Below, piece after piece: positions 1 to 64,000 of a stretch of 64,000 nucleotides of DNA (positions within the stretch are counted from its first letter, which is position 1; each line of letters starts with the position of its first letter). Location: the NCBI GenBank assembly GCA_044337875.1, contig JBIIMS010000005.1, positions 142,350-206,349 on the forward strand, read 5' to 3'. The position numbers and the translations under genes were made by a program. The notes under the pieces are model-generated. The model searched no databases and had not been told where the DNA came from. It saw nothing but the letters and a program-made list of their open reading frames with translations. The stretch is from Gemmataceae bacterium. Lineage in GTDB: Bacteria; Planctomycetota; Planctomycetia; Gemmatales; Gemmataceae.

Positions 1-857
1 TCGGTAATCAACTTGCTTTTTATTCCGAGAAGATCTACAACTTCTTTGACAATACCCTTGTTGTTCTTGGGTGCGCTGAAGTACCAGTTATCTAAAAAGC
101 TTTCAAAACTATTGGTGGCATCAGGCCGGCCAAGGTTTAGGTAGCGAAAAGCTTCCCACTGGCTGGGATCACGCTCCAACATTTTAAAAATATGAATCGC
201 AACAACTCGATTGCGAACACGAAGATGGGGATCAGCTTTTAGGGCGGGACGGTTATCACTAAACCACTGGGGCATTTTATCTACGCCTGGTATCTCGGTA
301 TCTTTTAACATTTTATCAAGATACTCTTTAAGGGCGGGCGCAAAACTTTTCCAATTCATATAAGGTGGATCAGTCTTCCATGTTTCTGCCATTCGCCCTA
401 ACACAAATAATGAAGCCACCTCAGCTACAGTTTCTTCAAACCACTTATTCTCATTCCCAATCTTATTATCGTTTATGCGTTCATAATGAGAAACAATATG
501 GCCAAGTTCATGACCAAACTGAAAAGCAAACTGCGCCCAAAAACGCCCACGAACAGATAACCTGACAGTGTATTCCCCATTTGCCGCACGTTTGAAATCA
601 ACTTGAGGCACAGTATCTGAAGCTACAACATGAATGTGGATGATCTTGTTCTGCGGAATATGCTTCAGCAACTCCCGACCTGTAGATTCGAGAACCCTTC
701 GAATATCTTCTGGCGATGCACCACCCCATTCCCCAGCTTCTATTCGAAATACCAATTGTTCAGATATGGGAATTCCTTCAGACGGGAATGCGAGTGCACC
801 CATGCTTGCAAAACATAAAATGAATGCAAGACTGAGAAGGATAATTTTATGTTTCAT
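1..857 (-). CDS. Secreted HExxH-motif protein (putative zinc-metallopeptidase-like); C-terminus lies beyond the left edge
   Basis: Not in the ORF track because it is open at the window edge. Reverse-strand ATG at 857-855, with no stop down to base 1. Translation begins MKHKIILLSLAFILCFASMGALA (signal peptide) and contains FQFGHELGHIVSHYE (HExxH). Confidence 0.55.
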   Translation of the reverse strand, partial: MKHKIILLSLAFILCFASMGALAFPSEGIPISEQLVFRIEAGEWGGASPEDIRRVLESTGRELLKHIPQNKIIHIHVVASDTVPQVDFKRAANGEYTVRLSVRGRFWAQFAFQFGHELGHIVSHYERINDNKIGNENKWFEETVAEVASLFVLGRMAETWKTDPPYMNWKSFAPALKEYLDKMLKDTEIPGVDKMPQWFSDNRPALKADPHLRVRNRVVAIHIFKMLERDPSQWEAFRYLNLGRPDATNSFESFLDNWYFSAPKNNKGIVKEVVDLLGIKSKLIT

Positions 858-917
858 GCAAACGCTCCGCCGCTGGTTTATAGCAACCAACAACAAAATT
901 TAGAAAACGTTGGCTGA

Positions 918-1508
918 TTACCTTTCTTTATAAATGATATCCACTGCGAGGCCCGCTGCTAGCATTAAAATAGCCTTAGCGGGTGAAGGTTCATCATTTA
1001 AGGCGATAATGTAATTATCTGCAGAGGTGAACATTTCTTTTCCTACACCGGCCCACTTCTTAGTAATTGTGCCTATCTCGTTTTGTTCTCTATCAAGAAA
1101 TTTAAAAGTCCATCCAACCCAATTTCCCTGCACAAACGCAACTTCATTTCCTGAAGAATCGTAAACATAAAACGCTCCTCCAATGGTAAATAATTTGCTT
1201 TTAAGCCAGCCCAGCACTACTCCATTGGCGTCACATATATCCACCTTTGATCTGAGGAATGTGACGCCCCTTTGAATAGAAAACAATAGCCTTGATGGAT
1301 CATCAAAATCGGACCCTTCATAGACAAAAACCTTCGTAGGAAGGATTCTTTTTTCCACTAGGAAACGCAATACATGAACGAGCGTTCCGGGCTTTTCCTT
1401 GGCAATTCCTAATTGGTTATGGGTTTCGGGGTCAAGAATATCATAAGTATCGGAAAGCTTGAACACCCCGACATGCTCTCTAATAAAATATGTTTTACGG
1501 CTTAACAT
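918..1508 (-). CDS. Scramblase / LURP-one-related (tubby C-terminal-like) family protein
   Basis: 196-aa ORF. The length and pattern (repeated beta-strand segments, ...FTSADNYIIAL..., C-terminal hydrophobic helix ILMLAAGLAVDIIY) match my recollection of the bacterial scramblase/DUF567 family. Confidence 0.45.
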   Translation of the reverse strand: MLSRKTYFIREHVGVFKLSDTYDILDPETHNQLGIAKEKPGTLVHVLRFLVEKRILPTKVFVYEGSDFDDPSRLLFSIQRGVTFLRSKVDICDANGVVLGWLKSKLFTIGGAFYVYDSSGNEVAFVQGNWVGWTFKFLDREQNEIGTITKKWAGVGKEMFTSADNYIIALNDEPSPAKAILMLAAGLAVDIIYKER

Positions 1509-1754
1509 GATCTCACCTTTTATTAAATGTACATCGCTTACACGAGTCTTTGTGCCTTTGTGATAAGACCTTCATTAAATAATCACAATCCACCTATCAT
1601 CTACAATTCAAAATTAACTTATCTCAGTTGATTTTAAACTAAAAGTCTGACTATTAGTGTTATAATCTTGATGTTGTTTTGAGATTAGAAATATACAAGT
1701 GTTAAGGTAATGCTTATCAGTTTCAAAACACAAGTAATTTAAGAGAATAATGAA

Positions 1755-1985
1755 ATGAATTTATCAAAATTAGCAGAGATGCTTGGACATGTTTGTTTTT
1801 TCGGAGGCTTTGCCAGCATTATTGGCTCTATCGCTATCTGGTATTTAAAGACCAATGGCGTTGAATCCTCAGAGCTAAAAGCTCATGGCGAAAGATTTGG
1901 TATTTTCGTGGGCCTATGGGCACCCACATTTTTAATTCTTAGCCACAGGCTATCCCACTTCGCCAAGGAATCATCAGGTAAGTAA
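1755..1985 (+). CDS. Small membrane protein, unknown function
   Basis: 76-aa ORF with two hydrophobic segments (VCFFGGFASIIGSIAIWYL and FGIFVGLWAPTFLIL). No recognisable motif. Confidence 0.3.
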   Translation: MNLSKLAEMLGHVCFFGGFASIIGSIAIWYLKTNGVESSELKAHGERFGIFVGLWAPTFLILSHRLSHFAKESSGK

Positions 1986-2278
1986 GCTTAGTCATCAGGT
2001 AAGCATTACTTGCTTTATTGGTTATATGACCACCCTTAAAAACATTACGTTATATTAATGGTGGTTCTTTCATTAATTTTTTGGTGCAACCTTATTTGCA
2101 AAAGCGAATTAGTCCAGCAACAATATCACTAAGCTTTTCTAAATTTTATGGATCCAAATTAAATAAAACGGATTCTTGATCTTACGATCGAACCTTCATT
2201 TAGCCACATCATTTCCAACTTCAATCCTGATCGTTAAACCCATTTGACATTCAAGAAAAAGTGAAGTTTAATTAAGGC

Positions 2279-3370
2279 ATGAAAACAATAGTCTTATTAT
2301 GTGCGCTTGCAATAGCACTTGCGGCATCGGAAAACCCCATCAGCCTTAACCCACAACAACGCACCAAGTTGATGGAGCTAATTAAAACCGACAAAGAGGC
2401 CAAGGCTCGTTTTGAAACCTTAAAACGCGCTGCGGACAAAGCACTTAATGATAAGCCAAATCCTATACGGGTCATCCAAGGCGAAGGTAAACTTAAGACC
2501 GATCCTCTTGCAATCAAGACACGCGAAAGCCTTGCTGATATGCGAAAAATGTATTTCTTCGCTTACATTTTCGCTGCAACAGGCGATACCCAATACGCTG
2601 ATAAGGCACGCGAATTCATACTGGCTTGGTCGCAACAAAATATGCCAACGGGTAACCCAATCGATGAAACCACGCTCGATGATCTTTTCTTCGCTTTTGA
2701 TCTCACACAATCCCAGTTTTCCCCCGCAGAGAAAAAAATAGCCCAGACCTGGATTCGCAAAGTGGCAGACACTCAAATTGCCATTGGCTTGATGCATGCA
2801 AGAAAAGGTGATGGCATATCTAAAAATAATTGGCAAAGTCACCGCCTTAAAATCGTCGGGCTGATTGGCTATACCCTCTCAGAAAAGAAATATATCGATT
2901 ATGCAGTTGAAGGATTCAAAAGGCAGATCGAGGTAAATCTCAGGCCTGATGGGTCAAGTATTGATTTTCACGAACGCGATGCATTGCATTATCACTGCTA
3001 CGATATCGAACCTTTGCTGGAACTTGCGATAGCGGCCAATAACAATGGAACCAATCTTTATACCTACAAATCAAAAAGTGGTGCATCATTGGAAAAATCC
3101 GTCAAGTTTCTTATGCCTTTTTGTTCGGGTGAGAAAAAACATCCCGAGTTTGTCAAATCAACTGTAGCGTTCGATCGCAAGCGCGCTGAATCAGGGGATG
3201 AGAACTATAAAGCTGGCCATTTTTTTGATCCAAAAAAAGGCGGGCACTCTTTAGAACTTGCTGCAGCGTTTGAAAAAAATATTTCAGAAATGTACTGCCA
3301 AGCTACTGCCCGTACAACGTCGATTTATCCATCCTGGCAATTTGTAATTAACGCTGCCCGCGATAAATAA
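2279..3370 (+). CDS. Secreted alginate-lyase-family (alpha/alpha-toroid polysaccharide lyase-like) protein
   Basis: Signal peptide MKTIVLLCALAIALAAS. The KNNWQSHRL segment resembles the NNHSYW-type motif of the alginate lyase (PF05426-like) fold. Helical-repeat composition. Confidence 0.45.
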   Translation: MKTIVLLCALAIALAASENPISLNPQQRTKLMELIKTDKEAKARFETLKRAADKALNDKPNPIRVIQGEGKLKTDPLAIKTRESLADMRKMYFFAYIFAATGDTQYADKAREFILAWSQQNMPTGNPIDETTLDDLFFAFDLTQSQFSPAEKKIAQTWIRKVADTQIAIGLMHARKGDGISKNNWQSHRLKIVGLIGYTLSEKKYIDYAVEGFKRQIEVNLRPDGSSIDFHERDALHYHCYDIEPLLELAIAANNNGTNLYTYKSKSGASLEKSVKFLMPFCSGEKKHPEFVKSTVAFDRKRAESGDENYKAGHFFDPKKGGHSLELAAAFEKNISEMYCQATARTTSIYPSWQFVINAARDK

Positions 3371-3390
3371 TTTATATTTTAGGACAACCG

Positions 3391-5091
3391 TTGAGCCAAG
3401 ATATTACCCTTAAAACACCAGAAATTCAAAATCAAAATCGTAGGCATGACTTGGATGCCTTGCGTGCATTTGCCATGTTTCTTGGCATTGGATTGCATGC
3501 ATCCTTAAGTTTTGTTTCACTTCCCTGGCCTGTTCAGGATATTACACAACCTCCCATTTTTATTTTTTTCATAGTACTCGTTCATGGCTTTCGAATGCCC
3601 CTGTTTTTTCTGCTGAGTGGTTTTTTCACCATGATGCTTTTTCGCAAAAGAAATATCAAATCATTGATTTTACAAAGAATACTCCGCATTCTTTTGCCCT
3701 GCTTGATTGGGTGTTTCACCATTATTCCGCTATTAGGTTATGTTTCAAGAGAAACAGTCAAAGCCGGTTCGATAAGTGTGCACTTGGATGAAAATTCGCT
3801 TGCAGGGGCAATCCGCAAAGGCGACAGAAAAACCATCAATATATTCCTTATCAACCCAAATGAAATTGAAAAACCTGACAAAAGATTAGGCGTAACACCC
3901 CTTTCATGGGCTGCAATGATAGGAGATCTCGAAACAGTTTCCGAATTAATCAAGCTAGGGGCAGATGTAAATTCAACTAACAAGGATGATACGACCGCAC
4001 TGCATGGCGCAGCTTTTTTAGGCAGAGATGCAATTGTAAAACTACTTTTATTTCATGATGCCAATACCAGCAAACGCAGCAAAGCAGGCTTCACCGCTCT
4101 GGAAGGTACTTTTGCAGATTCCAATACCACAACCTTAATTTTGAATGTTCTTGATATTCAACCACCCAACGATACTGATTTAACTTCAGGAAGAATTAGT
4201 GTTCGTAACAGATTATTGTTAAACCAGTTTTTAACCCCCGCTTCAAAAGACGAAGCTCAGACAATCGCAATAACCAACCCTAAAGAACAAAATGAATTTT
4301 ATAAACGGTATTACTCTTGGCTTACTTCATCTTTTTTCCAGATAAATTTCTTTAACAAACCAACGCACCTGTTTAAAACCAGTATTTTTAATCATCTCTG
4401 GTTTCTTTGGTTTCTCTGCTGGATGCTTCCATTATTTCTTGTTTTTTTCAATCTAGGATCCCTTTTATTTCGTAATTTAAATCCCAACACCATGCGCATC
4501 CTTAAAAAGGCGATGCTATATATTTTAATCCCAGCACCTTTGTTACCGCTTTGCCTCATGGGTGAAATACTTGGCCCTGATACTTATACCGGGATACTCC
4601 CACCCCCACACATGTTGTTTTATTACATGATCTTTTTCAGCTTCGGCTTGATCTACTTCGACTTAAATGATTCCGCCTGTAAACTCACACGCTTTTGGTA
4701 CATCATGCTGCCATTGGCTTTGTTCATGATTTTTCCTGCAGAGATTGTATTCAAGGACAACTTACCATTGAACCTTTTGATGCAAACACTCTTAATATGG
4801 AACATGGCATTTGGAATGATGGGAATGTTTCATGCACTTATCAAGAAAGAAAACATCTTCATTCGATATTTATCTGATTCTTCTTATTGGATTTATATTG
4901 TACATCTGCCTTTAGTCATAGTGTTGCAATTCCTCGTCAAAGAGTGGCCTACTAGTGCTTTATTAAAATTCCTACTGATCAATATTGCGACGATCACCTT
5001 GCTGCTTTTCAGTTACCATTTGCTAGTTCGTTCGACATGGATTGGATGGTTGTTGAATGGTCGAATGATGCCTTGGTTCCGTAAAGCTTAG
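3391..5091 (+). CDS. Acyltransferase family 3 (OpgC/OafA-like) membrane protein with an inserted ankyrin-repeat module
   Basis: TTG start 20 nt after the preceding stop. N-terminus RRHDLDALRAFAMFLGIGLHASLSF is typical of acyltransferase_3, and there are many TM helices. Residues encoded at about 3790-4110 carry ANK repeats (GVTPLSWAAMIGDLETVSELIKLGADVNSTNKDDTTALHGAAFLGRDAIVKLLLFHDAN). Confidence 0.65.
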   Translation: MSQDITLKTPEIQNQNRRHDLDALRAFAMFLGIGLHASLSFVSLPWPVQDITQPPIFIFFIVLVHGFRMPLFFLLSGFFTMMLFRKRNIKSLILQRILRILLPCLIGCFTIIPLLGYVSRETVKAGSISVHLDENSLAGAIRKGDRKTINIFLINPNEIEKPDKRLGVTPLSWAAMIGDLETVSELIKLGADVNSTNKDDTTALHGAAFLGRDAIVKLLLFHDANTSKRSKAGFTALEGTFADSNTTTLILNVLDIQPPNDTDLTSGRISVRNRLLLNQFLTPASKDEAQTIAITNPKEQNEFYKRYYSWLTSSFFQINFFNKPTHLFKTSIFNHLWFLWFLCWMLPLFLVFFNLGSLLFRNLNPNTMRILKKAMLYILIPAPLLPLCLMGEILGPDTYTGILPPPHMLFYYMIFFSFGLIYFDLNDSACKLTRFWYIMLPLALFMIFPAEIVFKDNLPLNLLMQTLLIWNMAFGMMGMFHALIKKENIFIRYLSDSSYWIYIVHLPLVIVLQFLVKEWPTSALLKFLLINIATITLLLFSYHLLVRSTWIGWLLNGRMMPWFRKA

Positions 5092-5543
5092 TGTAAAAGC
5101 ATAAATGCAAATGGCTTTAAATAATAATTCACTTAGTTAAATAAAATCCACAGGTTAGTTTCAAGCAACTCAGATTAATAGCTGTTAATCGTTCTACAAA
5201 ATGTAGATGCCAAAAAACGAATTACAATAATCTGATTTAATAACTTGTTTGGCAAATGCACTTCCCCTCTTCGGTAGGCTCGAGAATAAAACTCAAACTA
5301 AAATAAGTTATAATTTTTATACGATTGGTTTAATGTTTAACACTCGTTGGGTAATAAACATTCTGGGCTCATTCATTTCATTCGAAAAACTAATCTCAGA
5401 AATGGTCGCTTTTATAAAAATCACTTTTTTTGGCATGTTTAAGTTGCGAACACCGTTGATTAATAAGCAAGGTGGTATCGCCCAACATTCATTTCCTCTT
5501 TAGCGATGCCGCAATTTCACATTTTTTATTGAAAGGGTTAAAC

Positions 5544-8500
5544 ATGAGATTTTTACCACGAAATTGGTTTAAAAAGTTGATTTCTGCTTCAGGTTCAAAT
5601 TCCATTTCAAGAAAACACACTTCTCGTTTCAGGCCGGCATTGGAATTTATGGAAAATAGAGTTACCCCCAGCGCCAATCCTTTAGGGCCCCAATTTACTG
5701 TTTCTGATTCACAAGGTGCTGAGGCTGGGGCACCAAGTGTAGCTATTGTAAATCAAAATGGGGATTTTGTTGTTTCGTGGGAAAGTTTGGGAACAGATGG
5801 CAGCGGAATCGGGGTTTATGCCCAAGGTTTTATGGCTGATGGAACGCCCGTGGGTGCTCCGCAACTTGTCAACAATACGATTCAGGGAAATCAATCCCGC
5901 CCCTCTTTGGGAAGTGACGGCTTGGGGAATGTCATCATTTCTTGGCAAAGCCAAACTGATGGCGGGGATTCTTACGACATCATGTATAAGGCGGGAACCT
6001 TTGACGGAACTACTAATTTATCATTGGTCTCGGACGAATTGATGGTAAACACCGTTTTAGATGGAAATCAAACTAGGCCGACAGTAGCCATGGATAATGA
6101 AGGCAATTTCACGATTGCCTGGCAATCCGATCAAAATTCCACCGTCTCGGGAATCGATATTTATGCAAGGTATGGGAAGTTCGATTTGATGAGTGAAGGT
6201 ATGTTTATAAATGAAAATGATTTTGAAATCACTACTGCTGCTGGTGACCAGCAACAACCAACAGTTTCTATGGGTTTCAACGAAACTGATGGCGGCAAAC
6301 TTATTATTGCTTGGTCTGGGCCTGCACCGATACCGGTAATACTTCCGCTTCAAGGTGGTGAAGGAGAGGAAGGTGGCGGGGAAGACGATGGTGGAGAGGA
6401 AGAATCATCTATTGTGATCAGCGGAACACTTTATTCTTATTCTTCACCAATCAGTGAAATTAATCCCGTAGATGAAGCTCATACTTATTACCAACTAACA
6501 GATCCTAATGATACAGTACAAAAAGATCAGGTTGAACCAGCAGTTGCAATGAATTCCTCAGGCAATTTTATTCTTGCATGGCAGGCTGAAGGAAATGAAG
6601 GTTCTGGTTCTGATGTTTTTTCCATCAGGCTTGATAGCGCTGGAGATCGTTTAGATACAGCAAATATTCTTGTAAATACGCAAACCAAACAGCCACAAAG
6701 AACCCCTGCTGTTGGCATAGATGAAAGCGGCAATTACCTAGTTACCTGGCAAAGTCAGAAAACAGATGCGTTTAGCTGGGGAGTTGTGGGAAGGGCATTT
6801 AATTCAGATGGATCAGATGCCCGGGATGTTAATGATGTTCTTAGTTCCAACGATTTTTTAATCAATGTGAACGAAAAAGGTCCACAAACAACACCAACTA
6901 TCAGTATGGCACCAGATGGCAAAACAATTGTAGTTTGGGCCGGCCCGTTTGTACCTACCCATGGTGGAGAATCAGAGTCGGAAAGCACTGAAGAAGGAAT
7001 CGAAGGTAGTGGTGGGCATCAGCCTTCCTTGTTCGGAAGAATTTTTGACTCCGCAGGATCAGTCGACATAGAACCTGGTACCGGTGCATTGAATGTCAAC
7101 GGCTTGGAATTCCAGATTGCTGTCGTAGGTGCTGGGGAAGACACTCCAAATGCCGCCACGGCACTCTCTGATGGGAATTTTATAGTCGCATGGGCATCTT
7201 TTGAAAACCCCGAGGATGCCAGCGGTTATGGCATTTATGGTCAAATTGTTGCGCCCAATGGAACTCTTATTGGCGCTAAATTCCTGATAAACCAGACCAC
7301 TGTGGGTTACCAGACAAATCCTGTTGTAACCGCACTTCCTAATGGTGGCTTTGCAGTAGTTTGGCAAAGTGAAGTGAGAGGGGAATTAGAAAATGATCCT
7401 TCCGTGGAATCCATTTTTGGGCGGATATTTACAAATGATGGATCTGGAACTATCGTGGGTGGAGAGGAATTTTCTTGTATTCCGCCAAGTAAATCAGGAA
7501 ACCAAACTCATCCAACGATTGCCTCGGATTCTCTTGGGAACTTTATCGTTGCTTGGGAATCAGATGCCCAGGAAAGCGATGAGGATATTACCGAGATTTA
7601 TGCACAGCGCTTTTCAACAACTGGAACTGCAATAGGATCTATTTTCCGTGTAAATACAAATACTGACACTTCACAAGTATCTCCCAAGGTGGCAATGAAC
7701 GCTAATGGGCAGTTTGCTATTGCGTGGGTAAGTGACCACAATATTGCAAATGATGAAAACGATACGGAGAAAAGTATTTTTGTACGATGGTTTAACGCAG
7801 ACGGAGTAGCACCAAATCCTGAATTCCTTGCTACAGTCTATGTAAAAGATGCTCAGGAAGCCCCATCAATTGGAATTGATGCAGCAGGAGATATGGTTGT
7901 TGCTTGGCAGAGTATTAATCAGGCAACTGGAACCGGGCCATCTTGGGATGTGTTTGCCCGACAGTTTAGACCTGATGGTACATCGCCTCAGGCTCAAGAA
8001 TTCCAAGTAAATGAAACTTCTCCCAAACCACAAAGATTTGCATCCATTGGTGTGGATCAATTTGGTCGGTTTGCGATTGCTTGGCAGTCCATAGATCAGG
8101 ATGGTTCCAGTTGGGGAATTTATCAGCGACAATTCAGGGCGGATGCAACGCCTGAAAGTGGCGAAGAATTAGTAAATTCCGTTACCTCTGGCCCCCAAAT
8201 CCTTCCTGTTTATGCCCGAAATAGTACCGGGAATTATGGCGTTTTTTGGTCTGGGACTATGGGAGAAAATGTTGATGGCCTTGGTGGTAGATCCTATGGA
8301 ATCAATCAAGGCCCCAATGGCCCAAATATGGAAGGGCCAAATGGTCTGAATGGTAATGAACGAAGCCAGATAAAAGTTCCAATTCAAATATCCAAATCAA
8401 ATCAAGATCTTTTGGAAACACTTTCTGTTGTAATTTCTGGTGTTCCTGATGATGCTGTACTTTCTGCTGGAACCAAGCAGTCAAACGGGGAATGGCTGCT

Positions 8501-9617
8501 TACCCCGGAACAGCTTGATGGGCTTTCCATTGTTTTGGCCAATGAAGCTGCCATTACTTTAACGGTTGTTGGAATTGCAACAGAAGTTAAAACCGGCTTA
8601 CAGGCAAGCACCATTCTTTCAATTCCTTTGGTTGCCAATGATATTGATGGGAAAGGTCAAAATGGTAATTTTAATTACCTTTTTGTGGGAGGCTCTACAG
8701 TCAATCAATACGACTCCAATAATCAAGTAATCCGACAATTTGATGTCTTTCCTGGATTTACTGGAAGCTTGCAAGTTGCTTCAAGCGACATTACAGGGGA
8801 TGGCTACAGTGACTTGGTTGTTGGTGCAGGGCCGGGTGGCGGCCCTCATATCCGCGCATTTGACGGTTTAACAGGCGCTGAAATTTCCAGCTTTTTTGCC
8901 TATGATCCCTCTTTTCTGGGTGGTGTCTCCGTTTCGATTGGAGACTACAACGGTGATGGATTGGGCGAAATTATAACTGGGGCAGGTCCAGGGGGTAGCC
9001 CCCATGTGAAAATTTTCAACCCTTTCACAAGAGAGCCAATAGCCTCATTCTTTGCTTACGATTTAAGTTTTAAAGGGGGTGTCAGCGTAAGCTCGGCTGA
9101 TATTAATCAGGATGGTATTTTTGACATTATTACCGGGGCAGGCCCTGGAGGTGGCCCGCATGTCAGGGTATTTAATGGAAGTAATCTTTCTATTCTAAAA
9201 GAATTTTTAGCTTACGATCCATCTTTTACGGGTGGGGTATTCGTAAGTGCAGGAATAATTGGTATGGGGGCTATTAATAGTTCTGTTAATAGTGGTTCCA
9301 ATAGTGATTTTAAAATAATTACCGGGGCTGGCGCAGGAGGTGGCCCTAATGTAAAAATTTGGGATTATGAATCATTGAAGGTAGTTCGTGATTTTATGGA
9401 ATTCTCCGACCCTTCCTCAAATGGCAACGACTTGTTTGCAGGCGGAGTCAGGGTTGGAGTTTCCGATCTCAATAACGATGGTACACAAGACCTTATTACA
9501 GGTGCCGGCCCAGGCGGTGGACCACGCGTGAAAATTTATTCCGGGTTAGATTATGAAATATTGAATGACTTCTTTTCTGATGATCAAGATTACAAAAAAG
9601 GAATATTTGTAGGCTAA
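5544..9617 (+). CDS. Giant secreted surface protein: about 14 degenerate N-terminal repeats, a T1SS-143-like segment and C-terminal FG-GAP repeats
   Basis: The frame is open from 5472 (GTG), but ATG 5544 gives MRFLPRNWFKK...RFRPALEFMENRVTPS, a leader type I recall from large planctomycetal extracellular proteins. The repeated unit Q..P.VAM...GNF.IAWQS occurs about 14 times. The C-terminus carries at least 5 units such as DITGDGYSDLVVGAGPGGGPHIRAF (FG-GAP). Confidence 0.7.
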   Translation: MRFLPRNWFKKLISASGSNSISRKHTSRFRPALEFMENRVTPSANPLGPQFTVSDSQGAEAGAPSVAIVNQNGDFVVSWESLGTDGSGIGVYAQGFMADGTPVGAPQLVNNTIQGNQSRPSLGSDGLGNVIISWQSQTDGGDSYDIMYKAGTFDGTTNLSLVSDELMVNTVLDGNQTRPTVAMDNEGNFTIAWQSDQNSTVSGIDIYARYGKFDLMSEGMFINENDFEITTAAGDQQQPTVSMGFNETDGGKLIIAWSGPAPIPVILPLQGGEGEEGGGEDDGGEEESSIVISGTLYSYSSPISEINPVDEAHTYYQLTDPNDTVQKDQVEPAVAMNSSGNFILAWQAEGNEGSGSDVFSIRLDSAGDRLDTANILVNTQTKQPQRTPAVGIDESGNYLVTWQSQKTDAFSWGVVGRAFNSDGSDARDVNDVLSSNDFLINVNEKGPQTTPTISMAPDGKTIVVWAGPFVPTHGGESESESTEEGIEGSGGHQPSLFGRIFDSAGSVDIEPGTGALNVNGLEFQIAVVGAGEDTPNAATALSDGNFIVAWASFENPEDASGYGIYGQIVAPNGTLIGAKFLINQTTVGYQTNPVVTALPNGGFAVVWQSEVRGELENDPSVESIFGRIFTNDGSGTIVGGEEFSCIPPSKSGNQTHPTIASDSLGNFIVAWESDAQESDEDITEIYAQRFSTTGTAIGSIFRVNTNTDTSQVSPKVAMNANGQFAIAWVSDHNIANDENDTEKSIFVRWFNADGVAPNPEFLATVYVKDAQEAPSIGIDAAGDMVVAWQSINQATGTGPSWDVFARQFRPDGTSPQAQEFQVNETSPKPQRFASIGVDQFGRFAIAWQSIDQDGSSWGIYQRQFRADATPESGEELVNSVTSGPQILPVYARNSTGNYGVFWSGTMGENVDGLGGRSYGINQGPNGPNMEGPNGLNGNERSQIKVPIQISKSNQDLLETLSVVISGVPDDAVLSAGTKQSNGEWLLTPEQLDGLSIVLANEAAITLTVVGIATEVKTGLQASTILSIPLVANDIDGKGQNGNFNYLFVGGSTVNQYDSNNQVIRQFDVFPGFTGSLQVASSDITGDGYSDLVVGAGPGGGPHIRAFDGLTGAEISSFFAYDPSFLGGVSVSIGDYNGDGLGEIITGAGPGGSPHVKIFNPFTREPIASFFAYDLSFKGGVSVSSADINQDGIFDIITGAGPGGGPHVRVFNGSNLSILKEFLAYDPSFTGGVFVSAGIIGMGAINSSVNSGSNSDFKIITGAGAGGGPNVKIWDYESLKVVRDFMEFSDPSSNGNDLFAGGVRVGVSDLNNDGTQDLITGAGPGGGPRVKIYSGLDYEILNDFFSDDQDYKKGIFVG

Positions 9618-9637
9618 GTAAACTTAGATCTTTACCT

Positions 9638-9677
9638 AACCAAGCCGTGTGCTTTAAATCACATAGCTTGGTTTTTA
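9638..9677 (+). terminator. Rho-independent terminator candidate after the giant gene
   Basis: AACCAAGC (9638-9645) pairs perfectly with GCTTGGTT (9666-9673), with inner TGTG/CACA pairing. A T-run follows (9672-9676). Confidence 0.5.
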
Positions 9678-9705
9678 TACTTTAATGCATCGCCTAGAGA
9701 AGTAC

Positions 9706-10593
9706 TTACTTCTTCTTGGGTGCTACTTTATTTTCAAGATGTTTGTTTAAGTCTGCGATGTCAAGTTTATTTGGCGCACCCTTTTCTGGAATCTCCAACC
9801 CTGCACTCCAAAGCATGCCATTGACAACCAACTGTCGTAGTCCATCCTTGCCCCAATTAGATTGCAAATGGCCCCCTGTATAAGAGAAAGCCCTGCCTCC
9901 CTTGGAGGATTCAAACGCCCAGCCAACGGTTTCGGGATTTGGTGCATTCTTCTTGGATGAAGCTGTGGTTCGCATTTTTTCAGGTGGATTGATCATCACC
10001 AATGGGGTAACACCCTTAGCTGCAAAGTTCATATGAAACAACCAGCCTTCATCAACTTCGAATGGAGTGACTCCCCTAGTGATCGGATGTTTTGCAAACT
10101 GATCCACCGTTGAAACCCAATGGCCCCTGCAAGAAATACTTTTCTCCCAAACACCACCCGCCCACTCCAATGCAAGGCTCTTGCGATCCGCAGGGTATTC
10201 GATGCAATTATGCAAATGAACCAAACCTGCACCTTTGGAAACTGCATTTTCGATCACTTTAAGTTTGGAAGGTTCCAGATAGGCTTGTTTGCCATCGCCT
10301 GTTAAGAAAAAGACAATCGCAGAGGCATCGTCAAATACTTTTTCATTTTTTGGCCAACCATCGCGCACTAAAATAGGATGCACACCCTGGGTTTGTTCAA
10401 GCATGTTCGCTAAAAGAACAATACCAGCGAAGTATTCATGTTCGCCAGAAGGTTTAGCTTCGGGTTTACCTGCAATTAGCACTATCTTTTTTGCTTTTTC
10501 AGAGGTGGGCAACTGCTCCAATTTTGGTGCATCCCAAAAAGCAAGAGTTGCAGAAACTGAAACAAGCAAAGCCATCAAAGCTGCAAATCGCAT
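9706..10593 (-). CDS. ThuA-like (class-I glutamine amidotransferase-like fold) secreted protein
   Basis: Signal peptide MRFAALMALLVSVSATLA. KKIVLIAGKPEAKPSGEHEYFAG and the later HPITRGV segment match my recollection of ThuA-domain proteins. Confidence 0.5.
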   Translation of the reverse strand: MRFAALMALLVSVSATLAFWDAPKLEQLPTSEKAKKIVLIAGKPEAKPSGEHEYFAGIVLLANMLEQTQGVHPILVRDGWPKNEKVFDDASAIVFFLTGDGKQAYLEPSKLKVIENAVSKGAGLVHLHNCIEYPADRKSLALEWAGGVWEKSISCRGHWVSTVDQFAKHPITRGVTPFEVDEGWLFHMNFAAKGVTPLVMINPPEKMRTTASSKKNAPNPETVGWAFESSKGGRAFSYTGGHLQSNWGKDGLRQLVVNGMLWSAGLEIPEKGAPNKLDIADLNKHLENKVAPKKK

Positions 10594-10693
10594 CGCATCA
10601 TCCCCATGACAATAATTAAGATTTAATTATCATGAAGGTTTCAAAAATCACATGCAAGCAGAAATTTAACGAAAGCTCGTTTAGATATAATAC

Positions 10694-11467
10694 CTATGCA
10701 GCCATCCGTTTTTCAGAACTCATCTCACGGACAAGTGTAGATTTCATGACATCTTCGAGTGCAACAAGTACACGCGCAGCAGTAGCTCCATCCAATACAC
10801 GATGATCAAAAGTTAGTCGAACATCAAGGTTACCTTCTTTATCAAGCATGCCGTAATGTATCTGGGTGGTAAGAATGGGCATAAGATTAAGCAAACCTGC
10901 ACCCATGGAGCTTACCGAAGAAATGGCAAAAGTGCCAAAATTATGGCATCGTCTAGGCCCTTCAACATTCAAGGTATACCACCAAATGAACTTCCGGATA
11001 ATTGAAGGTACAAGGCTAAGGGCCCGGGTTCGGGTATAAGATCGGACCTCTTCAATCGGGTCGTCCTTGTGATGCCTGATGATGTCATCTATTTCAACAA
11101 GGGTGCGATTTTCTGGCCCACGCACATAGCCATAGATCACAATATTTTCGTCATTGACAACCCGTTCAACATTAATCGATGCGATGCTATGAGGGTGTTC
11201 GTAAAATTTAGGCCAAGGGAAACTCATGAAGCTTCTGCGCAATTCGGGAAAATCCCGTGCGACCAAACCATAACCCTTTGCAAAAATACTTGTCCAACTC
11301 GGTTTATCTGGGCTCATCTGCCTGGCAATCTTCACCGAAGATAAACTCATTTTTCTCTCAACAGTTGCAATTGGGATCTTGGCACTGAAGTGCATCAGAT
11401 CGAGCACGATTTTTCTGTAAGGAGAAAGAGAAAGGTAATGCCCGGATGCTTTTGTCATATTCCACAC
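10694..11467 (-). CDS. Stand-alone 2-oxoacid dehydrogenase acyltransferase (E2/CAT-like) catalytic-domain protein
   Basis: C-terminal LTFDHRVLDGATAARVLVALEDVM carries the DHRxxDG catalytic motif of E2 acyltransferases. No lipoyl or E3-binding domain is encoded (257 aa in total). Confidence 0.55.
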   Translation of the reverse strand: MWNMTKASGHYLSLSPYRKIVLDLMHFSAKIPIATVERKMSLSSVKIARQMSPDKPSWTSIFAKGYGLVARDFPELRRSFMSFPWPKFYEHPHSIASINVERVVNDENIVIYGYVRGPENRTLVEIDDIIRHHKDDPIEEVRSYTRTRALSLVPSIIRKFIWWYTLNVEGPRRCHNFGTFAISSVSSMGAGLLNLMPILTTQIHYGMLDKEGNLDVRLTFDHRVLDGATAARVLVALEDVMKSTLVREMSSEKRMAA

Positions 11468-11693
11468 AGCCCATTTAAGCTTTCATCTACGAATGTTAGT
11501 AAGCACTTAATAGCAATTTCCCGTAATTATCAATATCTGTTTTGGAGTTGGTAATCTGAGAAAAAACGGTAGCATTCTTCGGTATGAAAACTATTTATTC
11601 AAGAAGATAGGGTATATGGATCAACTATTCGCCTATTACGAAAGAATCAAAAAGAGTACTATAAATCCTTATATTTCCCATAGGATAACGACC

Positions 11694-12539
11694 ATGCGAA
11701 CCACCTTAATTCCCATGCTTACCATGCTTATCCTTTCTCCGCCATTATTTGCAGCAGAGCCCAAAGCCTTTCTCAATATTCCTTACACCGAAACGAAGAA
11801 CGAAAAGCAAACCCTTGATCTATTCGCTCCCCCAGATGCAAAAAACCTACCCATCATATTTTGGATACATGGGGGTGGCTGGCAGGCAGGCAACAAGGAA
11901 GATGTTCAAATCAAACCCCATGCCTTCACTGCAAAAGGTTTCATTTTTGTCTCCACCAATTATCGCTTGATCCCCGCTGCCTCCATCAAAGAGATGGCCG
12001 GAGATATCGCAAAATCAATGCGCTGGGTTTTTGATCATGCAAAAGAATACGGAGGCGACCCCAGCACCTTCCTTGTTATGGGGCATTCTGCAGGGGCCCA
12101 ACTTGCTGCACTGCTTTCCACCGATGACTCTTACTTGAAAGCTGAAAAATTACCCCTGACAATTATCAAAGGTTGCGTGCCCGTAGATGGCGACACCTAT
12201 GATGTGCCAATGCAAATCTCAATGGTTATTGAACGTAGTGCCATCAGTTATCGAAAAAAATTCGGGGACGAAAAACAACAGAAGGACTTATCACCCGTGA
12301 CTCATGTCGCAAAAGGAAAAAATATTCCTCCCTTTTTAATATTGCATGTAGCAGGCCATCCGGAAACCGGTGGTCAATCTCAGCGATTGGTGAAAGAGTT
12401 AAGGGCTGCAGGGATTTCAGCTACTGCCTATCCATCCGAGGGCAAAACCCATGGCAGCATTAACGCAGACCTTGGGAAAGTTGACGACAAACCAACGATT
12501 GAACTGTATTCGTTTCTTGAAAAAGTATTGAAGAAGTAA
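11694..12539 (+). CDS. Secreted alpha/beta hydrolase (esterase/lipase, HGGG-type)
   Basis: The frame is open from 11616. ATG 11694 gives the signal peptide MRTTLIPMLTMLILSPPLFA. It has an oxyanion motif IWIHGGGWQ and a nucleophile elbow GHSAG. Confidence 0.65.
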   Translation: MRTTLIPMLTMLILSPPLFAAEPKAFLNIPYTETKNEKQTLDLFAPPDAKNLPIIFWIHGGGWQAGNKEDVQIKPHAFTAKGFIFVSTNYRLIPAASIKEMAGDIAKSMRWVFDHAKEYGGDPSTFLVMGHSAGAQLAALLSTDDSYLKAEKLPLTIIKGCVPVDGDTYDVPMQISMVIERSAISYRKKFGDEKQQKDLSPVTHVAKGKNIPPFLILHVAGHPETGGQSQRLVKELRAAGISATAYPSEGKTHGSINADLGKVDDKPTIELYSFLEKVLKK

Positions 12540-12571
12540 GGCTCTTATTTTAACCAGCAAAGGGATTTATC

Positions 12572-13045
12572 ATGGAAAAGTTACTGTTTAGTGTAATGGC
12601 ATTTTTGGTTTCAACCGTGTTGGTGCAAGCAGCGGAAAGCGCTGATGAGTTAGCAAAAAAAACTGCGGGTGATTTTCTCGATGCCTTTAAATCCAACAAG
12701 GTTGAAGCTGCAATGAAAATTACAAGCACTCCTTTCTATCTAAAAAATCGCGATCTGATTAAAGATAAGGCCGAGCTAGAAAAACACTTCACTGAAGAAT
12801 TTAAAAAGAATGCAGGCAAAGTAGATGACCTTACCCATTCGGTCAAAGAAATCCATCCCTTCGAAACCATCAAGGAAAAGATCAACGAAGATAAAGAAAA
12901 AATTGATGAGGTATTAAAGGATGGCGACCGGGTGGTTTTATTGGAAGTAAAAATTGGCGATAAGGAAATGACTGTTGCGATTGCAGTAGCGCTACGCCAA
13001 GGTAAAGCTACTGTGGTTGGCGTAAGCAAGGTTTCAGAGAAGTAA
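12572..13045 (+). CDS. Secreted Lys/Glu-rich protein, unknown function
   Basis: 157-aa ORF with signal peptide MEKLLFSVMAFLVSTVLVQA. No motif recognised. Confidence 0.4.
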   Translation: MEKLLFSVMAFLVSTVLVQAAESADELAKKTAGDFLDAFKSNKVEAAMKITSTPFYLKNRDLIKDKAELEKHFTEEFKKNAGKVDDLTHSVKEIHPFETIKEKINEDKEKIDEVLKDGDRVVLLEVKIGDKEMTVAIAVALRQGKATVVGVSKVSEK

Positions 13046-13429
13046 AAATCACGCCATTGCTGGAACAAACCTGCAAATATTTCATATTTGAATAATTTTT
13101 GGCCCCTTTCAATAAGTTTTATCGCTCTACTAAGTAGTGCGATAAGACTATTTACACAATAATTACTTTTTAAGATCGCATTATTTATCTTTTTTATTGC
13201 AAGATGGTACAATGTGATGAAGTGATTGGTCAAAACAAAGGGATGCTATATGTTCCGATTCTTTACTTTGACAGTGCTTATTTTATCTTTAGGTTATATT
13301 AATGATACTCGGGGCGCCTGAGGCACCGGCCCTTCGCGATCGACCTGTACGGTTGGATCTAAAACAGTTTCTAGTTCTCAGTTAAATCGAAATCTTGGTC
13401 AATCTTTTTCCCCCACACTGACAAACCTT

Positions 13430-13783
13430 ATGAACTCGATAGGCGTAGCCAAATCAAACCTGGCCTCTGCTGGAACTTTTTATGGCGGTCACAAAGGCAA
13501 AGCTACAGAAGAGTTAGACAAAGCCATAAAAATGATCAACATTTATGCGCCACAAACAAAAAATATCAAAGCGATGCCGACTGGAAAAGAATCCAATTCG
13601 CAATCACAATCACAAAGCATAGATACCAATGCATCAAACAAGAAGTTAAGGCAAGCCAAGCAAGCGATCGATAATTCCATAGCGATCATGTATGCAACGA
13701 GAAACCCTAGTTTTGAAAATCAACTTTTGATTTCTTATTTCAAGAAAGCCGGTAAAGAAATTGATCTAGCTCTAAAAAACTAA
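13430..13783 (+). CDS. Hypothetical protein (possibly the 3' part of a TGA-interrupted secreted-protein gene starting at 13250)
   Basis: 117-aa ORF. The same frame is open upstream to a TGA at 13319-13321, which is preceded by ATG 13250 encoding a signal-peptide-like MFRFFTLTVLILSLGYINDTRGA. Confidence 0.35.
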   Translation: MNSIGVAKSNLASAGTFYGGHKGKATEELDKAIKMINIYAPQTKNIKAMPTGKESNSQSQSQSIDTNASNKKLRQAKQAIDNSIAIMYATRNPSFENQLLISYFKKAGKEIDLALKN

Positions 13784-13801
13784 AGAGTTTGAAGGCTATT
13801 T

Positions 13802-13842
13802 AAAAAGGGACCGGTTCACTTCAGTGAGCCGGCCCCTTTAAT
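13802..13842. terminator. Bidirectional rho-independent terminator between convergent genes
   Basis: GGGACCGGTTCAC (13807-13819) pairs with GTGAGCCGGCCCC (13824-13836), giving 12 bp including one G-U pair, plus one A/C mismatch, with loop TTCA. It is flanked by an A-run on the left and a T-rich run on the right, so it can terminate both strands. Confidence 0.6.
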
Positions 13843-13869
13843 ATTAATTAGAAAGAATAGAAACGATTT

Positions 13870-14310
13870 CTACTTAAGATCAATTTTAAGCGAAGCCTTT
13901 TCACCTGCTTTGATCTCCACGGAAATATCCGTGGTATTTAATGATTCGTATTTAGTTGGGATATCGGATTTGAAACCACCTGGAGGGGGTGGTGCAAGCA
14001 CGCCTGGTGCGATTTCCTTCGTCATATTTTTTGCTGCAGTCACTTTATATTTTCCCTCAGGGGCGCCATCATCTTTACCATAGGTGGAGATAGTAAACTT
14101 ACCATCCTTATCGGATATGCCACGAGGAGCGACTTTGCCTTCCGAATGATGCAAAGAAATGGAAACCTCTGCAGCGGGTTTCCCATTAAGGGTAACAACA
14201 CCATCCACGGGCGTGGTAGAAAGTTTTTCGGGCCCTTTGGGTGCATTAGAACCACAGCCTAATGCTGCAGTCATGCCAAGGATGACTGCAAAAGAAAGAT
14301 ACAGTCTCAT
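13870..14310 (-). CDS. Lipoprotein with carboxypeptidase-regulatory-like (beta-sandwich) domain, a DUF1559 partner
   Basis: Lipobox AALGCGS. The segment VDGVVTLNGKPAAEVSISLH...DKDGKFTIS is typical of CarboxypepD_reg-like domains. It lies 27 nt downstream of the DUF1559 gene on the same strand. Confidence 0.55.
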   Translation of the reverse strand: MRLYLSFAVILGMTAALGCGSNAPKGPEKLSTTPVDGVVTLNGKPAAEVSISLHHSEGKVAPRGISDKDGKFTISTYGKDDGAPEGKYKVTAAKNMTKEIAPGVLAPPPPGGFKSDIPTKYESLNTTDISVEIKAGEKASLKIDLK

Positions 14311-14337
14311 AATTATTCTTTCTAGATAATAAAAGGA

Positions 14338-15381
14338 TTACTCGGAAATAGGTTCTTCGCCTGCGCGGGTACCCATGGCACCAAAAACACCAAAGGGGCT
14401 TCGTCCGGTAAGGCCGGTGCCTGTGGCATTCTGGTTGCCAGAATCAATATTATTGTTGATAAATCGAACCGAGGCATCGCCAAAAACTGCAACAATGCCA
14501 CCTGTATGAGCACTGCTAGGCGGATACAACCCAGAACCTGCATCCCATCTTACATAACAACAGGCGGGGCTACTATTAGGAGCAGCATTGGTAGAAATAC
14601 CTGTAAATGCTGAACCACCATCATGCCAGCGAACCCCAGACCACGTTGTAAGATCCCCTTGGGGGACTGCGGTGGGAAAAGAATTTCTGGAAAAATCAAA
14701 AGTGGCCCTGCATTGATTCGGAGTGGTAAACCAATTGCCCGCTTGAATATAAGTCATGGACATATCACGGCCACTACCACTTATGGCACGTCTTCGTTCA
14801 GCCATGGCAAGCGTATTACTGGTACCATCGACAACATCTTTTAATCTTAGTCCAACCCGGTTTCCGGATAATGCAGCGGACTGATAGGAAGTGAACATTC
14901 CACGCTCACGACCAGATTGAATCTGATCAATGGAATCTCCCATGCAAAACATGTAGTTGGTTTGTTGGGTGGTGTTACTTCCTGGAACTGGAGCTGGATC
15001 GGAGGGGCATAACAACCCAGGAATTTTTTGGTTTTGATTAACAAAGTTATTCCATGGGTCTTTTTCGCCATCCACTGCTTCAATTTTGTCAAACAATGAG
15101 GCTTGTTCCAGATAGGGCAAGAGAAGCAAAAGTCCACTCTGCCTGTAATTGACACCACCGGTTACAACATTTAACTGGCCCTGGCGCCAAGGTAGGCCCC
15201 CCATGGTGCTTTCAAAATTATGAATTGCCAAACCAAGTTGCTTAAAGTTATTGGTGCATTGGGTACGGGCTGAAGCCTCACGCACCTTCTGTACTGCTGG
15301 CAACAGCAAGCCAATCAGAATAGCAATAATTGCTATCACCACCAAAAGCTCGATAAGAGTGAAAGCTGATTTTTTTGACAT
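14338..15381 (-). CDS. DUF1559 protein with type II secretion/type IV pilin-like N-terminal methylation motif
   Basis: [30 protein letters not shown] leader and C-terminal [17 protein letters not shown] (H-X9-DG-like). The frame opens at 15396, but ATG 15381 has a GGAG sequence 8 nt upstream. Confidence 0.8.
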
Positions 15382-15621
15382 GTCTTTAGCTCCCATAAAA
15401 CGGAAGGTTTATACTTCATTTATTTTATTTTATTTAAATCACTTTTGCAAACCTAATAAATGCCAACTCAACAAAAAATTAAACTCATTTTCTATAAAGA
15501 AGCCATATTCTTACCCCGCATTTTGGTACATTTAAAATCGATTGTACTTGGCCCCACAGAAAAATTGACATCCCCTAAAAATTTAACCCATGTAATAAAC
15601 GACCCTTACGAAAGAAACTTC

Positions 15622-17508
15622 ATGTACCATTCCATTAAAACTATACTCTTGATTCCAATTCTGCTGTTAGCGACATTCAACAGCCTAAATGCTCAAGAAA
15701 AAACCAAATCACGATGCTACTTGATTGGAAACTCGCTAACCTGGGATACCTCACCCAGGTTACTTTCTGGAGATGTTCAATGGCATGTAGATTGTGGCGT
15801 CCCTTTACCCTTCATTTATGCCCACCCCGAAAAGCCATGTGTGAAAGAATCCACCCTCTGGCCCACTGCCCTTCTTGATAAGCAATACGACTTCATCTCG
15901 GTGCAGCCCCATTATGGTTCGACCCTTCCACAGGATGTTGAAACAATATCTGCATGGATGAAATTGCAACCCAAGGCAGTGTTTATTATTCATTCGGGTT
16001 GGGCATGGCATACCAAGCGTGCGGAGGAATTTGCAAGTTATGCACCCCCCGAGCAAATGACTCATAGCCCCGTTTATATCCGTGCTTTGATTACAGAGTT
16101 ACAAAAGCTTCATCCCGGGCGTGAATTACGACAGACCCTTGCCCAAAACCTGCTTGCCTCTATCGCAGAGGATATTTCAGCAAACAACGCCCCAATCAAA
16201 AATGTTGCAGAATTGTATCGCGATGACATTCACTTAACCCATAGCCATGGAAAATATCTTGCCCATAACGCAATGCGATTCGCAATGGGCCAACCATTTT
16301 CCCAAGCGGGATTCGAAAAGCTGGACCCCGAGGTGAAGAAATATCTTGATAGCGTGCTGGCAAAACTTGGGGCATCAGCTAGCGACAAAACCCTGCTCAC
16401 CCAAATTCTTTCCATTGAGGAAAAAGTCGATCGCTCATCCTTGATCTCAAAGATTTCTGATACGAATTTAAAGGTCAAACTTCAGATCCTGCTTCCTGAA
16501 ATCGAACAAGCAGCAAAGTTGCGACGCAGCACTCTTTTGCTGGATGCAGAAATCAAGGAACTCAGAGGTAAACTCATTTGCACCCCCACCGCACCACAAT
16601 GGCTTTACCTCGCTACCTCTGATACTGCCACCGATATCTTTGATGTTCCTGCTGCGATCGATCTCTACAACGGCAACAACCCACTCAAGGGCAAAGGTGG
16701 GAAAAACGAACGCGTCACCGATGATTGGCTCAAGCGACTTTCAAACATTTCTACCCTGCGCAAACTCGATCTCGCAAATTGTGCCATCCAAGGTGATGGC
16801 TTAAAACATATTTCCTCACTTAAAAACCTGCGCGAACTCAACCTGACTTTAACTCCTGTGAATGATGAAGCGCTTAAACATCTTTCCGGCCTGACCGAAC
16901 TGCGAACTCTGGGCCTAGCTTCCACCCAGTGCACAGGCACCGGTTTCACTCATCTAAAGTCCCTTACCAAACTTGAAAATGTCAACTTCCATTTCACACC
17001 TCTTAACGATGCTGGCTTGCAAGCAATATCTCAACTCCCGCTTTCAGGCAGGCTTTGGTTCGCTCATACCAAGTTCACCGATCAAGGGGCCACACATCTT
17101 AAAAACCTGACTCAACTTAAACGATGTGGCATTGGCAGTGCCGATAAGGCTAGCTCAGGCGAAGCCGTCGCTGCCCTATCAAATCTACACCTGGAAGATC
17201 TGGCCTTGCTGGATAACCAAGCAAATGCTGTGGGTATTGCTCATGCAACCAAAATCTCAACATTACTTCGATTTGATGTTTCGCATGCTCCCACCGTTAA
17301 AGATGATTCGTTGCTTCTAGTTGCGCAAATGCCCAAGCTGGAAGAATTTAAACTTGGTAGTGCATTGGTTACAGATGCAGGCCTTCAAGCACTTGCAAAT
17401 TCCAAGTCTTTGAAAAAAATATCGCTGAGTGGTTGCAAGAGTATCACGCCCGCTGGGGTCGAACAATTGCGCAAAGCACGACCCAACCTCGTAGTGGAAT
17501 CCAACTAA
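15622..17508 (+). CDS. Secreted SGNH/GDSL-like hydrolase domain fused to leucine-rich repeats
   Basis: The frame is open from 15460. ATG 15622 gives the signal peptide MYHSIKTILLIPILLLATFNSLNA. It has block-I-like LIGNSLT and block-V-like DDIHLT. The C-terminal half has repeated L..L..L.L....(V/I)(T/N)D.GL..L units (RNI-type LRR). Confidence 0.55.
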   Translation: MYHSIKTILLIPILLLATFNSLNAQEKTKSRCYLIGNSLTWDTSPRLLSGDVQWHVDCGVPLPFIYAHPEKPCVKESTLWPTALLDKQYDFISVQPHYGSTLPQDVETISAWMKLQPKAVFIIHSGWAWHTKRAEEFASYAPPEQMTHSPVYIRALITELQKLHPGRELRQTLAQNLLASIAEDISANNAPIKNVAELYRDDIHLTHSHGKYLAHNAMRFAMGQPFSQAGFEKLDPEVKKYLDSVLAKLGASASDKTLLTQILSIEEKVDRSSLISKISDTNLKVKLQILLPEIEQAAKLRRSTLLLDAEIKELRGKLICTPTAPQWLYLATSDTATDIFDVPAAIDLYNGNNPLKGKGGKNERVTDDWLKRLSNISTLRKLDLANCAIQGDGLKHISSLKNLRELNLTLTPVNDEALKHLSGLTELRTLGLASTQCTGTGFTHLKSLTKLENVNFHFTPLNDAGLQAISQLPLSGRLWFAHTKFTDQGATHLKNLTQLKRCGIGSADKASSGEAVAALSNLHLEDLALLDNQANAVGIAHATKISTLLRFDVSHAPTVKDDSLLLVAQMPKLEEFKLGSALVTDAGLQALANSKSLKKISLSGCKSITPAGVEQLRKARPNLVVESN

Positions 17509-17617
17509 ACGCATTAACTTTGATGAGTAGCGTAAATTGATTGGTTTTACTACGCCCTATTACTTAGACTGTTTTCATTGGAAGACTGAAAATTTCACCC
17601 CCACCGGAACTTGATCC

Positions 17618-18973
17618 ATGACTCAAACAAAATTCATCTGGCTTGCAACTCTTCTGCTCATCGCTGTTACCCCTGAAATTTATGCGCAAAAAGCGCCCTA
17701 CGATGTTTTCCCACCCGCAGAAGCACCCTACTACCGTGTACGCTACGAAGCTTCCACCAATCCGGGCGAGCTTACCTTCCCCGTCAACTACACGATTTGG
17801 ATTCCCAAAGATGTGAAGAATCTCCGGGGCGTGATTGTTCATCAACATGGTTGTGGCGAAGGGTCTTGCAAATCTGGCCTTACAGGCGCATATGATCTTC
17901 ATTGGCAGGCACTTGCAAAAAAACATGATTGTGCTCTGCTTGCTCCCTCCTACGAACAACCAGAAAAAGGCGATTGCCAAATGTGGTGCGATCCGCGTAA
18001 TGGTTCAAGCGCAGCGTTTCAAAAGTGCCTCGTCGATCTGGGTGCAAAATCCGGGCATCCCGAATTGTCGAAATTGCCTTGGGCACTTTGGGGCCATAGT
18101 GGTGGTGGCCATTGGGCCGGCGGCATGGTGCTCATGCATCCCGAACGCGTTGCAGCAGCTTGGCTTCGTTCAGGCGTTCCACTTCTCAAAGCAAATGCAG
18201 AACGCTCTACCATCAAGGCACATACCTTACCCGATGCAGCTTTAAAAGTTCCCGTCATGTGTAACCCTGGAACCAAAGAAGGCGTTACTGTTAAAGATTC
18301 TCGTTTCGCAGGAGTATGGCCTGCCAACGAAACCTTCTTCAACGAAGTTCGCTCCAAGGGTGGCCTAATAAGTGTTGCTGTTGATCCACTATCCAGCCAC
18401 GAGTGTGGCAACCAGCGTTACCTCGCAATCGTATGGCTCGATGCTTGCTTAAGCGCCCGCCTACCCAAGATTACTACGAACCCACTTAATGCTATGCCCA
18501 CTGATCAAGTATGGCTTGCCCCTATCACTGGCGGAGAGGCACAACCTATGGCAAAGTTTTCAGGCGAACCTCTAAAAGCTGCATGGTTACCAAACGAAGC
18601 CATTGCAAAGTCTTGGATGCAGTATGTGAAAGATACTTTGGTAAGCGATACCACTGCGCCCTCTGCTCCAACAAATTTACAAGTGAAGGGCAACGAACTG
18701 AAGTGGGAAGCAGAAGCTGATCTTGAAAGTGGACTTGCAAGTTTCATCATCGAGAGGGATGGGAAGTTTCTCGCAAACCTTCCAGAGACTGGGAAGAACC
18801 CCTTTGGCCGACCCATTTTCCAGAACCTGCAATACAGCGACACGCCCTCCCAACCGCTTGTCCCAATGAAATACACCGATACAAAAGCGGAGGCAGGCAA
18901 GAAACACACCTACCGTGTAATCACGGTAAACACAGCTGGCTTAAAATCAAAACCTTCTGCAGATTCTAAATAA
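17618..18973 (+). CDS. Secreted alpha/beta hydrolase (esterase/depolymerase-like) with C-terminal fibronectin type III domain
   Basis: Signal peptide [23 protein letters not shown] and nucleophile elbow WGHSGGGHW. The C-terminus [21 protein letters not shown]...[18 protein letters not shown] is FN3-like. Confidence 0.6.
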
Positions 18974-18990
18974 ACAAATGTTTTAAAGGA

Positions 18991-19185
18991 AGAAGTAGCA
19001 GAAGCATAGCCACGGAAGGAAGAATAAGCAGAAGCATTTGCCACGGATTAACACGGAATTTCACGGAATCAAAACACTTCTTTCAGAGCCGGATGCGTGA
19101 GCGACGGTTTGACTCATCCCTTAGGTGCAAGACCCAAAGGTTCAAATGGAGGAGTTGCAGTGGGGCTTCCCCATCGCAACTCCTC
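18991..19185. repeat. Intergenic repeat family, locus A (modules M1-M2-M3 plus a complete hairpin)
   Basis: M1 at 18991-19077: AGCAGAAGCAT(T)(A/T)GCCACGGA sub-units plus TTAACACGGA. M2 at 19084-19107: CAGAGCCGGATGCGTGAGCGACGG. M3 at 19145-19169: AATGGAGGAGTTGCAGTGGGGCTTC. Positions 19027-19169 align with 40334-40455. Confidence 0.8.
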
Positions 19186-19333
19186 TGTCTTTAAACAAAC
19201 CCACATCAATAAATATGTAATTGGAAGCAAAAGGAAGAATAAGAATGGAACTCCGCATAAGCGAAGTTGACGAAGGCGGCGGCGGGCTAACTGGAACCCG
19301 GGCTAGCGAAGCGAAGGGCCCTTTTCCCGGAGG

Positions 19334-19416
19334 GAAGAGGGTTGGATGTTGGGGGAAGTAAAAGAAAAAATGCTGGTGTAAAAGCAAAAAAGAAGAGGGT
19401 TGGGTGTTGGGGGAAG
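19334..19416. repeat. Intergenic repeat family, module M4 (two copies)
   Basis: GAAGAGGGTTGGATGTTGGGGGAAG at 19334-19358 and GAAGAGGGTTGGGTGTTGGGGGAAG at 19392-19416. A third copy is at 45495-45519. Each copy is followed by an A-rich AAAAGA run. Confidence 0.8.
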
Positions 19417-19457
19417 AAAAAGAGAAAAAGTAAAAGGAGGAAGTGACCGGCCCAGTG

Positions 19458-20552
19458 TTATTTCACTTCGAGGATTTTATCGAACAGTTTGAATGCTGCT
19501 TCTCGCATTTCCGGGTTGAAATCGTGTCCGCCTTCTGGGTGAAGCACCTTCAAATTCTCGGGCTTCTTATAGAGCGAAAAAATCTTGCCTGCAGATGCAG
19601 CAACTCTATCCACACTATCTGATTTAAAATTGCTATCCATGGTAGGCGAGATGATAAGAGTATTTCGGGGTGCAAGTGCACCAATCATTTCGTGAAAATC
19701 AAACGGGATTTGTTCGAGCCTTCCTTTATAGGATGCAAGCTTAGGCATGTATCGCGTTTGGCACCAGCCTTTCTCTAACTCCCAGACCTTGGGGTTACCA
19801 CCCATATAATCGAGATAAGAATCCAGTCCGCAACTAGAGACAATCACTTTGATGCGTTCATCAAAAACAGCGGTGTAAACGGAGTTATGCCCACCAAGAG
19901 ATTGGCCTACTGCGCCAAAGTTATTGTGCGCAAGGTAAGGCAGAGTTTCCAGATAATCAAGACCACGGATATTATCCCAGACTGCTTTTAGCGTACCGCT
20001 TTCCCAACCCAAAGCTTTAATATCAGGCTGATACTTTGCAAGCAGCGGATAACTAGGCGATAAGGTGATATAACCCCGCTGGGTTAATTCCATCGCATAG
20101 CCACGATTGGCAACATTGCCTATGCCTACGACGGTGCCATGGCCTATTTGATTATTGGTGCCATGCAGGCAAAGCACCGCGCTTGCTTTTCTTTTTCCTG
20201 AAAGCACATCCTTAGGGATGCAAAGATAAGCTGTCACACGGGAGTTGGGCTCGCTGGCATAGGAGATTAATTTTCGCACGTAGGTGCCACCATCAAATTC
20301 TTCTTCGACTTTAACCTCTAAAGCGATGCGTTTTTCCTTTCCGGGGAGTTTGCCCATCACGGATTGCATGCCCCGGATAATCTCCGCTTTGCGCTTTTGC
20401 CAATCTTCCGTGGTGGTGACGGGAGTGGGTTTGCCCATGGCATTTCTAAAGAGCAAAAGATTTTCGCGGGGTAATCGCTCTAAAACATCAGGTTTATCTT
20501 GATAGCCATAGCATGAGCAAAGAAGAAGTAATGAAAGGCTGGATGACCACAT
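19458..20552 (-). CDS. Secreted alpha/beta hydrolase (dienelactone hydrolase / acetyl-esterase-like)
   Basis: 364-aa ORF with nucleophile elbow GQSLGGHN and a late HPEGGHDF histidine motif. Hydrophobic N-terminus. Confidence 0.6.
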   Translation of the reverse strand: MWSSSLSLLLLCSCYGYQDKPDVLERLPRENLLLFRNAMGKPTPVTTTEDWQKRKAEIIRGMQSVMGKLPGKEKRIALEVKVEEEFDGGTYVRKLISYASEPNSRVTAYLCIPKDVLSGKRKASAVLCLHGTNNQIGHGTVVGIGNVANRGYAMELTQRGYITLSPSYPLLAKYQPDIKALGWESGTLKAVWDNIRGLDYLETLPYLAHNNFGAVGQSLGGHNSVYTAVFDERIKVIVSSCGLDSYLDYMGGNPKVWELEKGWCQTRYMPKLASYKGRLEQIPFDFHEMIGALAPRNTLIISPTMDSNFKSDSVDRVAASAGKIFSLYKKPENLKVLHPEGGHDFNPEMREAAFKLFDKILEVK

Positions 20553-20678
20553 GATAAATTCCTCAAAGGGTATGATTCACCAAGCTTAGCTTAAAGTTTG
20601 TGCAAGAGGAAGTATTTGATTAGAGTATCTTGGTTATATCAATGTTTTGAAATCGTAATAAGTTAGAAAGATATTCTC

Positions 20679-21419
20679 TTGGATTTGTCACACATATTAG
20701 TGCTGGGATTATTATTTTTTCTAGCTGCGTTATTGTATTCTTCGGTAGGCCATGCTGGCGCATCCGCATACATTGCAGCAATGGTTCTTATGGGGGTCGC
20801 CCCCAGCATCATCAAGCCCACTGCTTTCATCCTTAATATTTTTGTGGCTAGCCTGGTGACTTATCAGTTTCGAAAGGAGGGATACTTTCAATGGAAATTA
20901 TTCTGGCCTTTTGCATGCGCTTCGGTGCCATGCGCTTTTTTGGCATCGTATGCATCGTTACCATTAAGCTGGTTTAAATTAGGCTTGGTGATAATTCTTT
21001 TATTGGGATCATTGAGGTTGTTCTTGCATAATGATGATTCGAAACCTTGGTATCCCAACCGCTTTAGTACTTACAAAGGGATGATGATAGGTGGGATGAT
21101 AGGTGGACTTTCGGGCCTGACGGGAACAGGTGGAGGAATATTTCTATCGCCCATCATTCTTTTTTCGGGCTGGGCCAACACCCGCACGACTTCTGGAATC
21201 TGTGCAGCTTTTATTCTGGTCAATTCAATCGCAGGCCTGATGGGATGCATCGCTTCCACCCATTTTTTACCCGAGGCAATCTTCCTTTGGGTTCCCATCG
21301 TTGCCTTCGCAGGGTTTCTAGGCAGCCAATTAGGAATTCGAAAACTTCCCCCAAGAATTCTTCTGCGATTTCTCGGGCTGGTGATGGTAATTGCAGCGTG
21401 CAAACTTATGTTTCAATAA
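20679..21419 (+). CDS. TauE/SafE-family (DUF81) anion/sulfite exporter-like membrane protein
   Basis: TTG start. 246 aa with about 8 TM helices. The N-terminus LLYSSVGHAGASAYIAAM and internal GGLSGLTGTGGGIFLSPIIL are typical of TauE/SafE. Confidence 0.7.
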   Translation: MDLSHILVLGLLFFLAALLYSSVGHAGASAYIAAMVLMGVAPSIIKPTAFILNIFVASLVTYQFRKEGYFQWKLFWPFACASVPCAFLASYASLPLSWFKLGLVIILLLGSLRLFLHNDDSKPWYPNRFSTYKGMMIGGMIGGLSGLTGTGGGIFLSPIILFSGWANTRTTSGICAAFILVNSIAGLMGCIASTHFLPEAIFLWVPIVAFAGFLGSQLGIRKLPPRILLRFLGLVMVIAACKLMFQ

Positions 21420-21486
21420 TCGCTAGATATCACAGTTAAAATCGTATAGGATACAGGCTCGTTCTTTTATTATTAAAGGATCAGCC

Positions 21487-23151
21487 ATGGCAGAAAATCC
21501 AAGAACCGATAGTTTCCTTAATCCGAAAGATCATCGGATTGGTATTTATATCAAATGGCCCTACCTAGTTGCTTTCACCGTTTTAGCGCTAACCCCCGTT
21601 GCGATGGCGTGGGCTCAATACTTTCTCATGGGTCTGCCTTCCCTGCCCGAAAGCCCCAAGGTTATTCCCGAATCATTTAACGACCCGATTGGCTTTCCTG
21701 TATGGCTGCGCATCAATCACTTTGTCAACTTTTTCTTGATGGTGCTTCTGGTACGAAGCGGGCTCTCCATTCTTGTAGATCACCCCAGACTTTACTGGAA
21801 CGATCATTGCACCCTCGGTTCGGAATGGATCCGATTCACCCCAATCGTGGTGCCCAAAGATTCCGTCTGGACCGCCAAGCAAGATAGCAGATACCTATCG
21901 CCTTGGATCGGGCTTCCCGGTTTCAGACATACCGTGGGCATCGCTCGCATATGGCATTTCCTTAGCGCATTCTTCTGGTTCGGCAACGGCCTTATCTTTG
22001 TCGGGTTATTGTTCTTCACGAACCAATGGAAACGCCTGGTGCCCGTGGATTTTCAGATCTTCCTCGATGCCTGGTCGGTTCAAGTGCACTATGCAACCTT
22101 TCACCTTCCTGTCGAACCCAATGGATTTTATAAGTACAACCCACTGCAACAACTTTCGTACTTTGGCGTTGTCTTTGCAATCGCACCAATCACCTTTCTA
22201 ACAGGCTTGGCGATGTCCCCCGCAATAGACAACCGCTTTAAATGGTACCCCTATTTATTTGGTGGCAGGCAGTGCGCCCGTTCCATTCACTTCCTCGCAT
22301 TATTAGGTTACCTTGGATTTTTGGTCCCTCATGTGACCATGGTAATCATCACCGGCTTTGCCCAGAACATGAACCACATCGTTTTCGGTACTGATGATAC
22401 CAACCCGATGGGCATGATAGTCGGGCTATCTGCAATTGCCCTGACAGCAGCGTTCTGCCTGTTCGCAAACTGGTTCTCTTGGACAAATCCACGATGGTTA
22501 CAACTTGCATCACGCACCATCCTTGGGTTCTTCAAGAGGCTTTTCGTCAACAAGATGGAATCCGTCGTTCAGTATAAAAAAGAAAACATCTCTCCCTATT
22601 TCTGGCCCAATGGCAACCTTCCAATCTGCGATGAATGGAAAAACCTTTCTGCAAACAACTTCAAGGACTACCGCTTGAAAGTATTCGGACTGGTCGAAAA
22701 CCCGATCGAACTTTCACTTGAAGATATGGCGAAGATTGCAAAACAAGACCAAGTCACCATGCATCATTGCATTCAGGGATGGTCGGGGATTGCCCACTGG
22801 GGTGGGGTGCCCGTTCACAAAATCATCGAAATGGTGAAACCACATAAGGACGTCAAAACGGTTGTCTTTCATTCCTACGGCGAAGGATTGCATGGCGGAG
22901 AATATTACGACACCCTCACTCTTTACAATGCCCAACATGATCTCACCCTTCTTGCATTCGAAATGAATTACGAGAAACTCCCACTTATTTATGGTGCGCC
23001 ACTCCGGTTGCGAGCTGAAAACCAACTTGGTTTCAAGATGGTCAAGTGGATCAAATCGATCGAGTTTGTTACTTCCGAAAAAGTAGTAGGCAAAGGCTTT
23101 GGTGGCAAGAACGAAGATGATGAATACTACCCCATGCTTGCCAACATTTAA
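21487..23151 (+). CDS. Membrane b-type-cytochrome-like domain fused to a molybdopterin-binding (sulfite-oxidase/MsrP-like) oxidoreductase domain
   Basis: The N-terminal approximately 330 aa are polytopic with conserved His. The C-terminus VTMHHCIQGWSGIAHWGGVP...GAPLRLRAENQLGFKMVKWIKSIEF matches the Oxidored_molyb domain signature. Confidence 0.65.
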   Translation: MAENPRTDSFLNPKDHRIGIYIKWPYLVAFTVLALTPVAMAWAQYFLMGLPSLPESPKVIPESFNDPIGFPVWLRINHFVNFFLMVLLVRSGLSILVDHPRLYWNDHCTLGSEWIRFTPIVVPKDSVWTAKQDSRYLSPWIGLPGFRHTVGIARIWHFLSAFFWFGNGLIFVGLLFFTNQWKRLVPVDFQIFLDAWSVQVHYATFHLPVEPNGFYKYNPLQQLSYFGVVFAIAPITFLTGLAMSPAIDNRFKWYPYLFGGRQCARSIHFLALLGYLGFLVPHVTMVIITGFAQNMNHIVFGTDDTNPMGMIVGLSAIALTAAFCLFANWFSWTNPRWLQLASRTILGFFKRLFVNKMESVVQYKKENISPYFWPNGNLPICDEWKNLSANNFKDYRLKVFGLVENPIELSLEDMAKIAKQDQVTMHHCIQGWSGIAHWGGVPVHKIIEMVKPHKDVKTVVFHSYGEGLHGGEYYDTLTLYNAQHDLTLLAFEMNYEKLPLIYGAPLRLRAENQLGFKMVKWIKSIEFVTSEKVVGKGFGGKNEDDEYYPMLANI

Positions 23152-23166
23152 AATAGGCCAACTCAA

Positions 23167-24300
23167 ATGCTAGACGAAGCCAGCAGGATCAAAGATTTTC
23201 CTTCCCTCGGAAACAGGATCTACTTTAACTCTGCTGCAGAAGGTATCCCCCCACTTTCTGTAAAGGATGCACTGCTTCAATATTTCCAAGATAAACTTCT
23301 TGGAATGGATGGCAGATTGCTGCACGAAGCCCAATGGAATGCCACCCGCGAATTAGTTGCTTCTTTCTATAATCTAACACCCACCGAAATCGGTTTATGC
23401 TCCTGCTCTTCTGAAGCCTACAACCTTGCATCGATGGCTTTGCATTTGAAAGCGGGCGATGAAGTTGTCATCAATGATCTTGATTTTCCAGCAGGCGCAA
23501 CCCCTTGGCTGCAGGAAGGATGCCCTGCAACCGTAAAAGTTTGGCGGAGTCGAAATGGCATCTTGCAATTTGAAGATCTTGTGCCACTCCTTGGTTCAAA
23601 AACCCGCCTAGTGAATGCATCGCTCGTAAGCTTCCTCAACGGTTTTAAAATCTCTGTACCCAATCTTGTAGAGATCGTACGAAAGCATTCACCCAGCCTT
23701 TTGGCTGTTGATGTTACTCAGGCACTGGGCAGAATCCCCCTGCAACTTCAGGGCGTTGATTTAATAATCAGCAGTACCCACAAGTGGATTCTTGCAAGCC
23801 ATGGTGGTGGCTTAGTTGGAGTACCTTCTGCCAAAAATAATTCTCTTACTGTTCCCGCAGGTGGTTGGTTCAATCTTGAAGAGCCCTTTGGCGCTAACCG
23901 CTTCACCGAAGCTAAAAGTAAACCAGGCGCAGCAAGCTTTGCAGTGGGCATGCCCAATTACCCAGCAATTTATGCGATCCGCGCTGGGCTGCAATACATC
24001 CAATCCATCGGCGTTGAAAAAATCGATGCTGCAACACGACCTTTGGTTTTGCATTGCCTCGAAGAGTTGGCAAAATTGCCCATCGAACTAATCACACCCA
24101 CGAATCCAGAACATGTTGCGGGCATCTTGGCATTTCGACATCCCAAAGCTGATGTTATTCATGCGCATCTAAAATCAAAAAATATTCATGTGATGGGCAA
24201 TGCAGGGCGATTAAGAATTGCAATCCATGGCTACAACACCCATGGAAATGTGGAAGTGCTGCTTCAGGAATTAAAAGCCGTGCTAAAGCAATTGGGTTGA
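23167..24300 (+). CDS. Class V aminotransferase / cysteine desulfurase-like PLP enzyme
   Basis: 377 aa. SSTHKWILASHGGG carries the PLP-lysine context (S-x-H-K) of the class V fold. The start is 15 nt after the preceding stop. Confidence 0.7.
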   Translation: MLDEASRIKDFPSLGNRIYFNSAAEGIPPLSVKDALLQYFQDKLLGMDGRLLHEAQWNATRELVASFYNLTPTEIGLCSCSSEAYNLASMALHLKAGDEVVINDLDFPAGATPWLQEGCPATVKVWRSRNGILQFEDLVPLLGSKTRLVNASLVSFLNGFKISVPNLVEIVRKHSPSLLAVDVTQALGRIPLQLQGVDLIISSTHKWILASHGGGLVGVPSAKNNSLTVPAGGWFNLEEPFGANRFTEAKSKPGAASFAVGMPNYPAIYAIRAGLQYIQSIGVEKIDAATRPLVLHCLEELAKLPIELITPTNPEHVAGILAFRHPKADVIHAHLKSKNIHVMGNAGRLRIAIHGYNTHGNVEVLLQELKAVLKQLG

Positions 24301-24353
24301 TCACCATGTGATTGGCATTTATTGCAATCACTTCTCGCTAGGCTAAAAGATAC

Positions 24354-25709
24354 TTAGGAAAAGATTTCCTGAGCCACCTTCCCCGCCACATCGGTCAACC
24401 TGAAATCACGGCCTGCATATCGATAAGTAAGCTGGGTATGGTCAAGGCCCATCAATGCCAAGAGGGTGGCATGAAAATCGTTGTTGTGCATTCTACCTTC
24501 AACAGCCTTGATACCGTATTCATCCGTGACACCGTAACTAAAGCCTTTTTTGACACCCGCACCCACCATGAACATTGGGTAGCCGGTGATATTATGGTCA
24601 CGGCCATCCTTGCCTTGTGCGGTAGGAAGCCTGCCGAATTCGCTGCCGAACAAAACTAAAGTTTCTTCAAGCAAGCCCCGTTGATCTAGGTCTGCAAGCA
24701 GGGCTGCAACGGGTTGATCGATGGAGCCACATCGATCTATCAAGCCCTTGTGAAGATTATTATGGTGGTCCCAACCTGGTTGACAAATCTCAACAAAACG
24801 AACCCCTGCTTCGCTTAATCTGCGTGCCATGATACATTGGCGGGCAAAGCTAGAAGTGGCATTTCTATCTACGCCATAAGCATCCTTGGTGCGTTGAGAT
24901 TCCCTGGAGATATCAAGAAGCTCGGGCACTTTGTGCTGCATTTTAAAACCGAGTTCATAGTTCTGGATGATGCCTTCCAAAGAATCAGGAGCACCGGCAG
25001 AAGAAGCCAAATCACGGTTCATGGCTTGAATCAAATCAAGTTGTTTACGTTGCAACAGGGTATCAGAAGAAGGCCTAAGGTTGGGAAGATTGCCTTTGTC
25101 ATCAATTCTGGTTCCTTGAAAATGAGCAGGTAGAAACGCACTTCCGAAGTTGACCGAACCACCAAAGTTTGGCGGTGGATTAATGGTGATGTAGCCTGGC
25201 AAATCTTGGTTTTCGCTACCAAGGCCATATAGAAGCCAAGCACCCATGCTAGGGCGGGTAAGAGCAGCATTGGCACTCCCGGTATGCAATTGGACAACGG
25301 CTTGGGGATGTGCGGGGGTATCGGTGTACAAGCCTCTGAGCCAGCAAATCTTATCCGCATGGGTGGCCATGTTGGGCAGCAGCTCTGAAAACCACGAGCC
25401 TGTTTGGCCATGTTGGGAAAATTTGAATTTTGAAGCAGTGAGCGTTCCACCCCCGGGGCCGGACTTCCCATCATCTTTGATCAATTGGGGCTTGTAATCG
25501 AAAGTATCATGATGCGACATCGAGCCATTCATATGCACGAAGATAAGGCGCTTTGCCTTGGGAGTGAAGTGGGGCTCTTTAGGCGCCAAAGGCATTGCGG
25601 AATCTTTTACTGCGCCTTTTGCCTGCTGACCTATCAAGCCTGCGAGGGCGAGCATACCAAAGCCTCCGCTTGCTGATTTTAACACCTGTCTACGGGAAAT
25701 TTCCAGCAT
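24354..25709 (-). CDS. DUF1501 (sulfatase-fold) protein with twin-arginine signal
   Basis: MLEISRRQVLKSASGGFGMLALAG (Tat-like), plus GWDHHNNLH and FGSEFGRLP...GRDHN motifs characteristic of DUF1501. Confidence 0.8.
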   Translation of the reverse strand: MLEISRRQVLKSASGGFGMLALAGLIGQQAKGAVKDSAMPLAPKEPHFTPKAKRLIFVHMNGSMSHHDTFDYKPQLIKDDGKSGPGGGTLTASKFKFSQHGQTGSWFSELLPNMATHADKICWLRGLYTDTPAHPQAVVQLHTGSANAALTRPSMGAWLLYGLGSENQDLPGYITINPPPNFGGSVNFGSAFLPAHFQGTRIDDKGNLPNLRPSSDTLLQRKQLDLIQAMNRDLASSAGAPDSLEGIIQNYELGFKMQHKVPELLDISRESQRTKDAYGVDRNATSSFARQCIMARRLSEAGVRFVEICQPGWDHHNNLHKGLIDRCGSIDQPVAALLADLDQRGLLEETLVLFGSEFGRLPTAQGKDGRDHNITGYPMFMVGAGVKKGFSYGVTDEYGIKAVEGRMHNNDFHATLLALMGLDHTQLTYRYAGRDFRLTDVAGKVAQEIFS

Positions 25710-25744
25710 TGAATCATCCTTTATCTACGAACATCTAGTGTGAT

Positions 25745-28429
25745 TTATTTAACAAACCTGAACTCAGCAGAAGCATATAAAGCCTGCACCAAAGCGAGCC
25801 ATGCCGCAGTTTTACCATCTTTTGGCAAAACTTCTTCATCATTTGATAATTCGCCCTCTTGTTCGATCTGGTCAGGGTTCGCAGGGGGGGCATTTTTTTT
25901 CTTGGCATTCTGCTTGGCTTGAACAGGCTTCTTCATATTTGGTTTTGGTGGGTACTTCAACTCTCTTGCAGCAGATTCATAATCCGCCAAAAAGGTGTTA
26001 CCCCTCTCCAATTCTTTTTCATTCGGAATACGACCAAGCATAAGTTGATACGCCTGCTTGATTTTTTCATCATCAGAACTATTTGAGTTCTGCAAGAGCT
26101 TTTCTGCAAGCACCAAAGATTGCCTTCTTACAAATGAAGAATTAAGTACAAACAACGCCTGGCCCGGCACCGTAGTGGAATCTCGGTTACCCGTCACCAA
26201 GGTTTGATCCACGGGGTCGAATGCTTCAAGATCTTTCGGAGTAAGGCCGCGCAAAAGTGGCAAGTAAATACTTCGATAAGAACTCTTCGCTGCTGAATCG
26301 TGAATCTGTTTCGCTTCGCCACCATTGTCGCGAATCTCTTTCATTTTAAAATTGTTTGTAGGTGAACCTGAAATCCTATTCGAATTAAGCTGCCCTCCTG
26401 TAGCAAGCATTGCATCGCGAAACTCTTCCGCACTTAAACTGCGAGGCGAATGATGCCAAACCAAGGAATTTGCAGGGTCAACCTGATGATGTTTATCGGT
26501 TGATTGGGAAGATAATTGATAAGCCTTGGTAAGCACGAGGGTGCGGACAAGCTTTTTGATGCTCCACCCATCTTGCATGAATTGGCGGGATAAATAATCG
26601 AGGAGTTCCGGGTTCGAGGGTTTGTCACCCGAAACGCCAAAGTTGTCAACTGTGGAAACAATGCCCCTGCCAAAAAGATGGGCCCAAACCCGGTTCACAA
26701 TCACCCTCGATGCAAGGGGATTTTGTTCGCTGGTCAACCATTGTGCAAGTTCCAGCCTGCCACTTTGCTGCTTGTTGACAGGCTTGGCATCAGGTACATG
26801 AAAAGTAGTAAGATACCCACGGGGCCAAACTGGGCCAAGTTTCTCTGCTTCACCACGGATGCGAAGCTCGGTATCCGCAATCACATTAGAATCCCGCACG
26901 CCATGCGCAGACAGTGACTCCTGGGCTGAATCCATCAGTGCGGATAAGTCTAATTGTAGTTTCTCTAACTTAACCCGGAATTTTTTCTGTTCTGGTTCGC
27001 CATTGGCATTAGGTTTCAAGCCCTTGGGAGTGCCTTTGATTTCCTCCCACGCCTTCTTGGCATCTTCAATTTCTGCCTGAAGCTTTATACGCTTTTCGTC
27101 GGGCACCTGAGAAAGAGCGCCCTTAAGCTTGACCAAATTATCAGGAACATAATAAGCCAGCCCACCCCCGCCCATCAGATTTCGCAACCCGGAGGCATTA
27201 TCGGTGCTGGTGAATATTCCCGCCAATGAGTAATAATCGGTTTGCGGAATGGGATCAAATTTATGATCATGGCATCGAGCACAACTTACAGTCAGACCAA
27301 GCACGGAACGAGTAACCACATCAATTTGCTCATCAACATTATCCATGATGAATCGTGTTTTGAAGCGCTGGTTTACATCTTTGACACCCAAGGCAAGAAA
27401 ACCCGTTGCAATCTTCAGGCGGTTTGAATCCTCATCATTTTTTGGGGAAAGAAGATCGCCAGCAACCTGCTCTTTGATGAATTGATTAAAGGGCAGATCT
27501 GCGTTGAAACTATCGATAACATAATCACGATACCTCCATGCATGGGGATACGGAATATTTCTGCTTGGGCCTGTGGATTCACCATACCTTGCAATATCAA
27601 GCCAGTGCCTGCCCCAACTTTCGCCAAAGGCCTTTGCTGCGAGAAGCCGATCCACTAGATTTTCCAACGCATTGGCGTTGGTATCATTGACAAAGCTTTG
27701 GATTTCCGCAGGCGTGGGAGGCAACCCGGTCAAATCAAATGTCAATCTTCTTATAAGGATAACCCTATCCGCATCAGCAACAGGTTGCAAACCCGCAGCT
27801 TCCAACTTCGAAAATACAAACCTATCCACGCTCGACTTGGACCATGAGGCATCTTTTACTTCTGGAACCTTGGGGTTTGCTATCGGTTGCCAGGCCCAAT
27901 GCTCTTTCTTTAATTTTTCATAGGTGGGCCTGCTTTGGCCCAGTGCAAAAGGCAACTTGACCGCAGGCCATACCGCCCCATCTTCGATCCATTTTTTCAA
28001 GATGTTGATTTGCGTATCGTTTAATTTTTCGCCCTGCAAAGGCATCTGCTTATTCGCACCACTCGATACCCTTTTAAGCAATAACCCCTGATCAGGTTTC
28101 CCCGCAACGATTGCTGGCCCATTCTTCCCACCAACAATAAGCCCCTTGCGATCGTCCACCCGCAAATCACCTGAAGGTTTGGTATCCGCACTATGGCAGG
28201 CGTAGCAGTGATTAACCAAAATCGGCCTGACATTCTTTTCAAAATATTCAACCTTGGAAGCATCTGGGTCTGCAGACAATACAACATTTTTATCAGGCCC
28301 TTTTTTATTTTTGCCGGGCGATACTTTTTTAACTTCCGGAACAGCGGCAGTTGCAATTTCAATAATTGCAAATCCCAATGCCACGATCATCAATTTCGAG
28401 CGAATTATTTTCGGCAGGTTTAACATCAT
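25745..28429 (-). CDS. Planctomycete cytochrome c (PSCyt) / DUF1549 / DUF1553 protein
   Basis: Heme motif CYACHS near the N-terminus and CARCHDHKFDPI (DUF1553-type) mid-protein. 894 aa. It lies immediately upstream of DUF1501, as in the common planctomycetal pair. Confidence 0.8.
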   Translation of the reverse strand: MMLNLPKIIRSKLMIVALGFAIIEIATAAVPEVKKVSPGKNKKGPDKNVVLSADPDASKVEYFEKNVRPILVNHCYACHSADTKPSGDLRVDDRKGLIVGGKNGPAIVAGKPDQGLLLKRVSSGANKQMPLQGEKLNDTQINILKKWIEDGAVWPAVKLPFALGQSRPTYEKLKKEHWAWQPIANPKVPEVKDASWSKSSVDRFVFSKLEAAGLQPVADADRVILIRRLTFDLTGLPPTPAEIQSFVNDTNANALENLVDRLLAAKAFGESWGRHWLDIARYGESTGPSRNIPYPHAWRYRDYVIDSFNADLPFNQFIKEQVAGDLLSPKNDEDSNRLKIATGFLALGVKDVNQRFKTRFIMDNVDEQIDVVTRSVLGLTVSCARCHDHKFDPIPQTDYYSLAGIFTSTDNASGLRNLMGGGGLAYYVPDNLVKLKGALSQVPDEKRIKLQAEIEDAKKAWEEIKGTPKGLKPNANGEPEQKKFRVKLEKLQLDLSALMDSAQESLSAHGVRDSNVIADTELRIRGEAEKLGPVWPRGYLTTFHVPDAKPVNKQQSGRLELAQWLTSEQNPLASRVIVNRVWAHLFGRGIVSTVDNFGVSGDKPSNPELLDYLSRQFMQDGWSIKKLVRTLVLTKAYQLSSQSTDKHHQVDPANSLVWHHSPRSLSAEEFRDAMLATGGQLNSNRISGSPTNNFKMKEIRDNGGEAKQIHDSAAKSSYRSIYLPLLRGLTPKDLEAFDPVDQTLVTGNRDSTTVPGQALFVLNSSFVRRQSLVLAEKLLQNSNSSDDEKIKQAYQLMLGRIPNEKELERGNTFLADYESAARELKYPPKPNMKKPVQAKQNAKKKNAPPANPDQIEQEGELSNDEEVLPKDGKTAAWLALVQALYASAEFRFVK

Positions 28430-28816
28430 TCATCCCATTCCTATTCAATTCGGCAAAATACCAGGCATGATTTACGTTTAACTACAATCTTAAACCCCTC
28501 TTGCGTGGAAATGGTCCGCTAAACGATTGTTTTTTCCAAAATATAGCTTTGAACATCATTCGCCACAACCTATTCCAATACATAGCCTTATAGCTGTTAC
28601 AACAGGATCAAACCTTTTAAACCCAATCCTTTTTAAGCTTAAATACTTACCCTAAATCGAGATAACCCATGTTTCACCATTAAGCATTCCCCACAAAGAT
28701 CCCCTTCGCTTTAAATGGCATAAAACAATTCCATTCATAAAGGTCTTCGCTTTAAGCCACTTATCTCATTACAATTCAACCTTGTGCTTAATTAAAATCA
28801 GACTTGGATTTCATCG

Positions 28817-30229
28817 ATGGCTTATTCTCATGTGATTCGTGGCGAACAATATAACTTCGCAGATCTTAAAGCGCTTTTAGCCAAGGCCAATGAACCCAAA
28901 TCCGGAGATTTACTTGCAGGCATCGCTGCGAACAATGAAAGAGAACGCATCGCTGCAAAAATGGCCCTTGCAGATCTACCCCTAAGCGAATTCCTTGCCC
29001 ACCCCATTCTCGACCCCGATGCCGATGACGTCTCCAAAGTAATATTCGACACCCATGACTCAGTTGCGTTCAAACCCATTGCATCCCTTACGGTAGGGGA
29101 ACTACGAGAATACTTATTGCAGGATTTGCCCCAAGGAGCAGAACTTAAAAACCTTCAACAGGGGCTTACCCCAGAAATGGTAGCTGCGGTCACCAAGCTG
29201 CTTGCCAACAAAGAGTTGATTGCAATTGCAGCTAAGATTAAAAACATCGCCCGTTGCAGAAACACCACCGGCATTGCAGGAACCCTAGGCGTTCGTATCC
29301 AACCCAATCACCCCACCGATAACACCGCTGGCATTGCAGCTTCCTGCATCGATGGATTGCTTATGGGGGCGGGCGATGCAGTGATAGGGGTCAACCCCGC
29401 GGTGGATTCCATTGATTCCGTTTCCGCAATTTTGAAATCCATCGATCATGTAATCACCTCGCTGAATATTCCAACTCAGGGATGCTGCCTAGCACACATC
29501 TCCACCCAGTTAGGTGCGATGAAAAAAAACGCTCCAATTGATCTTTTATTTCAATCCATAGGTGGGACTCAGAAAACCAATGAAAGCTTTGGCATCTCTC
29601 TCGCCCTGCTTAAGGAAGGTAAAGAGCAAGTGCTAGAACATCACACATCCAGAAATGTTAATTGGTTGGGTAATCAAGCCATGTACTTTGAAACCGGGCA
29701 AGGTAGTTCGCTTTCTGCAAATGCCCATCATGGTATTGATCAACTTACCCTCGAGGCCCGGGCCTATGGCTTGGCACGAACCCTTGACCCGTTTCTTGTA
29801 AACAGCGTGGTGGGTTTCATCGGGCCGGAATATCTTTTTGATGAAAGACAGATCATTCGTGCAGGGCTTGAAGATCACTTCATGGGCAAATTACTGGGCC
29901 TACCCATGGGAGTTGATGTTTGCTTTACCAACCATGCCGAAGCGGATCACAACTCGCTTGATAACCTGCTTCTATTGTTGGCCAATGCTGGGGTTAATTA
30001 CATCATGGGGGTTCCATCAGGTGATGATGTGATGCTTAGTTATCAAACTACAAGCTATCACGATGCAGCCATGGTAAAGTCTTTGCTTGGGCTTAAGGCT
30101 GCGCCTGAATTCCAAACATGGCTTGAACATAATGGAATCATGAATGGCTCTTCGCTTTGTGGCAAAGACCGAGCTTTTACAGTTATGAAAAATATTCTTC
30201 CAATTCTCGAAAACACCAAGGATGCTTGA
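28817..30229 (+). CDS. eutB: Ethanolamine ammonia-lyase large subunit
   Basis: 470 aa. The N-terminus YSHVIRGEQYNFADLKALLAKANEPKSGDLLAGIAA and overall length match EutB. Confidence 0.9.
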   Translation: MAYSHVIRGEQYNFADLKALLAKANEPKSGDLLAGIAANNERERIAAKMALADLPLSEFLAHPILDPDADDVSKVIFDTHDSVAFKPIASLTVGELREYLLQDLPQGAELKNLQQGLTPEMVAAVTKLLANKELIAIAAKIKNIARCRNTTGIAGTLGVRIQPNHPTDNTAGIAASCIDGLLMGAGDAVIGVNPAVDSIDSVSAILKSIDHVITSLNIPTQGCCLAHISTQLGAMKKNAPIDLLFQSIGGTQKTNESFGISLALLKEGKEQVLEHHTSRNVNWLGNQAMYFETGQGSSLSANAHHGIDQLTLEARAYGLARTLDPFLVNSVVGFIGPEYLFDERQIIRAGLEDHFMGKLLGLPMGVDVCFTNHAEADHNSLDNLLLLLANAGVNYIMGVPSGDDVMLSYQTTSYHDAAMVKSLLGLKAAPEFQTWLEHNGIMNGSSLCGKDRAFTVMKNILPILENTKDA

Positions 30230-31704
30230 TGAACACCAATGAAAAACACGCCAGCGAAGACCAAAAAAACTTAGCCAGAATGGGTTACGAGCAAGAGCTT
30301 TTCCGGGGGTTTAGTGCGTTTTCGAACTATGCGCTTTCCATGTCCATCATTTGTATCCTTGCGGGTGGTATCACTTCTTTTCATATGGGGTATTGTGCAG
30401 CAGGCCCCGCAGCAATTGGAATTGGCTGGCCCATTGCTTGCTTATTTTCATTTGCAGTAGCAGCAGCAATGGCACAGATAGCCTCTGCGTTTCCTACCGC
30501 AGGCGGGCTTTATCACTGGGGCTCTCTTCTAGGTGGCAGAGGTTGGGGCTGGGTTACTGCTTGGTTCAACCTTGCTGGTATTGTCATCATCCTTGCTGCC
30601 ATCAATGTGGGCACCTGGAACTTTATCGAAAGTAGTATTTTCGGTAGCGCTGATCTAGGGGACTTCGCTCAGGTTATTGCTGTTTCCATCATTACTTTTT
30701 CACAGCTTGCCATCAACCTTTTTGGCATGCGCATCGTTAACCCCATGACCATCTTCAGCGGTTACTGGATTCTGATGGTAACTGTTGCACTGGTTGTTTT
30801 GATGTTGGTTTTTGGCGGGCCCGTGCATCCCGAAAGATTATTTCAATTCGAAAACTTCAGTGGCCTTCCTGAAGGTGACAAACAAGTATGGCCCGAAATA
30901 GAATCAATCGCATGGCTTTTTTTTCTGGCAATGCTGCTTCCAGCCTACACCATCACTGGATTTGATGGCTCCGCCCACGCCGCTGAAGAAACAAAGAACG
31001 CTGCATCCGCAGTCCCCAAGGCAATCATGCAGGCAGTAATAGTTTCCAGTATTGCAGGCTATATACTGCTTGCTGTTGCAATCCTGGTGATTGATGATAC
31101 CAAGCATGTTGCAATGCAGGGCGATCGGGCATTTGTCACCATCGTTGAACAATCCCTCCCCAAACTTTTACAGGCCCCGGCATTCATCGCAATTGTTCTT
31201 TCACAATACCTTTGTGGTATGTCTGTAATAACTGCGGCATCTCGCATGGCCTTTGCATTTGCAAGAGATGGTGGCTTACCTTTTTCCAACTTCTTCAAAA
31301 AGGTTTCCCCTAAAACCCAAGTACCCACCAATGCTATCTTTTTGGTTTCCATCACTGCAATCCTGTTTACACTTTATTCGCATCTTTATGACACCATAGC
31401 AGCGGCTGCAACCATCCTTCTTTATCTGTCCTACATGCTTCCCATCCTTGCAGGATTTTTTGTACATGGCAAAAGTTGGAAAAGCATGGGCCCCTGGCAC
31501 CTGGGAATCTGGTTTAAACCAATGGCATTATTAAGCACGATTGCATCGATTGGAATTGTTTGCATTGGCATCCAACCTCCCAATGAAAAAGCTGGTTATG
31601 CTGTGCTTGCACTCACCATCTTCCTCATTGCGTTCTGGTTTACCGTAGCAAGGCACCGCTTTCAAGGCCCCCCTATTTCCCTGAAACAAATGCAGGAAAA
31701 ATAA
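30229..31704 (+). CDS. APC-family amino acid/ethanolamine permease
   Basis: ATG 30229 overlaps the eutB stop (TGATG). About 12 TM helices. MGYEQELFRGFSAFSNYALSMSIICILAGGITSF is typical of the APC superfamily. It sits between eutB and eutC. Confidence 0.75.
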   Translation: MNTNEKHASEDQKNLARMGYEQELFRGFSAFSNYALSMSIICILAGGITSFHMGYCAAGPAAIGIGWPIACLFSFAVAAAMAQIASAFPTAGGLYHWGSLLGGRGWGWVTAWFNLAGIVIILAAINVGTWNFIESSIFGSADLGDFAQVIAVSIITFSQLAINLFGMRIVNPMTIFSGYWILMVTVALVVLMLVFGGPVHPERLFQFENFSGLPEGDKQVWPEIESIAWLFFLAMLLPAYTITGFDGSAHAAEETKNAASAVPKAIMQAVIVSSIAGYILLAVAILVIDDTKHVAMQGDRAFVTIVEQSLPKLLQAPAFIAIVLSQYLCGMSVITAASRMAFAFARDGGLPFSNFFKKVSPKTQVPTNAIFLVSITAILFTLYSHLYDTIAAAATILLYLSYMLPILAGFFVHGKSWKSMGPWHLGIWFKPMALLSTIASIGIVCIGIQPPNEKAGYAVLALTIFLIAFWFTVARHRFQGPPISLKQMQEK

Positions 31705-31706
31705 TC

Positions 31707-32462
31707 ATGGACCATGAAGCGGCAATACAAACGATTTGTAAATCCTTAACTTCAGCAAGAGTATTTGCAGCCCGAAAAGGCACCGCCCTTTCCACCAAGG
31801 ATTGGCTTTTACTTCGTGCAGATCACGCCTTCGCCCGAGATGCTGTTTTTGAATCCATCGATTTGGAACGCGATTTCCGCAGCGAACGAATCGATCAAAT
31901 GGGACTGTTTGAAGTCGCTTCCAAAGCCAATAACAGACATGAATATTTACTAAAACCTGATCTGGGCAGGCAATTAAATCCCCCTGATCGCAATCGCATC
32001 CAGCAGCAATGCCCTTTCCAACCGCAACTCCAAATCATCCTTGCGGATGGATTATCCCCCGCAGCTTTAAAACTTCAAGGACCACCACTTCTCGACTCCC
32101 TCTGGGAACTTGCACTTAATCAGGGTTGGACTCTGGGCAGGCCTTTCCTTGTTCATCAGGCACGCGTTGGGATTCTTAACGAAATTGGAAATCTACTCGA
32201 ACCAGAAATCGCAATTCTTCTCGTTGGCGAACGGCCCGGCTTAACCACAGCAAACAGTCTTTCCGCATACCTTGCTTACAAACCCAATCTTGGCCAGGAT
32301 GATGCAAACCGCAATTTGATTTCCAATATTCATGGGAACGGTGTAGGGACCAAGGATGCCTGTGTTCGAATCATGGCCCTGGCACAATCAATGAGAAGCG
32401 CAAAAACTGGTGGTATCACCATCAAGGAAACTTTGACGCTGGTAAAAGCACCAAATGATTAA
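31707..32462 (+). CDS. eutC: Ethanolamine ammonia-lyase small subunit
   Basis: 251 aa. ILADGLSPAAL and LLVGERPGLTTANSLSAYLAYKP are EutC signatures. It starts 2 nt after the permease stop. Confidence 0.85.
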   Translation: MDHEAAIQTICKSLTSARVFAARKGTALSTKDWLLLRADHAFARDAVFESIDLERDFRSERIDQMGLFEVASKANNRHEYLLKPDLGRQLNPPDRNRIQQQCPFQPQLQIILADGLSPAALKLQGPPLLDSLWELALNQGWTLGRPFLVHQARVGILNEIGNLLEPEIAILLVGERPGLTTANSLSAYLAYKPNLGQDDANRNLISNIHGNGVGTKDACVRIMALAQSMRSAKTGGITIKETLTLVKAPND

Positions 32463-32809
32463 GAAGCGGGAAACGCATCTGCAAGAGAAACCACTAAGCG
32501 TTTACCCACTGCATCTGCATAGCGTAATAAGGTTTCCATGGTGGGATTGGGGCGCTGACCTGTTTCCAGTTTTGATAATGCTGATTGATCCATCCCGGTA
32601 AGTTCTGTTAAATCTGAAAGGCTAAGGCCTTTGGCCTCGCGTGCAGATTTCAGTTCAATCATCAATTCTTGCAGATGATTTTGGGACGACATTCTTTGCT
32701 GATGCCTTTCAATCAGACTGGGCAATTCGTTAACTACCCGATTCCGAATACTATTCAATTTGGCCGATTCTTCTGAAGAAAGCTTTTCATTGCGAACGAT
32801 CCGTTTCAT
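32459..32809 (-). CDS. XRE-family helix-turn-helix antitoxin-like protein
   Basis: The C-terminal HTH is KGLSLSDLTELTGMDQSALSKLETGQR. Its ATG overlaps the stop of the upstream toxin-like ORF (TAATG). Confidence 0.6.
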   Translation of the reverse strand: MKRIVRNEKLSSEESAKLNSIRNRVVNELPSLIERHQQRMSSQNHLQELMIELKSAREAKGLSLSDLTELTGMDQSALSKLETGQRPNPTMETLLRYADAVGKRLVVSLADAFPAS

Positions 32810-33069
32810 TATTGTCTCCTTGGAACATCAAATGCTGTTATCGGATAAACCGTGTTTTTATCAATCGCTTCAAATACTACCATCAAATGCCTGCCAGTTT
32901 TTGTTTCTCCAAAAACAACCGGTCTGCCGGTTGATCGACTAATATCTACATCCATTGCATTTAAAAATACTTCTTCAACCTCTTCTTTGGTCACACCGTG
33001 TTGTGCGCAATGAAAAACATTACCTTCAGAGTCTTCATCAAGATCCCATAAGATAGATTCAAAATATAT
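32809..33069 (-). CDS. BrnT/DUF497-like toxin (no canonical start for the full-length form; the ORF track shows only the GTG 32994 version)
   Basis: The frame is open from 33072. The upstream part ILWDLDEDSEGNVFHCAQHGVTKEEVEEVF fits the WD...N..KHGV..EE.EEVF pattern of DUF497. The only plausible initiator is ATA 33069-33067, with AAGGA 6 nt upstream. Confidence 0.5.
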   Translation of the reverse strand: MYFESILWDLDEDSEGNVFHCAQHGVTKEEVEEVFLNAMDVDISRSTGRPVVFGETKTGRHLMVVFEAIDKNTVYPITAFDVPRRQ

Positions 33070-33249
33070 TTTTTATCCTTAATGCCATGGTATTATAATA
33101 CCAAAGTGTTTTTAAAAAAGCAATAGAAACACAATAAGATGGAAAATTCCACGATCCTGAGTTTTTAGTCGACCTCTCGTTTATGGTTTGTTAAGCTTTC
33201 CTAGTTGCAAGTAACCATCAACCACGATCAACTTTATTGTAAGGTCATC

Positions 33250-33873
33250 ATGTGTAAATTTTCAGGATTGATTCTTTTCGTTTTTGGTTTGGCACTTTCT
33301 TGCCAGCCACTTGCAACAGCTCAAGAAAAAACACAAGATTCTAAATCCTATTATCCACTCAAGGCGGGTAACAAGTGGACCTATCAAATTGAATCCGATT
33401 CAGTTGCCAAGGGTAGTGCCAAGCTAATCAACCAAATTGCCAAGATCGAAAAGATCGATGGTGTATCCTTGGCCCGGTTGGAAACAATTGCGAAGGGAAA
33501 GGTAGCTGCAACCGAGCATCTAAACGTTACTGAAAAAGGCATTTTTCGCAACAGATATAATGGCACAGAAGTATCTCCCCCCATTTGCATACTTAAATTC
33601 CCCATCAAAAAAGGTTCAACTTGGAAAACCGAATCCAAAGTTGGTGATGAAAAACTATCTGTGTCATGCAAATCAGATGAGGATGAAATCGAGGTTCCTG
33701 CAGGTAAATTCAAAACCGTGAAAGTGGTGATGGATGCAGAAGTGGCTGGTGCTGGCATCCTCGTTAGCACAACCTACTGGTTTGCCCAAGGAGTTGGGAT
33801 TGTCAAGCAGCATGTTAATATCAACAGCATGCAGTTTACCATATTGCTCGAAAAGTATGAAGAAGCCAAGTAA
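33250..33873 (+). CDS. Secreted protein, unknown function
   Basis: The frame is open from 33205. ATG 33250 gives the signal peptide MCKFSGLILFVFGLALSCQPLATA. Beta-rich composition, with no motif recognised. Confidence 0.4.
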   Translation: MCKFSGLILFVFGLALSCQPLATAQEKTQDSKSYYPLKAGNKWTYQIESDSVAKGSAKLINQIAKIEKIDGVSLARLETIAKGKVAATEHLNVTEKGIFRNRYNGTEVSPPICILKFPIKKGSTWKTESKVGDEKLSVSCKSDEDEIEVPAGKFKTVKVVMDAEVAGAGILVSTTYWFAQGVGIVKQHVNINSMQFTILLEKYEEAK

Positions 33874-33889
33874 CCCATAAGATTACTTT

Positions 33890-34717
33890 CTAATCAGACT
33901 TTTTTCGCAGCGTTCTTAAACCTCTTCGAATAATGTACGCGGTTTCCTTGGTGGGAGACTCTTTATCCCAGCGCTTACATACATCTTGAACCCAACCAGG
34001 GTTAGTTTTACTTGCATCATTAAGCCAATTGCCCACCGAGTTTCGCACATAAATCGAACCATCGCAGCGCAAAGGTTCGAGTAAAGGTAAGCCAAGTTCA
34101 GGGTTATCTTTCAATGCTGGAATATGATTACACCAAACTCCTCGGGGCCTTGTTATCTCGCTTGCAAAACGCCTGATGTTCGCATCCTTATGCAAACTAA
34201 ACGCTTCGAGTATTTGCAATGATTCTCCTAACTGCATCACGATTCTGGGCCTTATCGCAAGCCATGCTGCCTCTCTTACACTCATGTTTTTATCTGCAGC
34301 CAATGAGTGGATACGCTTTAAACTTTCTTGAAGCAAGATTTCACTTCGTTTGCCAATCATGAAACAAGCCCAAGAGCGAACAATATCCGAGCGATGCTCT
34401 TTAAGGATTCTGAGTGCAGTTTCAAATTGTCTTTTAGCGGGAAAACCCTGTGCCAGAATCTTCCCTAAAACTTCCATCTTCTTGGGCGCAGTTTTGATTT
34501 TTAGCAAACGAAAAGATTCTTCCAAAGGTTGCAGAAGGAAGTTCCAGTTTTCTTTTTGAAATAGATTTCGAGCCAGTGATTCTTGATCGACCACCAGCCA
34601 TTCCGCTAGATTCACGGTTTCGATAAGACCAAGATCAAGCAGAGCACGAACCTCCTTGGGTACTCCCGAAGTTTTGGTTGAACCTTTTCGTTTTAATACA
34701 TGCTCTGGAATCTGCAA
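33890..34717 (-). CDS. DNA alkylation repair enzyme-like HEAT-repeat protein (AlkD/AlkC-type)
   Basis: 275 aa and helical. FASEITRPRGVWCNHIPALKDNPELGLPLLEPLRCDGSIYVRNSVGNWLNDASK matches my recollection of the DNA_alkylation family. Confidence 0.55.
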   Translation of the reverse strand: MQIPEHVLKRKGSTKTSGVPKEVRALLDLGLIETVNLAEWLVVDQESLARNLFQKENWNFLLQPLEESFRLLKIKTAPKKMEVLGKILAQGFPAKRQFETALRILKEHRSDIVRSWACFMIGKRSEILLQESLKRIHSLAADKNMSVREAAWLAIRPRIVMQLGESLQILEAFSLHKDANIRRFASEITRPRGVWCNHIPALKDNPELGLPLLEPLRCDGSIYVRNSVGNWLNDASKTNPGWVQDVCKRWDKESPTKETAYIIRRGLRTLRKKSD

Positions 34718-34740
34718 TTCAAAATGATCTCTTTGAATGT

Positions 34741-36606
34741 TTATTTCACCCTAACAGTGATACCACTTTGCATCCCTGGACTTCGATAAATTTTGTGAGT
34801 TTGTAGTGAGAAATCTGATTCAAGGGCGCTATAAATGTCGCAGAACTTTTGAGGATTACGATCCACCAAAGGAAACCAGGTGGAATGCACCTGCACCATA
34901 AGTTTATGGCCCGGCCTGAAAGTATGACAAATATCAGGCATGGTAAAACTCACCTTGGTTGGCTTGTTGGGCTCGAAGGGTTCGGGTTTGGAAAAACTGT
35001 TGCGGAACTTACCCCTGAAAGGTTCGCCTCGAATCAACATCTGGTAATTGCCCATGCGAACCCCCGCGGGATTAGGATCAAAATCTGGGTAATCATTCGG
35101 AAAAACATCAATCACTTTCACCACCCAATCGGCATCTGTTCCCGTGGTGCTAACCCATAAGTCAACTTTTATAGGGCCCGCAAGAGTTATATCACTCTTT
35201 AATTCGGGAGACTGGTAAACAAGTACATCTGGCCTTCGGGCGGCATGGCGTTGATCAGCAACCATGTATTCATAATCCATTTTGGTGGTGATGCGCTCCA
35301 TGTAAGGCACAGGCTTGGAAGGGTCTGAAATATAAGAATCAAATCCTTCACTGAGGTCTGGTTTGGAAGTGAGGGTTCCTTTTTCTTGGAAGAATAACGA
35401 CAAAGGATTGGAATCTTTCGGAGGCCAAACATCATACTTGCGCCAAACATTCGTCCCTGTTTCAAACACATGGGCCTCGGGTTGCTTCAACGAAGGAATA
35501 TCCTTCAAATGAAATTCAAAGAAAGGGAACTCAATATTCTCACGGAAGTATTCAGCAGTTTTAGAATTAAAACGGGCGTTGCCCAGCGAATCGCCCGCAC
35601 CGCGTGACCAACCGCCATGATCCCAAGGCCCCATCACCAAAGTATTATCACACCCAGGGCTTTGCTTTTCCGTGGAATTATAGCATTCGAGCGCACCAAA
35701 AAGGTTTTCCGCATCGAACCAACCGCCCACCGTCATCACCGCAGGCTTGATGTTTTTAAGATGAGGTCGTAGGTTCATTGCTTGCCACAAATCATCATAA
35801 GTGCCCCGCTTCATCATTTCATTCCAGAAAGAAATACCGCCTTTGAGGAACTTCTTATCCGCGTTTGCGAGAGGGCCCATGTCGAGGAAGAACTGGTAGC
35901 CATCGGGTGTTTCGTGGTCGTGTGAAACCCTTGCGCCTTTGCGTGTGGGTTCAGGGCGTTCCTTGCCAAACCCGGACATAAAGTTAAATGCGTGGGGCAA
36001 AAACAAACAGCCATTATGGTGAAAATCATCACCAACGAACCAATCAATCACAGGCGCTTGTGGGCTAGAGGCTTTAAGTGCAGGGTGGGCATCGATCATA
36101 CCCGCAGCAGTATTAAAACCCGGGTAGGAAATACCTGACTGACCAGCCCTGCCATTATGCCCTTTGACATTTTTCAAAAGCCACTCAATGGAATCGAAAG
36201 TATCCGTACTTTCATCAAAATCTTTGGGGCCTTTTTTGGGATTATGGGGCCTGACATTTTGAAAAGAACCTTCCGACATCCAGCGGCCTCTTACATCCTG
36301 ATACACAAAGATATAGCCAGACTTCTGGAAGTATGTGGAAGGCCCAAGTTTTTCACGGTAATTATCAATACCATAGGGTGCAACGCTGTAAGGCGTGCGA
36401 TTAAGCATGAAAGGATAGGTTTTAGAATCATCCTTAGGCACATAAACCGCAGTGAATATTTTGATCCCATCGCGCATCGGGATTTGATATTCGTACTTTG
36501 TGTAGTTTGCCTTAACATGATCCCGAAGTTGCTTTGCCTCATCGATAACTGGTGCGCTAGTTTGGCCAGCGCAATTAAACACTAAAAGAATTAATAACGA
36601 GCTCAT
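34741..36606 (-). CDS. CocE/NonD-family hydrolase (X-Pro dipeptidyl-peptidase S15-like)
   Basis: 621 aa with a signal peptide and nucleophile context GISYPGF. The C-terminal beta-sandwich region reads PDVLVYQSPELKSDITLAGPIKVDLWVSTTGTDADWVVK. Confidence 0.75.
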   Translation of the reverse strand: MSSLLILLVFNCAGQTSAPVIDEAKQLRDHVKANYTKYEYQIPMRDGIKIFTAVYVPKDDSKTYPFMLNRTPYSVAPYGIDNYREKLGPSTYFQKSGYIFVYQDVRGRWMSEGSFQNVRPHNPKKGPKDFDESTDTFDSIEWLLKNVKGHNGRAGQSGISYPGFNTAAGMIDAHPALKASSPQAPVIDWFVGDDFHHNGCLFLPHAFNFMSGFGKERPEPTRKGARVSHDHETPDGYQFFLDMGPLANADKKFLKGGISFWNEMMKRGTYDDLWQAMNLRPHLKNIKPAVMTVGGWFDAENLFGALECYNSTEKQSPGCDNTLVMGPWDHGGWSRGAGDSLGNARFNSKTAEYFRENIEFPFFEFHLKDIPSLKQPEAHVFETGTNVWRKYDVWPPKDSNPLSLFFQEKGTLTSKPDLSEGFDSYISDPSKPVPYMERITTKMDYEYMVADQRHAARRPDVLVYQSPELKSDITLAGPIKVDLWVSTTGTDADWVVKVIDVFPNDYPDFDPNPAGVRMGNYQMLIRGEPFRGKFRNSFSKPEPFEPNKPTKVSFTMPDICHTFRPGHKLMVQVHSTWFPLVDRNPQKFCDIYSALESDFSLQTHKIYRSPGMQSGITVRVK

Positions 36607-36820
36607 TGCAACTCTTTCAACAAAGTTGGTTTAGGGATTACCATCGGGTTATCATCTTGTATCAAAGAAAAACATCAAGCTAAAACTAATATTTTAAAAA
36701 GGGTGGCAAAAAATGGGACAGGTCTGTTTTGCATGGCTTAACACCATGCGCAGAAGAAGTAGGCGAACTGTATAACACCTTCATCTAAAAACCCATATAT
36801 CTTTTGCGCGATTCCAAAAG

Positions 36821-38965
36821 TTAATTGCGCTTTAATAGTCTTACGGAGAAATCTTTGCAGCCAAGCAGCAAGGTTGTTCCGTCATCATTTCCAGTGATGC
36901 AATTCACCTCAGAGTCTAAATGACCAAGGGTGTTTGTTTTCAACTTTGTTTTTAAATCGTAGAGGAAGGGCAAGCCTTTCTTGGGAAATACAAAAAGATC
37001 GCTTGTGTTTTTGGGAAAAAATAAAGCTGTAATGGGGCATTCAGTTTCAATTAAAACTTCTTTTTTGGCAGTGATTAAATCCCAGCGGTTGATTTTTAAA
37101 TCGTAGGGTTCTTTGAGCGTTTGCATTTGACCTCCAAATGCAGTTATTGCCAAGGTGCCTTCGGTATTCATTGAAAAAGAGTTGTAAACTTGATCGGGCC
37201 CACTCAGGGTTTGGGTTCTTTTCCCGGACTCCACATCGTATACGCAAATTTTCCCATCCCGTAGACAACAGACCATGGTCTTACCATCTCCCGAAAGACC
37301 CATGTGCCAAACCTGCCGGGGAGAACCTAAAGTAAGGTTTTTAGGATCCTGTTTATCCAAATATTCAAAGAATTGGATTTGGGAACCGGTTTCAAGATTC
37401 CATAGTCTTGCAGTGCAATCCCAACTGCATGATATTGCCCTTTTTCCATCAGGTAAAAAAAATACATTTCGTATGGAATGAAGATGTCCGGACAAGACTT
37501 TTATTTTTTCGCCTTTTACCAAATCCCATAGGACTATTTTATTGTCTAGGAAGTCGCCTCCCGATAAAGCCTGATGACCATCTTTGGAAATTGCGATAGA
37601 TACTACATTTTTGGTGTGTTCATTTAGCTGAAATCTGGGTTTATGATTCTCAAGGTCCCAAACAATTGCTTGCCTGTCTGCGCCACCGCTGATGCCAGTT
37701 TTGCCATCTTCAGACAACGCAGTGCAATATACTTCTCCCCTATGCCCTACTAGGGTTATCTCGTCAAAGGCTGGTTTTTTAGGTTTAACCATAACAGCAA
37801 TAGAAAACAGGCTTAAGGTTATTAAAGCAACTCCAACCAAAGCCCCTAGGAATATGGATTTTCGATTTAATCTTGATGGGATTTTGGCAGGAGTGGAATT
37901 AGCCAGCTTGATCTGACTTATAAATTCGGTACAGCTTTTCCATCGTTTTAATGGGTTTTTATCTAGGGCCTTTGCAACCACCCATCTTTGATGAATGGGT
38001 ATCATGGAAAGATCAGGCTGGCGATTACAATGCCCTGCCATGATTTCAGCGGCGTTGCCTGTAAAGGGCAAAGTACCACCCCGGATTTGGCAGTAAGTAA
38101 TTGCAAGGGAATATTGATCCGAGGTTGCGCTCATTTTTTCCTGAAAGAACTCAGGGGGCGAATAGCTTGGGGTCATGCAACCGCTGTGTTGATTAGTTTC
38201 TTCATCGAGGATGCGTGCGAGTCCGAAGTCGCCAAGTTTTAAAGCGCCCCCCACGATTAACATGTTTTGTGGCTTGATATCTCGGTGAAGAATAGAAACG
38301 GTTTCGCCATCTTCCAGTAAGTGTCTTTTCTGATTAAGAAAATTGAGGGCTTCTGCAGCATCAGTAAACATGGAAAGGATTTCATTTTCGTTAGGCTTAT
38401 TTTTGTTTACATATTCAAGGAAATTCATTTCCGCCAGCTCGAAGGCAATCCAAAGATGTTCTTCAATGATCCAGAATCCAAAAATAGATAATAAATGGGG
38501 GTGTCTGATTGATTTGAAAAGATTGAGGGAACGGATTTCAATAATGTCGAGCCCGTTGGCCATGGGGATAATTTTCATTGCGAGGGAAACATCGCCTGGC
38601 CCCTTGGCTTCCCAAACTTCACCAAAGCTACCTTTGCCAATTTTTTGGATCAGCCGATATCCTGAAACGGGTGAATCGCCCTTGGTAATATTGCTGGGAA
38701 TTAGGGTTTCTTTATCTGGGAAAGTTTCGCCTGTTGGTTCGGAATTTGTCGTAAGAAGCCAATCCATTCTCTGAAGTTTTTCGATTGCTTTTGGTAATTG
38801 ATCCTTGAGGTTGGGGTAGGATAGTAAAAAAGATTCCAGAGAAATATCTTTTTGTAATGCTCGTTGTTCTTCATACTTAAATAAAGCTTCTTCGAGTTCT
38901 TGATTTATTTCGTGTCGAGAAGCATCCATATATTTATCACCATATTCTGGGTTTGAGAATGGCAC
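36821..38965 (-). CDS. Ser/Thr protein kinase with TM segment and C-terminal WD40 beta-propeller
   Basis: It has GKGSFGEVWEA, HRDIKPQNMLI and DFGLAR motifs, the TM helix IFLGALVGVALITLSLFSIAVMV, and then WD repeats (e.g. GHRGEVYCTALSEDGKTGISGGADRQAIVWD). Confidence 0.85.
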   Translation of the reverse strand: MPFSNPEYGDKYMDASRHEINQELEEALFKYEEQRALQKDISLESFLLSYPNLKDQLPKAIEKLQRMDWLLTTNSEPTGETFPDKETLIPSNITKGDSPVSGYRLIQKIGKGSFGEVWEAKGPGDVSLAMKIIPMANGLDIIEIRSLNLFKSIRHPHLLSIFGFWIIEEHLWIAFELAEMNFLEYVNKNKPNENEILSMFTDAAEALNFLNQKRHLLEDGETVSILHRDIKPQNMLIVGGALKLGDFGLARILDEETNQHSGCMTPSYSPPEFFQEKMSATSDQYSLAITYCQIRGGTLPFTGNAAEIMAGHCNRQPDLSMIPIHQRWVVAKALDKNPLKRWKSCTEFISQIKLANSTPAKIPSRLNRKSIFLGALVGVALITLSLFSIAVMVKPKKPAFDEITLVGHRGEVYCTALSEDGKTGISGGADRQAIVWDLENHKPRFQLNEHTKNVVSIAISKDGHQALSGGDFLDNKIVLWDLVKGEKIKVLSGHLHSIRNVFFLPDGKRAISCSWDCTARLWNLETGSQIQFFEYLDKQDPKNLTLGSPRQVWHMGLSGDGKTMVCCLRDGKICVYDVESGKRTQTLSGPDQVYNSFSMNTEGTLAITAFGGQMQTLKEPYDLKINRWDLITAKKEVLIETECPITALFFPKNTSDLFVFPKKGLPFLYDLKTKLKTNTLGHLDSEVNCITGNDDGTTLLLGCKDFSVRLLKRN

Positions 38966-39191
38966 TCAAGGTGATCCAAAGAACAATCAATTCATGATAG
39001 TATTTGAAATTATAACTAAAACTAAAAAGAATATGGAGTAATAAATAATCTTCTTACATATTCTGAGATTTGCACAGAAGAAGCATAGAGACTGAATTAC
39101 GCTTAAAATTTTGGTAAATTTATTTTTGGTTCAGGCACTTTGCCGATAAATAGACCTGACCCCTTTTTCTCTTTAAGCAAGAAAGGAATGA

Positions 39192-40229
39192 TCATTTCTT
39201 GCTGAAAAAATCCAAGGGCAGGGAAAGCGACCAGACTTCATTGCATAGTGGAGGGATCATACCGCCTGCGATCCAGAGTTTATCTTTGAAAACAAAAGTA
39301 GAGTGCTCGTGCCTTTCCTTCCAACTGGATTTAGAATCGAACCGGATCCAGTTTTTACCATCCTTGGTCACCCATGAATCAGCCCAGTTTTTTGAGGGCT
39401 TATTCGACCAGCCGCCCATAACCCAGATATGATCTCTATAGACAACAGAAGAAAACCACAGCCTTTCACTCCATGGTGCATTTTCTGTTTCCCTAACCCA
39501 GTTGACACCATCGCTGGAAGACCAAACATCGTTGTATGCAAAGTATTCTGGAACATAATTCCCACCACCAAAGACATAGATTTTATCATTGAGAACGGCA
39601 GCTTGATGATAGGCCCTTGGTGCCCACGGAGCGTTCTTAGATTCAAGCTTCCAATCCTTGCCATCTGCGGAAGACCAGACATCATTCTTAAGGCTGTTCT
39701 TATCACCGAAGTAGTAATTTTCTGTACCTCCGAGAATCCAAAGCTTTCCTTTAAACTCAACAATTGCAGAAGCAAGCCTTGGTGACCATTGCGCCTTCGG
39801 AGTAATCTGCTTCCAGTCAGAACCATCGGAGGAGGCCCAGACTTGGTTGCTTGCGGAATGGCCAGGCAGCCTGCCATTGTGCCAACCACCCATCATCCAC
39901 ATCTGGTTTTTAAAGGAGATGGACATGGGCAGATCAGTATGAAGAATCGGAAGATCCTTATGGTTCAGGGTCCAATTTTTCCCATCTGGGGAAGACCATA
40001 GGTCTCTGGGTGGTGCCTCTTTAGAGTTAAACCAACCTCCCAAGATCCAAAGTTTATCACGGTGCACAAACTCGCCTTGGGAGTCGCGTGCCTGCCAAGG
40101 TGCGCTCTTGGTTTCCATGATCCAATCAGGCCCTTGGATGGATTGAAGAGGTTGTTTTTCCTGAGCTATTAGTAAAGAAAAAGGTAAGAAGATTACGGCA
40201 ATCAAAAGTCTTGGAAGAAAAGAAGGCAT
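39192..40229 (-). CDS. Secreted Kelch-like beta-propeller with Asp-box (SxDGxxW) motifs
   Basis: Six-fold periodicity. LWILGGW/IWVMGGW units alternate with WSSPDGKNW, WASSDGSDW, WSSADGKDW, WSSSDGVNW and WVTKDGKNW. Confidence 0.6.
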   Translation of the reverse strand: MPSFLPRLLIAVIFLPFSLLIAQEKQPLQSIQGPDWIMETKSAPWQARDSQGEFVHRDKLWILGGWFNSKEAPPRDLWSSPDGKNWTLNHKDLPILHTDLPMSISFKNQMWMMGGWHNGRLPGHSASNQVWASSDGSDWKQITPKAQWSPRLASAIVEFKGKLWILGGTENYYFGDKNSLKNDVWSSADGKDWKLESKNAPWAPRAYHQAAVLNDKIYVFGGGNYVPEYFAYNDVWSSSDGVNWVRETENAPWSERLWFSSVVYRDHIWVMGGWSNKPSKNWADSWVTKDGKNWIRFDSKSSWKERHEHSTFVFKDKLWIAGGMIPPLCNEVWSLSLPLDFFSKK

Positions 40230-40333
40230 GGGTGGGAACTCCTATGAGAGTCATAGCTAAAGGAAAAACCAGAGGAATGCAATTTGAAAAGGCCAGGCTC
40301 CTAATATTTAAATTATCAGAATAAAAGGGCACT

Positions 40334-40455
40334 AGAAGCAAAAGAATAGCCACGGATTAACACGGATTCAAAACACATAATTCAGATCCGTAAGCGTGAG
40401 CGACGGTAATCCCATCCCTTAGGTACAAAAAATGGAGGAGTTGCAGTGGGGCTTC
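40334..40455. repeat. Intergenic repeat family, locus B (M1-M2-M3)
   Basis: AGCCACGGATTAACACGGA, CAGATCCGTAAGCGTGAGCGACGG, CATCCCTTAGGTACAA and AATGGAGGAGTTGCAGTGGGGCTTC appear in the same order as at 19027-19169. Confidence 0.8.
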
Positions 40456-40501
40456 ATCTGCGAACAAGTGGGCCGATTAAACACAATCTCCCGTAGGTTC
40501 A

Positions 40502-41497
40502 TCATTCATCAGCCTTTGTGATCTTGCCATCATTTCGCCCAGCCAAGTCGCGGAATGTTTGTACATTGATGGTGCTCGGAATCAATCTGGTCGAGCCATC
40601 CATGTTGAGGAAAAGGCTCGAGTTCTGGTGCGGCCCGAAGAAGCTACCCGGACTGGCGGTGGAGGCATTGGGCCCTGTAGAGCGGCAGTGAACTGTCACC
40701 TGTGTGATGGCCGGTCGTGCAGTGACCCCGACCTGCTGACCCAACCGGGCGGCGTGCTGGGCACTAAACACAGAGGCGGCCCCTGGGATAACCCCGGCCC
40801 AACCGTTGGGAGATAAAGCACTCATCCGCTCACCGACACCGATCGTGTTCGATGTGCCGTCAGAAATATCGGCGATCCGTATGCCCTGGTTCCGGTGGAA
40901 CATTCCGTTAAAGGGCTGCTGCTCATACATTGCTGTATATGCCGGGGCATCAGCGGGGTTACCGCCCCCAAGGCAGCCGACATAGCTGGTGGTAGCCATA
41001 TCGGAAATAGTTCCTGCGGTGGCAGGCATCGGGTTGCCACCATTGGCCGGGGCCATCCAAACGGTTGCACGAGTTGGCCCATTATCTGATGGACAGCGGT
41101 AAATTGAAAGCGTGGTGCTGCGTGCTGCGGTGTTCACGGAATTTGTGATAGGCAGGGCGAGGTTGATAGAGCGGTACAGATTCTCTTGCTCCGCAAAAGG
41201 AAGAATGAGTGAGAAGAAACTCCAACCAGGGCCGGACTCAGCTATTGCGTCGTTGCCACCGCCGCTCCAAGTTCCTGTGGTGGTAGAGATGAAGCCGGGC
41301 GGGAACATCCCGAATGTATTTTCATAATTGTGCAGGGCCAAACCGATCTGTTTTAGATTGTTGGCGCATTGGGTGCGTGCAGCAGCTTCGCGGACCTTTT
41401 GAACCGCAGGCAGGAGCAATCCAATTAAAATTGCGATGATTGCAATAACCACAAGCAATTCAATTAGGGTAAACGCACTTGGGACATGACGACGCAC
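40502..41497 (-). CDS. DUF1559 protein with prepilin-type N-terminal methylation motif
   Basis: GTG start with AAGGAG 7 nt upstream. [39 protein letters not shown]. The C-terminus reads [14 protein letters not shown]. Confidence 0.8.
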
Positions 41498-41774
41498 AAC
41501 AGTACTCCTTGAATCAAGAAAATATCCACAATGCTGGCTGTAGCACGGAGACCCTAGTTGGCTAGCAAGCAGGCTTAGGTCAGATGATATTGAGACTTAA
41601 TCTCATTAATAATGATTTTACTAAGCTCGTTCGAATTCGACAAGCAAGCTTGAAAAAATGTTAGTGAATGTGAATCGGTACACTTATACCCACCATCAAC
41701 CAATCTGGGTTAATGTACCCTCGCTTTGCACTTTGATGATTATGTAGGGATGACAAAGCGGCAAGCAATGCACT

Positions 41775-44132
41775 CTACTTTTTCATTTTCCCCTTGGATG
41801 CATCAGCCTCGGGCTTCGTGAGTTCGCGCATCGGGTTGGTAGGCTTCTCGTCCTTATAAAGCTGAAGCTTCGTCTTCACCGCACGGCGCGGCCAGAAATT
41901 GTTCTCTACTTCAGTATCCATCAACTCCTGCCGAGGATCAAAAGTGATCGCCTTAATCTCCTTAACCGTAAGATGAACCTTTGAGGCTTTCTCTGTATTG
42001 AAGCGCCAAATCTCGGCAGGGATCTGCAGTTCCTCACTAGTCCCATCGGTGTATTCAAATTTTAAGGGGACAGGTGTAATCAGACCGCCTACATTGCTGA
42101 GCTCGATCACATAGATATTATGCTTCGTCTGCAACAGCTTGGGATCAATCTTGGCATCTTCAAGTTCCTTGATCAGTGCCTCGTATTTCTTCTTATCGCT
42201 TGGTAGCACCGTGGCCTCATCGTAACTATCGTAGAAATCCTTCAGCTCAGGAAAGCGATCAACGCGCTTGGGGAGTGCTGCATTTCGCTCCTTGGTCAGC
42301 GTCTTGGGCTGGGCCTCGCGTTCAGCCTTGGCCTTGGGCTTCTCGATCGCAGGATCGCGAGAGTCAAGCTGAAGCCAATGGACTTCATCAACAGCAACAT
42401 CAACATGGTCTACACCGTAAAACCAACTACGCCAGAACCAGTCGAGATCCACGCCGCTGGCATCTTCCATCGTGCGGAAGAAATCAGCCGGGGTAGGGCG
42501 CTTGAACATCCATCGCTTGGCATAAATCTTAAAAGCATGATCGAAAGCCTCGCGGCCCAAGATGTTCTCACGGAGAATATTAAGGGCGACAGTCGGTTGG
42601 CCATAGGAGTTGTGCCCAAGGTCGGCGATGGATTCCGAATTGGTCATCACCGGTACCCGATCTTTATGCTTCATGTAATCGATCATCCCGCGGTTGTTGC
42701 GGTTGGGCTTCCAGTTGGCCTCCCATTCTTCTTGAGCGAGGAATTCCAAGAACGAGTTGAGGCCCTCGTCCATCCATGTCCACTGGCGTTCATCGCTGTT
42801 GACGATCATGGGAAAATAATTGTGGCCGACTTCATGGATGACAACACCTATCAGGGCATACTTCGTGCGTTCAGGGTAGGTGCCATCTTTCTCGGGGCGG
42901 GGGCCGTTGAAGCAGATCATCGGGTATTCCATTCCGCCGATGGGGCCATTCACTGACCAAGCCACCGGATAGGGATAATCAAAGGTGTATCGAGAATAAA
43001 CCTCAAGAGTATGGGCGATGGCGTGGGTCGAATATTTGTCCCAAAGCGGCATACCTTCCTTGGGGTAGAGTGACATCGCCATCACTGGCTTGCCCTTTAC
43101 TTCCATGCCTGCCACGGCCATAGCATCCCATACAAACTTGCGTGAGCTGGCAAAGGCGAAGTCGCGAACATTCTCGGCCTGAAAGACCCAAGTCTTCTTA
43201 CCCTTAGGCTTGCCCTTTTCTGCTGCCTTGGCTTCTTCTGGCGTGACTACGAACACGGGCTTCTTGGTTTCTTTCTGCGCTTTTAGAAGTCGTTCACGCT
43301 GAGTCGCATTGAGTACCTCTTCCTCATTTTTAAGGGAACCCGTTGCAGCCACGATATGATCATCGGGCACGGTCAGCGAGACTTTATAATCACCGAACTC
43401 GAGAGTGAACTCGCCGGTGCCGAGAAACTGCTTGTTGATCCAGCCACCATAATCCGTGTATGCAGCCATTCGCGGGAACCACTGTGCGATAGTGTAAATA
43501 GAGTTGCCATCCTCTTTAAAGAACTCGTATCCCGTTCGCGCCATAATGCGTTTAGCATCGTTGATGGGAAAGTTCCAAGCGATCTTAAAAACAAAGTCGG
43601 CACCAGGCTTAAGCGGCTTAGGAAGATCGAGACGCATCATTGTCTTAACAATCGTATGAGGGATACCGCGGCCTTCTGCATCGGTCAACTTGGTTACCTT
43701 CAGTTCGCCGTCATAAGTTTCGTAGGCTAGAAGGCGATCGAGTGCGGTGTAGCTAAACTTTTTTAGATCGACGCCACGCTTAGCGTTGGGAACCATCCGC
43801 GAATCAGCGTTACGTGATAAATAGTTTTGATCGAGTTGAACCCAGAGGTAGTCAAGTGTATCGGGTGAGGCGTTATGGTAGGTAACGGTAGAATCGGCGG
43901 TAAGGGTGCGCTTATCGTCATCGAGTTCAACGCGGATATCGTAGTCAGCGCGGTTCTGCCAGTAGGCTGCACCGGGGGCGCCAGTGGCTAGGCGCTGTTG
44001 AGAGGGCGCTGGTAGGAGGGATTCCAACTGCTGGAACTTCTGCACGGGGCTACCGAGCTTAGCTTCCTGCGCCATTACTAACAACGTGCCCACCAAACCC
44101 AACAACATGACTAAGCCAAGTATTCTTTTCAT
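41775..44132 (-). CDS. Secreted M1-family zinc aminopeptidase
   Basis: GGMEYPMI (GxMEN-type exopeptidase motif) and HEVGHNYFPMIVNSDERQWTWMDEGLNSF (HExxH-x18-E). Signal peptide MKRILGLVMLLGLVGTLLVMA. Confidence 0.85.
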   Translation of the reverse strand: MKRILGLVMLLGLVGTLLVMAQEAKLGSPVQKFQQLESLLPAPSQQRLATGAPGAAYWQNRADYDIRVELDDDKRTLTADSTVTYHNASPDTLDYLWVQLDQNYLSRNADSRMVPNAKRGVDLKKFSYTALDRLLAYETYDGELKVTKLTDAEGRGIPHTIVKTMMRLDLPKPLKPGADFVFKIAWNFPINDAKRIMARTGYEFFKEDGNSIYTIAQWFPRMAAYTDYGGWINKQFLGTGEFTLEFGDYKVSLTVPDDHIVAATGSLKNEEEVLNATQRERLLKAQKETKKPVFVVTPEEAKAAEKGKPKGKKTWVFQAENVRDFAFASSRKFVWDAMAVAGMEVKGKPVMAMSLYPKEGMPLWDKYSTHAIAHTLEVYSRYTFDYPYPVAWSVNGPIGGMEYPMICFNGPRPEKDGTYPERTKYALIGVVIHEVGHNYFPMIVNSDERQWTWMDEGLNSFLEFLAQEEWEANWKPNRNNRGMIDYMKHKDRVPVMTNSESIADLGHNSYGQPTVALNILRENILGREAFDHAFKIYAKRWMFKRPTPADFFRTMEDASGVDLDWFWRSWFYGVDHVDVAVDEVHWLQLDSRDPAIEKPKAKAEREAQPKTLTKERNAALPKRVDRFPELKDFYDSYDEATVLPSDKKKYEALIKELEDAKIDPKLLQTKHNIYVIELSNVGGLITPVPLKFEYTDGTSEELQIPAEIWRFNTEKASKVHLTVKEIKAITFDPRQELMDTEVENNFWPRRAVKTKLQLYKDEKPTNPMRELTKPEADASKGKMKK

Positions 44133-44220
44133 TTCTCACCTCTAAGCTAAAGCTAAACCGTATTCTCTTAACTTTAGGGTAAGGCGTTCACGGAGTCTAT
44201 TTTAATCCACCTCGCCAGCA
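44057..44220 (-). repeat. Duplicated 5' cassette (upstream region, RBS and signal-peptide codons), copy 1
   Basis: Aligns almost base for base with 45103-45267. It includes ATTTCTCACCT.TAAGCTAAAGCTAAAC and TTTTAATCCACCTCGCCAGC on the plus strand, plus the first approximately 25 codons (MKRILGLVM.LGL.G.L..MAQEAKL). Confidence 0.85.
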
Positions 44221-44228
44221 ACAGGAAG

Positions 44229-44252
44229 CAGAGCCGGATGCGCAAGCGACGG
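44229..44252. repeat. Intergenic repeat family, locus C (module M2 only)
   Basis: CAGAGCCGGATGCGCAAGCGACGG compared with 19084-19107 (two substitutions). Confidence 0.7.
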
Positions 44253-44345
44253 TAAAGATGTGAAATAGAAAAAAGGAAGAACCATCGCTAACACTTCAGG
44301 ATTGTAAGAGATCTATTTACGATAGTAGTAAGGTCCACTGTATTA

Positions 44346-45179
44346 TCAAGGAATCGACGCTTTCTCAACAGCAGCCTTCACTTTCGAACGAAGCTCTCTC
44401 AAGCCTGGTTGGATGTCTTTCAGAGCAGGATCATCTTGAAGCTTATCAAGTCGAAAGAGTGTCTCTGTACGTGACCCATCCGGAAGCCGCAAAACGATCT
44501 GAGGGAAGGTCTCTTGCATATAACCAACCAACCGGACAAGTTCGCTCGCACGGTAACTCTCCCTCTCAGTGAGAGTTTTGATGGCCCCAGCAACAACACT
44601 CGCAAGCCCGCGCTTCATTTGATCCAGCCCTTGCATGCGAACCTGATATTTTGGATCGTCTTTTTTGATAGTTGGCAAAAACTCATCAACGATTTCTAGA
44701 AGTACAAGGGCCGATCTTAGCTGAGCCCCCAAAAGCTCTACCATTTCACTGTCGCTCACATCATTTTTCAGAAACCCTGCTAAGTAGAGTTTAAAAACCT
44801 GGTTGCTAGACTGGAAATAATTTATTAATAGTGGAAAGCGGGCATTTAATGGGAATGTGCGATCCTTAAAAAAATCTAGGTTCTGTGCCGAAGTTAAACG
44901 ATCAAAGGCCTTTCCTGATCGTTCACTCTTGTATCGAGGGAGCTGCCTGTACCCTTTTTGTGAAACTAGGGTAAGAACTTTCTCTGCTTTGACCATGTCA
45001 TCACCAGACCAAAGTCTGTCGTAGGCAGGAAGACCGAGGCGGATATACTCCTCTAATGTTAAAGACTCATCATTTGAGGATTTAGGATCTGGAGCTGAGG
45101 CAAGCTTAGCTTCCTGTGCCATCCCAATCAACGCACCCGCCAAACCCAACACCATCACTAAACCAAGTATTCTTTTCAT
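44346..45179 (-). CDS. Secreted protein, unknown function (shares its signal peptide and 5' region with the M1 peptidase gene)
   Basis: 277-aa ORF with signal peptide MKRILGLVMVLGLAGALIGMA. Helical composition, with no motif recognised. Confidence 0.45.
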   Translation of the reverse strand: MKRILGLVMVLGLAGALIGMAQEAKLASAPDPKSSNDESLTLEEYIRLGLPAYDRLWSGDDMVKAEKVLTLVSQKGYRQLPRYKSERSGKAFDRLTSAQNLDFFKDRTFPLNARFPLLINYFQSSNQVFKLYLAGFLKNDVSDSEMVELLGAQLRSALVLLEIVDEFLPTIKKDDPKYQVRMQGLDQMKRGLASVVAGAIKTLTERESYRASELVRLVGYMQETFPQIVLRLPDGSRTETLFRLDKLQDDPALKDIQPGLRELRSKVKAAVEKASIP

Positions 45180-45267
45180 TTCTCACCTTAAAGCTAAAGC
45201 TAAACTGTAGTGTCTTAACTTTAGTACAAGGCATTCTTGGAGTCAATTTTAATCCACCTCGCCAGCT
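45103..45267 (-). repeat. Duplicated 5' cassette, copy 2
   Basis: See 44057-44220. Confidence 0.85.
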
Positions 45268-45290
45268 CCAGCCACGCAGTTCCGGATGGG

Positions 45291-45367
45291 CAAGAAAGCA
45301 GAAGACTAGCCACGGATTAACACGGAAGGAAGAATAAGCAGAAGCATTAGCCACGGAATCAAAACAC
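45291..45367. repeat. Intergenic repeat family, locus D (module M1, two sub-units)
   Basis: AGCAGAAGACTAGCCACGGATTAACACGGAAGGAAGAATAAGCAGAAGCATTAGCCACGGAATCAAAACAC is collinear with 18997-19077. Confidence 0.8.
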
Positions 45368-45494
45368 ATCTTGATTTGGGTTGGTGAATGGCTTCAAAGC
45401 CCATGGACTGTGTTCCATGGGTCGCTTGTTTTTGAATAATGCAAGTGTAAAAGGCAAACCCACCCAGCGCAGTGAGTGGGCTTGAAGGCATTGG

Positions 45495-45519
45495 GAAGAG
45501 GGTTGGGAGTTGGGGGAAG
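45495..45519. repeat. Intergenic repeat family, locus D (module M4)
   Basis: GAAGAGGGTTGGGAGTTGGGGGAAG followed by AAAAAGAAAAAG. Compare 19334-19358 and 19392-19416. Confidence 0.8.
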
Positions 45520-45629
45520 AAAAAGAAAAAGATGAAGGGCCAGTACCAGCGGATTGACATCCGCCGCTCAATGAGACAAAAGTTGCAACGCAGTAGGATT
45601 GGAAGATGTGTTTGCGGAAATTACTGCAA

Positions 45630-46841
45630 TCATTCGCGGCCGAAGGCAGATTCTTCCATAGGTATGGTGATAAAGGGCCAACTGGCTGGATAATACCGGA
45701 CAATCTTCGTTGGGCGAAAGCCATCAAGAAGCATGCCGCATTCGAGTTGTATTTGTATTCCACTAGATCCAGGAACCACAGGCACTTTATTGAATTTCAG
45801 AATGTTGCCACCTTTGCGATCATTTGTTGGATCGTAGGTCATTAGTGATTCCCGCGCAACAGCCATCGTACCCTTCGGTGCAAGATCATCTTTTGCACCA
45901 CCCTTACCAAATAAGGTGGCTGGCCAGCCAATTGGCTCTGGATTGATCTTCGTTAAATCGTTAAATAGGGTAGGATCAACACCATCAAAAAAGGTGAAGG
46001 TGACAAGCTGTTTCTTATCATCAACAGCGTCCACCCAAGCCGGCAAACCGCGTTCCTTAATATGCTGACGATGACTCTCCATCTGATAATTAGTTACCAA
46101 TTTTCGGCTGACATCATCGAGATAGATTTCGCTAATTCGGCCTGGCCCATACAAGCCAACCCAGGTGAGATTGAACTGCACCAACTGATCCTTAGCTAAT
46201 GATTCGAGCGTTCCAAGCCCGCGCTCCTGATAAACCCGTGTGCGACCGAAGAGATCAAACGACTTCGATCCACCGACTGGTTTCCCATCTTGCATAAGTG
46301 TTGCAAGAAGTTTCTTTTTTTCGAGGTTAACACTGTCAATTTTCCAGACCTGCTTCTGCCTAATGCGATAGCTAAAATCATCCTCCACACGTATGCAGCG
46401 TCGAAACGCAGATTCTGGTGAAATGCGATCATGGAACACTGCGATAGGGGGGCGATCATCGGCTTCGCCCTTCAAAAAGCACCATGTATGAAGATGAGTG
46501 CCCAAAGGGATATCGCACAATGCAGCCGGCGCACCGTGATAATAAATCGACCCATAAGGCAACATATCTAAGGGCAATGGCAGATCCCATACTCCGCGAT
46601 CTTGCGAATCATTGCGATCAACACGAATCACCAACTGACGCTCTGGGTGATCAATCTTTATGAGTTCACCTTGGATGTAGTGCGCGGAACCTTCCGGAGG
46701 AAACTGGCCACTAACGAGCTTGAACCAAGGCAATTTTTTATTCGTACCATCATCGGTTCGATATTGTGGTTCTGCCGCCATGGCGGTCATCAATAAACTG
46801 CTAACTGCAACTGAAATTAGTAATGTGAATAATTTTCGCAT
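45630..46841 (-). CDS. Secreted protein of unknown function, third gene of the DUF1592-family/DUF1552 operon
   Basis: 403 aa with signal peptide MRKLFTLLISVAVSSLLMTAMA. It starts 3 nt after the DUF1552 stop. Confidence 0.5.
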   Translation of the reverse strand: MRKLFTLLISVAVSSLLMTAMAAEPQYRTDDGTNKKLPWFKLVSGQFPPEGSAHYIQGELIKIDHPERQLVIRVDRNDSQDRGVWDLPLPLDMLPYGSIYYHGAPAALCDIPLGTHLHTWCFLKGEADDRPPIAVFHDRISPESAFRRCIRVEDDFSYRIRQKQVWKIDSVNLEKKKLLATLMQDGKPVGGSKSFDLFGRTRVYQERGLGTLESLAKDQLVQFNLTWVGLYGPGRISEIYLDDVSRKLVTNYQMESHRQHIKERGLPAWVDAVDDKKQLVTFTFFDGVDPTLFNDLTKINPEPIGWPATLFGKGGAKDDLAPKGTMAVARESLMTYDPTNDRKGGNILKFNKVPVVPGSSGIQIQLECGMLLDGFRPTKIVRYYPASWPFITIPMEESAFGRE

Positions 46842-46844
46842 GGT

Positions 46845-48224
46845 CTAAGCCACCACTTCCGAAAGGACGCCTGTGCTGTCTTGGAACTTTTCTGTTTTCA
46901 CGCCACATCGTTGCAAGATAGTCAGCAGCAAATTGCTTAATCGTGCTTTGTCATCCACAGGGCGGCCACATATTTTGTAATGTTCATTGGCTTCTGCGAC
47001 ATTATATTTACCAATCTTCGGCAGGTTGAAATCGATGTGCTTACCATGCTTCACGCCGAGTTTTTTGCCCCCTGCATAAAGAGTCGGCAGGTTCGCATTT
47101 CCGTGGCTATGGCCATAAGACATACCGCTGCCCCAAAGCACCTGCGTAGTATCCAACAGGTTGCCATCCTCTGCTTGATGCGCTTTTAGTTGGTCGAGAA
47201 AGTAACTTAACTGTTCGACATGGAACGTATCGGTTTGAGTCAGGCGGCGAAGTTGCTCTGGGTCGCCATTATGGTGCGAAAGTCCGTGACGGGTTTGCGA
47301 GATGCCGATATCTGGAATGGCCCCGCCGTTGGCTTCGCTGCCAATCATGCAAGTTATTACGCGAGTGGTATCGGTACGAAGCGCAAGCACCATCAAATCA
47401 TAGAACAGACGGTGATATTCGCGGACCTGATCATGATTCATCTGACGGGTGAATCGCCCTGATACAGAATTATCAAGCTTGGGTCGTGGCACATCGAGCC
47501 AAGTTTCAGCTTTTTTCGTTCGCAGTTCAACCTGGCGCACCGCAGTAAGGTACTCATCCAACTTATTACGATCTTCCGTTCCAAGATTGCTGTTCACGCT
47601 TTGGGCATCCCCCAGCACAGCATCGAGAATACTGCCCCGCTGATTCAAGCGACGGCGAACTGCGTTCTTCCCGCCTGGTTGCTCACCAAACATACGCTCA
47701 AAAATAGTTTTCACATTACGCTCAGATGGAATTTGAATTCCATCGCGGGACCATGCCAACGAAAATCCATCAATGGCCATTTCGAGAGATGGGAAGCGGG
47801 TAGATTCGCCTTGCACCTCTGCAATTAATTGGTCTGCGGAAACCGTATTTCGAAAAGCTCCGCCATTACTGGGAACATTCGCACCTGTCAGCCAAACCTG
47901 ATCGCAATTGTGAGCCTTGCCAATGACCAAGGGATGGTGCAATCCACTGATGGGGGTGACTTCGTTGCGGTGACGCTCCAAAGATTTTAGCGGAGTCGTA
48001 AGTTCATAATCAGCGCCCGCCTTTTCGATCTGCCAACTCAGTGTATTGACACCATTGGGAATATAAAGGAAGACACTGCGTTTCGGAGAGGTCGCCTTGG
48101 GAAGTTCTGAAGCACCATGACTAGTTAAACGCATGCAATCCAACATTGGTAGGGCAATGCTTGCACCTATACCACGCAGGAGATGACGGCGACTAAGGAG
48201 CCATTTATTGGTTAGAATGTTCAT
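46845..48224 (-). CDS. DUF1552 protein (Tat-signal, sulfatase-like fold)
   Basis: [19 protein letters not shown] Tat-like leader, plus [12 protein letters not shown] and LPTLYAGG motifs as recalled for DUF1552. Confidence 0.75.
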
Positions 48225-48239
48225 GTCATTTCCTGTTGG

Positions 48240-50651
48240 TTAACGTTGTTGAAATAGATCCGAGAGCACAAACGCCTCGAGAATGTCTGCGACACGGTAA
48301 TCCTTTTCGCGACTTTTGATCGCGATTTCTTTTAATTTATCTCGATCATCAAATGTTATCGTTCTGCGCAATCCATAGATTGCCAACTTTTCGATGAAGG
48401 TGTTGTTAAACGCATCGAGATCTGCCATCAATAGCTGCTTAAACTCTTTAGCGTTAGCAAAGGTTCGCCCATCGGGCAATACGCCTGTTGCATTCACTAG
48501 CGGATCATCCCCGGTTCCTTCTACTTTTTCGTGAGTGCGCCATTCACCAATGGCATTGTAATTATCAAAGGCCATACCTAGCGGATCAATGTTCCTATGG
48601 CATGAAGCACACCTAGCATCATGAACATGGGCAGCCAGCTTCATGCGAATTGTTGCTTTCGGAGCAGTAAGCGGGTTTGGCTGAATAGGGTCTACATTCG
48701 CTGGAGGCGGGGGTGGTGATTTACCAAGAATCGATTCCGATAACCAAACACCGCGATGAACAGGGCGATGCCGTGTGCCATCCGAGGTAAGCGAAAGAAT
48801 CGATGCCTGAGTAAGTAACCCACCGCGCTTATCTTCGGGTTTGAGCGAAACTCGCTGGAACTCATCTGTGGAGACAGGGGGCAGGCCATAGAACTCAGCC
48901 AGGCGAGGATTCACCATCGTCCAGTCAGAGTCGATAAATTCACGCAGAGTTAAACGCTGCTTTAACACCTGACTAAAAAATGCGAGTGGTTCTTCGATGA
49001 TACTTTTCTCGAGATGGCGATCGTAATTAGGATAGATTTTTTTATCGGGCGCAAACATACCGACCTTGCGCAATCGCAGCCATTGCGTCGGAAACGATTT
49101 CGTAAAGCGTTGCGATCTAGGATCGGCCAACAATCGTGCCAGTTGTTTTTGTAATTCATCCTTATTGTGCAACTTGCCTTCTTGCGCTACTTTCAGAAGT
49201 TCATCATCTGGCATGGTGCTCCATAAGAGATAGGACAATCGCGATGCGAGTTCCCAGTCGTTCAAGGTATGCCGTTCTGCGCTCTGATCGCCTTCTGCCA
49301 TAAAGAGAAAACTTTTCGAGCAGAGGATCGCGGTCATCGCTGATTTGGTAGCATCGACAAACTTTGCACCTGCGGCGATTTCTCCCTCCACAATCTTCAT
49401 GTAGGTTTGTAATTCGCCTTCTTTTAGAGGTCGTCGAAACGCTCGTTTTGCCATGGCCTCGAGTCCAGCACGAGCTTGATCCATGTTCCCCGGCGTCTTT
49501 GCCATGTAGTCGTCACGCCTGCGTTGCTCTTCCTCGGTCACAATGGGGCCCCGCATTGAAATCGAATCTAGGATAAGAATGGGAACCCGCGGCAGGCCCT
49601 GTTGATCAACAATCTTCATCTGCCAGGGTGCGAGTGGATCAGCAGTGGTGACAAACGGAATCCTACTATCCGAATTGTTTCGAGGATGGCGTGGCCCCGC
49701 AGCAATGTTGATCACATGAATTTCAGGAGGACGCACCAGATGGGTTCGAAAGGTGACCGTAATCGGCTTATCTTCAGGGGCTATGATATCCCGCTCAAAC
49801 AATACCCGGTCGAGCTTGTGTTCGTACACCTGCATGCGTGGCGGCCTTTGATCCTCTGGTTTTAATCCAACTACCTTATAGCTGATTTCATAAATACCAG
49901 CTCCGGGGAATGCGCGATCAGGGGAACCATGGAAGGGGCTTGAAGCACGAAAAAGTTCACCAGCAGTAGTAAGCGGAAAACGCACCTTATCGAGCTGGCC
50001 CGCTTTTTCCAAACGCTCGTAGTGAGGCTGCTTGGGACGTACGGTGGCAGCCCGAGTGCTTAAGTCACGATACTCAACCTTCTTATCGGGATAGGCTTCG
50101 GCAAGCACGGCTTCCGCCGCAGTCATGTATTTTTCAATGTGCGTTGGAGAAAGAGTGAGCACAGAACCTAATCGTTCGAAGCCATTCCATTCGGGGTCTT
50201 CAAGTAAACCGCCTGGATCGGCTGCATCGTATTCAACGCCAATCAGATCTCGCACGGAGTTGACATATTCTTCACGCGTTAGGCGGTGATATGAAACGCG
50301 AGCCCGCTTTGCCAAGCGATCCGCTTCGCCCTCTTTAATGCGTGCTGCAAGCCACTGAACAACCTTTGCGCTTTCGTCTGCCGTTGGGCGCTTCTTAACC
50401 TCTTTGGGCGGCATCTCGCCCGAACTAATACGCTCAATAACTTCGGCCCAATGTGAAGAATCTTTCATTCCAACTTCGGGTGATAAACGGTCAATCCGAA
50501 AATCCCCCTCTTGCTTCTCTGCGTTATGGCAACGGATGCAATACGTTTTAAGATAAGGCTGAATCTCCTTTTCGAAAGAGGATTGAGCAGAGGCAATCCC
50601 CGAGTTAAGGAGCAGACACATTAGTATGAAAACTATAAAGCGGTTAATCAT
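48240..50651 (-). CDS. PSCyt / DUF1587-DUF1592-DUF1595-DUF1588-DUF1585-type heme-binding protein
   Basis: The N-terminal CIRCHNAEKQEGDFRIDRL (CxxCH) and C-terminal CASCHRNIDPLGMAFDNYNAIGEWR are typical of the DUF1592/1588 family that pairs with DUF1552. Confidence 0.8.
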   Translation of the reverse strand: MINRFIVFILMCLLLNSGIASAQSSFEKEIQPYLKTYCIRCHNAEKQEGDFRIDRLSPEVGMKDSSHWAEVIERISSGEMPPKEVKKRPTADESAKVVQWLAARIKEGEADRLAKRARVSYHRLTREEYVNSVRDLIGVEYDAADPGGLLEDPEWNGFERLGSVLTLSPTHIEKYMTAAEAVLAEAYPDKKVEYRDLSTRAATVRPKQPHYERLEKAGQLDKVRFPLTTAGELFRASSPFHGSPDRAFPGAGIYEISYKVVGLKPEDQRPPRMQVYEHKLDRVLFERDIIAPEDKPITVTFRTHLVRPPEIHVINIAAGPRHPRNNSDSRIPFVTTADPLAPWQMKIVDQQGLPRVPILILDSISMRGPIVTEEEQRRRDDYMAKTPGNMDQARAGLEAMAKRAFRRPLKEGELQTYMKIVEGEIAAGAKFVDATKSAMTAILCSKSFLFMAEGDQSAERHTLNDWELASRLSYLLWSTMPDDELLKVAQEGKLHNKDELQKQLARLLADPRSQRFTKSFPTQWLRLRKVGMFAPDKKIYPNYDRHLEKSIIEEPLAFFSQVLKQRLTLREFIDSDWTMVNPRLAEFYGLPPVSTDEFQRVSLKPEDKRGGLLTQASILSLTSDGTRHRPVHRGVWLSESILGKSPPPPPANVDPIQPNPLTAPKATIRMKLAAHVHDARCASCHRNIDPLGMAFDNYNAIGEWRTHEKVEGTGDDPLVNATGVLPDGRTFANAKEFKQLLMADLDAFNNTFIEKLAIYGLRRTITFDDRDKLKEIAIKSREKDYRVADILEAFVLSDLFQQR

Positions 50652-50825
50652 GTTGGTAGCTACGGAAACACAAGGGATGAATTAGCAGACTGTATATCGT
50701 ATCCCGAAGCAAATCGAAGCTATTGCGGGGATGATCCGATAAATAATTGTACCTATTAATATTGGAAACTACAAACTCAATTTAAGGCCCGCAGGTGATT
50801 TGGAGTCTAAATAGTGAGGAATGAT

Positions 50826-50858
50826 AAAAAAAGCCTGAGGAGTTTATGCCTCAGGCTT
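50826..50858 (-). terminator. Rho-independent terminator of ilvB
   Basis: AAGCCTGAGG (50831-50840) pairs perfectly with CCTCAGGCTT (50849-50858). On the minus strand the hairpin is followed by a run of T. Confidence 0.7.
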
Positions 50859-50885
50859 TCGTTGATCGTTACCGACAAACACACA

Positions 50886-52649
50886 TTACACCTTGATGAT
50901 ATCCTTAACGGTCATGCCGCTTGGAATCATAGGTAACACATGTTCCTGATGAGGAGTCATCACATCAAGGAGGTAAGGGCCTTTCGATTCAATCATTTCG
51001 ATAAGGGCTTCATCAAGATCTTTTGGATCGGTGATGCGCCTAGTAGCTACTCGGAAACCCTTAGCAATGGTTACAAAGTCAGGGTAGGGGGGCTGATCAA
51101 ACCCAGCGCCCAAATAAGTATGGCCACGATTACTTTCGAAGAAGCGATCTTCCCACTGAACCACCATGCCGAGGTGCTGATTGTTGAGCAGCAACACTTT
51201 GACAGGAAGCTTTTCGGTGAAGCAAGTTGCAAGTTCCTGAACATTCATTAGGAAGCTACCATCGCCATCGACATCGATAACGGTCTTAAGAGGATTGGCA
51301 GCCTGCGCACCCATTGCAGAAGGCAAACCAAAGCCCATAGAGCCAAGGCCACCACTGGTAATCCAGGTTCGAGGAGAATTAAACTTGAAGAACTGGGCAG
51401 CAAACATCTGATGCTGGCCAACACCCGTGGTAACAATAGTATCATCAAGCATGTTGCGTTCTTTAAGAAGTTCCCACATGCGCTTGATTGCTATCTGAGG
51501 AATGATCGCATCTTCGCGAGCTTCGCAACGGAGTGGCTCGGTTGCACGCCAGTGTTCAACCTGCTTGATCCATTCCTGATGGCCTGCGGTAAGCGATGGC
51601 GAACCCTTGGGGCGGGCATCGATCATGCGAACAAGATCTTGCAACGCCAGACAGATGTCACCATGAATTGGCAAATCGGCCTTCTTGATTTTATTAAGTT
51701 CAGAAGGATCGATGTCCAAATGAACAATTTTACCATGCTTGGCGAATTCACTTACTTTGCCCGTAACACGGTCATCAAAGCGAACCCCAAAGGCGAGAAG
51801 AAGATCGGCTTCGTTAATGGCATAATTACTGTAAACGGTGCCATGCATGCCGAGCATGTCAAGGCTAAGGAAATGCTCCGCAGGGAAGCCACCAAGGCCA
51901 AGGAGAGTCATGGCAACAGGAATGCCAGTTTTCTCAGCAAAGGCTTTAAGGTGTTGTGCAGCATTGCTACTGATGATACCACCGCCTGCATAGATGATTG
52001 GTTTTTTGCTTGCACGAAGCATCTCGAGAAGTTTTTCGAGTTCTTCACGAGTGGCTCTGCGATCAGGTGCATAACCCGCCAAGTTCATTGGGGGATCGTA
52101 GTCTGCAACAATTTTGCGCATTTGCACATCTTTGGGCACATCAACAATGATCGGGCCAGGGCGACCTGAAGTAGCAATATAAAAAGCTTCCTTCATAACC
52201 CGGGTAATATCTTCGGTGCGCAAGATCAAATAATGATGCTTGGTAACAGCCCTGCAAACTTCAACGATCGGGGTTTCTTGGAATGCATCGGTGCCAATAA
52301 CTGGCGTACTCACTTGGCCAGTAATGCACATGATGGGGCAGGAATCCATTTTGGCATCTGCGAGGGAGGTGACAAAATTAGTTGCGCCAGGTCCGCTGGT
52401 GGACATACAAACGCCAACTTTGCCAGTGGTACGAGCATAGCCTTCAGCAGCAAATGCACCACCTTGTTCGTGCCTAGGAAGAATGGTACGAAGCTTATCC
52501 GAGACTCGGGTAAGAGCTTGATGAAGGGGCATGCTAGCGCCGCCTGGGTAGGCGAAAATAACATCTACGCCATGATTGATTAAACACTGAACAAGAATTT
52601 CAGCGCCTGATTGAAGATGGCCTTGGCCTTTATGCTCACTCATATCCAA
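50886..52649 (-). CDS. ilvB: Acetolactate synthase (acetohydroxyacid synthase) large subunit
   Basis: 587 aa. [32 protein letters not shown], a TPP-binding region [15 protein letters not shown]...DGDGSFLMN, and a length typical of biosynthetic AHAS. Confidence 0.85.
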
Positions 52650-52710
52650 ATCCCTCCTGAAGGGGTAATAAAACCGTTAGGTCATTTAACTATAGCGATT
52701 TTCAAGCGTT

Positions 52711-52737
52711 ATAAAAGGGGAAGTGAGAGTGTTCCCC
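52711..52737 (-). terminator. Terminator candidate downstream of the mqnD-like gene
   Basis: GGGGAA (52717-52722) pairs with TTCCCC (52732-52737) around a 9-nt loop. A T-run follows on the minus strand. Confidence 0.4.
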
Positions 52738-52825
52738 GAATAATCATGCCTACCTTAGTAGTATATCCGGACTACGAACCTTTTTGCCACAAAACAAGCA
52801 GAATATTGGCAAGGAAAGAGGCAAA

Positions 52826-53662
52826 TCAAACAAATTCGACTAAAACAGGGTGCGGAATAACCCCCGCCTTATGCCCCTCAGTTAAGAGCAGCTGAACCGC
52901 TTTACGCCCTTTTTCACCATAATCCACTGTCCAATCGTTCACATACATGCCCACAAACTTGTCTGCCAACCCGGTATCAAGATCTCTGCCATACTGCAAA
53001 GCATAAGCAAGGGCCTCCTTGCGATGATCAAGGCCATAGTGAATACTTTCACGAATCAGCCTGCTGGCTTCGGAAATAATGTCTGCGCCTAAATCTTTGC
53101 GCACGACATTTCCACCTAAAGGAAGGGGCAGGCCTGTTTTTTCATACCACCAGACGCCCAAATCAACAACCAGCTTCAAACCTTGGTTCTGAAACGTCAG
53201 CTGGCCTTCATGAATAATAAGGCCCGCATCTACTTTCCCTTGCTCTACAGCATTTAGAATTTCATCAAACGGAACGATTTCGTATTGAAACTTGCTGCCT
53301 AAAAGTAAACTCAGAGAAAGAAAAGCTGTTGTCAGAGTGCCAGGCACCGCAATACGCAGGTTCTTGAGTTCATCAATGGTATAAGCTTTTTTCGCTACCA
53401 CCATCGGGCCATAACGGTCGCCCATGCTGCAACCCGAAGATAACAACGCATACTTATCCGACAAATAAGCGAAGGCATGAAGGCTGATAGCGGAAATATC
53501 AAGTTCCTGCTTCAAGCATCTGCGGTTGAGGGTTTCGATATCTTGGAGCTCATGAGCAAAAGCGAGATTCCCGGTAGGTATCTTATTATGCGCAAGGGCA
53601 TAAAACATGAAGGCATCATCAGGGTCTGGGCTATGGCCAACAGAAAGAGTTCGAATAGTCAT
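52826..53662 (-). CDS. mqnD: MqnA/MqnD-family menaquinone (futalosine pathway) enzyme, MqnD-like
   Basis: 278 aa. LSVGHSPDPDDAFMFYAL...DIETLNRR...DISAISLHAFAYL fits the VitK2_biosynth (periplasmic-binding-protein-like) family. Assignment to MqnD rather than MqnA is tentative. Confidence 0.55.
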   Translation of the reverse strand: MTIRTLSVGHSPDPDDAFMFYALAHNKIPTGNLAFAHELQDIETLNRRCLKQELDISAISLHAFAYLSDKYALLSSGCSMGDRYGPMVVAKKAYTIDELKNLRIAVPGTLTTAFLSLSLLLGSKFQYEIVPFDEILNAVEQGKVDAGLIIHEGQLTFQNQGLKLVVDLGVWWYEKTGLPLPLGGNVVRKDLGADIISEASRLIRESIHYGLDHRKEALAYALQYGRDLDTGLADKFVGMYVNDWTVDYGEKGRKAVQLLLTEGHKAGVIPHPVLVEFV

Positions 53663-53727
53663 TAAAAAATCTCATGAAGTTAGGTACACCTATAGAATAT
53701 AACCGAGCTTATAGGCTGACCATAACT

Positions 53728-55581
53728 TTAATCAGGTTGATTAGCGGGGCCAATCTTCCCAGCCCTTTTAATGATAGGGCCATTTTCCACCCTGCGAAGT
53801 GCAACACGCGTATTATCATCCGTGGTAATTCCTAGGAACATAAAGCACATTTCATCGGTGGTCTGCTCACCAAACTTAACCCACTTGGGCGGGATGCTAG
53901 GGTTGTGGGGATTGTTGTTGGTATTATCAAAGACAGCTTCGATCTCAATTTTAGTACCTTCTTTTAGCCTCATTGGTTCCTTGAGAAAATAAATCTCCTG
54001 CCAGTTGTAGTCCCACGAATCAATGCGAATAGCTTCAAAAGTTTTTTCACCGGGCTGAGTTATGTTCATAACAAATTTCTTACCGATAAGGTGCATATGA
54101 GGATCGACAGAATGCATTAATACTTCTTGGGCAAGCCAGATGGTATTGCGAACGGTATAGTCGGGCTTATTTGCAGGGATGACAAGAAACTGCCCGGGAA
54201 TCACAAGAGGCTGCACATAACGCTTTGCAGGTTTCTTAGCAAAGTAAAGCCCAACACGAGAGCGATCTTTTTCTTCTTTGCCTGTACGATGGTAATGCAT
54301 CTGAACAATAAAATCAGATCCCTTAGGAAGGAAGTAACCAATGCCCTCGGGAAGAAACTTAGGAGAAATGCCGGGCGCCCAGCCACCCATTTCCCCCGAA
54401 GGAGGAAACCCAACACCCATTGCAGAAGTATAACCCGGGCCATGATCTCCCTTGGTTTCTCCCACACCATTCTTTTCCTTCCAACTGCTTTGTAAATCTC
54501 TGCCTTTACCCGATTTATCCAAATAATGAAGGGTATGATGAACCACCCTGCGATTGCCTGGCCTAAATTCATAAGCCACCACAATTTTGTCTTCGGTGAG
54601 ATTAGTAGGTAAAACCATACAGCGGAAAAGATCTTTGCCTGTACCTGCCAACACCATATCTTCAGAAGGTTCCAAAATTAAATCGGGCTCTCCCAATTGC
54701 CAACCTTCGGTAAACCGCTTGGGCAATGGTGCATTAGCAAAATCCCCTTCCGCACATCCCCCCTTTACCCAGTTGCGTAGCAACGAAGTTTCCGCATCAC
54801 TCATTCTGCGTTCGCCCCGATAGTGCAATCCGCCACTAGGCAACCAAGGTGGCATCTGTTTTTTCTCTACCACTTCCACAAGAAGATCTTTCCAGCGCAC
54901 TGCATCGTTAAAGCTGGTTAACGAAAAGGGGGCGACTTCTCCCGGACGATGGCAGGCTTGACATTTTTCCTGAATAATCGGAGCGATATCGCGATGATAA
55001 GTTACTTTACCCTCTGCAACTTTGGGCAAAGGCCTGCTAATAGGGCAACCCACCGCATCGGTTTTTTTAATCTCAGGTGCTTTGTTCGCAAGATAAGATT
55101 CAATCGCATCGATAAGATCTTTTTTCTTAGGCGTAACATTCCTACGCAAACGTTCGGTCCAAGAATCATCCACTCTTCCCGAGTAAACGACCGCCCCTTT
55201 TGAATCCAAAAGAAACACCTCAGGCGTAATCTTTGCGCCTAAAGCATCCACCAATATAAGCTTGGCGTCATGAAGAACTGGAAACCCAATTTTATACTCG
55301 CGAGCATCTTTCTTTAACTCAGAATCCTCATCCGAATTGGGAATCACCCCAATAAAATTCACACCCTTGGAACTATAGAGGGTTGCGAGTCGGGCTAGTT
55401 CTGTGCTGTATTCTGAACTTATCGGGCATTCAAATTGCATGAAAACAACGACCGTCGCCTTGCTGCCTGCGTGATCTGCCAACTTTGCAGCCTTGCCCTC
55501 TAGATTCTTTATCGAGACTTCAAGCGGGTTGGCCTGCATCATTGCAAAAGATAAAAGACAAAGTGTTGTAATCGAATGCAT
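53728..55581 (-). CDS. Secreted fusion: thioredoxin-fold redoxin (CPIS), heme-c CxxCH segment and copper type II ascorbate-dependent monooxygenase-like (PHM/DBH-like) domains
   Basis: The frame is open from 55611. ATG 55581 has AGGA upstream and gives the signal peptide MHSITTLCLLSFAMMQA. Motifs: VVVFMQFECPISSEY (redoxin, CxxS), CQACHRPG (heme c), and VVHHTLHY, MHYHRTGK, PHMHLIGK and TDEMCFMFLG (copper-site-like His/Met motifs). Confidence 0.65.
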   Translation of the reverse strand: MHSITTLCLLSFAMMQANPLEVSIKNLEGKAAKLADHAGSKATVVVFMQFECPISSEYSTELARLATLYSSKGVNFIGVIPNSDEDSELKKDAREYKIGFPVLHDAKLILVDALGAKITPEVFLLDSKGAVVYSGRVDDSWTERLRRNVTPKKKDLIDAIESYLANKAPEIKKTDAVGCPISRPLPKVAEGKVTYHRDIAPIIQEKCQACHRPGEVAPFSLTSFNDAVRWKDLLVEVVEKKQMPPWLPSGGLHYRGERRMSDAETSLLRNWVKGGCAEGDFANAPLPKRFTEGWQLGEPDLILEPSEDMVLAGTGKDLFRCMVLPTNLTEDKIVVAYEFRPGNRRVVHHTLHYLDKSGKGRDLQSSWKEKNGVGETKGDHGPGYTSAMGVGFPPSGEMGGWAPGISPKFLPEGIGYFLPKGSDFIVQMHYHRTGKEEKDRSRVGLYFAKKPAKRYVQPLVIPGQFLVIPANKPDYTVRNTIWLAQEVLMHSVDPHMHLIGKKFVMNITQPGEKTFEAIRIDSWDYNWQEIYFLKEPMRLKEGTKIEIEAVFDNTNNNPHNPSIPPKWVKFGEQTTDEMCFMFLGITTDDNTRVALRRVENGPIIKRAGKIGPANQPD

Positions 55582-55818
55582 AATGATTTTTCCTGTGTTT
55601 AATGAGCACAATGAATCAACACTAACTCAATCATTTTATCAGGGAGACGTGACAAGAGATTCTGGCATTGGTTTAATTACATCAACCTCAAGTTTAACAG
55701 GTTCAGAATGAACCCCGTCCGGCAGTTTTGCGAAGAAAACCTCTAGAAAAACTTTTTGCGTTCCTTCAGGCACTTTGCTGGTCTCGACCGAGGCCAGAAA
55801 GGGATCTTGTGAACCCGC

Positions 55819-56121
55819 TCAGCAATCCTTCGAGAATGGTTGTGCCAAAGGCTCGCTCAATAATCCATCTGCATCTTGAAACCTTGTCAGGATTGTTATC
55901 TCGGGCAAAGATTCGCCTTCTTGCATCATCAGCCAGCGATCTACAGAATTGCGTTTTAAATTCACCCGAAGCAACACATCATGCGCCACGCCTTCCACCC
56001 ACGATTTCAAAGCTGCGGGCTTTAATTCCAAAACATCGCCCTTGCGAATACCCGCACCGCCACATCCCGAAAGAAGTGTTAGTGAAACAATCAATGGTAT
56101 TACCAGGTAAAGCCTTCGCAT
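55819..56121 (-). CDS. Small lipoprotein ending in Cys-TGA (possible read-through or selenocysteine extension to 55639)
   Basis: ATG 56121 (the frame is open from 56181) gives MRRLYLVIPLIVSLTLLSGCGG (lipobox). The annotated end is ...PFSKDC-TGA at 55821-55819. See the corresponding finding. Confidence 0.45.
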   Translation of the reverse strand: MRRLYLVIPLIVSLTLLSGCGGAGIRKGDVLELKPAALKSWVEGVAHDVLLRVNLKRNSVDRWLMMQEGESLPEITILTRFQDADGLLSEPLAQPFSKDC

Positions 56122-56183
56122 GTCTGTTATCTTACAGCAATCAAATCTGTATTGGAAGTAACCGAAGCCAGCATTTCTCAAAC

Positions 56184-57740
56184 TTATCTGGGCTGTTCAG
56201 TTTTCTTAAGAGGTTTACCTGCCAGCTTTCCAGTGGCCTTTCCATCCATAATTGCAAAGGTGCCATTAACAAGAACATGGCTTATACCGGTGGCATACTG
56301 ATGTGGTTTGTCGTAGGTGGCTTTATCGCGAAAAGTATCAGGATTAAAAACTACAATGTCTGCAAAATACCCAACCTTCAAATAACCACGATCCTTAAGG
56401 CCCATGATATCTGCAGGTAACCCACTCGCAGAACGGATTGCAGTTTCGAGTGGAATAAGCTTTTCTTGAATTGCATAAAAACCAATCTTGCGGGGGAAGG
56501 TTCCATAATTCCGAGGATGAGGCACGGAAGAAGTGTCGGGAACCTTTGCGCCACCATCACTTGCGGTGGCAACAAAATCCTGCTTCATGAACAGGCGCAT
56601 ATCTTCCTCACTCATGCCAAAGTGCACAATCTGAGCGCCTCCGTTTTTCTCTATTTCAACTACAATATCAACCGGAGATTTGCCCATCATTTTTGACAAA
56701 TCTGCGATGTTTTTGCCTGCATATCTAGGCTTTTGCGCATAATAGGCAATCCGCAAGTCAGCACCCCCATTCATAGATTCCAAAGAATCTGCAATCGCTT
56801 TTCTAAGCAACACCCCAAGCTCTGGGTCTTCAAATCTTTTCACCAACTCGGCTCGCTCGCCCTCACGAAAACGCGAAGGCACCACCGTTGCAGTAAGAGA
56901 GGTGCTGCTTGCAATGTAGGGGTATTGATCTGCTGTAACTTTGATTCCGTTCTTTCTTGCCTGCATTAACAGTGCAAGCACATCGCCTGATTTGCCCCAT
57001 ACGGATCTGCCCGAAACCTTGATATGCGAAATATGCACAGGCATATTAGCTTCTTTTCCGATAGCTAATGCCTCATTGATTGCGGGAAGAACTTCAGAAC
57101 CCTCATCGCGAATATGACTCGCATAATAGCCGCCATGGGAAGAAGCAACTTTTGCTAGCGTGATTAATTCGGGAGTCTTTGCATAAGTACCTGGGTTGTA
57201 AATCAAACCAGTGGAAAGGCCCCACGCACCATCCTTCATCGCCTTGGTTGCAAGATCCACCATTTTTTTCAACTCAACTTCAGTAGGCGCACGGTTTACA
57301 TTTCCCATAACTGCCCTTCGGGCATCGTTATGGGGAATTTGATGAGCAACATTACTGCCAACATTTACTTTTAAAAGAGCTTTATAAAAAGCCTCGGTAT
57401 CAACAGGGCCAGAGCCACAATTGCCTGTAACCGTAGTGGTAACCCCCTGAAAAAGGTAGTTAAGATTGGCATTGGTTGGCAGCTTCAAAAGAGGAAAATC
57501 GCTGTGAGTATGCATATCGATGAACCCAGGCGCTATAATTAAACCGGAAACATCAAAAGATTTTGTGTTAGGAGGGATTGGGAAGGAACCAATCGCAGCA
57601 ATGCGCTCGCCCTTAATCGCAATATCGCCCAAAACGGCCATTTTGCCTGTTCCGTCAAAAACTAGTCCCCCTTTAAGAATAAAATCGGCATCCAGAGGTG
57701 CTGCAGCAAAGAATAGGAAGGCGAAAAGGGGTAGGAGCAT
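56184..57740 (-). CDS. N-acyl-D-amino-acid deacylase (D-aminoacylase) family amidohydrolase
   Basis: 518 aa with a signal peptide and the metal-binding motif APGFIDMHTHSD. The length and C-terminal beta-domain are typical of the family. Confidence 0.75.
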   Translation of the reverse strand: MLLPLFAFLFFAAAPLDADFILKGGLVFDGTGKMAVLGDIAIKGERIAAIGSFPIPPNTKSFDVSGLIIAPGFIDMHTHSDFPLLKLPTNANLNYLFQGVTTTVTGNCGSGPVDTEAFYKALLKVNVGSNVAHQIPHNDARRAVMGNVNRAPTEVELKKMVDLATKAMKDGAWGLSTGLIYNPGTYAKTPELITLAKVASSHGGYYASHIRDEGSEVLPAINEALAIGKEANMPVHISHIKVSGRSVWGKSGDVLALLMQARKNGIKVTADQYPYIASSTSLTATVVPSRFREGERAELVKRFEDPELGVLLRKAIADSLESMNGGADLRIAYYAQKPRYAGKNIADLSKMMGKSPVDIVVEIEKNGGAQIVHFGMSEEDMRLFMKQDFVATASDGGAKVPDTSSVPHPRNYGTFPRKIGFYAIQEKLIPLETAIRSASGLPADIMGLKDRGYLKVGYFADIVVFNPDTFRDKATYDKPHQYATGISHVLVNGTFAIMDGKATGKLAGKPLKKTEQPR

Positions 57741-57907
57741 AGAAAAATCCTTAAAACCAAGGGAAAAATAAGAGAAGTTTGATGGAGTCTACCGTAGTAA
57801 ACAGGGTGTGCAAACGATAAAACATGAGGATTATTAGGGTTATGTGGGCTACGCAGGGGTATAAAAAAGCTGTCCGGAAAAGTTGCGCCAAATTGCCTAT
57901 TTAATTC

Positions 57908-57936
57908 TTGACCAATGATCATCCTGACTTTACTAT
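57908..57936 (+). promoter_or_regulatory. Sigma70-like promoter candidate for the Cys-rich repeat gene
   Basis: TTGACC (57908-57913), a 17-nt spacer, then TACTAT (57931-57936). It lies about 245 nt upstream of ATG 58182. Confidence 0.35.
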
Positions 57937-58181
57937 GTTATCTAAATAACCCCTCCTCCGCCCAATCTCCGATAAGGAGACGATGTAAGGAGACATCGGT
58001 TGCCTTATCCGGCAGGCCTGTGTTGAAACTCAACGACAGGAAAGTTTATCCGGGTAGGTTGTTTGGTCACTTGATGGAATGGGGAGGAGCGTGAGTTCAG
58101 TCTTTTGGCAGGCCCGCTGTGGGTTTGTTCTGAATCGGTAGAAGGGGTTAAAAGGTTCCTGGTTTTCATGGAGTATGTGAA

Positions 58182-58547
58182 ATGTATAGTGTTGTATTGT
58201 TGGTTGCCCTTAGTGGCAGTGCTGATGTTGTTGAACTTGGCGGACACAAGAGCTGCAATGGTTGCAGCGGCGCCGTAGTTGTTGAAAAGTCCAGCTGTAA
58301 TGGCTGCAAGGGCGGACACAAGTTGTTCGACCGTGCTCCTAAGGGCTGCTGTGGTGGTAACAAGTTGTTCGACCGCGCATCTAAGAGCTGCAATGGTTGC
58401 AACGGTGGCGGACACAAGTTGTTCAACCGTAGCTCCAAGAGCTGCAATGGTTGCAATGGTTGCACAGGTTGCACCGGTGGATCTGCTGTACCAATGGCAG
58501 AACCTAAGAAAGAAGAAAAGAAAGAAGCCCCTAAGAAGGCTGCTTAA
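58182..58547 (+). CDS. Small secreted Cys/Gly-rich tandem-repeat protein (CxxC repeats), uncharacterised
   Basis: GGAG lies 8 nt upstream of the ATG. N-terminus MYSVVLLVALSGSA. There are 12 Cys in 121 aa, arranged as K/S-S-C-N-G-C four times, plus GCC and CNGCNGCTGC. There are three (H/N)KLF(D/N)R units and a KKEEKKEAPKKAA tail. A strong plus-strand terminator follows. Confidence 0.6.
   Translation: MYSVVLLVALSGSADVVELGGHKSCNGCSGAVVVEKSSCNGCKGGHKLFDRAPKGCCGGNKLFDRASKSCNGCNGGGHKLFNRSSKSCNGCNGCTGCTGGSAVPMAEPKKEEKKEAPKKAA
58242..58480 (+). repeat. In-frame tandem DNA repeats inside the Cys-rich gene
   Basis: AAGAGCTGCAATGGTTGCA occurs three times (at 58248, 58382 and 58436), with a diverged fourth copy AGTCCAGCTGTAATGGCTGCA at about 58289. 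AAGTTGTTCGACCG/AAGTTGTTCAACCG recurs three times. Confidence 0.8.
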
Positions 58548-58596
58548 TTAATCTTCTTCAAAGCACGATAAATTAATCTTTAAAGTGCAATTGAAA

Positions 58597-58629
58597 GAAG
58601 GGGAGCCTAACCGCTCCTCTTCTTTTTTT
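58597..58629 (+). terminator. Rho-independent terminator of the Cys-rich gene
   Basis: GAAGGGGAGC (58597-58606) pairs with GCTCCTCTTC (58613-58622), giving 10 bp including one G-U pair, with loop CTAACC. A run of 7 T follows. Confidence 0.7.
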
Positions 58630-58683
58630 GTTGGCACTCATCCCCTTTTTACGGTCTTCTACCTGTATAGAGGGATATTTTTA

Positions 58684-59406
58684 ATGACGACGGAACTCAA
58701 CAAAGATGGTAAGCGTATTCGTGCAATGTTTTCAGGCATTGCGCCTTGGTACGATTTCCTCAATCATTTTCTTAGCCTCAACATCGATCGCTACTGGCGC
58801 AATCGCATGACAAAATTGGTTCCCCCAGAGGGAAACGATCCAATTCTCGATGTTTGTACGGGTACAGGCGACCTCGCGTTGGCTTATCACGCCGCTTCCA
58901 AAGGAAAAATCAAAATCGTAGGCAGCGACTTCTGCCTTCCCATGCTTGAATCTGCTTACAAAAAGAACCGAAAGAGAGGTTTGGGAATATTCTTCCTCGA
59001 AGCAGATACCCTCTGCCTGCCTTTTTCAGAGAATCACTTCCAGCTGACAACCGTAGCCTTTGGCATAAGAAATGTTTCAGATACGGAAGCAGGAATTTCG
59101 GAAATGATACGGGTAACAAAACCAGGTGGACGGGTTGCAATCCTCGAGTTTTCCCGCCCCAAAGGCTGGTTCTTGGGCAACCTCTACCTTTTTTACTTCC
59201 AGCGCATGCTTCCCCTTCTAGGCCAGCTTTTTTCCAAAAGTAAGGATGATGCCTACCACTATTTACGCAATAGTGTGCTGCAATTCCCGGATGGCGAGCA
59301 ATTTGCCCAAAAAATGCGCGATCAAGGATTACTCCAAGTAACTTGGAAACCCTTCACTTTTGGCATCGCAACCCTTTATTGGGGAACCAAATCAGCTCCA
59401 ACCTAA
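58684..59406 (+). CDS. ubiE: Demethylmenaquinone/ubiquinone C-methyltransferase
   Basis: The frame is open from 58585, but that extension runs through the upstream terminator. ATG 58684 gives MTTELNKDGKRIRAMFSGIAPWYDFLNHFLSLNIDRYWR and the SAM motif LDVCTGTGDLAL. Confidence 0.85.
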   Translation: MTTELNKDGKRIRAMFSGIAPWYDFLNHFLSLNIDRYWRNRMTKLVPPEGNDPILDVCTGTGDLALAYHAASKGKIKIVGSDFCLPMLESAYKKNRKRGLGIFFLEADTLCLPFSENHFQLTTVAFGIRNVSDTEAGISEMIRVTKPGGRVAILEFSRPKGWFLGNLYLFYFQRMLPLLGQLFSKSKDDAYHYLRNSVLQFPDGEQFAQKMRDQGLLQVTWKPFTFGIATLYWGTKSAPT

Positions 59407-59448
59407 TAAATTAACCTAAGGTTCTTACTTGGGATCAGGAGTTATCGC

Positions 59449-60477
59449 ATGGTTGTTGCAGAAATGAAAAACAAAGATCATTTATTGGTTCGCGCTGCAC
59501 GGGGCGAAGCAATCGAAAGAGTTCCTGTTTGGGCAATGCGACAAGCAGGGCGCTGGGATCCTGAGTTTCATAAAATCCGATCAGGACTTGGGTTCTATGA
59601 TTTTTCTGAAAATGTAGAACTCGCAGCAAAAGCCTCAATCCTACCCGTAAGGTTTGGAGTTGATGCGGTGATTCTTTTTTATGATATCACCACCCTGCCT
59701 GTTTCCATGGGCCTGCCTTTTTCATTGCAACCCAATATCGGCCCGGTTCCCGCTTCCCCCGTTCGCACCCTCGAAGCAGTTTTAAAACTAAATCCCCATC
59801 CACAACCCGAAACCTATTCCCATGTAACCCGCATGCTAACCCAAGTCCAAAAAACCTTGGATAAACCCATGCCAATCCTAGCCTTTGCTGGCGCACCCTT
59901 CACCGTGGCAACCTATTGCATAGGCACTGGCAAAGATATCAATGCAACACGAAAATTTATCCAAGAACAACCCATCATTTGGCATGAACTTCTTGAAAGG
60001 CTTACCTCCGCAACCATTGGTTTTTTAAAAACCATGATTGCTCACGGAGCTTGTGCGTATCAACTTTTTGATTCCTGGGCCGGTATGCTGACCGAAAAGG
60101 AATACGATCTATGGGCCCAGCCTTTTCATCGCAGAATTCTTGCAGGTGCCACCGGTGCGCCAAGGATTCTTTTTGTAAAGGAATGCCCCTACCTTCATAA
60201 ACAAGTTGAAACAGGCGCAGATATCATCAGCTTGGGTAAGCGCAACGATCTTAAAGAAGCCCGGGATAAATACCCCCACCTCGTTTTTCAAGGCAATGTG
60301 GATGAAAATATCCTACGCACAGGTACACCCGCAGAGGTGAAAATTGCCGTGGAAGAATGTTTGCGAAAAGGTGGCGGGACTAGGCACATTTTAAATCTCA
60401 ACCATGGAGTGGATCGCACCACCCCCGTTGCTAACTTCGAAACTTTCGTAAAAACCGCACACGAATTCAAAGGGTAA
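59449..60477 (+). CDS. hemE: Uroporphyrinogen decarboxylase
   Basis: LLVRAARGEAIERVPVWAMRQAGRWDPEF is the HemE N-terminal signature. 342 aa. Confidence 0.9.
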   Translation: MVVAEMKNKDHLLVRAARGEAIERVPVWAMRQAGRWDPEFHKIRSGLGFYDFSENVELAAKASILPVRFGVDAVILFYDITTLPVSMGLPFSLQPNIGPVPASPVRTLEAVLKLNPHPQPETYSHVTRMLTQVQKTLDKPMPILAFAGAPFTVATYCIGTGKDINATRKFIQEQPIIWHELLERLTSATIGFLKTMIAHGACAYQLFDSWAGMLTEKEYDLWAQPFHRRILAGATGAPRILFVKECPYLHKQVETGADIISLGKRNDLKEARDKYPHLVFQGNVDENILRTGTPAEVKIAVEECLRKGGGTRHILNLNHGVDRTTPVANFETFVKTAHEFKG

Positions 60478-60488
60478 CACCTGAACTC

Positions 60489-60782
60489 TTAGATTAATGT
60501 GCGGATTTTTTGTGCAAGTTCTTCAAGCATTAATTCCCGGATCAGGAATTTCTTATCCCGAGAGCTATGGCCCGATAGGATTTCAATCTGATTTCTTTTG
60601 ATACCTAATGTTTTCTTAAGCAAGTCCATAATAGCATCATTGGCCTTACCATCTTCAGGCGCAGCTTGAACTGAAACTTTAAGCGCACCATCATGCACGC
60701 CATTGATACTGTTTTTTCTTGCACCGGGTTGCGCCCTTATGGGAAGAACAATACCATCCGCATGCAGAGTTATCTTGGGCAT
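60489..60782 (-). CDS. DUF167 (YggU-like) protein
   Basis: The frame is open from 60974, but that part overlaps the upstream gene. ATG 60782 gives MPKITLHADGIVLPIRAQPGARKNSINGVHDGALKVSVQAAPEDGKAN, typical of DUF167. Confidence 0.65.
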   Translation of the reverse strand: MPKITLHADGIVLPIRAQPGARKNSINGVHDGALKVSVQAAPEDGKANDAIMDLLKKTLGIKRNQIEILSGHSSRDKKFLIRELMLEELAQKIRTLI

Positions 60783-60798
60783 GAAGTAATAATCTGGA

Positions 60799-62109
60799 TT
60801 ATTTAATACGCTTACCATCATTGGTGATGGTCGCAGGGCAGGTAAGCCCAACACTGAAATTACCGCTGGTAATGCGCTCGAGATCTGCAAGATTATCCAT
60901 GGTGATGAATTTCGTATGGTTAAAACTCCCCAACATTTTTCCAGCCTTTTCAAATAATTCTGCATTATCAGCACTCAAAAACTTCAATTGGTTATCATGC
61001 AATTCGGAGATGATTTTTCTCAACTCCGGTTCAACCTTCTTTAGTTCATTAAAATTAGTGCGGGTTTCCAATAAAAGTTCGAAGGCATTGCGCACTTCAA
61101 GCCTGATCAGATTCTTAGTGCTTTCCTCGACAGCAGCACCACGATCTGCAAAGGCCTGAGCCCTTGCAACACGGTCAGACTTTTTACCCACAAGCGAAGA
61201 GGGCATTTCAATGGTAATGGCTTCAGGAGTAAAGTTTTCGCCACGCCCTTGCACGCCAATCGGAATGTAATGCAAATCGGAACCACTTGCAAAAGTTCTG
61301 AACTTAGGGTTAAACCTAGCAGATCTCTGGGCATTTACTTCCAAAGCAAGAATTTGAGATGCCTTCGAAGATTTAATAAACTCATCACGGACTAGAACTG
61401 TTTTTTCAATCATTTCATCAATAAATTCAGGCGTAAGCAGGCCTAAAAGATCATAAGAAGGGAATTCAGTTTCCTTGGGTTCGATAAGACCGATTTTATT
61501 TCTGCCACCTACTTCTTCTCTTAATAAAGCCTTGGCCCTTTCAAACCCCGTATTAGCTAATGCATTCTTATGCTTAGCCTCAACCACACCCAACTTTAAT
61601 TTTTGAAGTTTGATATCATCTTCAGGCGTCTTTTTGAGAACCATCTTTAATTCAAGCGCTTTGATGTTCTTGCTTAAAATATCAAGCACTTGCTCGCTCA
61701 AATCACGTTGCTGCTTCGAATAAATAACTAAAAAGTAACTCCGGGCCACCCCATAGGATGTGTCCCTGATTTCCTGCCTCAACCCTGCATCCGCAACCTC
61801 TATCCCCAACTCGGACTGTTGTCTCCTGTACTTCATATCTGGCGAAAGCTTGGCGAAAAAAGGAAGGTTTTGTACCCCGCGTGCTCCCGCTTCCGAACCC
61901 CTCAAACTCGCTTCCGCTGCATGTATTCTTGGATGGTTTGCATTCATCAACTCCAGCGCTTCTGCCAAAGTGATTTTTTTCACCGCCTCTTCACTTCTTG
62001 CAAATCCTGCAAGACCTGTAAATAATGTCGCAACTCCAATTACAGAAAAGAAACTAATGCGATTAAATTTTAACATCGTTTTAAACCTTAAAAGAGTTAG
62101 CAGTTTCAT
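60799..62109 (-). CDS. TolC-like outer-membrane efflux protein
   Basis: ITLAEALELMNANHPRIHAAEASLRGSEA resembles the conserved start of OEP/TolC repeats. 436 aa and coiled-coil rich. Confidence 0.5.
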   Translation of the reverse strand: MKLLTLLRFKTMLKFNRISFFSVIGVATLFTGLAGFARSEEAVKKITLAEALELMNANHPRIHAAEASLRGSEAGARGVQNLPFFAKLSPDMKYRRQQSELGIEVADAGLRQEIRDTSYGVARSYFLVIYSKQQRDLSEQVLDILSKNIKALELKMVLKKTPEDDIKLQKLKLGVVEAKHKNALANTGFERAKALLREEVGGRNKIGLIEPKETEFPSYDLLGLLTPEFIDEMIEKTVLVRDEFIKSSKASQILALEVNAQRSARFNPKFRTFASGSDLHYIPIGVQGRGENFTPEAITIEMPSSLVGKKSDRVARAQAFADRGAAVEESTKNLIRLEVRNAFELLLETRTNFNELKKVEPELRKIISELHDNQLKFLSADNAELFEKAGKMLGSFNHTKFITMDNLADLERITSGNFSVGLTCPATITNDGKRIK

Positions 62110-62267
62110 TTAATAATCGACGTATTAAGATCACAACAGCACGGCATCTACGCAAGTTGCGCAGATCCCCTCTGCTATCTATAGCATATATTATAGAAAG
62201 TGTCGAATATATCGATTAAAAAGATTACAACGATCCCGCAGCTTAGGCAAATTTAGTTGCTCTATCA

Positions 62268-62999
62268 TTAATAGCCTGCAACTGTCCCGGGTGCAGCATG
62301 CAAAACGGGTAGTCCCATTACTTTTCTGCACTCTTCCAGCATTTCTCTGGTTCTGCTAGCACCAACCCTACTGACTCCCAAAGCGCGCACTTCCAGCATT
62401 TTTGCAAAGTCCCTCACGCCACCCGCTGCTTTAACCTGAACTGAAGGGGCAGCATGTTTGCGCATCAAAATCAAATCATCGATGGTTGCCCCGCCTGAAC
62501 CATAGCCCGTAGAGGTCTTCACCCAATCCGCCTTCAATTCGCTGCAGATTTCACAAAGCTTGACCTTATGGTCATCTTTCAAAAAGCTGTTTTCAAAAAT
62601 CACTTTCACTTTTTGACCTGCTTTATGTGCAACATCGATCACCACCTTGATATCCTCGCGCACATAATCCCAGCGTTGGCTCAACACCTGGCTTATGTTC
62701 ACCACCATGTCAAGTTCTTCGCACCCATCAGCGATGGCTCGTTCAGCTTCCATCTTTTTTATTGCAGTAGTGTTTGCACCATGAGGAAACCCAATGGTAG
62801 TACTTGCCCTGATTCCCGTACCCTTTAGCAAATCCGCACACCTTCGCTGGTAATAAGGCATGATACAAATGCTTGCAACATCGTAATCAATCGCAAGGGC
62901 AATCCCTGCCTCCAACTCCTGAACCGTGAGGGTCGGGGTCAAAAGAGAATGATCGATCATCTTTGAAATATCTTTATACGTGTAGCTCATCAGTTCCAA
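62268..62999 (-). CDS. deoC: Deoxyribose-phosphate aldolase
   Basis: IDHSLLTPTLT, the Schiff-base lysine context VKTSTGYGSGGAT, and VKAAGGVRD. The true start may be ATG 62990. Confidence 0.85.
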   Translation of the reverse strand: MELMSYTYKDISKMIDHSLLTPTLTVQELEAGIALAIDYDVASICIMPYYQRRCADLLKGTGIRASTTIGFPHGANTTAIKKMEAERAIADGCEELDMVVNISQVLSQRWDYVREDIKVVIDVAHKAGQKVKVIFENSFLKDDHKVKLCEICSELKADWVKTSTGYGSGGATIDDLILMRKHAAPSVQVKAAGGVRDFAKMLEVRALGVSRVGASRTREMLEECRKVMGLPVLHAAPGTVAGY

Positions 63000-63966
63000 C
63001 TCCTAAGATTTTAAAATCTGCAAGTGCAATCGCACCTAACAACCCCGCGCCCTCTCCCACCGATGATAATTCAATCCGAACATCATCCACTGGGAACATC
63101 CGCACCCTCTGTTTAACAACACTTCGCACAGGCGCAAGAAGCAAATCTCCCATTTTTGAAACCCCGCCTCCCAGCACAACCAATTCCGGATGCAACGAAG
63201 TTACCATGTTAGCAACACCAATGCCAAGAAGAGTTGCAATATGATATATTCCAGCAATCACTGCTTCATCACCGTCCTTTGCAGCCTGTGCCATAGTTGC
63301 CGGAGAAACATTTCTAATATCGTTGGCGCAAATACGAACCAACTTCGGAGCCTGCCCAATTTTAAAAAGCCGAACGCCCTCCGCAATAATTGCTGGCCCA
63401 CTGCATACCGCCTCTAAACAACCCTGGTTCCCACAACCGCAATAAGGCCCATTGGGAAGAATAGTTTGATGGCCTATTTCCCCTGCAGAACCCAAGGGGC
63501 CAAGGAGAAGTTTCCCGCCAATAACTATTCCGCCACCTATGCCGGTTCCCAGAGAAAAGAAAACCATGTTGGAAACATTTTTCCCCAGCCCGAATTTCAT
63601 CTCACCCAATGTTGCAGTACGAACATCATTCAAAATACGAACAGAATACCCCAATGAATTTTCAAGTATTTCACGAACGCAAACACCCCGCCATTGAGTA
63701 TGCATGTTTGGTAGAAACAGGGTTTTGCCAAGTACAGGATCAACCAAGCCGGGAACACCAATGCCAAGGGCGGTAGGTTTATAGCCAACTTCATCCGCCA
63801 GATTTTTTACAAGGGATGCCATTCTGCAAAGAACATCTTCAGGCCCATTTTCTGAAAGTGTGGGAATGCTACGCTGCAGCAAAATATTGCCCATGAGATC
63901 GCCCAGCCCCGCTGTAATAGTGGTGCCACCAAGATCAATCCCAGCAAGTATTTGATTCCCAGGCAT
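62974..63966 (-). CDS. ROK-family sugar kinase (glucokinase-like)
   Basis: ILAGIDLGGTTITAGL (ATP-binding motif), GAGEIGH, and the zinc motif CGCGNQGCLE. Its ATG overlaps a TAA that closes an upstream open frame running off the right edge. Confidence 0.75.
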   Translation of the reverse strand: MPGNQILAGIDLGGTTITAGLGDLMGNILLQRSIPTLSENGPEDVLCRMASLVKNLADEVGYKPTALGIGVPGLVDPVLGKTLFLPNMHTQWRGVCVREILENSLGYSVRILNDVRTATLGEMKFGLGKNVSNMVFFSLGTGIGGGIVIGGKLLLGPLGSAGEIGHQTILPNGPYCGCGNQGCLEAVCSGPAIIAEGVRLFKIGQAPKLVRICANDIRNVSPATMAQAAKDGDEAVIAGIYHIATLLGIGVANMVTSLHPELVVLGGGVSKMGDLLLAPVRSVVKQRVRMFPVDDVRIELSSVGEGAGLLGAIALADFKILGVGTDELHV

Positions 63967-64000
63967 TAAACTTTGCGCCTTGGAATGTAGTTACGCAAGA

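Follow-up and report, generated by a model that had tools for sequence, protein, structure and literature searches.

Neisserial NIMEs, in which RS units are bracketed by dRS3, are fast-changing intergenic arrays of short modules; the planctomycete element described here resembles them in this, except that no common bracketing repeat surrounds each unit. In Streptococcus pneumoniae, the BOX elements (boxA-boxB(n)-boxC) are built from colinear modules in a fixed order, with internal units in varying number, again as found here; boxA and boxC, at the two ends, have a partly complementary, MITE-like character, BOX has no sequence relation to the present element, and it is not known to have an associated enzyme gene. 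The closest parallels are the REPs and BIMEs of E. coli and its relatives, for which roles in transcription termination and mRNA stabilisation have been proposed (PMC3733652; bioRxiv 10.64898/2026.03.23.713779). The element is similar to these known 'junk mosaics' of the REP/BIME type and does not constitute a new kind of system. Like a BIME, it is an extragenic mosaic of several short motif types that lies at gene 3' ends or between convergent genes, occupies ~0.5–1% of the genome, is accompanied by a Y1 HUH gene that is present once and has copies of its own repeat on its flanks, and varies in content between strains. Unlike in a BIME, REPs do not alternate and all modules lie on one strand (41/41 multi-module loci), the GTAG foot is absent, most of the modules (M1, M3 and M4) do not belong to the REPs of the Y1 enzyme, and one strand is strongly purine-rich. 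The hairpin of two inverted REPs that defines a REPIN was not found as a rule, with 2 inverted pairs among 42 copies of module M2, and the terminal inverted repeats and target-site duplication of a MITE were not found either.

Two further systems connect dispersed repeats with enzyme genes. Class 3 TnpA-Y1 proteins (~170–178 aa, motifs NHVH / W[TA] / Y----Q) occur mainly in Planctomycetes (Quentin et al. 2018, PMC6006769), and their genes have on their flanks repeats of weak structure and with a CnGA foot, many further copies of which are dispersed elsewhere (PMC6006769). The protein length, the motifs and the foot (here CAGA) agree with this 'REPtron-like' class; that paper gives repeats around the gene and copy counts only, whereas here the repeat is a singleton in an ordered mosaic with unrelated modules. 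In the NTS/Ssn nuclease system, a dispersed repeat likewise frames the gene of a small nuclease that recognises the repeat (PMC11893778), and the difference lies in the enzymes, which are GIY-YIG nucleases there and Y1 HUH and PD-(D/E)XK proteins here.

The locus in the window and its modules

The window is a stretch of 64,000 nucleotides (G000:C20:142350-206349) from a planctomycete genome, G000, of 4.73 Mb in 31 contigs; the genomes are metagenome-assembled (MAGs), and gene calls were crude ORFs of ≥120 aa. The locus occupies the gap at 18974-19457 between convergent ORFs at 17618..18973 (+) and 19458..20552 (-). The left gene, whose 3' end faces M1, was without a Pfam match; the right gene, whose 3' end faces M4, gave a glucuronyl-esterase / alpha-beta-hydrolase match, and its 3' UTR would bear the C/T-rich strand of the element. 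A sequence-only reading had described ~480 bp between two convergent hydrolase genes: the gap measured 484 bp and the genes do converge, but the hydrolase assignment held for the right gene only. Purines make up 64.7% of the plus strand of the gap, which also carries several GGAGG motifs.

Five kinds of module follow one another on the plus strand. M1 was matched by nhmmer at 18997-19018 and 19027-19067 (two units, AGCAGAAGCA..GCCACGGA), and its CACGGA motif, of which four occurrences had been counted before, was found at 19011, 19041, 19052 and 19062, in 10-bp phase; further copies in the window, detected by HMM and repeat scans, lie at 40337-40368, 45297-45327 and 45337-45359. M2 (CTTTCAGAGCCGGATGCGTGAGCGACGGT, with a CAGA foot) occupies 19080-19108 and recurs at 40381-40408 and 44229-44254. 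M3 (19123-19197) is a conserved module of 75 nt with a 19-pair hairpin (19146-19165 / 19169-19188) containing fixed G.T wobbles and one A.C mismatch; of its second copy in the window, at 40430-40458, the 5' arm alone survives. The hairpin module MID was matched by nhmmer at 19241-19278, where a minus-strand stem (19268->19249) is followed by a T-rich tail. M4 (19297-19364) consists of CCCGGGCTAGCGAAGCGAAG, then a hairpin at 19317-19328 / 19332-19343 (GGCCCTTTTCCC-GGA-GGGAAGAGGGTT, followed by GGGAGTTGGGGG), then the G-rich tail GGGTTGG.TGTTGGGGGAAG with an A/G-rich run behind it; a second copy of the G-rich tail, the product of a local 58-bp duplication, lies on the same strand at 19392-19422, and the tail is present elsewhere in the window at 45493-45525.

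Three other loci in the window carry modules, all on the plus strand. Locus B (40337..40458) combines M1 (40337-40368), M2 (40381-40408) and the 5' arm of M3 (40430-40458) and has two minus-strand genes as neighbours, one Kelch-repeat and one DUF1559; locus C (44229..44254) is M2 alone; and locus D (45297..45571) holds two M1 copies (45297-45359), the T1 hairpin with a T-run (45396-45434), the T2 hairpin (45458-45491), the M4 tail (45493-45525) and R3 (45543-45571). A repeat finder recovered M1 to M4 at all of the positions at which the sequence-only reading had placed them, but its count of four modules was too low, given MID at 19241-19278 and T1, T2 and R3 at 45396-45571. Its description of the locus as the most complete copy applies within the window, but not to the genome, in which longer copies were found (G000:C17:140635-141454 and C13:350525-351259). 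In a chance test of the M1, M2 and M4 patterns, each had 3 matches in the window compared with 0.00 in 100 dinucleotide-preserving shuffles. The possibility that the modules might be fragments of a decayed gene was examined by searching the GxxExxY and RAYT-like proteins discussed below against the four window loci with tblastn, which gave no match at E≤10, and by searching the spurious ORFs of the element against Pfam, which gave none; no protein homology was found behind the modules.

Copy number, folding and site-to-site variation of the modules

The element belongs to a dispersed mosaic repeat family. Searches with blastn and iterated nhmmer located 76 module loci, ~21 kb in total, in the 4.73-Mb genome, with 97 copies of M1, 42 of M2, 39 of M3, 31 of MID and 39 of M4; the genome-wide search that had been proposed as a check was therefore positive, and the description of a dispersed, non-coding, modular repeat family was borne out. 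The copies are almost wholly outside long ORFs, and 5/76 loci adjoin a contig end. An all-against-all comparison of non-ORF DNA indicated that 28–35 kb (6–8%) recurs at 3–5 or more other sites, in ~100–116 gaps. The M3-M4 part was detected in 10/11 genomes of the same genus, the remaining one being entirely without it, and in 0/19 genomes of other genera of the family and order. An exact-match scan for the M3 stem, with one genome per species, added 69 M3 loci, all of them in freshwater-lake Planctomycetota MAGs. Up to 96% of the sampled words of the locus were present in lake metagenomes; module words reached 60–100x flank depth in DNA runs, and DNA-run contigs broke at every module; a lone 63-bp 'skip', whose sides are short, could be an artefact of assembly.

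Module order is conserved, as the sequence-only reading had it. All modules were on one strand in 41/41 loci with modules of at least two ranks, and the order [M1/M2]n-M3-M4 was kept in 39/41 of these multi-module loci, both exceptions being an extra M1. MID is positioned just ahead of M3 and/or M4. Other loci hold further modules, namely T1 (hairpin plus plus-strand T-run), T2 (hairpin, minus-strand T-run), R3, R4 and R5, which sit in A/G-rich linkers, e.g. GTAAAAG and GAAAG. Unit number varies in M1 arrays, the ends of the loci are ragged with more modules beyond M4 on the right, and the length of the element is highly variable (180–900 bp).

M3 had a predicted folding energy of -36.6 kcal/mol (z -5.4). 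Across its 116 copies in the genus the mean column identity was 93%. When the hairpin was checked for covariation, as had been suggested, 97.6% of cells were paired and compensatory change was seen in only 2/19 pairs: one variable pair occurs as GC/UA/CG and is unpaired in 11/48 sequences, the other as AU/GC. The signal is mostly conservation, from which DNA structure and RNA structure are not separable. M4 folded at -27 kcal/mol on the plus strand compared with -17 kcal/mol on the minus strand; its consensus is a canonical G4 motif, which accounts for 31 of the 98 in the genome, and in the copy in the window the third G-tract is broken. Owing to G.T wobbles, the plus strand gives the more stable fold in both M3 and M4, and this favoured strand is not the one transcribed from the neighbouring gene. 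For MID the more stable fold is that of the minus strand, where the module matched the terminator pattern (stem, then T-rich tail) in a terminator-like scan; T1 on the plus strand and T2 on the minus strand match a pattern of stem plus U-tract by reading. M3 has a U-tract on neither strand.

Comparison of corresponding sites indicated that interiors differ. In six genomes the orthologous gap measures 484, 573, 1335, 846, 178 and 261 bp; the ends next to the genes are kept, and the module sets differ. At another site, with 96%-identical flanks, M1-M3-MID-M4 is present in one genome and M1 array-T1-T2-M4 tail in the other, so that the two versions have only M1 and the M4 tail in common. A precise empty site was found neither at the orthologous gap nor at the site with 96%-identical flanks. 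Composite blocks of 500–900 bp are common to different loci at 81–92% identity, with alignments of 667 bp at 86% (C13 and C17), of 534 bp at 81% (within C25) and of a 329-bp core at 92%. Copying of blocks from locus to locus has taken place, though not recently: from the 8–25% difference between copies the last spread is judged to be old, and no movement was observed. Together, the swapped interiors and the shared blocks point to spread by block copying and recombination.

Genes framed by M1 and M2

The sequence-only reading had seen no transposase, which is correct for the window; the genes with which the modules are associated lie elsewhere in the genome. M2 copies, among them a perfect inverted doublet, enclose a 173-aa ORF at G000:C25:28146-28667. 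In a sister genome, five tandem M2 plus inverted copies surround the 93%-identical orthologue of this ORF, and a 59%-identical homologue in another genus has inverted doublets of the M2 core on both sides. M2 on both sides of the gene was recorded for G000, G007 and G012, the last being of another genus. The C25 protein scored 23.1 bits against PF01797 (cut-off 23) and had sub-threshold NCBIfam matches to IS200 and REP_Tyr_transpos; it carries the class-3 motifs NH[AV]H, WT and YVxxxQ, and the HUH and Y motifs are invariant in 8 homologues. A PDB sequence search with this protein found nothing, but for its AlphaFold model (pLDDT 81.6) the top 30 fold matches were all IS200/IS605 TnpA proteins (IS608, ISDra2, IS200) and the E. 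coli RAYT 4er8.

The 22-mer core of M2 was found in 23/41 genera of the family, in up to 271 copies and mostly as doublets, and a control pattern gave 0. M2 lacks the GTAG (5' GT[AG]G) foot of REPs, has only weak self-pairing and starts with CAGA as in class 3. Within the mosaics it is a singleton on one strand; inverted M2 pairs are limited to 2 among 42 copies in this genome, whereas other genera have it as doublets in general. R3, the REP-like repeat of a second RAYT-like paralogue, lies on the flanks of RAYT-like genes in G002 and G009; paralogues at 30–40% identity are flanked by R3 and, by reading of the flanks, by R2, and a canonical Y1_Tnp at C5 is flanked by R4. M2 is thus well supported as the REP-like repeat of a class-3 Y1 HUH (RAYT/IS200-like) gene, by whose product it would be cleaved or mobilised, and of the options named in the sequence-only reading the REP-like one fits this module, which flanks the class-3 gene in three genomes. 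For M3 and M4 a partner gene was sought by scanning the flanks of 23 Y1_Tnp loci with the module HMMs, of which only those of M2, R3 and R4 matched; no Y1 gene lies beside the 69 M3 loci, no inverted M3 or M4 pair brackets a gene, and neither module thus yielded a partner.

M1 is associated with a different enzyme. A TIGR04256 (GxxExxY) gene at C20:276457-276828 is enclosed by a group of 3 M1(+) and a group of 3 M1(-), detected with the same M1 HMM, and a remnant of a GxxExxY gene at C20:7171-7344 lies between M1(+) and M1(-). Orthologues and remnants of the C20 gene likewise have inverted M1 arrays, related CAC(A/G)GA arms accompany a further GxxExxY gene of this genome (C1) and the GxxExxY genes of two other genera, and the arms of GxxExxY genes examined in other genera are spelled differently and are similar in design. 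M1 is therefore well supported as the 10-bp-phased arm repeat of GxxExxY PD-(D/E)XK nuclease cassettes, the predicted activity of the enzyme being binding or cutting of the arms; this and the link of M2 to the Y1 gene are graded as well supported because the flanking was repeated in independent genomes. A search of the literature for GxxExxY (TIGR04256 / PDDEXK_3) cassettes with phased inverted arms found no publication. M1 shares with the cassettes the short phased units (9–10 bp), the inverted arrangement on both sides of the gene and the dispersed gene-less copies; the difference is that most M1 arrays here are single arms fused to other modules, not fold-back hairpins.

The same observations bear on the earlier proposal that the CACGGA units are regulator-binding arrays. 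An M1 array that binds a regulator and controls adjacent promoters would agree with a phase of one helical turn, with variable unit numbers and with the gene start that is faced in about half of the loci; a gene 3' end is faced in the other half, inverted M1 arms surround GxxExxY genes and their remnants, and the GxxExxY genes examined in other genera have similarly designed, differently spelled arms. The cassette arm repeat is the likelier identity of M1, and regulation of adjacent promoters by it is most improbable.

Gene ends, transcripts and explanations of the element

The M4 end faces a gene 3' end in 29/35 loci (p=6e-5), consistently ~100 bp from the stop codon, while the M1 end does so in ~50/50 proportion, and the element and the local genes are on opposite strands in 37/48 loci (p=1e-4). 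A replication-linked orientation was rejected, the agreement with the sign of the GC skew being 25/48, and a general pyrimidine bias downstream of genes was absent (purine fraction 0.46–0.49). Since M4 faces the gene 3' end, the transcript of the gene would carry the C-rich, almost G-free strand. On this antisense strand the C-minus-G excess is 20–37 per 78 nt, mostly within the top 0.1% of genome windows; this is compositional evidence, as the same threshold was passed by 494 regions of the genome, only 41 of them at module loci. Two or three rho genes are present in the genome. RNA data were unstranded Logan metatranscriptome contigs, broken at repeats. Some of these contigs run from the gene at 19458..20552 past its stop codon into M4, and one spans 18889-19068, from the left gene into the element. 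Module words in RNA runs had only 0.2–4x flank depth, compared with 60–100x in DNA runs, and RNA per module copy is far below that of the neighbouring gene in these unstranded contigs. A role in termination or insulation, judged from position, orientation and composition alone, is plausible.

Taken as a whole, the element is probably best explained as a genus-specific family of mosaic extragenic repeats, put together from nuclease-repeat, orphan and terminator-like parts, which spread as blocks and persist at gene 3' ends. M2 and M1 would be the recognition repeats of two small nuclease families encoded elsewhere in the genome, M3 (a long hairpin) and M4 (a hairpin and a G-rich tail) would be orphan structured modules, and MID, T1 and T2 would be terminator-like hairpins, all of these parts being set in purine-rich linker. 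Composites may spread and reshuffle as blocks through recombination or gene conversion, with M1 and the M4 tail as possible anchors, and breaks or single-strand transposition by the two enzymes may assist. Persistence at gene 3' ends may result from the transcript bearing a C-rich, G-poor tract and then hairpins; such a tract could stop or insulate transcription by Rho-type termination with hairpin pausing, and could shield the 3' end as has been proposed for the REPs of E. coli.

Of the other explanations, a neutral, selfish or junk mosaic without host function has some claim to consideration, although we hold it to be rather unlikely. On this account the orientation bias would be due to counter-selection of sense copies, the purine-rich sense strand being harmful in mRNAs through Shine-Dalgarno-like runs (GGAGG/AAGGAG) and G4 motifs; the plus strand with 61–65% purine and several GGAGG, the failure of orthologous sites to keep their module content, the one genome of the genus without M3-M4, and the lack of a downstream purine skew at genes without the element are all in keeping with it. 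Decay, however, would not be expected to leave M3 and M4 with 93% mean column identity over ~100 copies and across species, when 8–25% divergence is seen elsewhere, nor would neglect place the M4 end so consistently at ~100 bp from stop codons. We regard as improbable that the composite is one non-autonomous IS200/IS605-type (PATE-like) element with one active strand, moved in trans as single-stranded DNA by the class-3 Y1 transposase, with M2 as left end and the M3/M4 hairpins as right end. Terminal inverted repeats and target duplications are absent and the modules all share a strand, M3 and M4 form their more stable folds on the strand that bears the CAGA-footed M2, whole composites are common to several loci, and by reading the base of M3 has a CAGA on the other strand, as such an element would have it; yet only 12/39 M3 copies have M2 in the same locus, the element lacks discrete ends (on the left the M1 arrays are variable, and on the right modules continue beyond M4), orientation is unrelated to GC skew (25/48), and a search for a precise empty site found none. 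A MITE of the classical type, descended from an insertion sequence with a DDE transposase and related to one of the options of the sequence-only reading, is extremely improbable: the element is short, non-coding, dispersed and present at contig ends, but, as that reading had itself observed, terminal inverted repeats and target duplications are lacking, with no inverted pair within the locus, different modules at the two ends, every module on one strand, no target duplication at polymorphic sites, and a highly variable length of 180–900 bp.

Two proposals concern what the modules would do for the host. That they are small-RNA genes on the plus strand, convergent with the neighbouring gene, gains something from the stable, plus-strand-favoured hairpins of M3 and M4 and from the occurrence of modules in metatranscriptome contigs. 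No Rfam family was found, however, either in the window at gathering thresholds or at the locus in E-value mode, in which only chance microRNA matches appeared; a sigma-70 promoter scan returned 0 sites and a plus-strand terminator was not detected either; no abundant small RNA was found in the unstranded RNA contigs, in keeping with the low RNA depth of the modules given above; and changing module content is unlike a defined transcript. The small-RNA option, which had also been raised from the sequence, is accordingly very improbable. A much stronger version of the termination role would make the element not junk but an orientation-locked gene-end device, in which the G-free C-rich tract and the hairpins form a Rho-type or bidirectional terminator-insulator built from the repeats of class-3 Y1 HUH and GxxExxY PD-(D/E)XK enzymes, these enzymes would drive cassette exchange among ~100 loci, and M3/M4 would form a structured single-strand element of a new type, served by a partner protein; we consider this improbable. 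Were it true, module swapping would rewire the 3' ends of genes throughout the genus.

As a mosaic of extragenic repeats, the family provides a worked example, from an uncultured and abundant lake planctomycete, of how repeats associated with nucleases make up bacterial intergenic DNA. Through it the class-3 Y1 HUH proteins, about which little is known, are linked to a defined 22-nt repeat, shared by 23/41 sampled genera of the bacterial family, and a further, independent example is gained of phased repeat arms around GxxExxY genes. The repeats break MAG assemblies, as at the 5/76 loci next to a contig end, and could act as strain markers, and the antisense orientation together with the G-free tract leads to a simple, testable prediction on the termination of transcription.

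Further repeats and M1-bounded cassettes

At window positions 39123-39174 lies an extra dispersed module that recurs in up to five other gaps; it reads GGTTCAGGC...GACCTGACC with a run of T after it. A direct repeat of 169 bp (85% identity) was found at 44056-44224 and 45103-45271; in this region an M1-peptidase gene (41775..44132) and the ORF 44346..45179, neighbours on the minus strand, have a 5' leader and signal-peptide start in common. On the contig of the window, an intact GxxExxY (TIGR04256) gene with inverted arrays of the CACGGA module M1 on either side is present at G000:C20:276050-277250, and a remnant-gene form of the same cassette, bounded by M1(+) and M1(-), at G000:C20:7140-7370.

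Rho-like genes of the source genome

Three rho-like genes, relevant to the proposed Rho-type termination, were identified in G000 (C13:244825-246072, C13:28301-29545 and C25:126852-127946); two exceeded the TIGR00767 cut-off and the third scored slightly under it.

M2 as a REP-like repeat and Acido-Lenti-1 as a possible REP

Among the family-level genomes (G012-G063), the 22-nt core of the REP-like module M2, GAGCCGGADGCGTNAGCGACGG, was found in 23 of 41 genera with at most 271 copies per genome, mainly as inverted doublets spaced by ~15 nt. The titles 'Candidatus Kuenenia stuttgartiensis MiH-14oct19-257' and 'Gemmataceae MiH-22jul19-24', carried by same-genus MAG records (loci L011-L079), are probably taxonomic mislabels.

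In an Rfam search, matches to RF01687 ('Acido-Lenti-1 sRNA') scoring over the gathering score were obtained within long mosaics, the intergenic repeats under study: one on the minus strand of G000:C17:140400-141800 (L138:515-559) and four at positions 830, 1092, 1314 and 1903 of L113 (G008:C10). In one same-genus genome a canonical Y1_Tnp/RAYT gene is flanked by four RF01687 copies. The RF01687 family may be the REP of a RAYT rather than an sRNA.

Follow-up and report, generated by a model that had tools for sequence, protein, structure and literature searches.

A lipoprotein gene in the window (the whole 64,000-nucleotide stretch of Gemmataceae DNA analysed here) probably represents a previously unrecognised family of bacterial selenoproteins, in which an in-frame UGA at codon 101 is read as selenocysteine (Sec); we put the probability of this reading at roughly 80%. 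It is new as a family, while the mechanism is already known. The UGA is conserved, the sequence that continues beyond it is under coding selection, and the codon is followed by a hairpin that is conserved, shows covariation and agrees with the bacterial SECIS model. The features of the locus are as follows (window coordinates).

56184–57740, minus strand: upstream Amidohydro_3 gene, which adjoins the lipoprotein gene in only two clades
55639–56121, minus strand: full recoded ORF of 160 sense positions (Met1–Pro160, proposed Sec at 101) plus terminal TGA, a layout kept in 39 loci
56062–56121, minus strand: lipoprotein signal peptide with lipobox L-S-G-C (LLSGC; Cys20 at 56064–56062), as read from the sequence
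55759–55830, minus strand: near-invariant nucleotide block, synonymous sites included, spanning -9 to +62 relative to the UGA, defined by third-position diversity
55822–55824, minus strand: Cys100 codon TGC, directly 5' of the UGA; D-C-U invariant in all clades
55819–55821, minus strand: in-frame UGA, proposed Sec codon 101, TGA in 39/39 loci
55642–55818, minus strand: C-terminal continuation of 59 codons, AGSQDPFLASVETSKVPEG...LVTSP, conserved at the protein level, free of indels before the second stop and alignable in all clades
55773–55801, minus strand: SECIS-like hairpin CUUU-C-UGG-C-CUC [GGUC] GAG-A-CCA-G-C-AAAG (-10.9 kcal/mol), with covariation, an RNAalifold consensus and a covariance model
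55636–55641, minus strand: tandem terminal stops TGA TAA, with indels and loss of conservation starting immediately beyond
53728–55581, minus strand: gene for an exported protein, 57 nt downstream of the stop; no other neighbour is shared by all three clades

When the sequence was re-read, the gene had the layout given in the original prediction, with a minus-strand lipoprotein ORF that starts at an ATG at 56121, ends at 55822 with the C terminus ...PFSKDC and is followed by TGA. The continuation starts AGSQDPF and ends LVTSP (59 sense codons, 55818–55642). A scan of the 64-kb window for other TGA-split ORFs gave only shadow frames inside real genes.

Conservation of the UGA and of the frame beyond it

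We compared the gene with relatives at 39 loci (25 distinct sequences in three clades) from JGI, ENA, Logan and NCBI MAGs, which are independent assemblies. Among the MAGs with the gene are DBCB01 (UBA969), QWPF01, JAPLNF01, RFZJ01, CALARU01, CAJCCR01 and SYCV01. The pattern used to search for loci permitted any codon at the UGA position and did not require a stop. Codon 101 was TGA in all 39 loci and all 25 distinct sequences across the three clades, the proteins of the other two clades being 42% and ~30% identical to that of the window, and the D-C-U triplet held throughout when checked in the alignments of all three. The terminal stop was variable between loci (TGA or TAA), unlike UGA-101. 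Stop usage in the window favours TAA, with 29 TAA, 7 TGA and 5 TAG across the 41 long ORFs that we treated as genes.

Substitutions in the continuation follow the reading frame of the lipoprotein. Its dN/dS was 0.24–0.47 in frame compared to about 0.5–1.9 in the other two frames, and against L029, a locus of another clade, pS was 0.80 and pN 0.38; purifying selection was evident on both sides of the TGA. The length of the continuation ranged from 56 to 60 codons, with the frame kept and no indels before the second stop, whereas indels occurred at once after it, and the alignment held at ~30% protein identity. Conservation at the protein level starts directly 3' of the TGA, and L029 carries synonymous changes right after the codon (GGU to GGA, CCC to CCG and UUU to UUC). 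Judged by these comparisons, the continuation is translated. An orthologue alignment had been put forward with the original prediction as a means of checking it, and the outcome, with the TGA kept in 39/39 loci and the downstream 59 codons conserved as protein, clearly favours recoding.

The statement that the continuation contains no usable start held only in part: a GTG at 55773–55771 opens a 44-aa ORF, which JGI gene callers annotate, whereas other clades have GTT, GTA or ATT at this position. An internal start at this GTG or at a C/G/UUG codon at +24 was considered and rejected, neither being conserved as a start and conserved codons lying further upstream. The residues DPF-L/V-ASVE, 5' of the GTG, are conserved through synonymous changes.

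A SECIS-like hairpin within the coding sequence

From the pattern of variation, an RNA element overlies the coding sequence 3' of the UGA. Over the 19 codons that immediately follow the UGA, third-position diversity was ~0.05; the remainder of the continuation had ~0.30 and the N-terminal part 0.33. The hairpin first proposed for this site, CUGGCCUC-GGUC-GAGACCAG, was recovered at 55797–55778, 21 nt 3' of the TGA and with one C.A mismatch. Its GGUC loop (55789–55786, 29 nt after the UGA) is invariant and keeps its offset from the UGA across the clades, and the upper stem occurs in four variants (GCCUC/GAGAC, GCAUC/GAUGC, GCUUC/GAGGC and GCCUC/GAGGC). Three pairs were changed on both sides, 90% of cells were paired and none of 500 shuffles reached the observed values. 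RNAalifold independently predicted the same hairpin as the consensus structure, and a covariance model of the hairpin, run over 231 kb of sequence, matched only this element, once per locus.

In a single sequence, the hairpin was not unusually stable (z = +0.3 to +0.6) and a competing fold is present, which in the window's clade, with its C.A mismatch in the upper stem, is about equally stable. The alternative minimum-free-energy fold, which pairs CUUUC with GAAGG, was rejected, as it showed no compensatory change or covariation. The decisive support for the hairpin is comparative, not thermodynamic. GGUC hairpins of this type occur only three times in 128,000 nt, and a single TGA triplet out of 2275 in the window, the one described here, has such a hairpin 16–37 nt downstream; chance is an unlikely explanation for a UGA and a hairpin at this distance.

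The bSECIS model specifies an apical loop of 3–9 nt, an upper stem of 4–16 bp, a G in the first two loop positions (G[G/U]), a UGA-to-loop distance of 16–37 nt and a minimum free energy of -7.5 kcal/mol or lower (PMC13188914). The hairpin agrees with it in all four of loop size, loop sequence, spacing and energy, with a 4-nt loop, G-G-U at the loop start, a spacing of 29 nt and energies of -10.9, -19.5, -12.3 and -19.3 kcal/mol for its four variants. The upper stem has at least 5 continuous bp in three variants and consists of 3 bp, the C.A mismatch and 4 bp in the window's clade. Rfam gave no match at gathering thresholds and a permissive search returned only chance-level hits (E ~1), an absence that may say little about SECIS elements.

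Bacterial selenoprotein genes that carry a SECIS within the ORF, with E. coli fdhF as the archetype, are among the closest parallels, and the GGUC loop of the verified fdhF element had been cited in the original prediction. That statement was accurate: the 46-nt fdhF SECIS is present exactly in fdhF of >5400 E. coli genomes and folds with a GGUC tetraloop. Both genes combine an in-frame UGA with a stem-loop inside the ORF, a GGUC tetraloop and a stem of 3 bp, an interruption and 3 bp. They differ in the distance of the loop from the UGA (18 nt in fdhF versus 29 nt here), in the interruption (a bulged U in fdhF versus a C.A mismatch here, with no interruption in other clades) and in the product, a cytoplasmic molybdoenzyme in one case and an unrelated, small, predicted exported lipoprotein in the other.

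Proposed selenocysteine decoding and its alternatives

As we envisage it, the gene would encode one 160-residue lipoprotein precursor with UGA-101 decoded as selenocysteine. During translation, the hairpin (~20 nt 3' of the UGA) would present its GGUC loop to SelB-GTP-Sec-tRNASec, and SelB would bring Sec to the UGA, competing there with release factor 2, after which translation would proceed 59 codons further to the tandem TGA-TAA. The product would be exported and lipid-anchored at Cys20, where the vicinal Cys100-Sec101 could act as a selenenylsulfide redox switch or as a soft-metal ligand (Cu or Hg type). Its partner would probably be the exported Redoxin(CxxS)/haem c/Cu-monooxygenase-like protein encoded downstream, presumably on the same transcript, and decoding failure would leave a 100-residue truncated lipoprotein ending in Cys.

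No selA, selB, selD or tRNA-Sec gene was found in the 64-kb window, in the 10 kb beyond each of its ends on the 317-kb JGI contig or at any related locus; with ~84 kb covered out of a genome of several megabases, this result counts neither for nor against the use of Sec. ARAGORN detected no tRNA at all, and hence no tRNA-Sec, in the window and 31 loci, Pfam searches of the 41 window ORFs revealed no sel genes, and tblastn with E. coli SelD (an approximate query) gave no match against all related loci. Complete Sec machinery has been reported in some Planctomycetes, with the trait patchy across the phylum (PMC4807772).

The same 160-residue protein would also arise from programmed readthrough without Sec, if the hairpin stimulated a near-cognate or suppressor tRNA (for Trp, Cys, Gly or Arg) to decode the UGA. 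All of the evidence for translation past the codon fits this explanation equally well, and it accords with the Sec machinery seen in none of the ~84 kb and related loci and with the lack of a Cys-form homologue. We nevertheless regard it as unlikely, given that the hairpin fits every bSECIS constraint and reproduces the SelB-binding GGUC loop and stem layout of fdhF, and that the invariant adjoining Cys matches known CU selenoproteins. A sense codon would be the cheaper solution for an ordinary residue, yet UGA is present in 25/25 distinct sequences across saturated synonymous divergence. Hairpin-dependent UGA readthrough at a fixed site without Sec is not known as an established mechanism in bacteria.

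Very improbable, in our judgement, is that the TGA is the true stop of a 100-residue lipoprotein and that the conserved 180 nt form a small independent ORF (for example, the 44-aa GTG ORF) or serve the Redoxin gene as a regulatory RNA or leader. Such an arrangement would agree with the databases, in which all annotations of the lipoprotein stop at KDC and JGI annotates the 44-aa ORF separately, with the conservation of the first 60 nt 3' of the TGA at the nucleotide level, as in an RNA element, and with the lack of any terminator found between the lipoprotein ORF and the downstream gene. Beyond +60, however, substitutions are of the coding type when read in phase with the upstream ORF (third-position diversity ~0.30, second-position ~0.05, dN/dS 0.24–0.40), and that frame is kept without indels in three clades, whereas the intergenic DNA after the second stop is rich in them. 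The replacement of the GTG elsewhere and the conservation of DPF-L/V-ASVE ahead of it also speak against a separate ORF. In addition, AlphaFold modelled the 100-residue N-terminal part alone with a pLDDT of 61 (39 for the last 10 residues), a low-confidence result that may, as weak evidence, fit an incomplete domain. In one sequence taken alone, an in-frame stop would by default be put down to a nonsense-mutated pseudogene, to an error in sequencing or assembly or to reassignment of UGA throughout the genome; for this gene, such explanations are scarcely credible. The first two, pseudogene and sequencing error, had been listed as alternatives at the outset and are excluded by the same TGA in 39 independent loci (25 distinct sequences) together with purifying selection on both sides. 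As to reassignment, TGA ends 7 of the 41 long ORFs treated as genes in the window, as well as the lipoprotein ORF itself, which shows the code to be standard.

The proposed Cys-Sec lipoprotein, its neighbours and its significance

The lipobox reads MRRLYLVIPLIVSLTLLSG-C in the window and L(L/V)(T/V)G-C in other clades, with G-C invariant in all three; by sequence it fits the L-[AS]-[GA]-C pattern for Lgt/LspA substrates, and signal-model evidence consisted of one weak match to a lipoprotein signal model. In the window's clade, Cys100 and Sec101 are predicted to be the sole Cys/Sec residues of the mature protein besides the lipid-modified Cys20, and the pair is likely the functional centre. With U replaced by C, the full-length protein gave no significant match to Pfam in any of the three clades, or to NCBIfam, models of CU-motif families included, in the clades of the window and L029; a sequence-profile search of the PDB likewise gave no match.

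We searched for homologues with word-indexed queries (the fused protein and a 5-sequence profile) and exhaustively with HMMER using the mature N-terminal part. No Cys-form or full-length homologue appeared among 5.8 billion or 1.84 billion proteins, and only TGA-truncated forms were returned. Nearly all known selenoproteins have Cys-containing homologues (PMC12013277, PMC13188914). A Cys homologue aligned to Sec is a usual criterion for prediction and none was found here; the mechanism does not require such a homologue.

In the downstream protein, a Redoxin domain with CPIS is accompanied by a second GCPIS motif, by a haem motif (CQACH) and, at the C terminus, by a Cu2-monooxygenase-like domain. 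The CPIS originally noted in this adjoining thioredoxin-fold gene is present, and the motif is conserved. The lipoprotein gene was absent upstream of ~50%-identity homologues of the Redoxin-type protein.

Mammalian thioredoxin reductase has a C-terminal Gly-Cys-Sec-Gly redox centre. The lipoprotein resembles it in a vicinal Cys-Sec able to form a selenenylsulfide and in small flanking residues (D-C-U-A-G), and differs in that its pair is internal, in having no flavoprotein domain and no homology and in its bacterial type of recoding, for which the SECIS lies within the ORF. That the pair acts in redox chemistry is a hypothesis. The CU motif is a rare but known selenoprotein signature, whose members are typically cut at that Cys in databases (bioRxiv 10.1101/2022.07.06.499078). 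It occurs in SaoL, SaoB, SaoC, HgcA, some MerT and redoxin-domain proteins and KCU-star, and both CC and CU motifs have been read as heavy-metal ligands (Haft & Gwadz, bioRxiv 10.1101/2022.07.06.499078). Judged by this literature, a metal-binding role of the pair is favoured no less than one as a redox dyad. The lipoprotein shares with these proteins a Sec directly after an invariant Cys; some of them face the cell exterior, and the partner SaoX is a lipoprotein. In contrast to them, it shows no sequence similarity and matches no NCBIfam or Pfam model, it comes from freshwater Planctomycetes of lake metagenomes instead of strict anaerobes, its gene neighbourhood differs and no CC-form member was found, whereas such members exist among the known families.

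The family also resembles the 'hypothetical protein' selenoproteins of metagenomic surveys (Sargasso Sea, GOS and deep-Sep), which are lineage-restricted, small, domainless and recognised only by a conserved in-frame TGA and a bSECIS-like hairpin (PMC1088965, PMC2398784, PMC12013277). The pipelines of those surveys demand Cys-containing homologues (PMC1088965, PMC2398784, PMC12013277), and this family would be filtered out by them because it has no Cys-form homologue. A literature search of limited scope found no prior description of it.

We tentatively raise, as a possibility we consider less likely than not, an obligate-Sec family, never Cys and lacking Cys-form relatives, that would have arisen in one lineage of abundant freshwater Planctomycetes. 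Its extracytoplasmic, lipid-anchored Cys-Sec centre might serve the Redoxin(CxxS)/haem c/Cu-monooxygenase-like protein either as a resolving/redox partner or by shuttling Cu(I) or a soft metal, with selenium supply setting the ratio of full-length to truncated protein. If this proposal is true, pipelines built on Cys/Sec pairs systematically miss a class of selenoproteins, and there would be an experimental handle on >3000 uncharacterised planctomycete redoxin-monooxygenase proteins.

For annotation, at least 24 database protein clusters of the lipoprotein gene (hundreds of members) end at residue 100, and gene callers sometimes add the spurious 44-aa ORF. Selenoprotein pipelines that need Cys homologues have a blind spot for such families; conservation together with synonymous-site suppression recovers the family without any. 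Cys-Sec dipeptides are rare and linked to heavy-metal or organometallic chemistry; a CU pair in an exported, lipid-anchored protein of aerobic lake bacteria, encoded beside a Cu-monooxygenase-like redoxin, would widen the settings of the motif. If confirmed, the finding would place Sec decoding in a widespread freshwater lineage of Planctomycetes, a phylum in which the trait is patchy.

A conserved TGA inside a lipoprotein gene

The original prediction proposed selenocysteine (Sec) at a TGA that interrupts a lipoprotein reading frame. The layout that it described, with KDC, the TGA, a 59-codon continuation and a second stop, was confirmed in the sequence and is as follows:

56121, minus strand: ATG, start of the lipoprotein ORF, read from the sequence
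N-terminus of the ORF, minus strand: typical lipoprotein signal peptide MRRLYLVIPLIVSLTLLSG-C, Cys20 being the predicted lipid-modified residue
55824-55822, minus strand: Cys100 codon, at the ...PFSKDC end of the N-terminal part
55821-55819, minus strand: in-frame TGA, codon 101
after 55821-55819, minus strand: continuation AGSQDPFLASVETSKVPEGTQKVFLEVFFAKLPDGVHSEPVKLEVDVIKPMPESLVTSP, 59 codons, frame open
55641-55636, minus strand: terminal TGA TAA closing the continuation

This planctomycete window (GC 45%) carries DUF1501, PSCyt/PSD and DUF1559 genes. Its genes favour TAA as stop (TAA 29, TGA 7, TAG 5), and because TGA does end some of them the genetic code is standard.

Each of the 22 close homologues in the databases stops at ...KDC. 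DNA was retrieved for 38 related loci, drawn from NCBI MAGs (UBA969, LacPavin, ZE-17MAR17-plancto121, Loc090116 and others), from metagenomes in JGI and ENA, and from Logan assemblies; these loci form three clades:

Clade 1, the window's own: identity 73-99%
Clade 2, the P0025 or L029 clade (L029-L034), named after a database homologue and a locus: identity 42-44%, from an exhaustive HMMER search
Clade 3 (L035-L037): identity ~30%, found by synteny only, upstream of neighbour-gene homologues that are 65% identical

Using a pattern that permitted any residue at the critical position, we found TGA at codon 101 in 39 of 39 loci including the window (25 distinct gene sequences). The orthologue comparison proposed with the prediction thus returned both a retained TGA and downstream codons conserved as coding sequence; this continuation is 56-60 codons long and ends in either TGA or TAA. 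One ENA homologue (P0023, 117 aa) is frameshifted, diverging after residue 62 and crossing the UGA region in a different frame; it probably represents either a misassembly or a genuine pseudogene in one sample.

The full-length protein (U written as C) had no Pfam match and no PDB match by sequence profile in any of the three clades, and no NCBIfam match in the window's and L029 clades. In the N-terminal part, the lipobox G-C, RxGD, W41, R57, R62, E68 and F96 are the same in every clade; further on, so are the D-C-U triad, PF-x-ASV, P118, G120, E127, G136 and K150. Hydrophobic residues alternate in a way that suggests a beta-rich domain. Structure prediction for the N-terminal part alone was poor (pLDDT 61, falling to 39 over the final ten residues) and gave three strands plus one helix.

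The continuation and its hairpin

The continuation is free of indels up to the second stop, and they start directly past it. From codon 21 of the continuation on, diversity is ~0.30 at third and ~0.05 at second positions, a coding signature, and dN/dS is 0.24-0.47 in frame versus ~0.5-1.9 in the other two frames. Comparison with the 42% clade gives a pN of 0.38 at saturated synonymous divergence (pS 0.80). Protein conservation begins immediately past the UGA, where the between-clade changes GGU to GGA, CCC to CCG and UUU to UUC are all synonymous. Taken together, these observations rule out that the gene is a pseudogene, that the TGA is a sequencing error or that the sequence past it is no more than a non-coding leader. 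An independent small ORF is what the JGI gene callers report, starting from the sole internal candidate, a GTG; this too is excluded, since other loci have GTT, GTA or ATT there and conservation already begins after the UGA. It is nearly certain that the UGA is read through.

In the JGI annotation the candidate selenoprotein is broken up into two ORFs, of 100 aa and 44 aa:

L040, 17846-18148 and 18194-18328: 100 aa and 44 aa
L042, 11419-11721 and 11767-11901: 100 aa and 44 aa

Other callers report the 100-aa portion alone, so that all public entries of the family are misannotated.

A hairpin resembling a Sec insertion element (SECIS) had also been predicted, and it is present:

55797-55778, minus strand: hairpin CUGGCCUC-GGUC-GAGACCAG, one C.A mismatch
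55801-55773, minus strand: the same hairpin with its lower CUUU/AAAG helix

Its single-sequence stability is ordinary (z = +0.3 to +0.6), and the same RNA can adopt a competing fold; that minimum free energy (MFE) fold was rejected, having no compensatory change at all. GGUC tetraloop hairpins of comparable quality are rare, numbering three in 128,000 nt, and only one of the window's 2275 TGA triplets, that of codon 101, has such a hairpin 16-37 nt downstream. Another of the three, at window 36721 (+) (ATGGGACA-GGUC-UGUUUUGC), is intergenic, just upstream of a kinase/WD40 gene, and probably reflects chance.

Within the window's clade, third-position diversity is ~0.05 over the first 19 codons after the UGA, compared with ~0.30 in the remaining continuation and 0.33 in the N-terminal part, and the block from -9 to +62 around the UGA is almost invariant. 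Judged from these alignments, the first 20 codons after the UGA also carry an RNA element. The GGUC loop lies at offsets +32 to +35 in all clades, its Ser/Val codons always being UCG and GUC, while the upper stem varies:

Window: GCCUC/GAGAC
L029: GCAUC/GAUGC
L035: GCUUC/GAGGC
L036: GCCUC/GAGGC

The lower helix exchanges C-G for U-A and U-A for C-G, and stem changes are compensatory across clades. In an 11-sequence alignment, 90% of cells were paired and three pairs had changed in both partners; 500 column shuffles never reached the alignment's own pairing, number of double changes or covariation score, and pairing fell to 33-56% in slid controls. RNAalifold, given no structure, predicted the same hairpin.

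The bacterial SECIS model specifies a loop of 3-9 nt starting with G then G/U, an upper stem of 4-16 bp, a UGA-loop distance of 16-37 nt and an MFE <= -7.5 kcal/mol (PMC13188914). The observed hairpin has a 4-nt loop (GGUC) at a spacing of 29 nt and energies of -10.9 to -19.5 kcal/mol; its upper stem is unbroken in three variants and interrupted by one C.A mismatch in the window's clade. The GGUC apical loop that the prediction ascribed to the SECIS of E. coli fdhF (formate dehydrogenase H) proved correct: the 46-nt element matches fdhF exactly in >5400 E. coli genomes and folds as GGU-U-GCA [GGUC] UGC-ACC. In both hairpins a GGUC loop is closed by 3 bp, which an interruption separates from 3 further bp; the C.A mismatch breaks the stem of the window's clade in much the way that a bulged U breaks that of fdhF.

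Gene neighbourhood

Of the neighbouring genes, the downstream one alone is retained in all three clades, at a distance of 57-63 nt (measured in the window's and L029 clades) and with no terminator-like site between:

53728-55581, minus strand: exported protein of 617 residues, Redoxin/AhpC-TSA domain with CPIS instead of CxxC

It also has a second GCPIS, a CQACH haem c site and a C-terminal copper type II monooxygenase-like domain, all conserved along with CPIS. Its family (>3000 members, mostly labelled 'peroxiredoxin / cytochrome c family protein' in Planctomycetes) is apparently functionally uncharacterised. Based on the conserved adjacency, the lipoprotein plausibly partners with this CxxS redoxin/Cu-monooxygenase-like protein. 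Homologues of the latter at ~50% identity have no upstream lipoprotein gene, so the lipoprotein apparently arose within a single lineage.

Elsewhere, window 58182-58547 (+) encodes a 121-aa predicted secreted, Cys/His-rich protein with three GGHKLF[DN]R..K.C[NC]G repeats and SCNGC motifs, which had no NCBIfam match and might bind metal; several overlapping ORFs in other frames also cover this low-complexity DNA. A gene of 84-136 aa occupies the same place, between ubiE and amidohydrolase, in L001, L005, L029-L032 and L040-L042. At 20679-24297 (+) lie a TauE/SafE-type exporter, a cytochrome b561-MsrP/sulfite-oxidase-type molybdopterin fusion and a distant SufS/CsdA/SclA-like class V aminotransferase, all scoring far under curated NCBIfam cut-offs; this cluster may relate to sulfur or selenium metabolism and has no tie to the lipoprotein finding. 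At 28817-32462 (+) are eutB and eutC (ethanolamine ammonia-lyase) with an amino-acid permease gene between, whose ORF (TTG start as listed) overlaps the eutB end by ~70 nt.

Probable selenocysteine at codon 101

The conserved UGA, in-frame translation past it and a covarying, conserved hairpin that fits the SECIS model support the Sec interpretation, and we consider it very likely (probability about 0.8) that UGA-101 is decoded as Sec. Readthrough of the UGA without Sec is the only serious rival, and we regard it as improbable. For Sec decoding, SelB-GTP-Sec-tRNASec would bind the GGUC hairpin and Sec would be inserted at codon 101 with RF2 competing; the product would be exported and lipid-anchored, with a vicinal Cys-Sec pair as its putative functional centre.

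No selA, selB, selC or selD was found in the window, in 10 kb past each end or in any related locus. The flanks come from the JGI contig that holds L040 and L043 (Ga0453064_0000005, 317,412 bp, metagenome 3300042464), on which at least both window-end proteins (ROK, scramblase-like) are identically encoded and the window corresponds approximately to positions 111,064-175,063, reversed. Within the Planctomycetes, a full set of Sec machinery has been reported for some members (Gemmata, Isosphaera and two Porphyra-associated strains), and others are reported to lack it (PMC4807772).

The CU dipeptides of SaoL, SaoB, SaoC, HgcA and MerT-like proteins have been read as heavy-metal ligands, and their database entries are cut at Cys, as for the lipoprotein (bioRxiv 10.1101/2022.07.06.499078). 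Cys100 and the proposed Sec101 are the sole Cys/Sec in the window's clade besides Cys20. A second chemical precedent for the pair is thioredoxin reductase, which has a Cys-Sec selenenylsulfide centre.

Protein database searches, including exhaustive HMMER, returned no Cys-form homologue of the lipoprotein, which is atypical: nearly all selenoproteins have Cys homologues and current pipelines demand them (PMC12013277, PMC13188914, PMC1088965). This would explain why the family has gone unnoticed so far; a literature search of limited scope found no published description. Bacterial Sec recoding is itself a known mechanism; the proposed selenoprotein family is new and unusual in four respects: it lacks Cys homologues, its CU motif is rare, its product is a lipoprotein and its host lineage belongs to freshwater Planctomycetes.

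Follow-up and report, generated by a model that had tools for sequence, protein, structure and literature searches.

The gene at 58182-58547 of the window (the whole 64-kb stretch of DNA that was analysed) is, by comparison with its orthologues, a real coding gene that is separately transcribed and under purifying selection, and its ortholog group is, by alignment, a set of planctomycetal TIGR03000 family members minus the C-terminal beta-sandwich of that family. The reading that we prefer, tentatively and with a probability of about 0.35, is that the gene encodes an abundant, exported, disordered and thiol-rich envelope protein that is cross-linked via its cysteines. We infer the export, abundance, envelope location and cross-linking of the protein from the features of the locus given here, and metal binding is the main rival to the cross-linking reading.

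57908..57936, forward strand: sigma-70-type promoter TTGACC-17-TACTAT (inside TTTACTAT), from a consensus scan
57943..58181, forward strand: conserved structured 5' leader of about 240 nt, its start placed from the -10 hexamer
57948-51 with 58161-64, forward strand: leader helix AACC/GGUU, from the leader fold
57953-62 with 58081-89, forward strand: leader helix CUCCUCC.CC/GGGGAGGAG, from the leader fold
57966-70 with 57976-80, forward strand: leader helix P1, from the leader fold
57981-86 with 57993-98, forward strand: leader helix P2 with loop AAGGAG, from the leader fold
58002-58059, forward strand: leader helix P3 with inner hairpin 58017-58040, from the leader fold
58092-58100 with 58130-58137, forward strand: leader helix enclosing the hairpin 58108-15 with 58121-28
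58143-46 with 58157-60, forward strand: leader hairpin, from the leader fold
58170..58173, forward strand: Shine-Dalgarno sequence GGAG, 8 nt before the ATG and immediately 3' of the closed leader fold, read from the sequence
58182..58547, forward strand: coding sequence, from codon-position substitution pattern and in-frame indels over 18 alleles, with homologue E values down to 5e-64
58182..58223, forward strand: N-terminal family tag MYSVVLLVALSGSA, signal-peptide-like, with likely cleavage after Ala14; invariant among orthologues
58254..58472, forward strand: Cys/Gly-rich repeat region, C25 to C97, from DNA-level direct repeats; unit number variable in orthologues
58491..58544, forward strand: Lys/Glu/Pro-rich tail (PMAEPKKEEKKEAPKKAA), from alignments; equivalent to the linker preceding the TIGR03000 domain in long-form relatives
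58593..58634, forward strand: predicted intrinsic terminator (stem-loop 58593-58626) with a 14-bp stem, 6-nt loop and T-run; conserved in orthologous loci

The coding sequence starts with ATG and specifies 121 amino acids followed by a stop codon. The product has 12 cysteines (residues 25, 28, 39, 42, 56, 57, 70, 73, 88, 91, 94 and 97), set in four SCNGC motifs, the last of which continues into NGCTGC, and one GCC; HKLFDR, NKLFDR and HKLFNR are all found, and the C-terminal tail is KKEEKKEAPKKAA. All descriptive points of the preliminary description, which had reported a 121-residue tandem-repeat product with 12 cysteines, held on recheck. The exact protein is absent from a 15-billion collection that was searched, and the ortholog set used here comprised 18 distinct alleles from freshwater planctomycete metagenomes, falling into four clades. 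The reading frame was kept in all 18 of these coding sequences. Across the alleles, variable sites at first, second and third codon positions numbered 5/1/17 in the first 20 codons and 34/28/61 over all ungapped columns, and every length difference was a multiple of 3. Translation of another frame or strand, which had been named as the finding that would overturn the gene call, is thus not favoured by either the substitution pattern or the in-frame indels, and the overlapping open reading frames (102 and 136 amino acids on the minus strand, 90 in the other plus frame) are best seen as by-products of the repeats, since 18 orthologues keep the frame of 58182-58547. That the open reading frame is a low-complexity artefact, untranslated or masking a real gene in another frame or strand, draws on the ease with which the repeats generate such long frames and can be practically dismissed: the third-position excess belongs to the frame called here, the indels preserve it, the Shine-Dalgarno sequence and ATG are conserved across clades, and over 140 distant relatives, although their DNA differs, have the N-terminus conserved at the protein level.

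The DNA of the gene is built from in-frame, imperfect repeats: three copies of a 54-nt unit at 58309-58458 (74-81% identical, at spacings of 42 and 54 nt), a 28-nt unit that carries the Cys motif and occurs six times, and 3.4 copies of a 9-nt period, the last being the only array picked up by Tandem Repeats Finder. At the protein level the unit can be written S-C-N-G-C-x-G-G-(H/N)-K-L-F-(D/N)-R-x-x-K, and its number is variable. Orthologues carry 1-4 units and span 84-131 amino acids, with lengths changing by whole repeat units. The suggestion that repeat number could vary was borne out between strains, even between near-identical contigs; two loci (L002 and L006) differ by a clean 102-nt in-frame deletion, with flanks that are 99.8-99.98% identical. 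Such strain-level shifts illustrate how length can vary in a contingency-like way in an organism that is not a pathogen.

The gene had been described as monocistronic with its own promoter, structured leader and terminator, and a promoter-like site, a conserved leader and a terminator were all recovered. Both promoter hexamers are invariant in four of four ortholog clades while the spacer varies, and five long-form genes of the family, in other lineages, are preceded by the same layout (TTGAC-N17..19-TTTAC(T/C)AT). GGAG or GGAGG occupies the equivalent position in every clade, as it does in long-form paralogs. The neighbours encode an amidohydrolase, UbiE, HemE, a DUF167 protein, an OEP protein and, in three of four clades, a redoxin fusion; at five long-form family loci the neighbours are unrelated to these. 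DUF2617 occurs downstream of four of those five long-form genes and is a first candidate for a gene whose product could recognise the tag. Codon usage stands out against that of 34 genes of the window: the C-ending share of two-fold pyrimidine codons is 0.70 against 0.35 ± 0.09 (z = 4.1), in a small sample inflated by the repeats, and AAG accounts for 13 of 15 lysine codons. Promoter conservation, the monocistronic layout with a strong terminator, leader conservation and the codon outlier together would be the marks of a highly expressed structural gene.

The leader is conserved beyond its surroundings. Nucleotide identity in the leader versus the flanking coding sequences of orthologous loci was 92 versus 79-80%, 82 versus 71-75%, 72 versus 65-68% and 66 versus 59-66%, so that leader conservation exceeds that of ubiE, hemE and the amidohydrolase gene; set against distal intergenic DNA, the leader is 66-92% identical versus 54-58%. 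RNAalifold returned a fold of 61 pairs with 94% of cells paired. Pairs changed on both sides numbered 11, as against 4.5 ± 1.6 in shuffles and 2-5 in slid controls, in a covariation signal that rests on four independent clades only. At least three stem versions were seen for each of P1, the P3 inner hairpin and the hairpin at 58108-28. With moderate confidence, the leader can be regarded as a structured cis-acting RNA with covariation in three hairpins, and its conservation above neighbouring coding sequences suggests more than a generic stabiliser; among candidates for new structured RNA motifs it is a clean one.

Several other accounts of the leader were considered and set aside. Across the 64-kb window no Rfam family reached its gathering score, and none matched the forward strand of the leader at E ≤ 10; the near-matches that did appear, to L20_leader (weak) and sbrA, correspond to the terminator hairpin and its T-run. 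A coding leader (open reading frame 57915-58094, with an upstream extension in P0003) was rejected on frame-breaking indels of 1-2 nt between clades, and an ATG-TAA start-stop within P2 is not conserved in locus L001. A covariance model of the leader (R1) scored long-form leaders at E = 1.4e-4, 0.078 and 0.91, with part of the score coming from the Shine-Dalgarno sequence and the start of the coding sequence; the similarity is weak, position-specific and near the ribosome-binding site, and shared structure between window-type and long-form leaders is not claimed.

Assignment to the TIGR03000 family is based on the N-terminal half of the protein. Matches from phmmer and profile searches to proteins annotated as 'TIGR03000 domain-containing' begin at residue 1 and extend across the Cys-rich region, and the N-terminal half of those proteins consists of the tag (MYSVVLMMAL...), a Cys/Gly/His-rich stretch with GG(H)xLF and a Lys/Glu/Pro segment. 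The window protein shares with them the tag, MYS(V)VLMMAL.G.A(E/D).P, the disordered Cys/Gly/His-rich stretch with C-x-G-C and GG(H)xLF, the Lys/Glu/Pro-rich segment and, at the gene level, the monocistronic layout, the TTGAC-N17-TTTACTAT promoter and the long leader. It differs in that it and its orthologues end in the linker, lacking both the 75-residue beta-sandwich, which is the sole modelled and defining feature of the family, and the C-terminal VA(S/A)(R/K) end. In NCBIfam, the TIGR03000 domain had no match in the window protein, P0010 or P0013, and scored 72-80 bits in five long relatives (P0012, P0014, P0018, P0019 and P0022; cut-off 43.1). The shared N-terminal module (tag, Cys/Gly region with GGxLF and K/E/P linker) lies outside every curated model. 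Searching with the long-form profile gave at least 1,199 clusters at 90% identity, which places the family among the larger lineage-specific protein families of Planctomycetota. The long-form profile was far more productive than the short-form one, which in an exhaustive HMMER search yielded 27 representatives at E ≤ 1e-3, probably owing to composition-bias correction. In a genome-collection scan by protein alignment, dominated by low-complexity EPKKE, the L007 locus of a Gemmataceae metagenome-assembled genome was among the matches listed.

The preliminary description had not noted that this architecture makes up the N-terminal half of the proteins of a very large planctomycetal family, which usually end in TIGR03000. 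It had named metal binding, redox buffering and a cross-linked envelope component as plausible roles. Its statement that the architecture has no characterised function agrees with the Pfam, NCBIfam, PDB and literature searches. The literature searched gave nothing on the TIGR03000 family or a characterised function for it, and nothing relevant under MYSVVL, planctomycete metallothionein or Gemmataceae cysteine. TIGR03000 is not mentioned in the supplements of one proteome paper on Gemmataceae that were text-searched for it; this counts weakly against the preferred reading, since such proteins may be listed there as hypothetical. The window gene amounts to a natural minimal version of the family (tag, Cys/Gly repeats and linker, with no C-terminal domain), and for this reason offers a convenient handle on what the conserved N-terminal module does.

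The window protein itself matched nothing in Pfam (at E ≤ 0.01 or E ≤ 10), NCBIfam (E ≤ 1) or PDB sequences (E ≤ 10). AlphaFold2, run with a 12-sequence alignment, gave a mean pLDDT of 38 and no secondary structure. For a long-form relative, residues 1-118 had pLDDT below 50, and the C-terminal TIGR03000 domain was modelled as an all-beta sandwich at pLDDT above 90; folds of this type are frequent among extracytoplasmic proteins. Foldseek searches of the PDB with this domain were uninformative (best hit 9k1u_D at E 1e-3, the remainder generic Ig-like sandwiches). The mature window chain is predicted to be basic, about 107 residues long and intrinsically disordered, and contains 11% Cys, 18% Gly and 3% His.

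Cysteine number tracks repeat number, ranging from 5 to 27 across the family and being odd in 54% of cases. This variable and often odd number fits a role in setting how many links a chain can make to other molecules. It is not what fixed metal sites, or a fixed fold held by disulfides within one chain, would give. C-x-G-C is retained in three ortholog clades and in L007/P0013 is mostly down to a single Cys, these cysteines lying about 8-10 residues apart, and His and Asn interchange inside the repeat units. Conservation of Cys and His positions had been proposed as a test of the original description, and the outcome is mixed: Cys-richness and a C-x-G-(C/G) motif persist, but CxxC is mostly reduced to a single Cys in L007 and His alternates with Asn. 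This pattern tells more strongly against a fixed metal-site model than against a cross-linking one. Haem attachment of the c-type cytochrome kind was rejected, as no CxxCH motif occurs in the window protein; the motif is also missing from 54% of long-form relatives.

In the cross-linked envelope protein that we propose, the near-consensus, conserved promoter would drive abundant expression, and the folded 5' UTR of about 240 nt would leave the Shine-Dalgarno sequence and AUG free while stabilising the mRNA, carrying regulatory input, or both. Removal of the family-specific N-terminal tag would release the basic, disordered chain, in which C-x-G-C / GG(H)KLF units precede the Lys/Glu/Pro tail; this chain might then act as a thiol-rich matrix or spacer protein of the planctomycete cell envelope. 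Chains would be joined to one another through their cysteines, by disulfides and possibly also by metal-thiolate bridges, and the number of repeat units would set chain length and valency, shifting readily by recombination or slippage between units. The beta-sandwich might anchor the long forms, and without one the role of the window protein could differ from theirs.

Metal binding would make of the same chain a metallothionein-like buffer or store, exported or cytoplasmic, with CxxC pairs and the neighbouring His as ligands of Cu(I), Zn(II) or Cd(II), the repeats setting capacity, and the leader serving as a metal riboswitch or regulator site. We consider this a serious possibility, if on balance an improbable one. 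The Cys/Gly/His composition, with CxxC then GGH and a CxxCxxxH spacing in most units, suits metal binding just as well, the disorder predicted for the apo chain is like that of apo-metallothioneins, and the modular repeat variation resembles the expansion of eukaryotic metallothioneins. Csp1 of methanotrophs provides a precedent for an exported Cys-rich Cu(I) store. A conserved structured leader is indeed present, but it matches no Rfam family, metal riboswitches included, and the constitutive-looking promoter would be unusual for an inducible metal buffer. The alternation of His with Asn and the single cysteines of L007 count against conserved ligand sets, Pfam gave no metallothionein profile even at E ≤ 10, as PDB gave no sequence, and no metal-sensor, efflux or chaperone gene adjoins the gene in the four ortholog clades or at the five long-form loci. 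If true, metal binding would mark an unusual exported metallothionein-type protein.

A bolder extension of the cross-linked envelope reading, which we think unlikely, would take the tag, the family-wide promoter and the folded leader as a dedicated expression and targeting cassette for planctomycete-specific, disordered, thiol-rich GLF-type proteins. These would form a covalent, hydrogel-like envelope layer, a missing major component of the cystine-rich wall, and the leader would represent a new class of cis-regulatory RNA sensing thiol, redox or metal status.

Export of the window protein is probable, judged from its N-terminus. By inspection, the tag contains the core VVLLVAL and a site at G12-S13-A14↓D15 (LSGSA↓DV), with small residues at -3 and -1, and the family consensus there is G-G/S-A↓E/D-x-P. 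The preliminary description had called this N-terminus signal-like, which stands with respect to its hydrophobicity and small -3/-1 residues; it is not a generic signal peptide, however, but a family tag that is near-invariant in 141 of 146 members (M1 and Y2 100%, S3 96%, V5 98%, L6 94% and A9 95%). A protein that is not exported, with the N-terminus tethering it to the cytoplasmic face of the membrane or acting as a co-translational tag, and with an intracellular role such as a metal- or Fe-S-related factor, is decidedly unlikely. The absence of any Lys or Arg before the hydrophobic core (MYS-) leaves the window protein with no basic n-region, the core is only about 8-10 residues, and the tag is conserved to an extreme that exceeds the needs of Sec targeting. 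Yet a core of that length is too short to span the membrane, the family-wide pattern of small residues at -3/-1, then an acidic residue and Pro, fits a signal-peptidase site, and the long forms have, in their C-terminal beta-sandwich and K/E/P linker, features typical of extracytoplasmic proteins.

That the protein serves in the periplasm as a thiol-disulfide redox buffer, or as a sacrificial antioxidant, with its CxxC motifs cycling between dithiol and disulfide, is very unlikely. CxxC is the classic redox-active motif and the protein is probably exported, but here the motif sits in a disordered, Gly-rich context with no thioredoxin fold and is not conserved in L007. Three of four clades have, 2.5 kb upstream, a gene for a fusion protein with a thioredoxin fold (Redoxin/AhpC-TSA), but it is on the other strand and beyond the amidohydrolase gene; beside the L007 ortholog, where neighbours are known by open reading frame lengths only, there was no sign of it, and the long-form loci have unrelated neighbours.

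Highly improbable is a multi-core precursor of small Cys peptides, RiPP-like or proteolytic, in which the repeat units are cores and the N-terminus a recognition leader. The near-invariant N-terminal sequence and the variable-number tandem units bounded by K/R do recall multi-core precursors, but the earlier remark that no radical-SAM or other maturase lies nearby proved correct: no radical-SAM, YcaO, lanthipeptide, cyclodehydratase or protease/transporter gene adjoins the gene in any clade or occurs among the open reading frames of at least 250 amino acids in the 64-kb window. Radical-SAM genes near two long-form loci (L032 and L033) are not conserved neighbours, no NCBIfam leader family was matched, and the folded 75-residue C-terminal domain of most family members is atypical of RiPP precursors.

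Among known systems, the metallothioneins SmtA/BmtA and Csp1 resemble the window protein in being small and rich in Cys (and His) with modular Cys motifs, and the metallothioneins also in their disordered apo form. SmtA, a cytoplasmic protein, has a zinc-finger-like fold, and Csp1 forms a four-helix bundle, whereas no fold is predicted for the window protein, which has no profile or PDB sequence match to them and belongs to an ortholog group whose ligand pattern is not conserved between clades.

Long stabilising 5' UTRs are found on abundant envelope-protein mRNAs such as those of E. coli ompA and S-layer genes. As in those cases, the window gene is monocistronic, has a presumably abundant exported product, and carries a UTR of at least 100 nt with stable hairpins starting near the 5' end and a free ribosome-binding site; there is no sequence or Rfam relation, and a stabilising role for the leader here would be by inference.

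Chlamydial OmcA/CrpA, which with OmcB forms a disulfide-cross-linked outer-membrane complex, is likewise a small Cys-rich protein of the PVC superphylum, and is an envelope protein. It differs in being a lipoprotein with a lipobox Cys, whereas the first Cys of the window protein is residue 25 (GHKSC), with no lipobox, and the two have no sequence similarity.

The last comparison is with the YTV wall proteins, which we take to be Pfam PF07639. The window protein is far smaller and is Gly-rich and not Pro-rich, and neither it nor four relatives contain a YTV motif or a Pfam match at E ≤ 10. The likeness lies in the YTV proteins being planctomycete-specific, Cys-rich, secreted and present in the detergent-resistant wall fraction (PMC8567305), and the role suggested here for the window protein is by analogy with them. 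Planctomycete walls have been described as proteinaceous, and Cys-rich YTV proteins dominate wall preparations of Rhodopirellula and Gemmataceae (PMC8567305). An envelope cross-linker of the kind we propose, if true, would bear on what makes these walls proteinaceous and cystine-rich.

The ORF at 58182-58547 (+) carries its own expression signals, with GGAG as a Shine-Dalgarno (SD) sequence 8 nt 5' of the ATG:

57908-57936, + strand: sigma-70-type promoter site, TTGACC-17-TACTAT, upstream of the gene
57943-58181, + strand: non-coding 5' leader of ~240 nt between promoter and ATG
58182-58547, + strand: coding sequence with ATG start, 121 amino acids
58309-58458, + strand: three 54-nt repeat units, 74-81% identical
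58593-58626 plus T-run, + strand: downstream terminator with a 14-bp stem

The ORF and its motifs were rechecked, and the preliminary description of ORF, Cys motifs, units and tail was accurate: the 12 cysteines lie in four SCNGC motifs and one GCC, the last SCNGC running into NGCTGC, and are accompanied by three units (HKLFDR, NKLFDR and HKLFNR) and the tail KKEEKKEAPKKAA. The DNA repeats are in-frame and imperfect and include six copies of a 28-nt Cys motif; a 9-nt array was the sole repeat detected in the gene by Tandem Repeats Finder.

Orthologous loci were collected by exact-protein look-ups of the nearest database homologues and by scanning metagenomes for a DNA pattern taken from the leader, which together gave 18 distinct alleles. 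Variable sites fell 5/1/17 by codon position over the first 20 codons and 34/28/61 over all ungapped columns, and all length differences were multiples of three. The ORF is a real coding gene, and its reading as an artefact is essentially excluded. Overlapping ORFs on the opposite strand and in the other frame were rejected as genes and are by-products of the repeats; ORF 58105-58278 and the database protein P0003 are gene-calling artefacts that extend or read into the leader.

The alleles form four ortholog clades, namely that of the window, L001, L009 (131 aa, on contigs of 625-763 kb) and L007 (99 aa, from a Lake Baikal Gemmataceae MAG). At loci with enough flanking DNA recovered, a divergent amidohydrolase gene and ubiE-hemE flank the gene in the window and L001 clades; the same flanks were matched by ORF lengths in L007, and ubiE and hemE also lie downstream in L009. 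Copy number had been predicted to vary, and it does: alleles carry one to four units (84 to 131 aa), and L002 and L006, from sister samples and 99.8-99.98% identical across 12 kb, differ structurally only by an in-frame deletion within the repeats, 102 nt long and equal to two units (34 aa). At L011:731-830 (contig Ga0255243_1028001), the promoter on the 5' side of leader hairpin P1 is replaced by unrelated GC-rich DNA, which marks either a chimeric assembly or the breakpoint of a rearrangement.

Elsewhere the window is unremarkable planctomycete DNA, including PSCyt/PSD, DUF1501, DUF1552 and N_methyl-SBP_bac_10 genes. Over the whole stretch (1-64000), G+C is 45%, and neither tRNA genes nor Rfam matches at gathering score were found. 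Two genes upstream, and kept in the window and L001 clades, a 627-aa protein (53728-55611, -) unusually fuses three elements: a domain of the Redoxin/AhpC-TSA type, the haem-type motif CQACH and the C-terminal domain of copper monooxygenases (Cu2_monoox_C). An amino-acid permease gene (30229-31704) lies between eutB and eutC (ethanolamine ammonia-lyase; 28817-32462, +) and abuts or overlaps both. A Ser/Thr protein kinase fused with WD40 repeats (36821-38929, -) and an acyltransferase-3 protein with ankyrin repeats (3475-5091, +) are eukaryote-like fusions typical of planctomycetes. The mechanical 161-aa DUF167/YggU ORF (60489-60974, -) overlaps the upstream OEP (TolC-like) gene (60799-62109, -) by 176 nt; since orthologues have 83-97 aa, its true start is internal.

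Searches of Pfam, NCBIfam and PDB sequences gave no match to the window protein. Homology searching with it returned close short relatives (84-146 aa) and, as a second group, longer proteins of some 200-210 aa (long forms). The long forms have in common with it the N-terminal ~17 residues (MYSVVLMMALSGSAEAP), a stretch rich in Cys, Gly and His that contains C-x-G-C and GGLF/HKLF/HRLF motifs, and a Lys/Glu/Pro linker, after which they carry a TIGR03000 (plancto_dom_1) domain, matched at E about 1e-20 to 1e-22. The C terminus of the window protein falls within the segment that is interdomain linker in the long forms. At E ≤ 1e-3, a long-form profile matched at least 1,199 clusters; those with names are annotated 'TIGR03000 domain-containing protein' and come from MAGs of Gemmataceae, Gemmatales or Planctomycetes. 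The N-terminal tag (MYSVVLMMAL...) is present in 141 of 146 family sequences, either from residue 1 or, where the start was miscalled, slightly further in, with M1 and Y2 at 100%, S3 at 96%, V5 at 98%, L6 at 94% and A9 at 95%. Because tag, Cys-rich stretch and linker are common to both forms, the window gene represents an ortholog group that lacks the domain, within a large family that is specific to planctomycetes and uncharacterised; its product is a new, truncated variant. A full-text literature search found no mention of TIGR03000 or the tag.

Database entries P0020, P0054, P0112 and P0144 start at an internal Met (MVLMMAM...); the true start of P0020 lies three codons upstream in L027 DNA (L027:4992; MYSMVLMMAM), and the same was assumed by analogy for the other three. 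About 90% of long forms (e.g. P0014, P0018 and P0034) end in VA(S/A/Q)(R/K), which suggests a C-terminal sorting or processing signal.

The promoter, leader and terminator are conserved. Between clades the leader is better conserved than the coding sequences next to it (ubiE, hemE and the amidohydrolase gene), with identities to the window of 92% against 79-80% for flanking coding sequences (ubiE, hemE) at L017, 82% against 71-75% at L001, 72% against 65-68% at L009 and 66% against 59-66% at L007; promoter-distal intergenic DNA reaches only 54-58%. A coding leader was ruled out by 1-2-nt indels. RNAalifold with nine sequences gave a closed, multi-helix fold in which CUCCUCC.CC pairs with GGGGAGGAG around three hairpins, followed by a second domain of two nested helices and an RBS-proximal hairpin, leaving SD and AUG unpaired; 94% of cells are paired. 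Covariation occurs in three hairpins, P1 having three kinds of stem (UCUCC/GGAGA, UCUCUG/CAGAGA and CCAGGC/GCCUGG), and 11 pairs changed on both sides, against 4.5 ± 1.6 in column shuffles and 2-5 with partners slid, in a comparison limited to four independent clades. The invariance of P2 is ascertained, because P2 belonged to the metagenome search pattern. The leader matched no Rfam family and is therefore a candidate new RNA motif, an unreported structured leader.

Five long-form genes from other lineages were also examined. All are monocistronic, like the window gene, and share its layout with the promoter TTGAC-N17..19-TTTAC(T/C)AT and leaders of 110-230 nt:

L027:4787-4991, upstream region; 5801-6310, DUF2617 gene
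L031:4854-5000, upstream region; 5848-6399, DUF2617 gene
L032:4802-5000, upstream region; 5949-6491, DUF2617 gene
L033:4795-5000, upstream region
L034:312-578, upstream region

Long-form leaders contain GCGTGGGTTGGCTYCC about 25-30 nt 5' of GGAGG-ATG, with GCGTGGGTTGGCT(T/C)CC at this distance in four of the five (L027 lacks it). Such sharing of non-coding sequence between paralogs is unusual. A covariance model built on the 3' domain of the window-type leader gave only weak matches to the long forms (E = 1.4e-4, 0.078 and 0.91), each time at the corresponding position. The DUF2617 (PF10936) gene lies 3' of the long-form gene in four of five contexts (L027, L031, L032 and the JGI 3300047160 contig), with a gap of about 180-300 nt, and is absent from the window locus.

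Codon usage of the window gene is an outlier against 34 window genes: two-fold pyrimidine codons end in C at a fraction of 0.70 against 0.35 ± 0.09 (maximum 0.60), AAG accounts for 13/15, compared with a fraction of 0.41 when the genes of the window are pooled, and GGG is absent, in a small sample inflated by repeats and referred to window genes rather than a ribosomal-protein set. Together with the conserved promoter, folded leader and strong terminator, this would be the profile of a highly expressed monocistronic gene.

With AlphaFold2 the window protein showed no predicted fold (mean pLDDT 38). The model of a long form had pLDDT below 50 for residues 1-118 and a TIGR03000 domain confidently predicted as a six-strand beta-sandwich, whose PDB neighbours are only generic Ig-like folds. 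We infer that the protein is exported: the tag combines a hydrophobic core with small residues at -3/-1, but lacks a basic n-region. That the tag is nearly invariant suggests that something more specific than general Sec targeting recognises it. Across the family, Cys makes up about 15%, Gly 27% and His 7% of the Cys-rich region, with 5 to 27 cysteines per protein (an odd number in 54%); CxxCH is absent from 54% of family proteins, CxxC pairs are mostly reduced to single Cys in L007, and His and Asn alternate inside units. Variable, parity-free cysteines in a disordered Gly-rich chain argue against a fixed disulfide fold and fixed metal sites and fit a multivalent cross-linker.

The observations of the preliminary description thus stood; its interpretation, which offered metal binding, redox buffering or a cross-linked envelope component, was supported in part only. 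We favour an envelope matrix or spacer protein that would be cross-linked through its cysteines (probability about 0.35), because the long forms end in a folded module, the tail is basic and Lys-rich, the gene has the expression profile described above, and Cys-rich proteins are documented in planctomycete wall preparations (PMC8567305). Metal binding is the main rival and somewhat less probable; redox buffer, peptide precursor and intracellular role are minor alternatives. The gene's significance lies in the size and obscurity of the TIGR03000 family, the strain-level repeat variation and the structured leader.

Among known systems, TIGR03000 proteins have an N-terminal half homologous to the window protein, which lacks the domain that is the family's sole curated criterion. 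The leader behaves as do the 5' UTRs that stabilise ompA or S-layer transcripts, but its conservation far exceeds the needs of such a generic stabiliser. The window protein, which carries no YTV domain or OmcA-type lipobox and matched no metallothionein profile, resembles YTV proteins, chlamydial OmcA and metallothioneins in composition or proposed role only.
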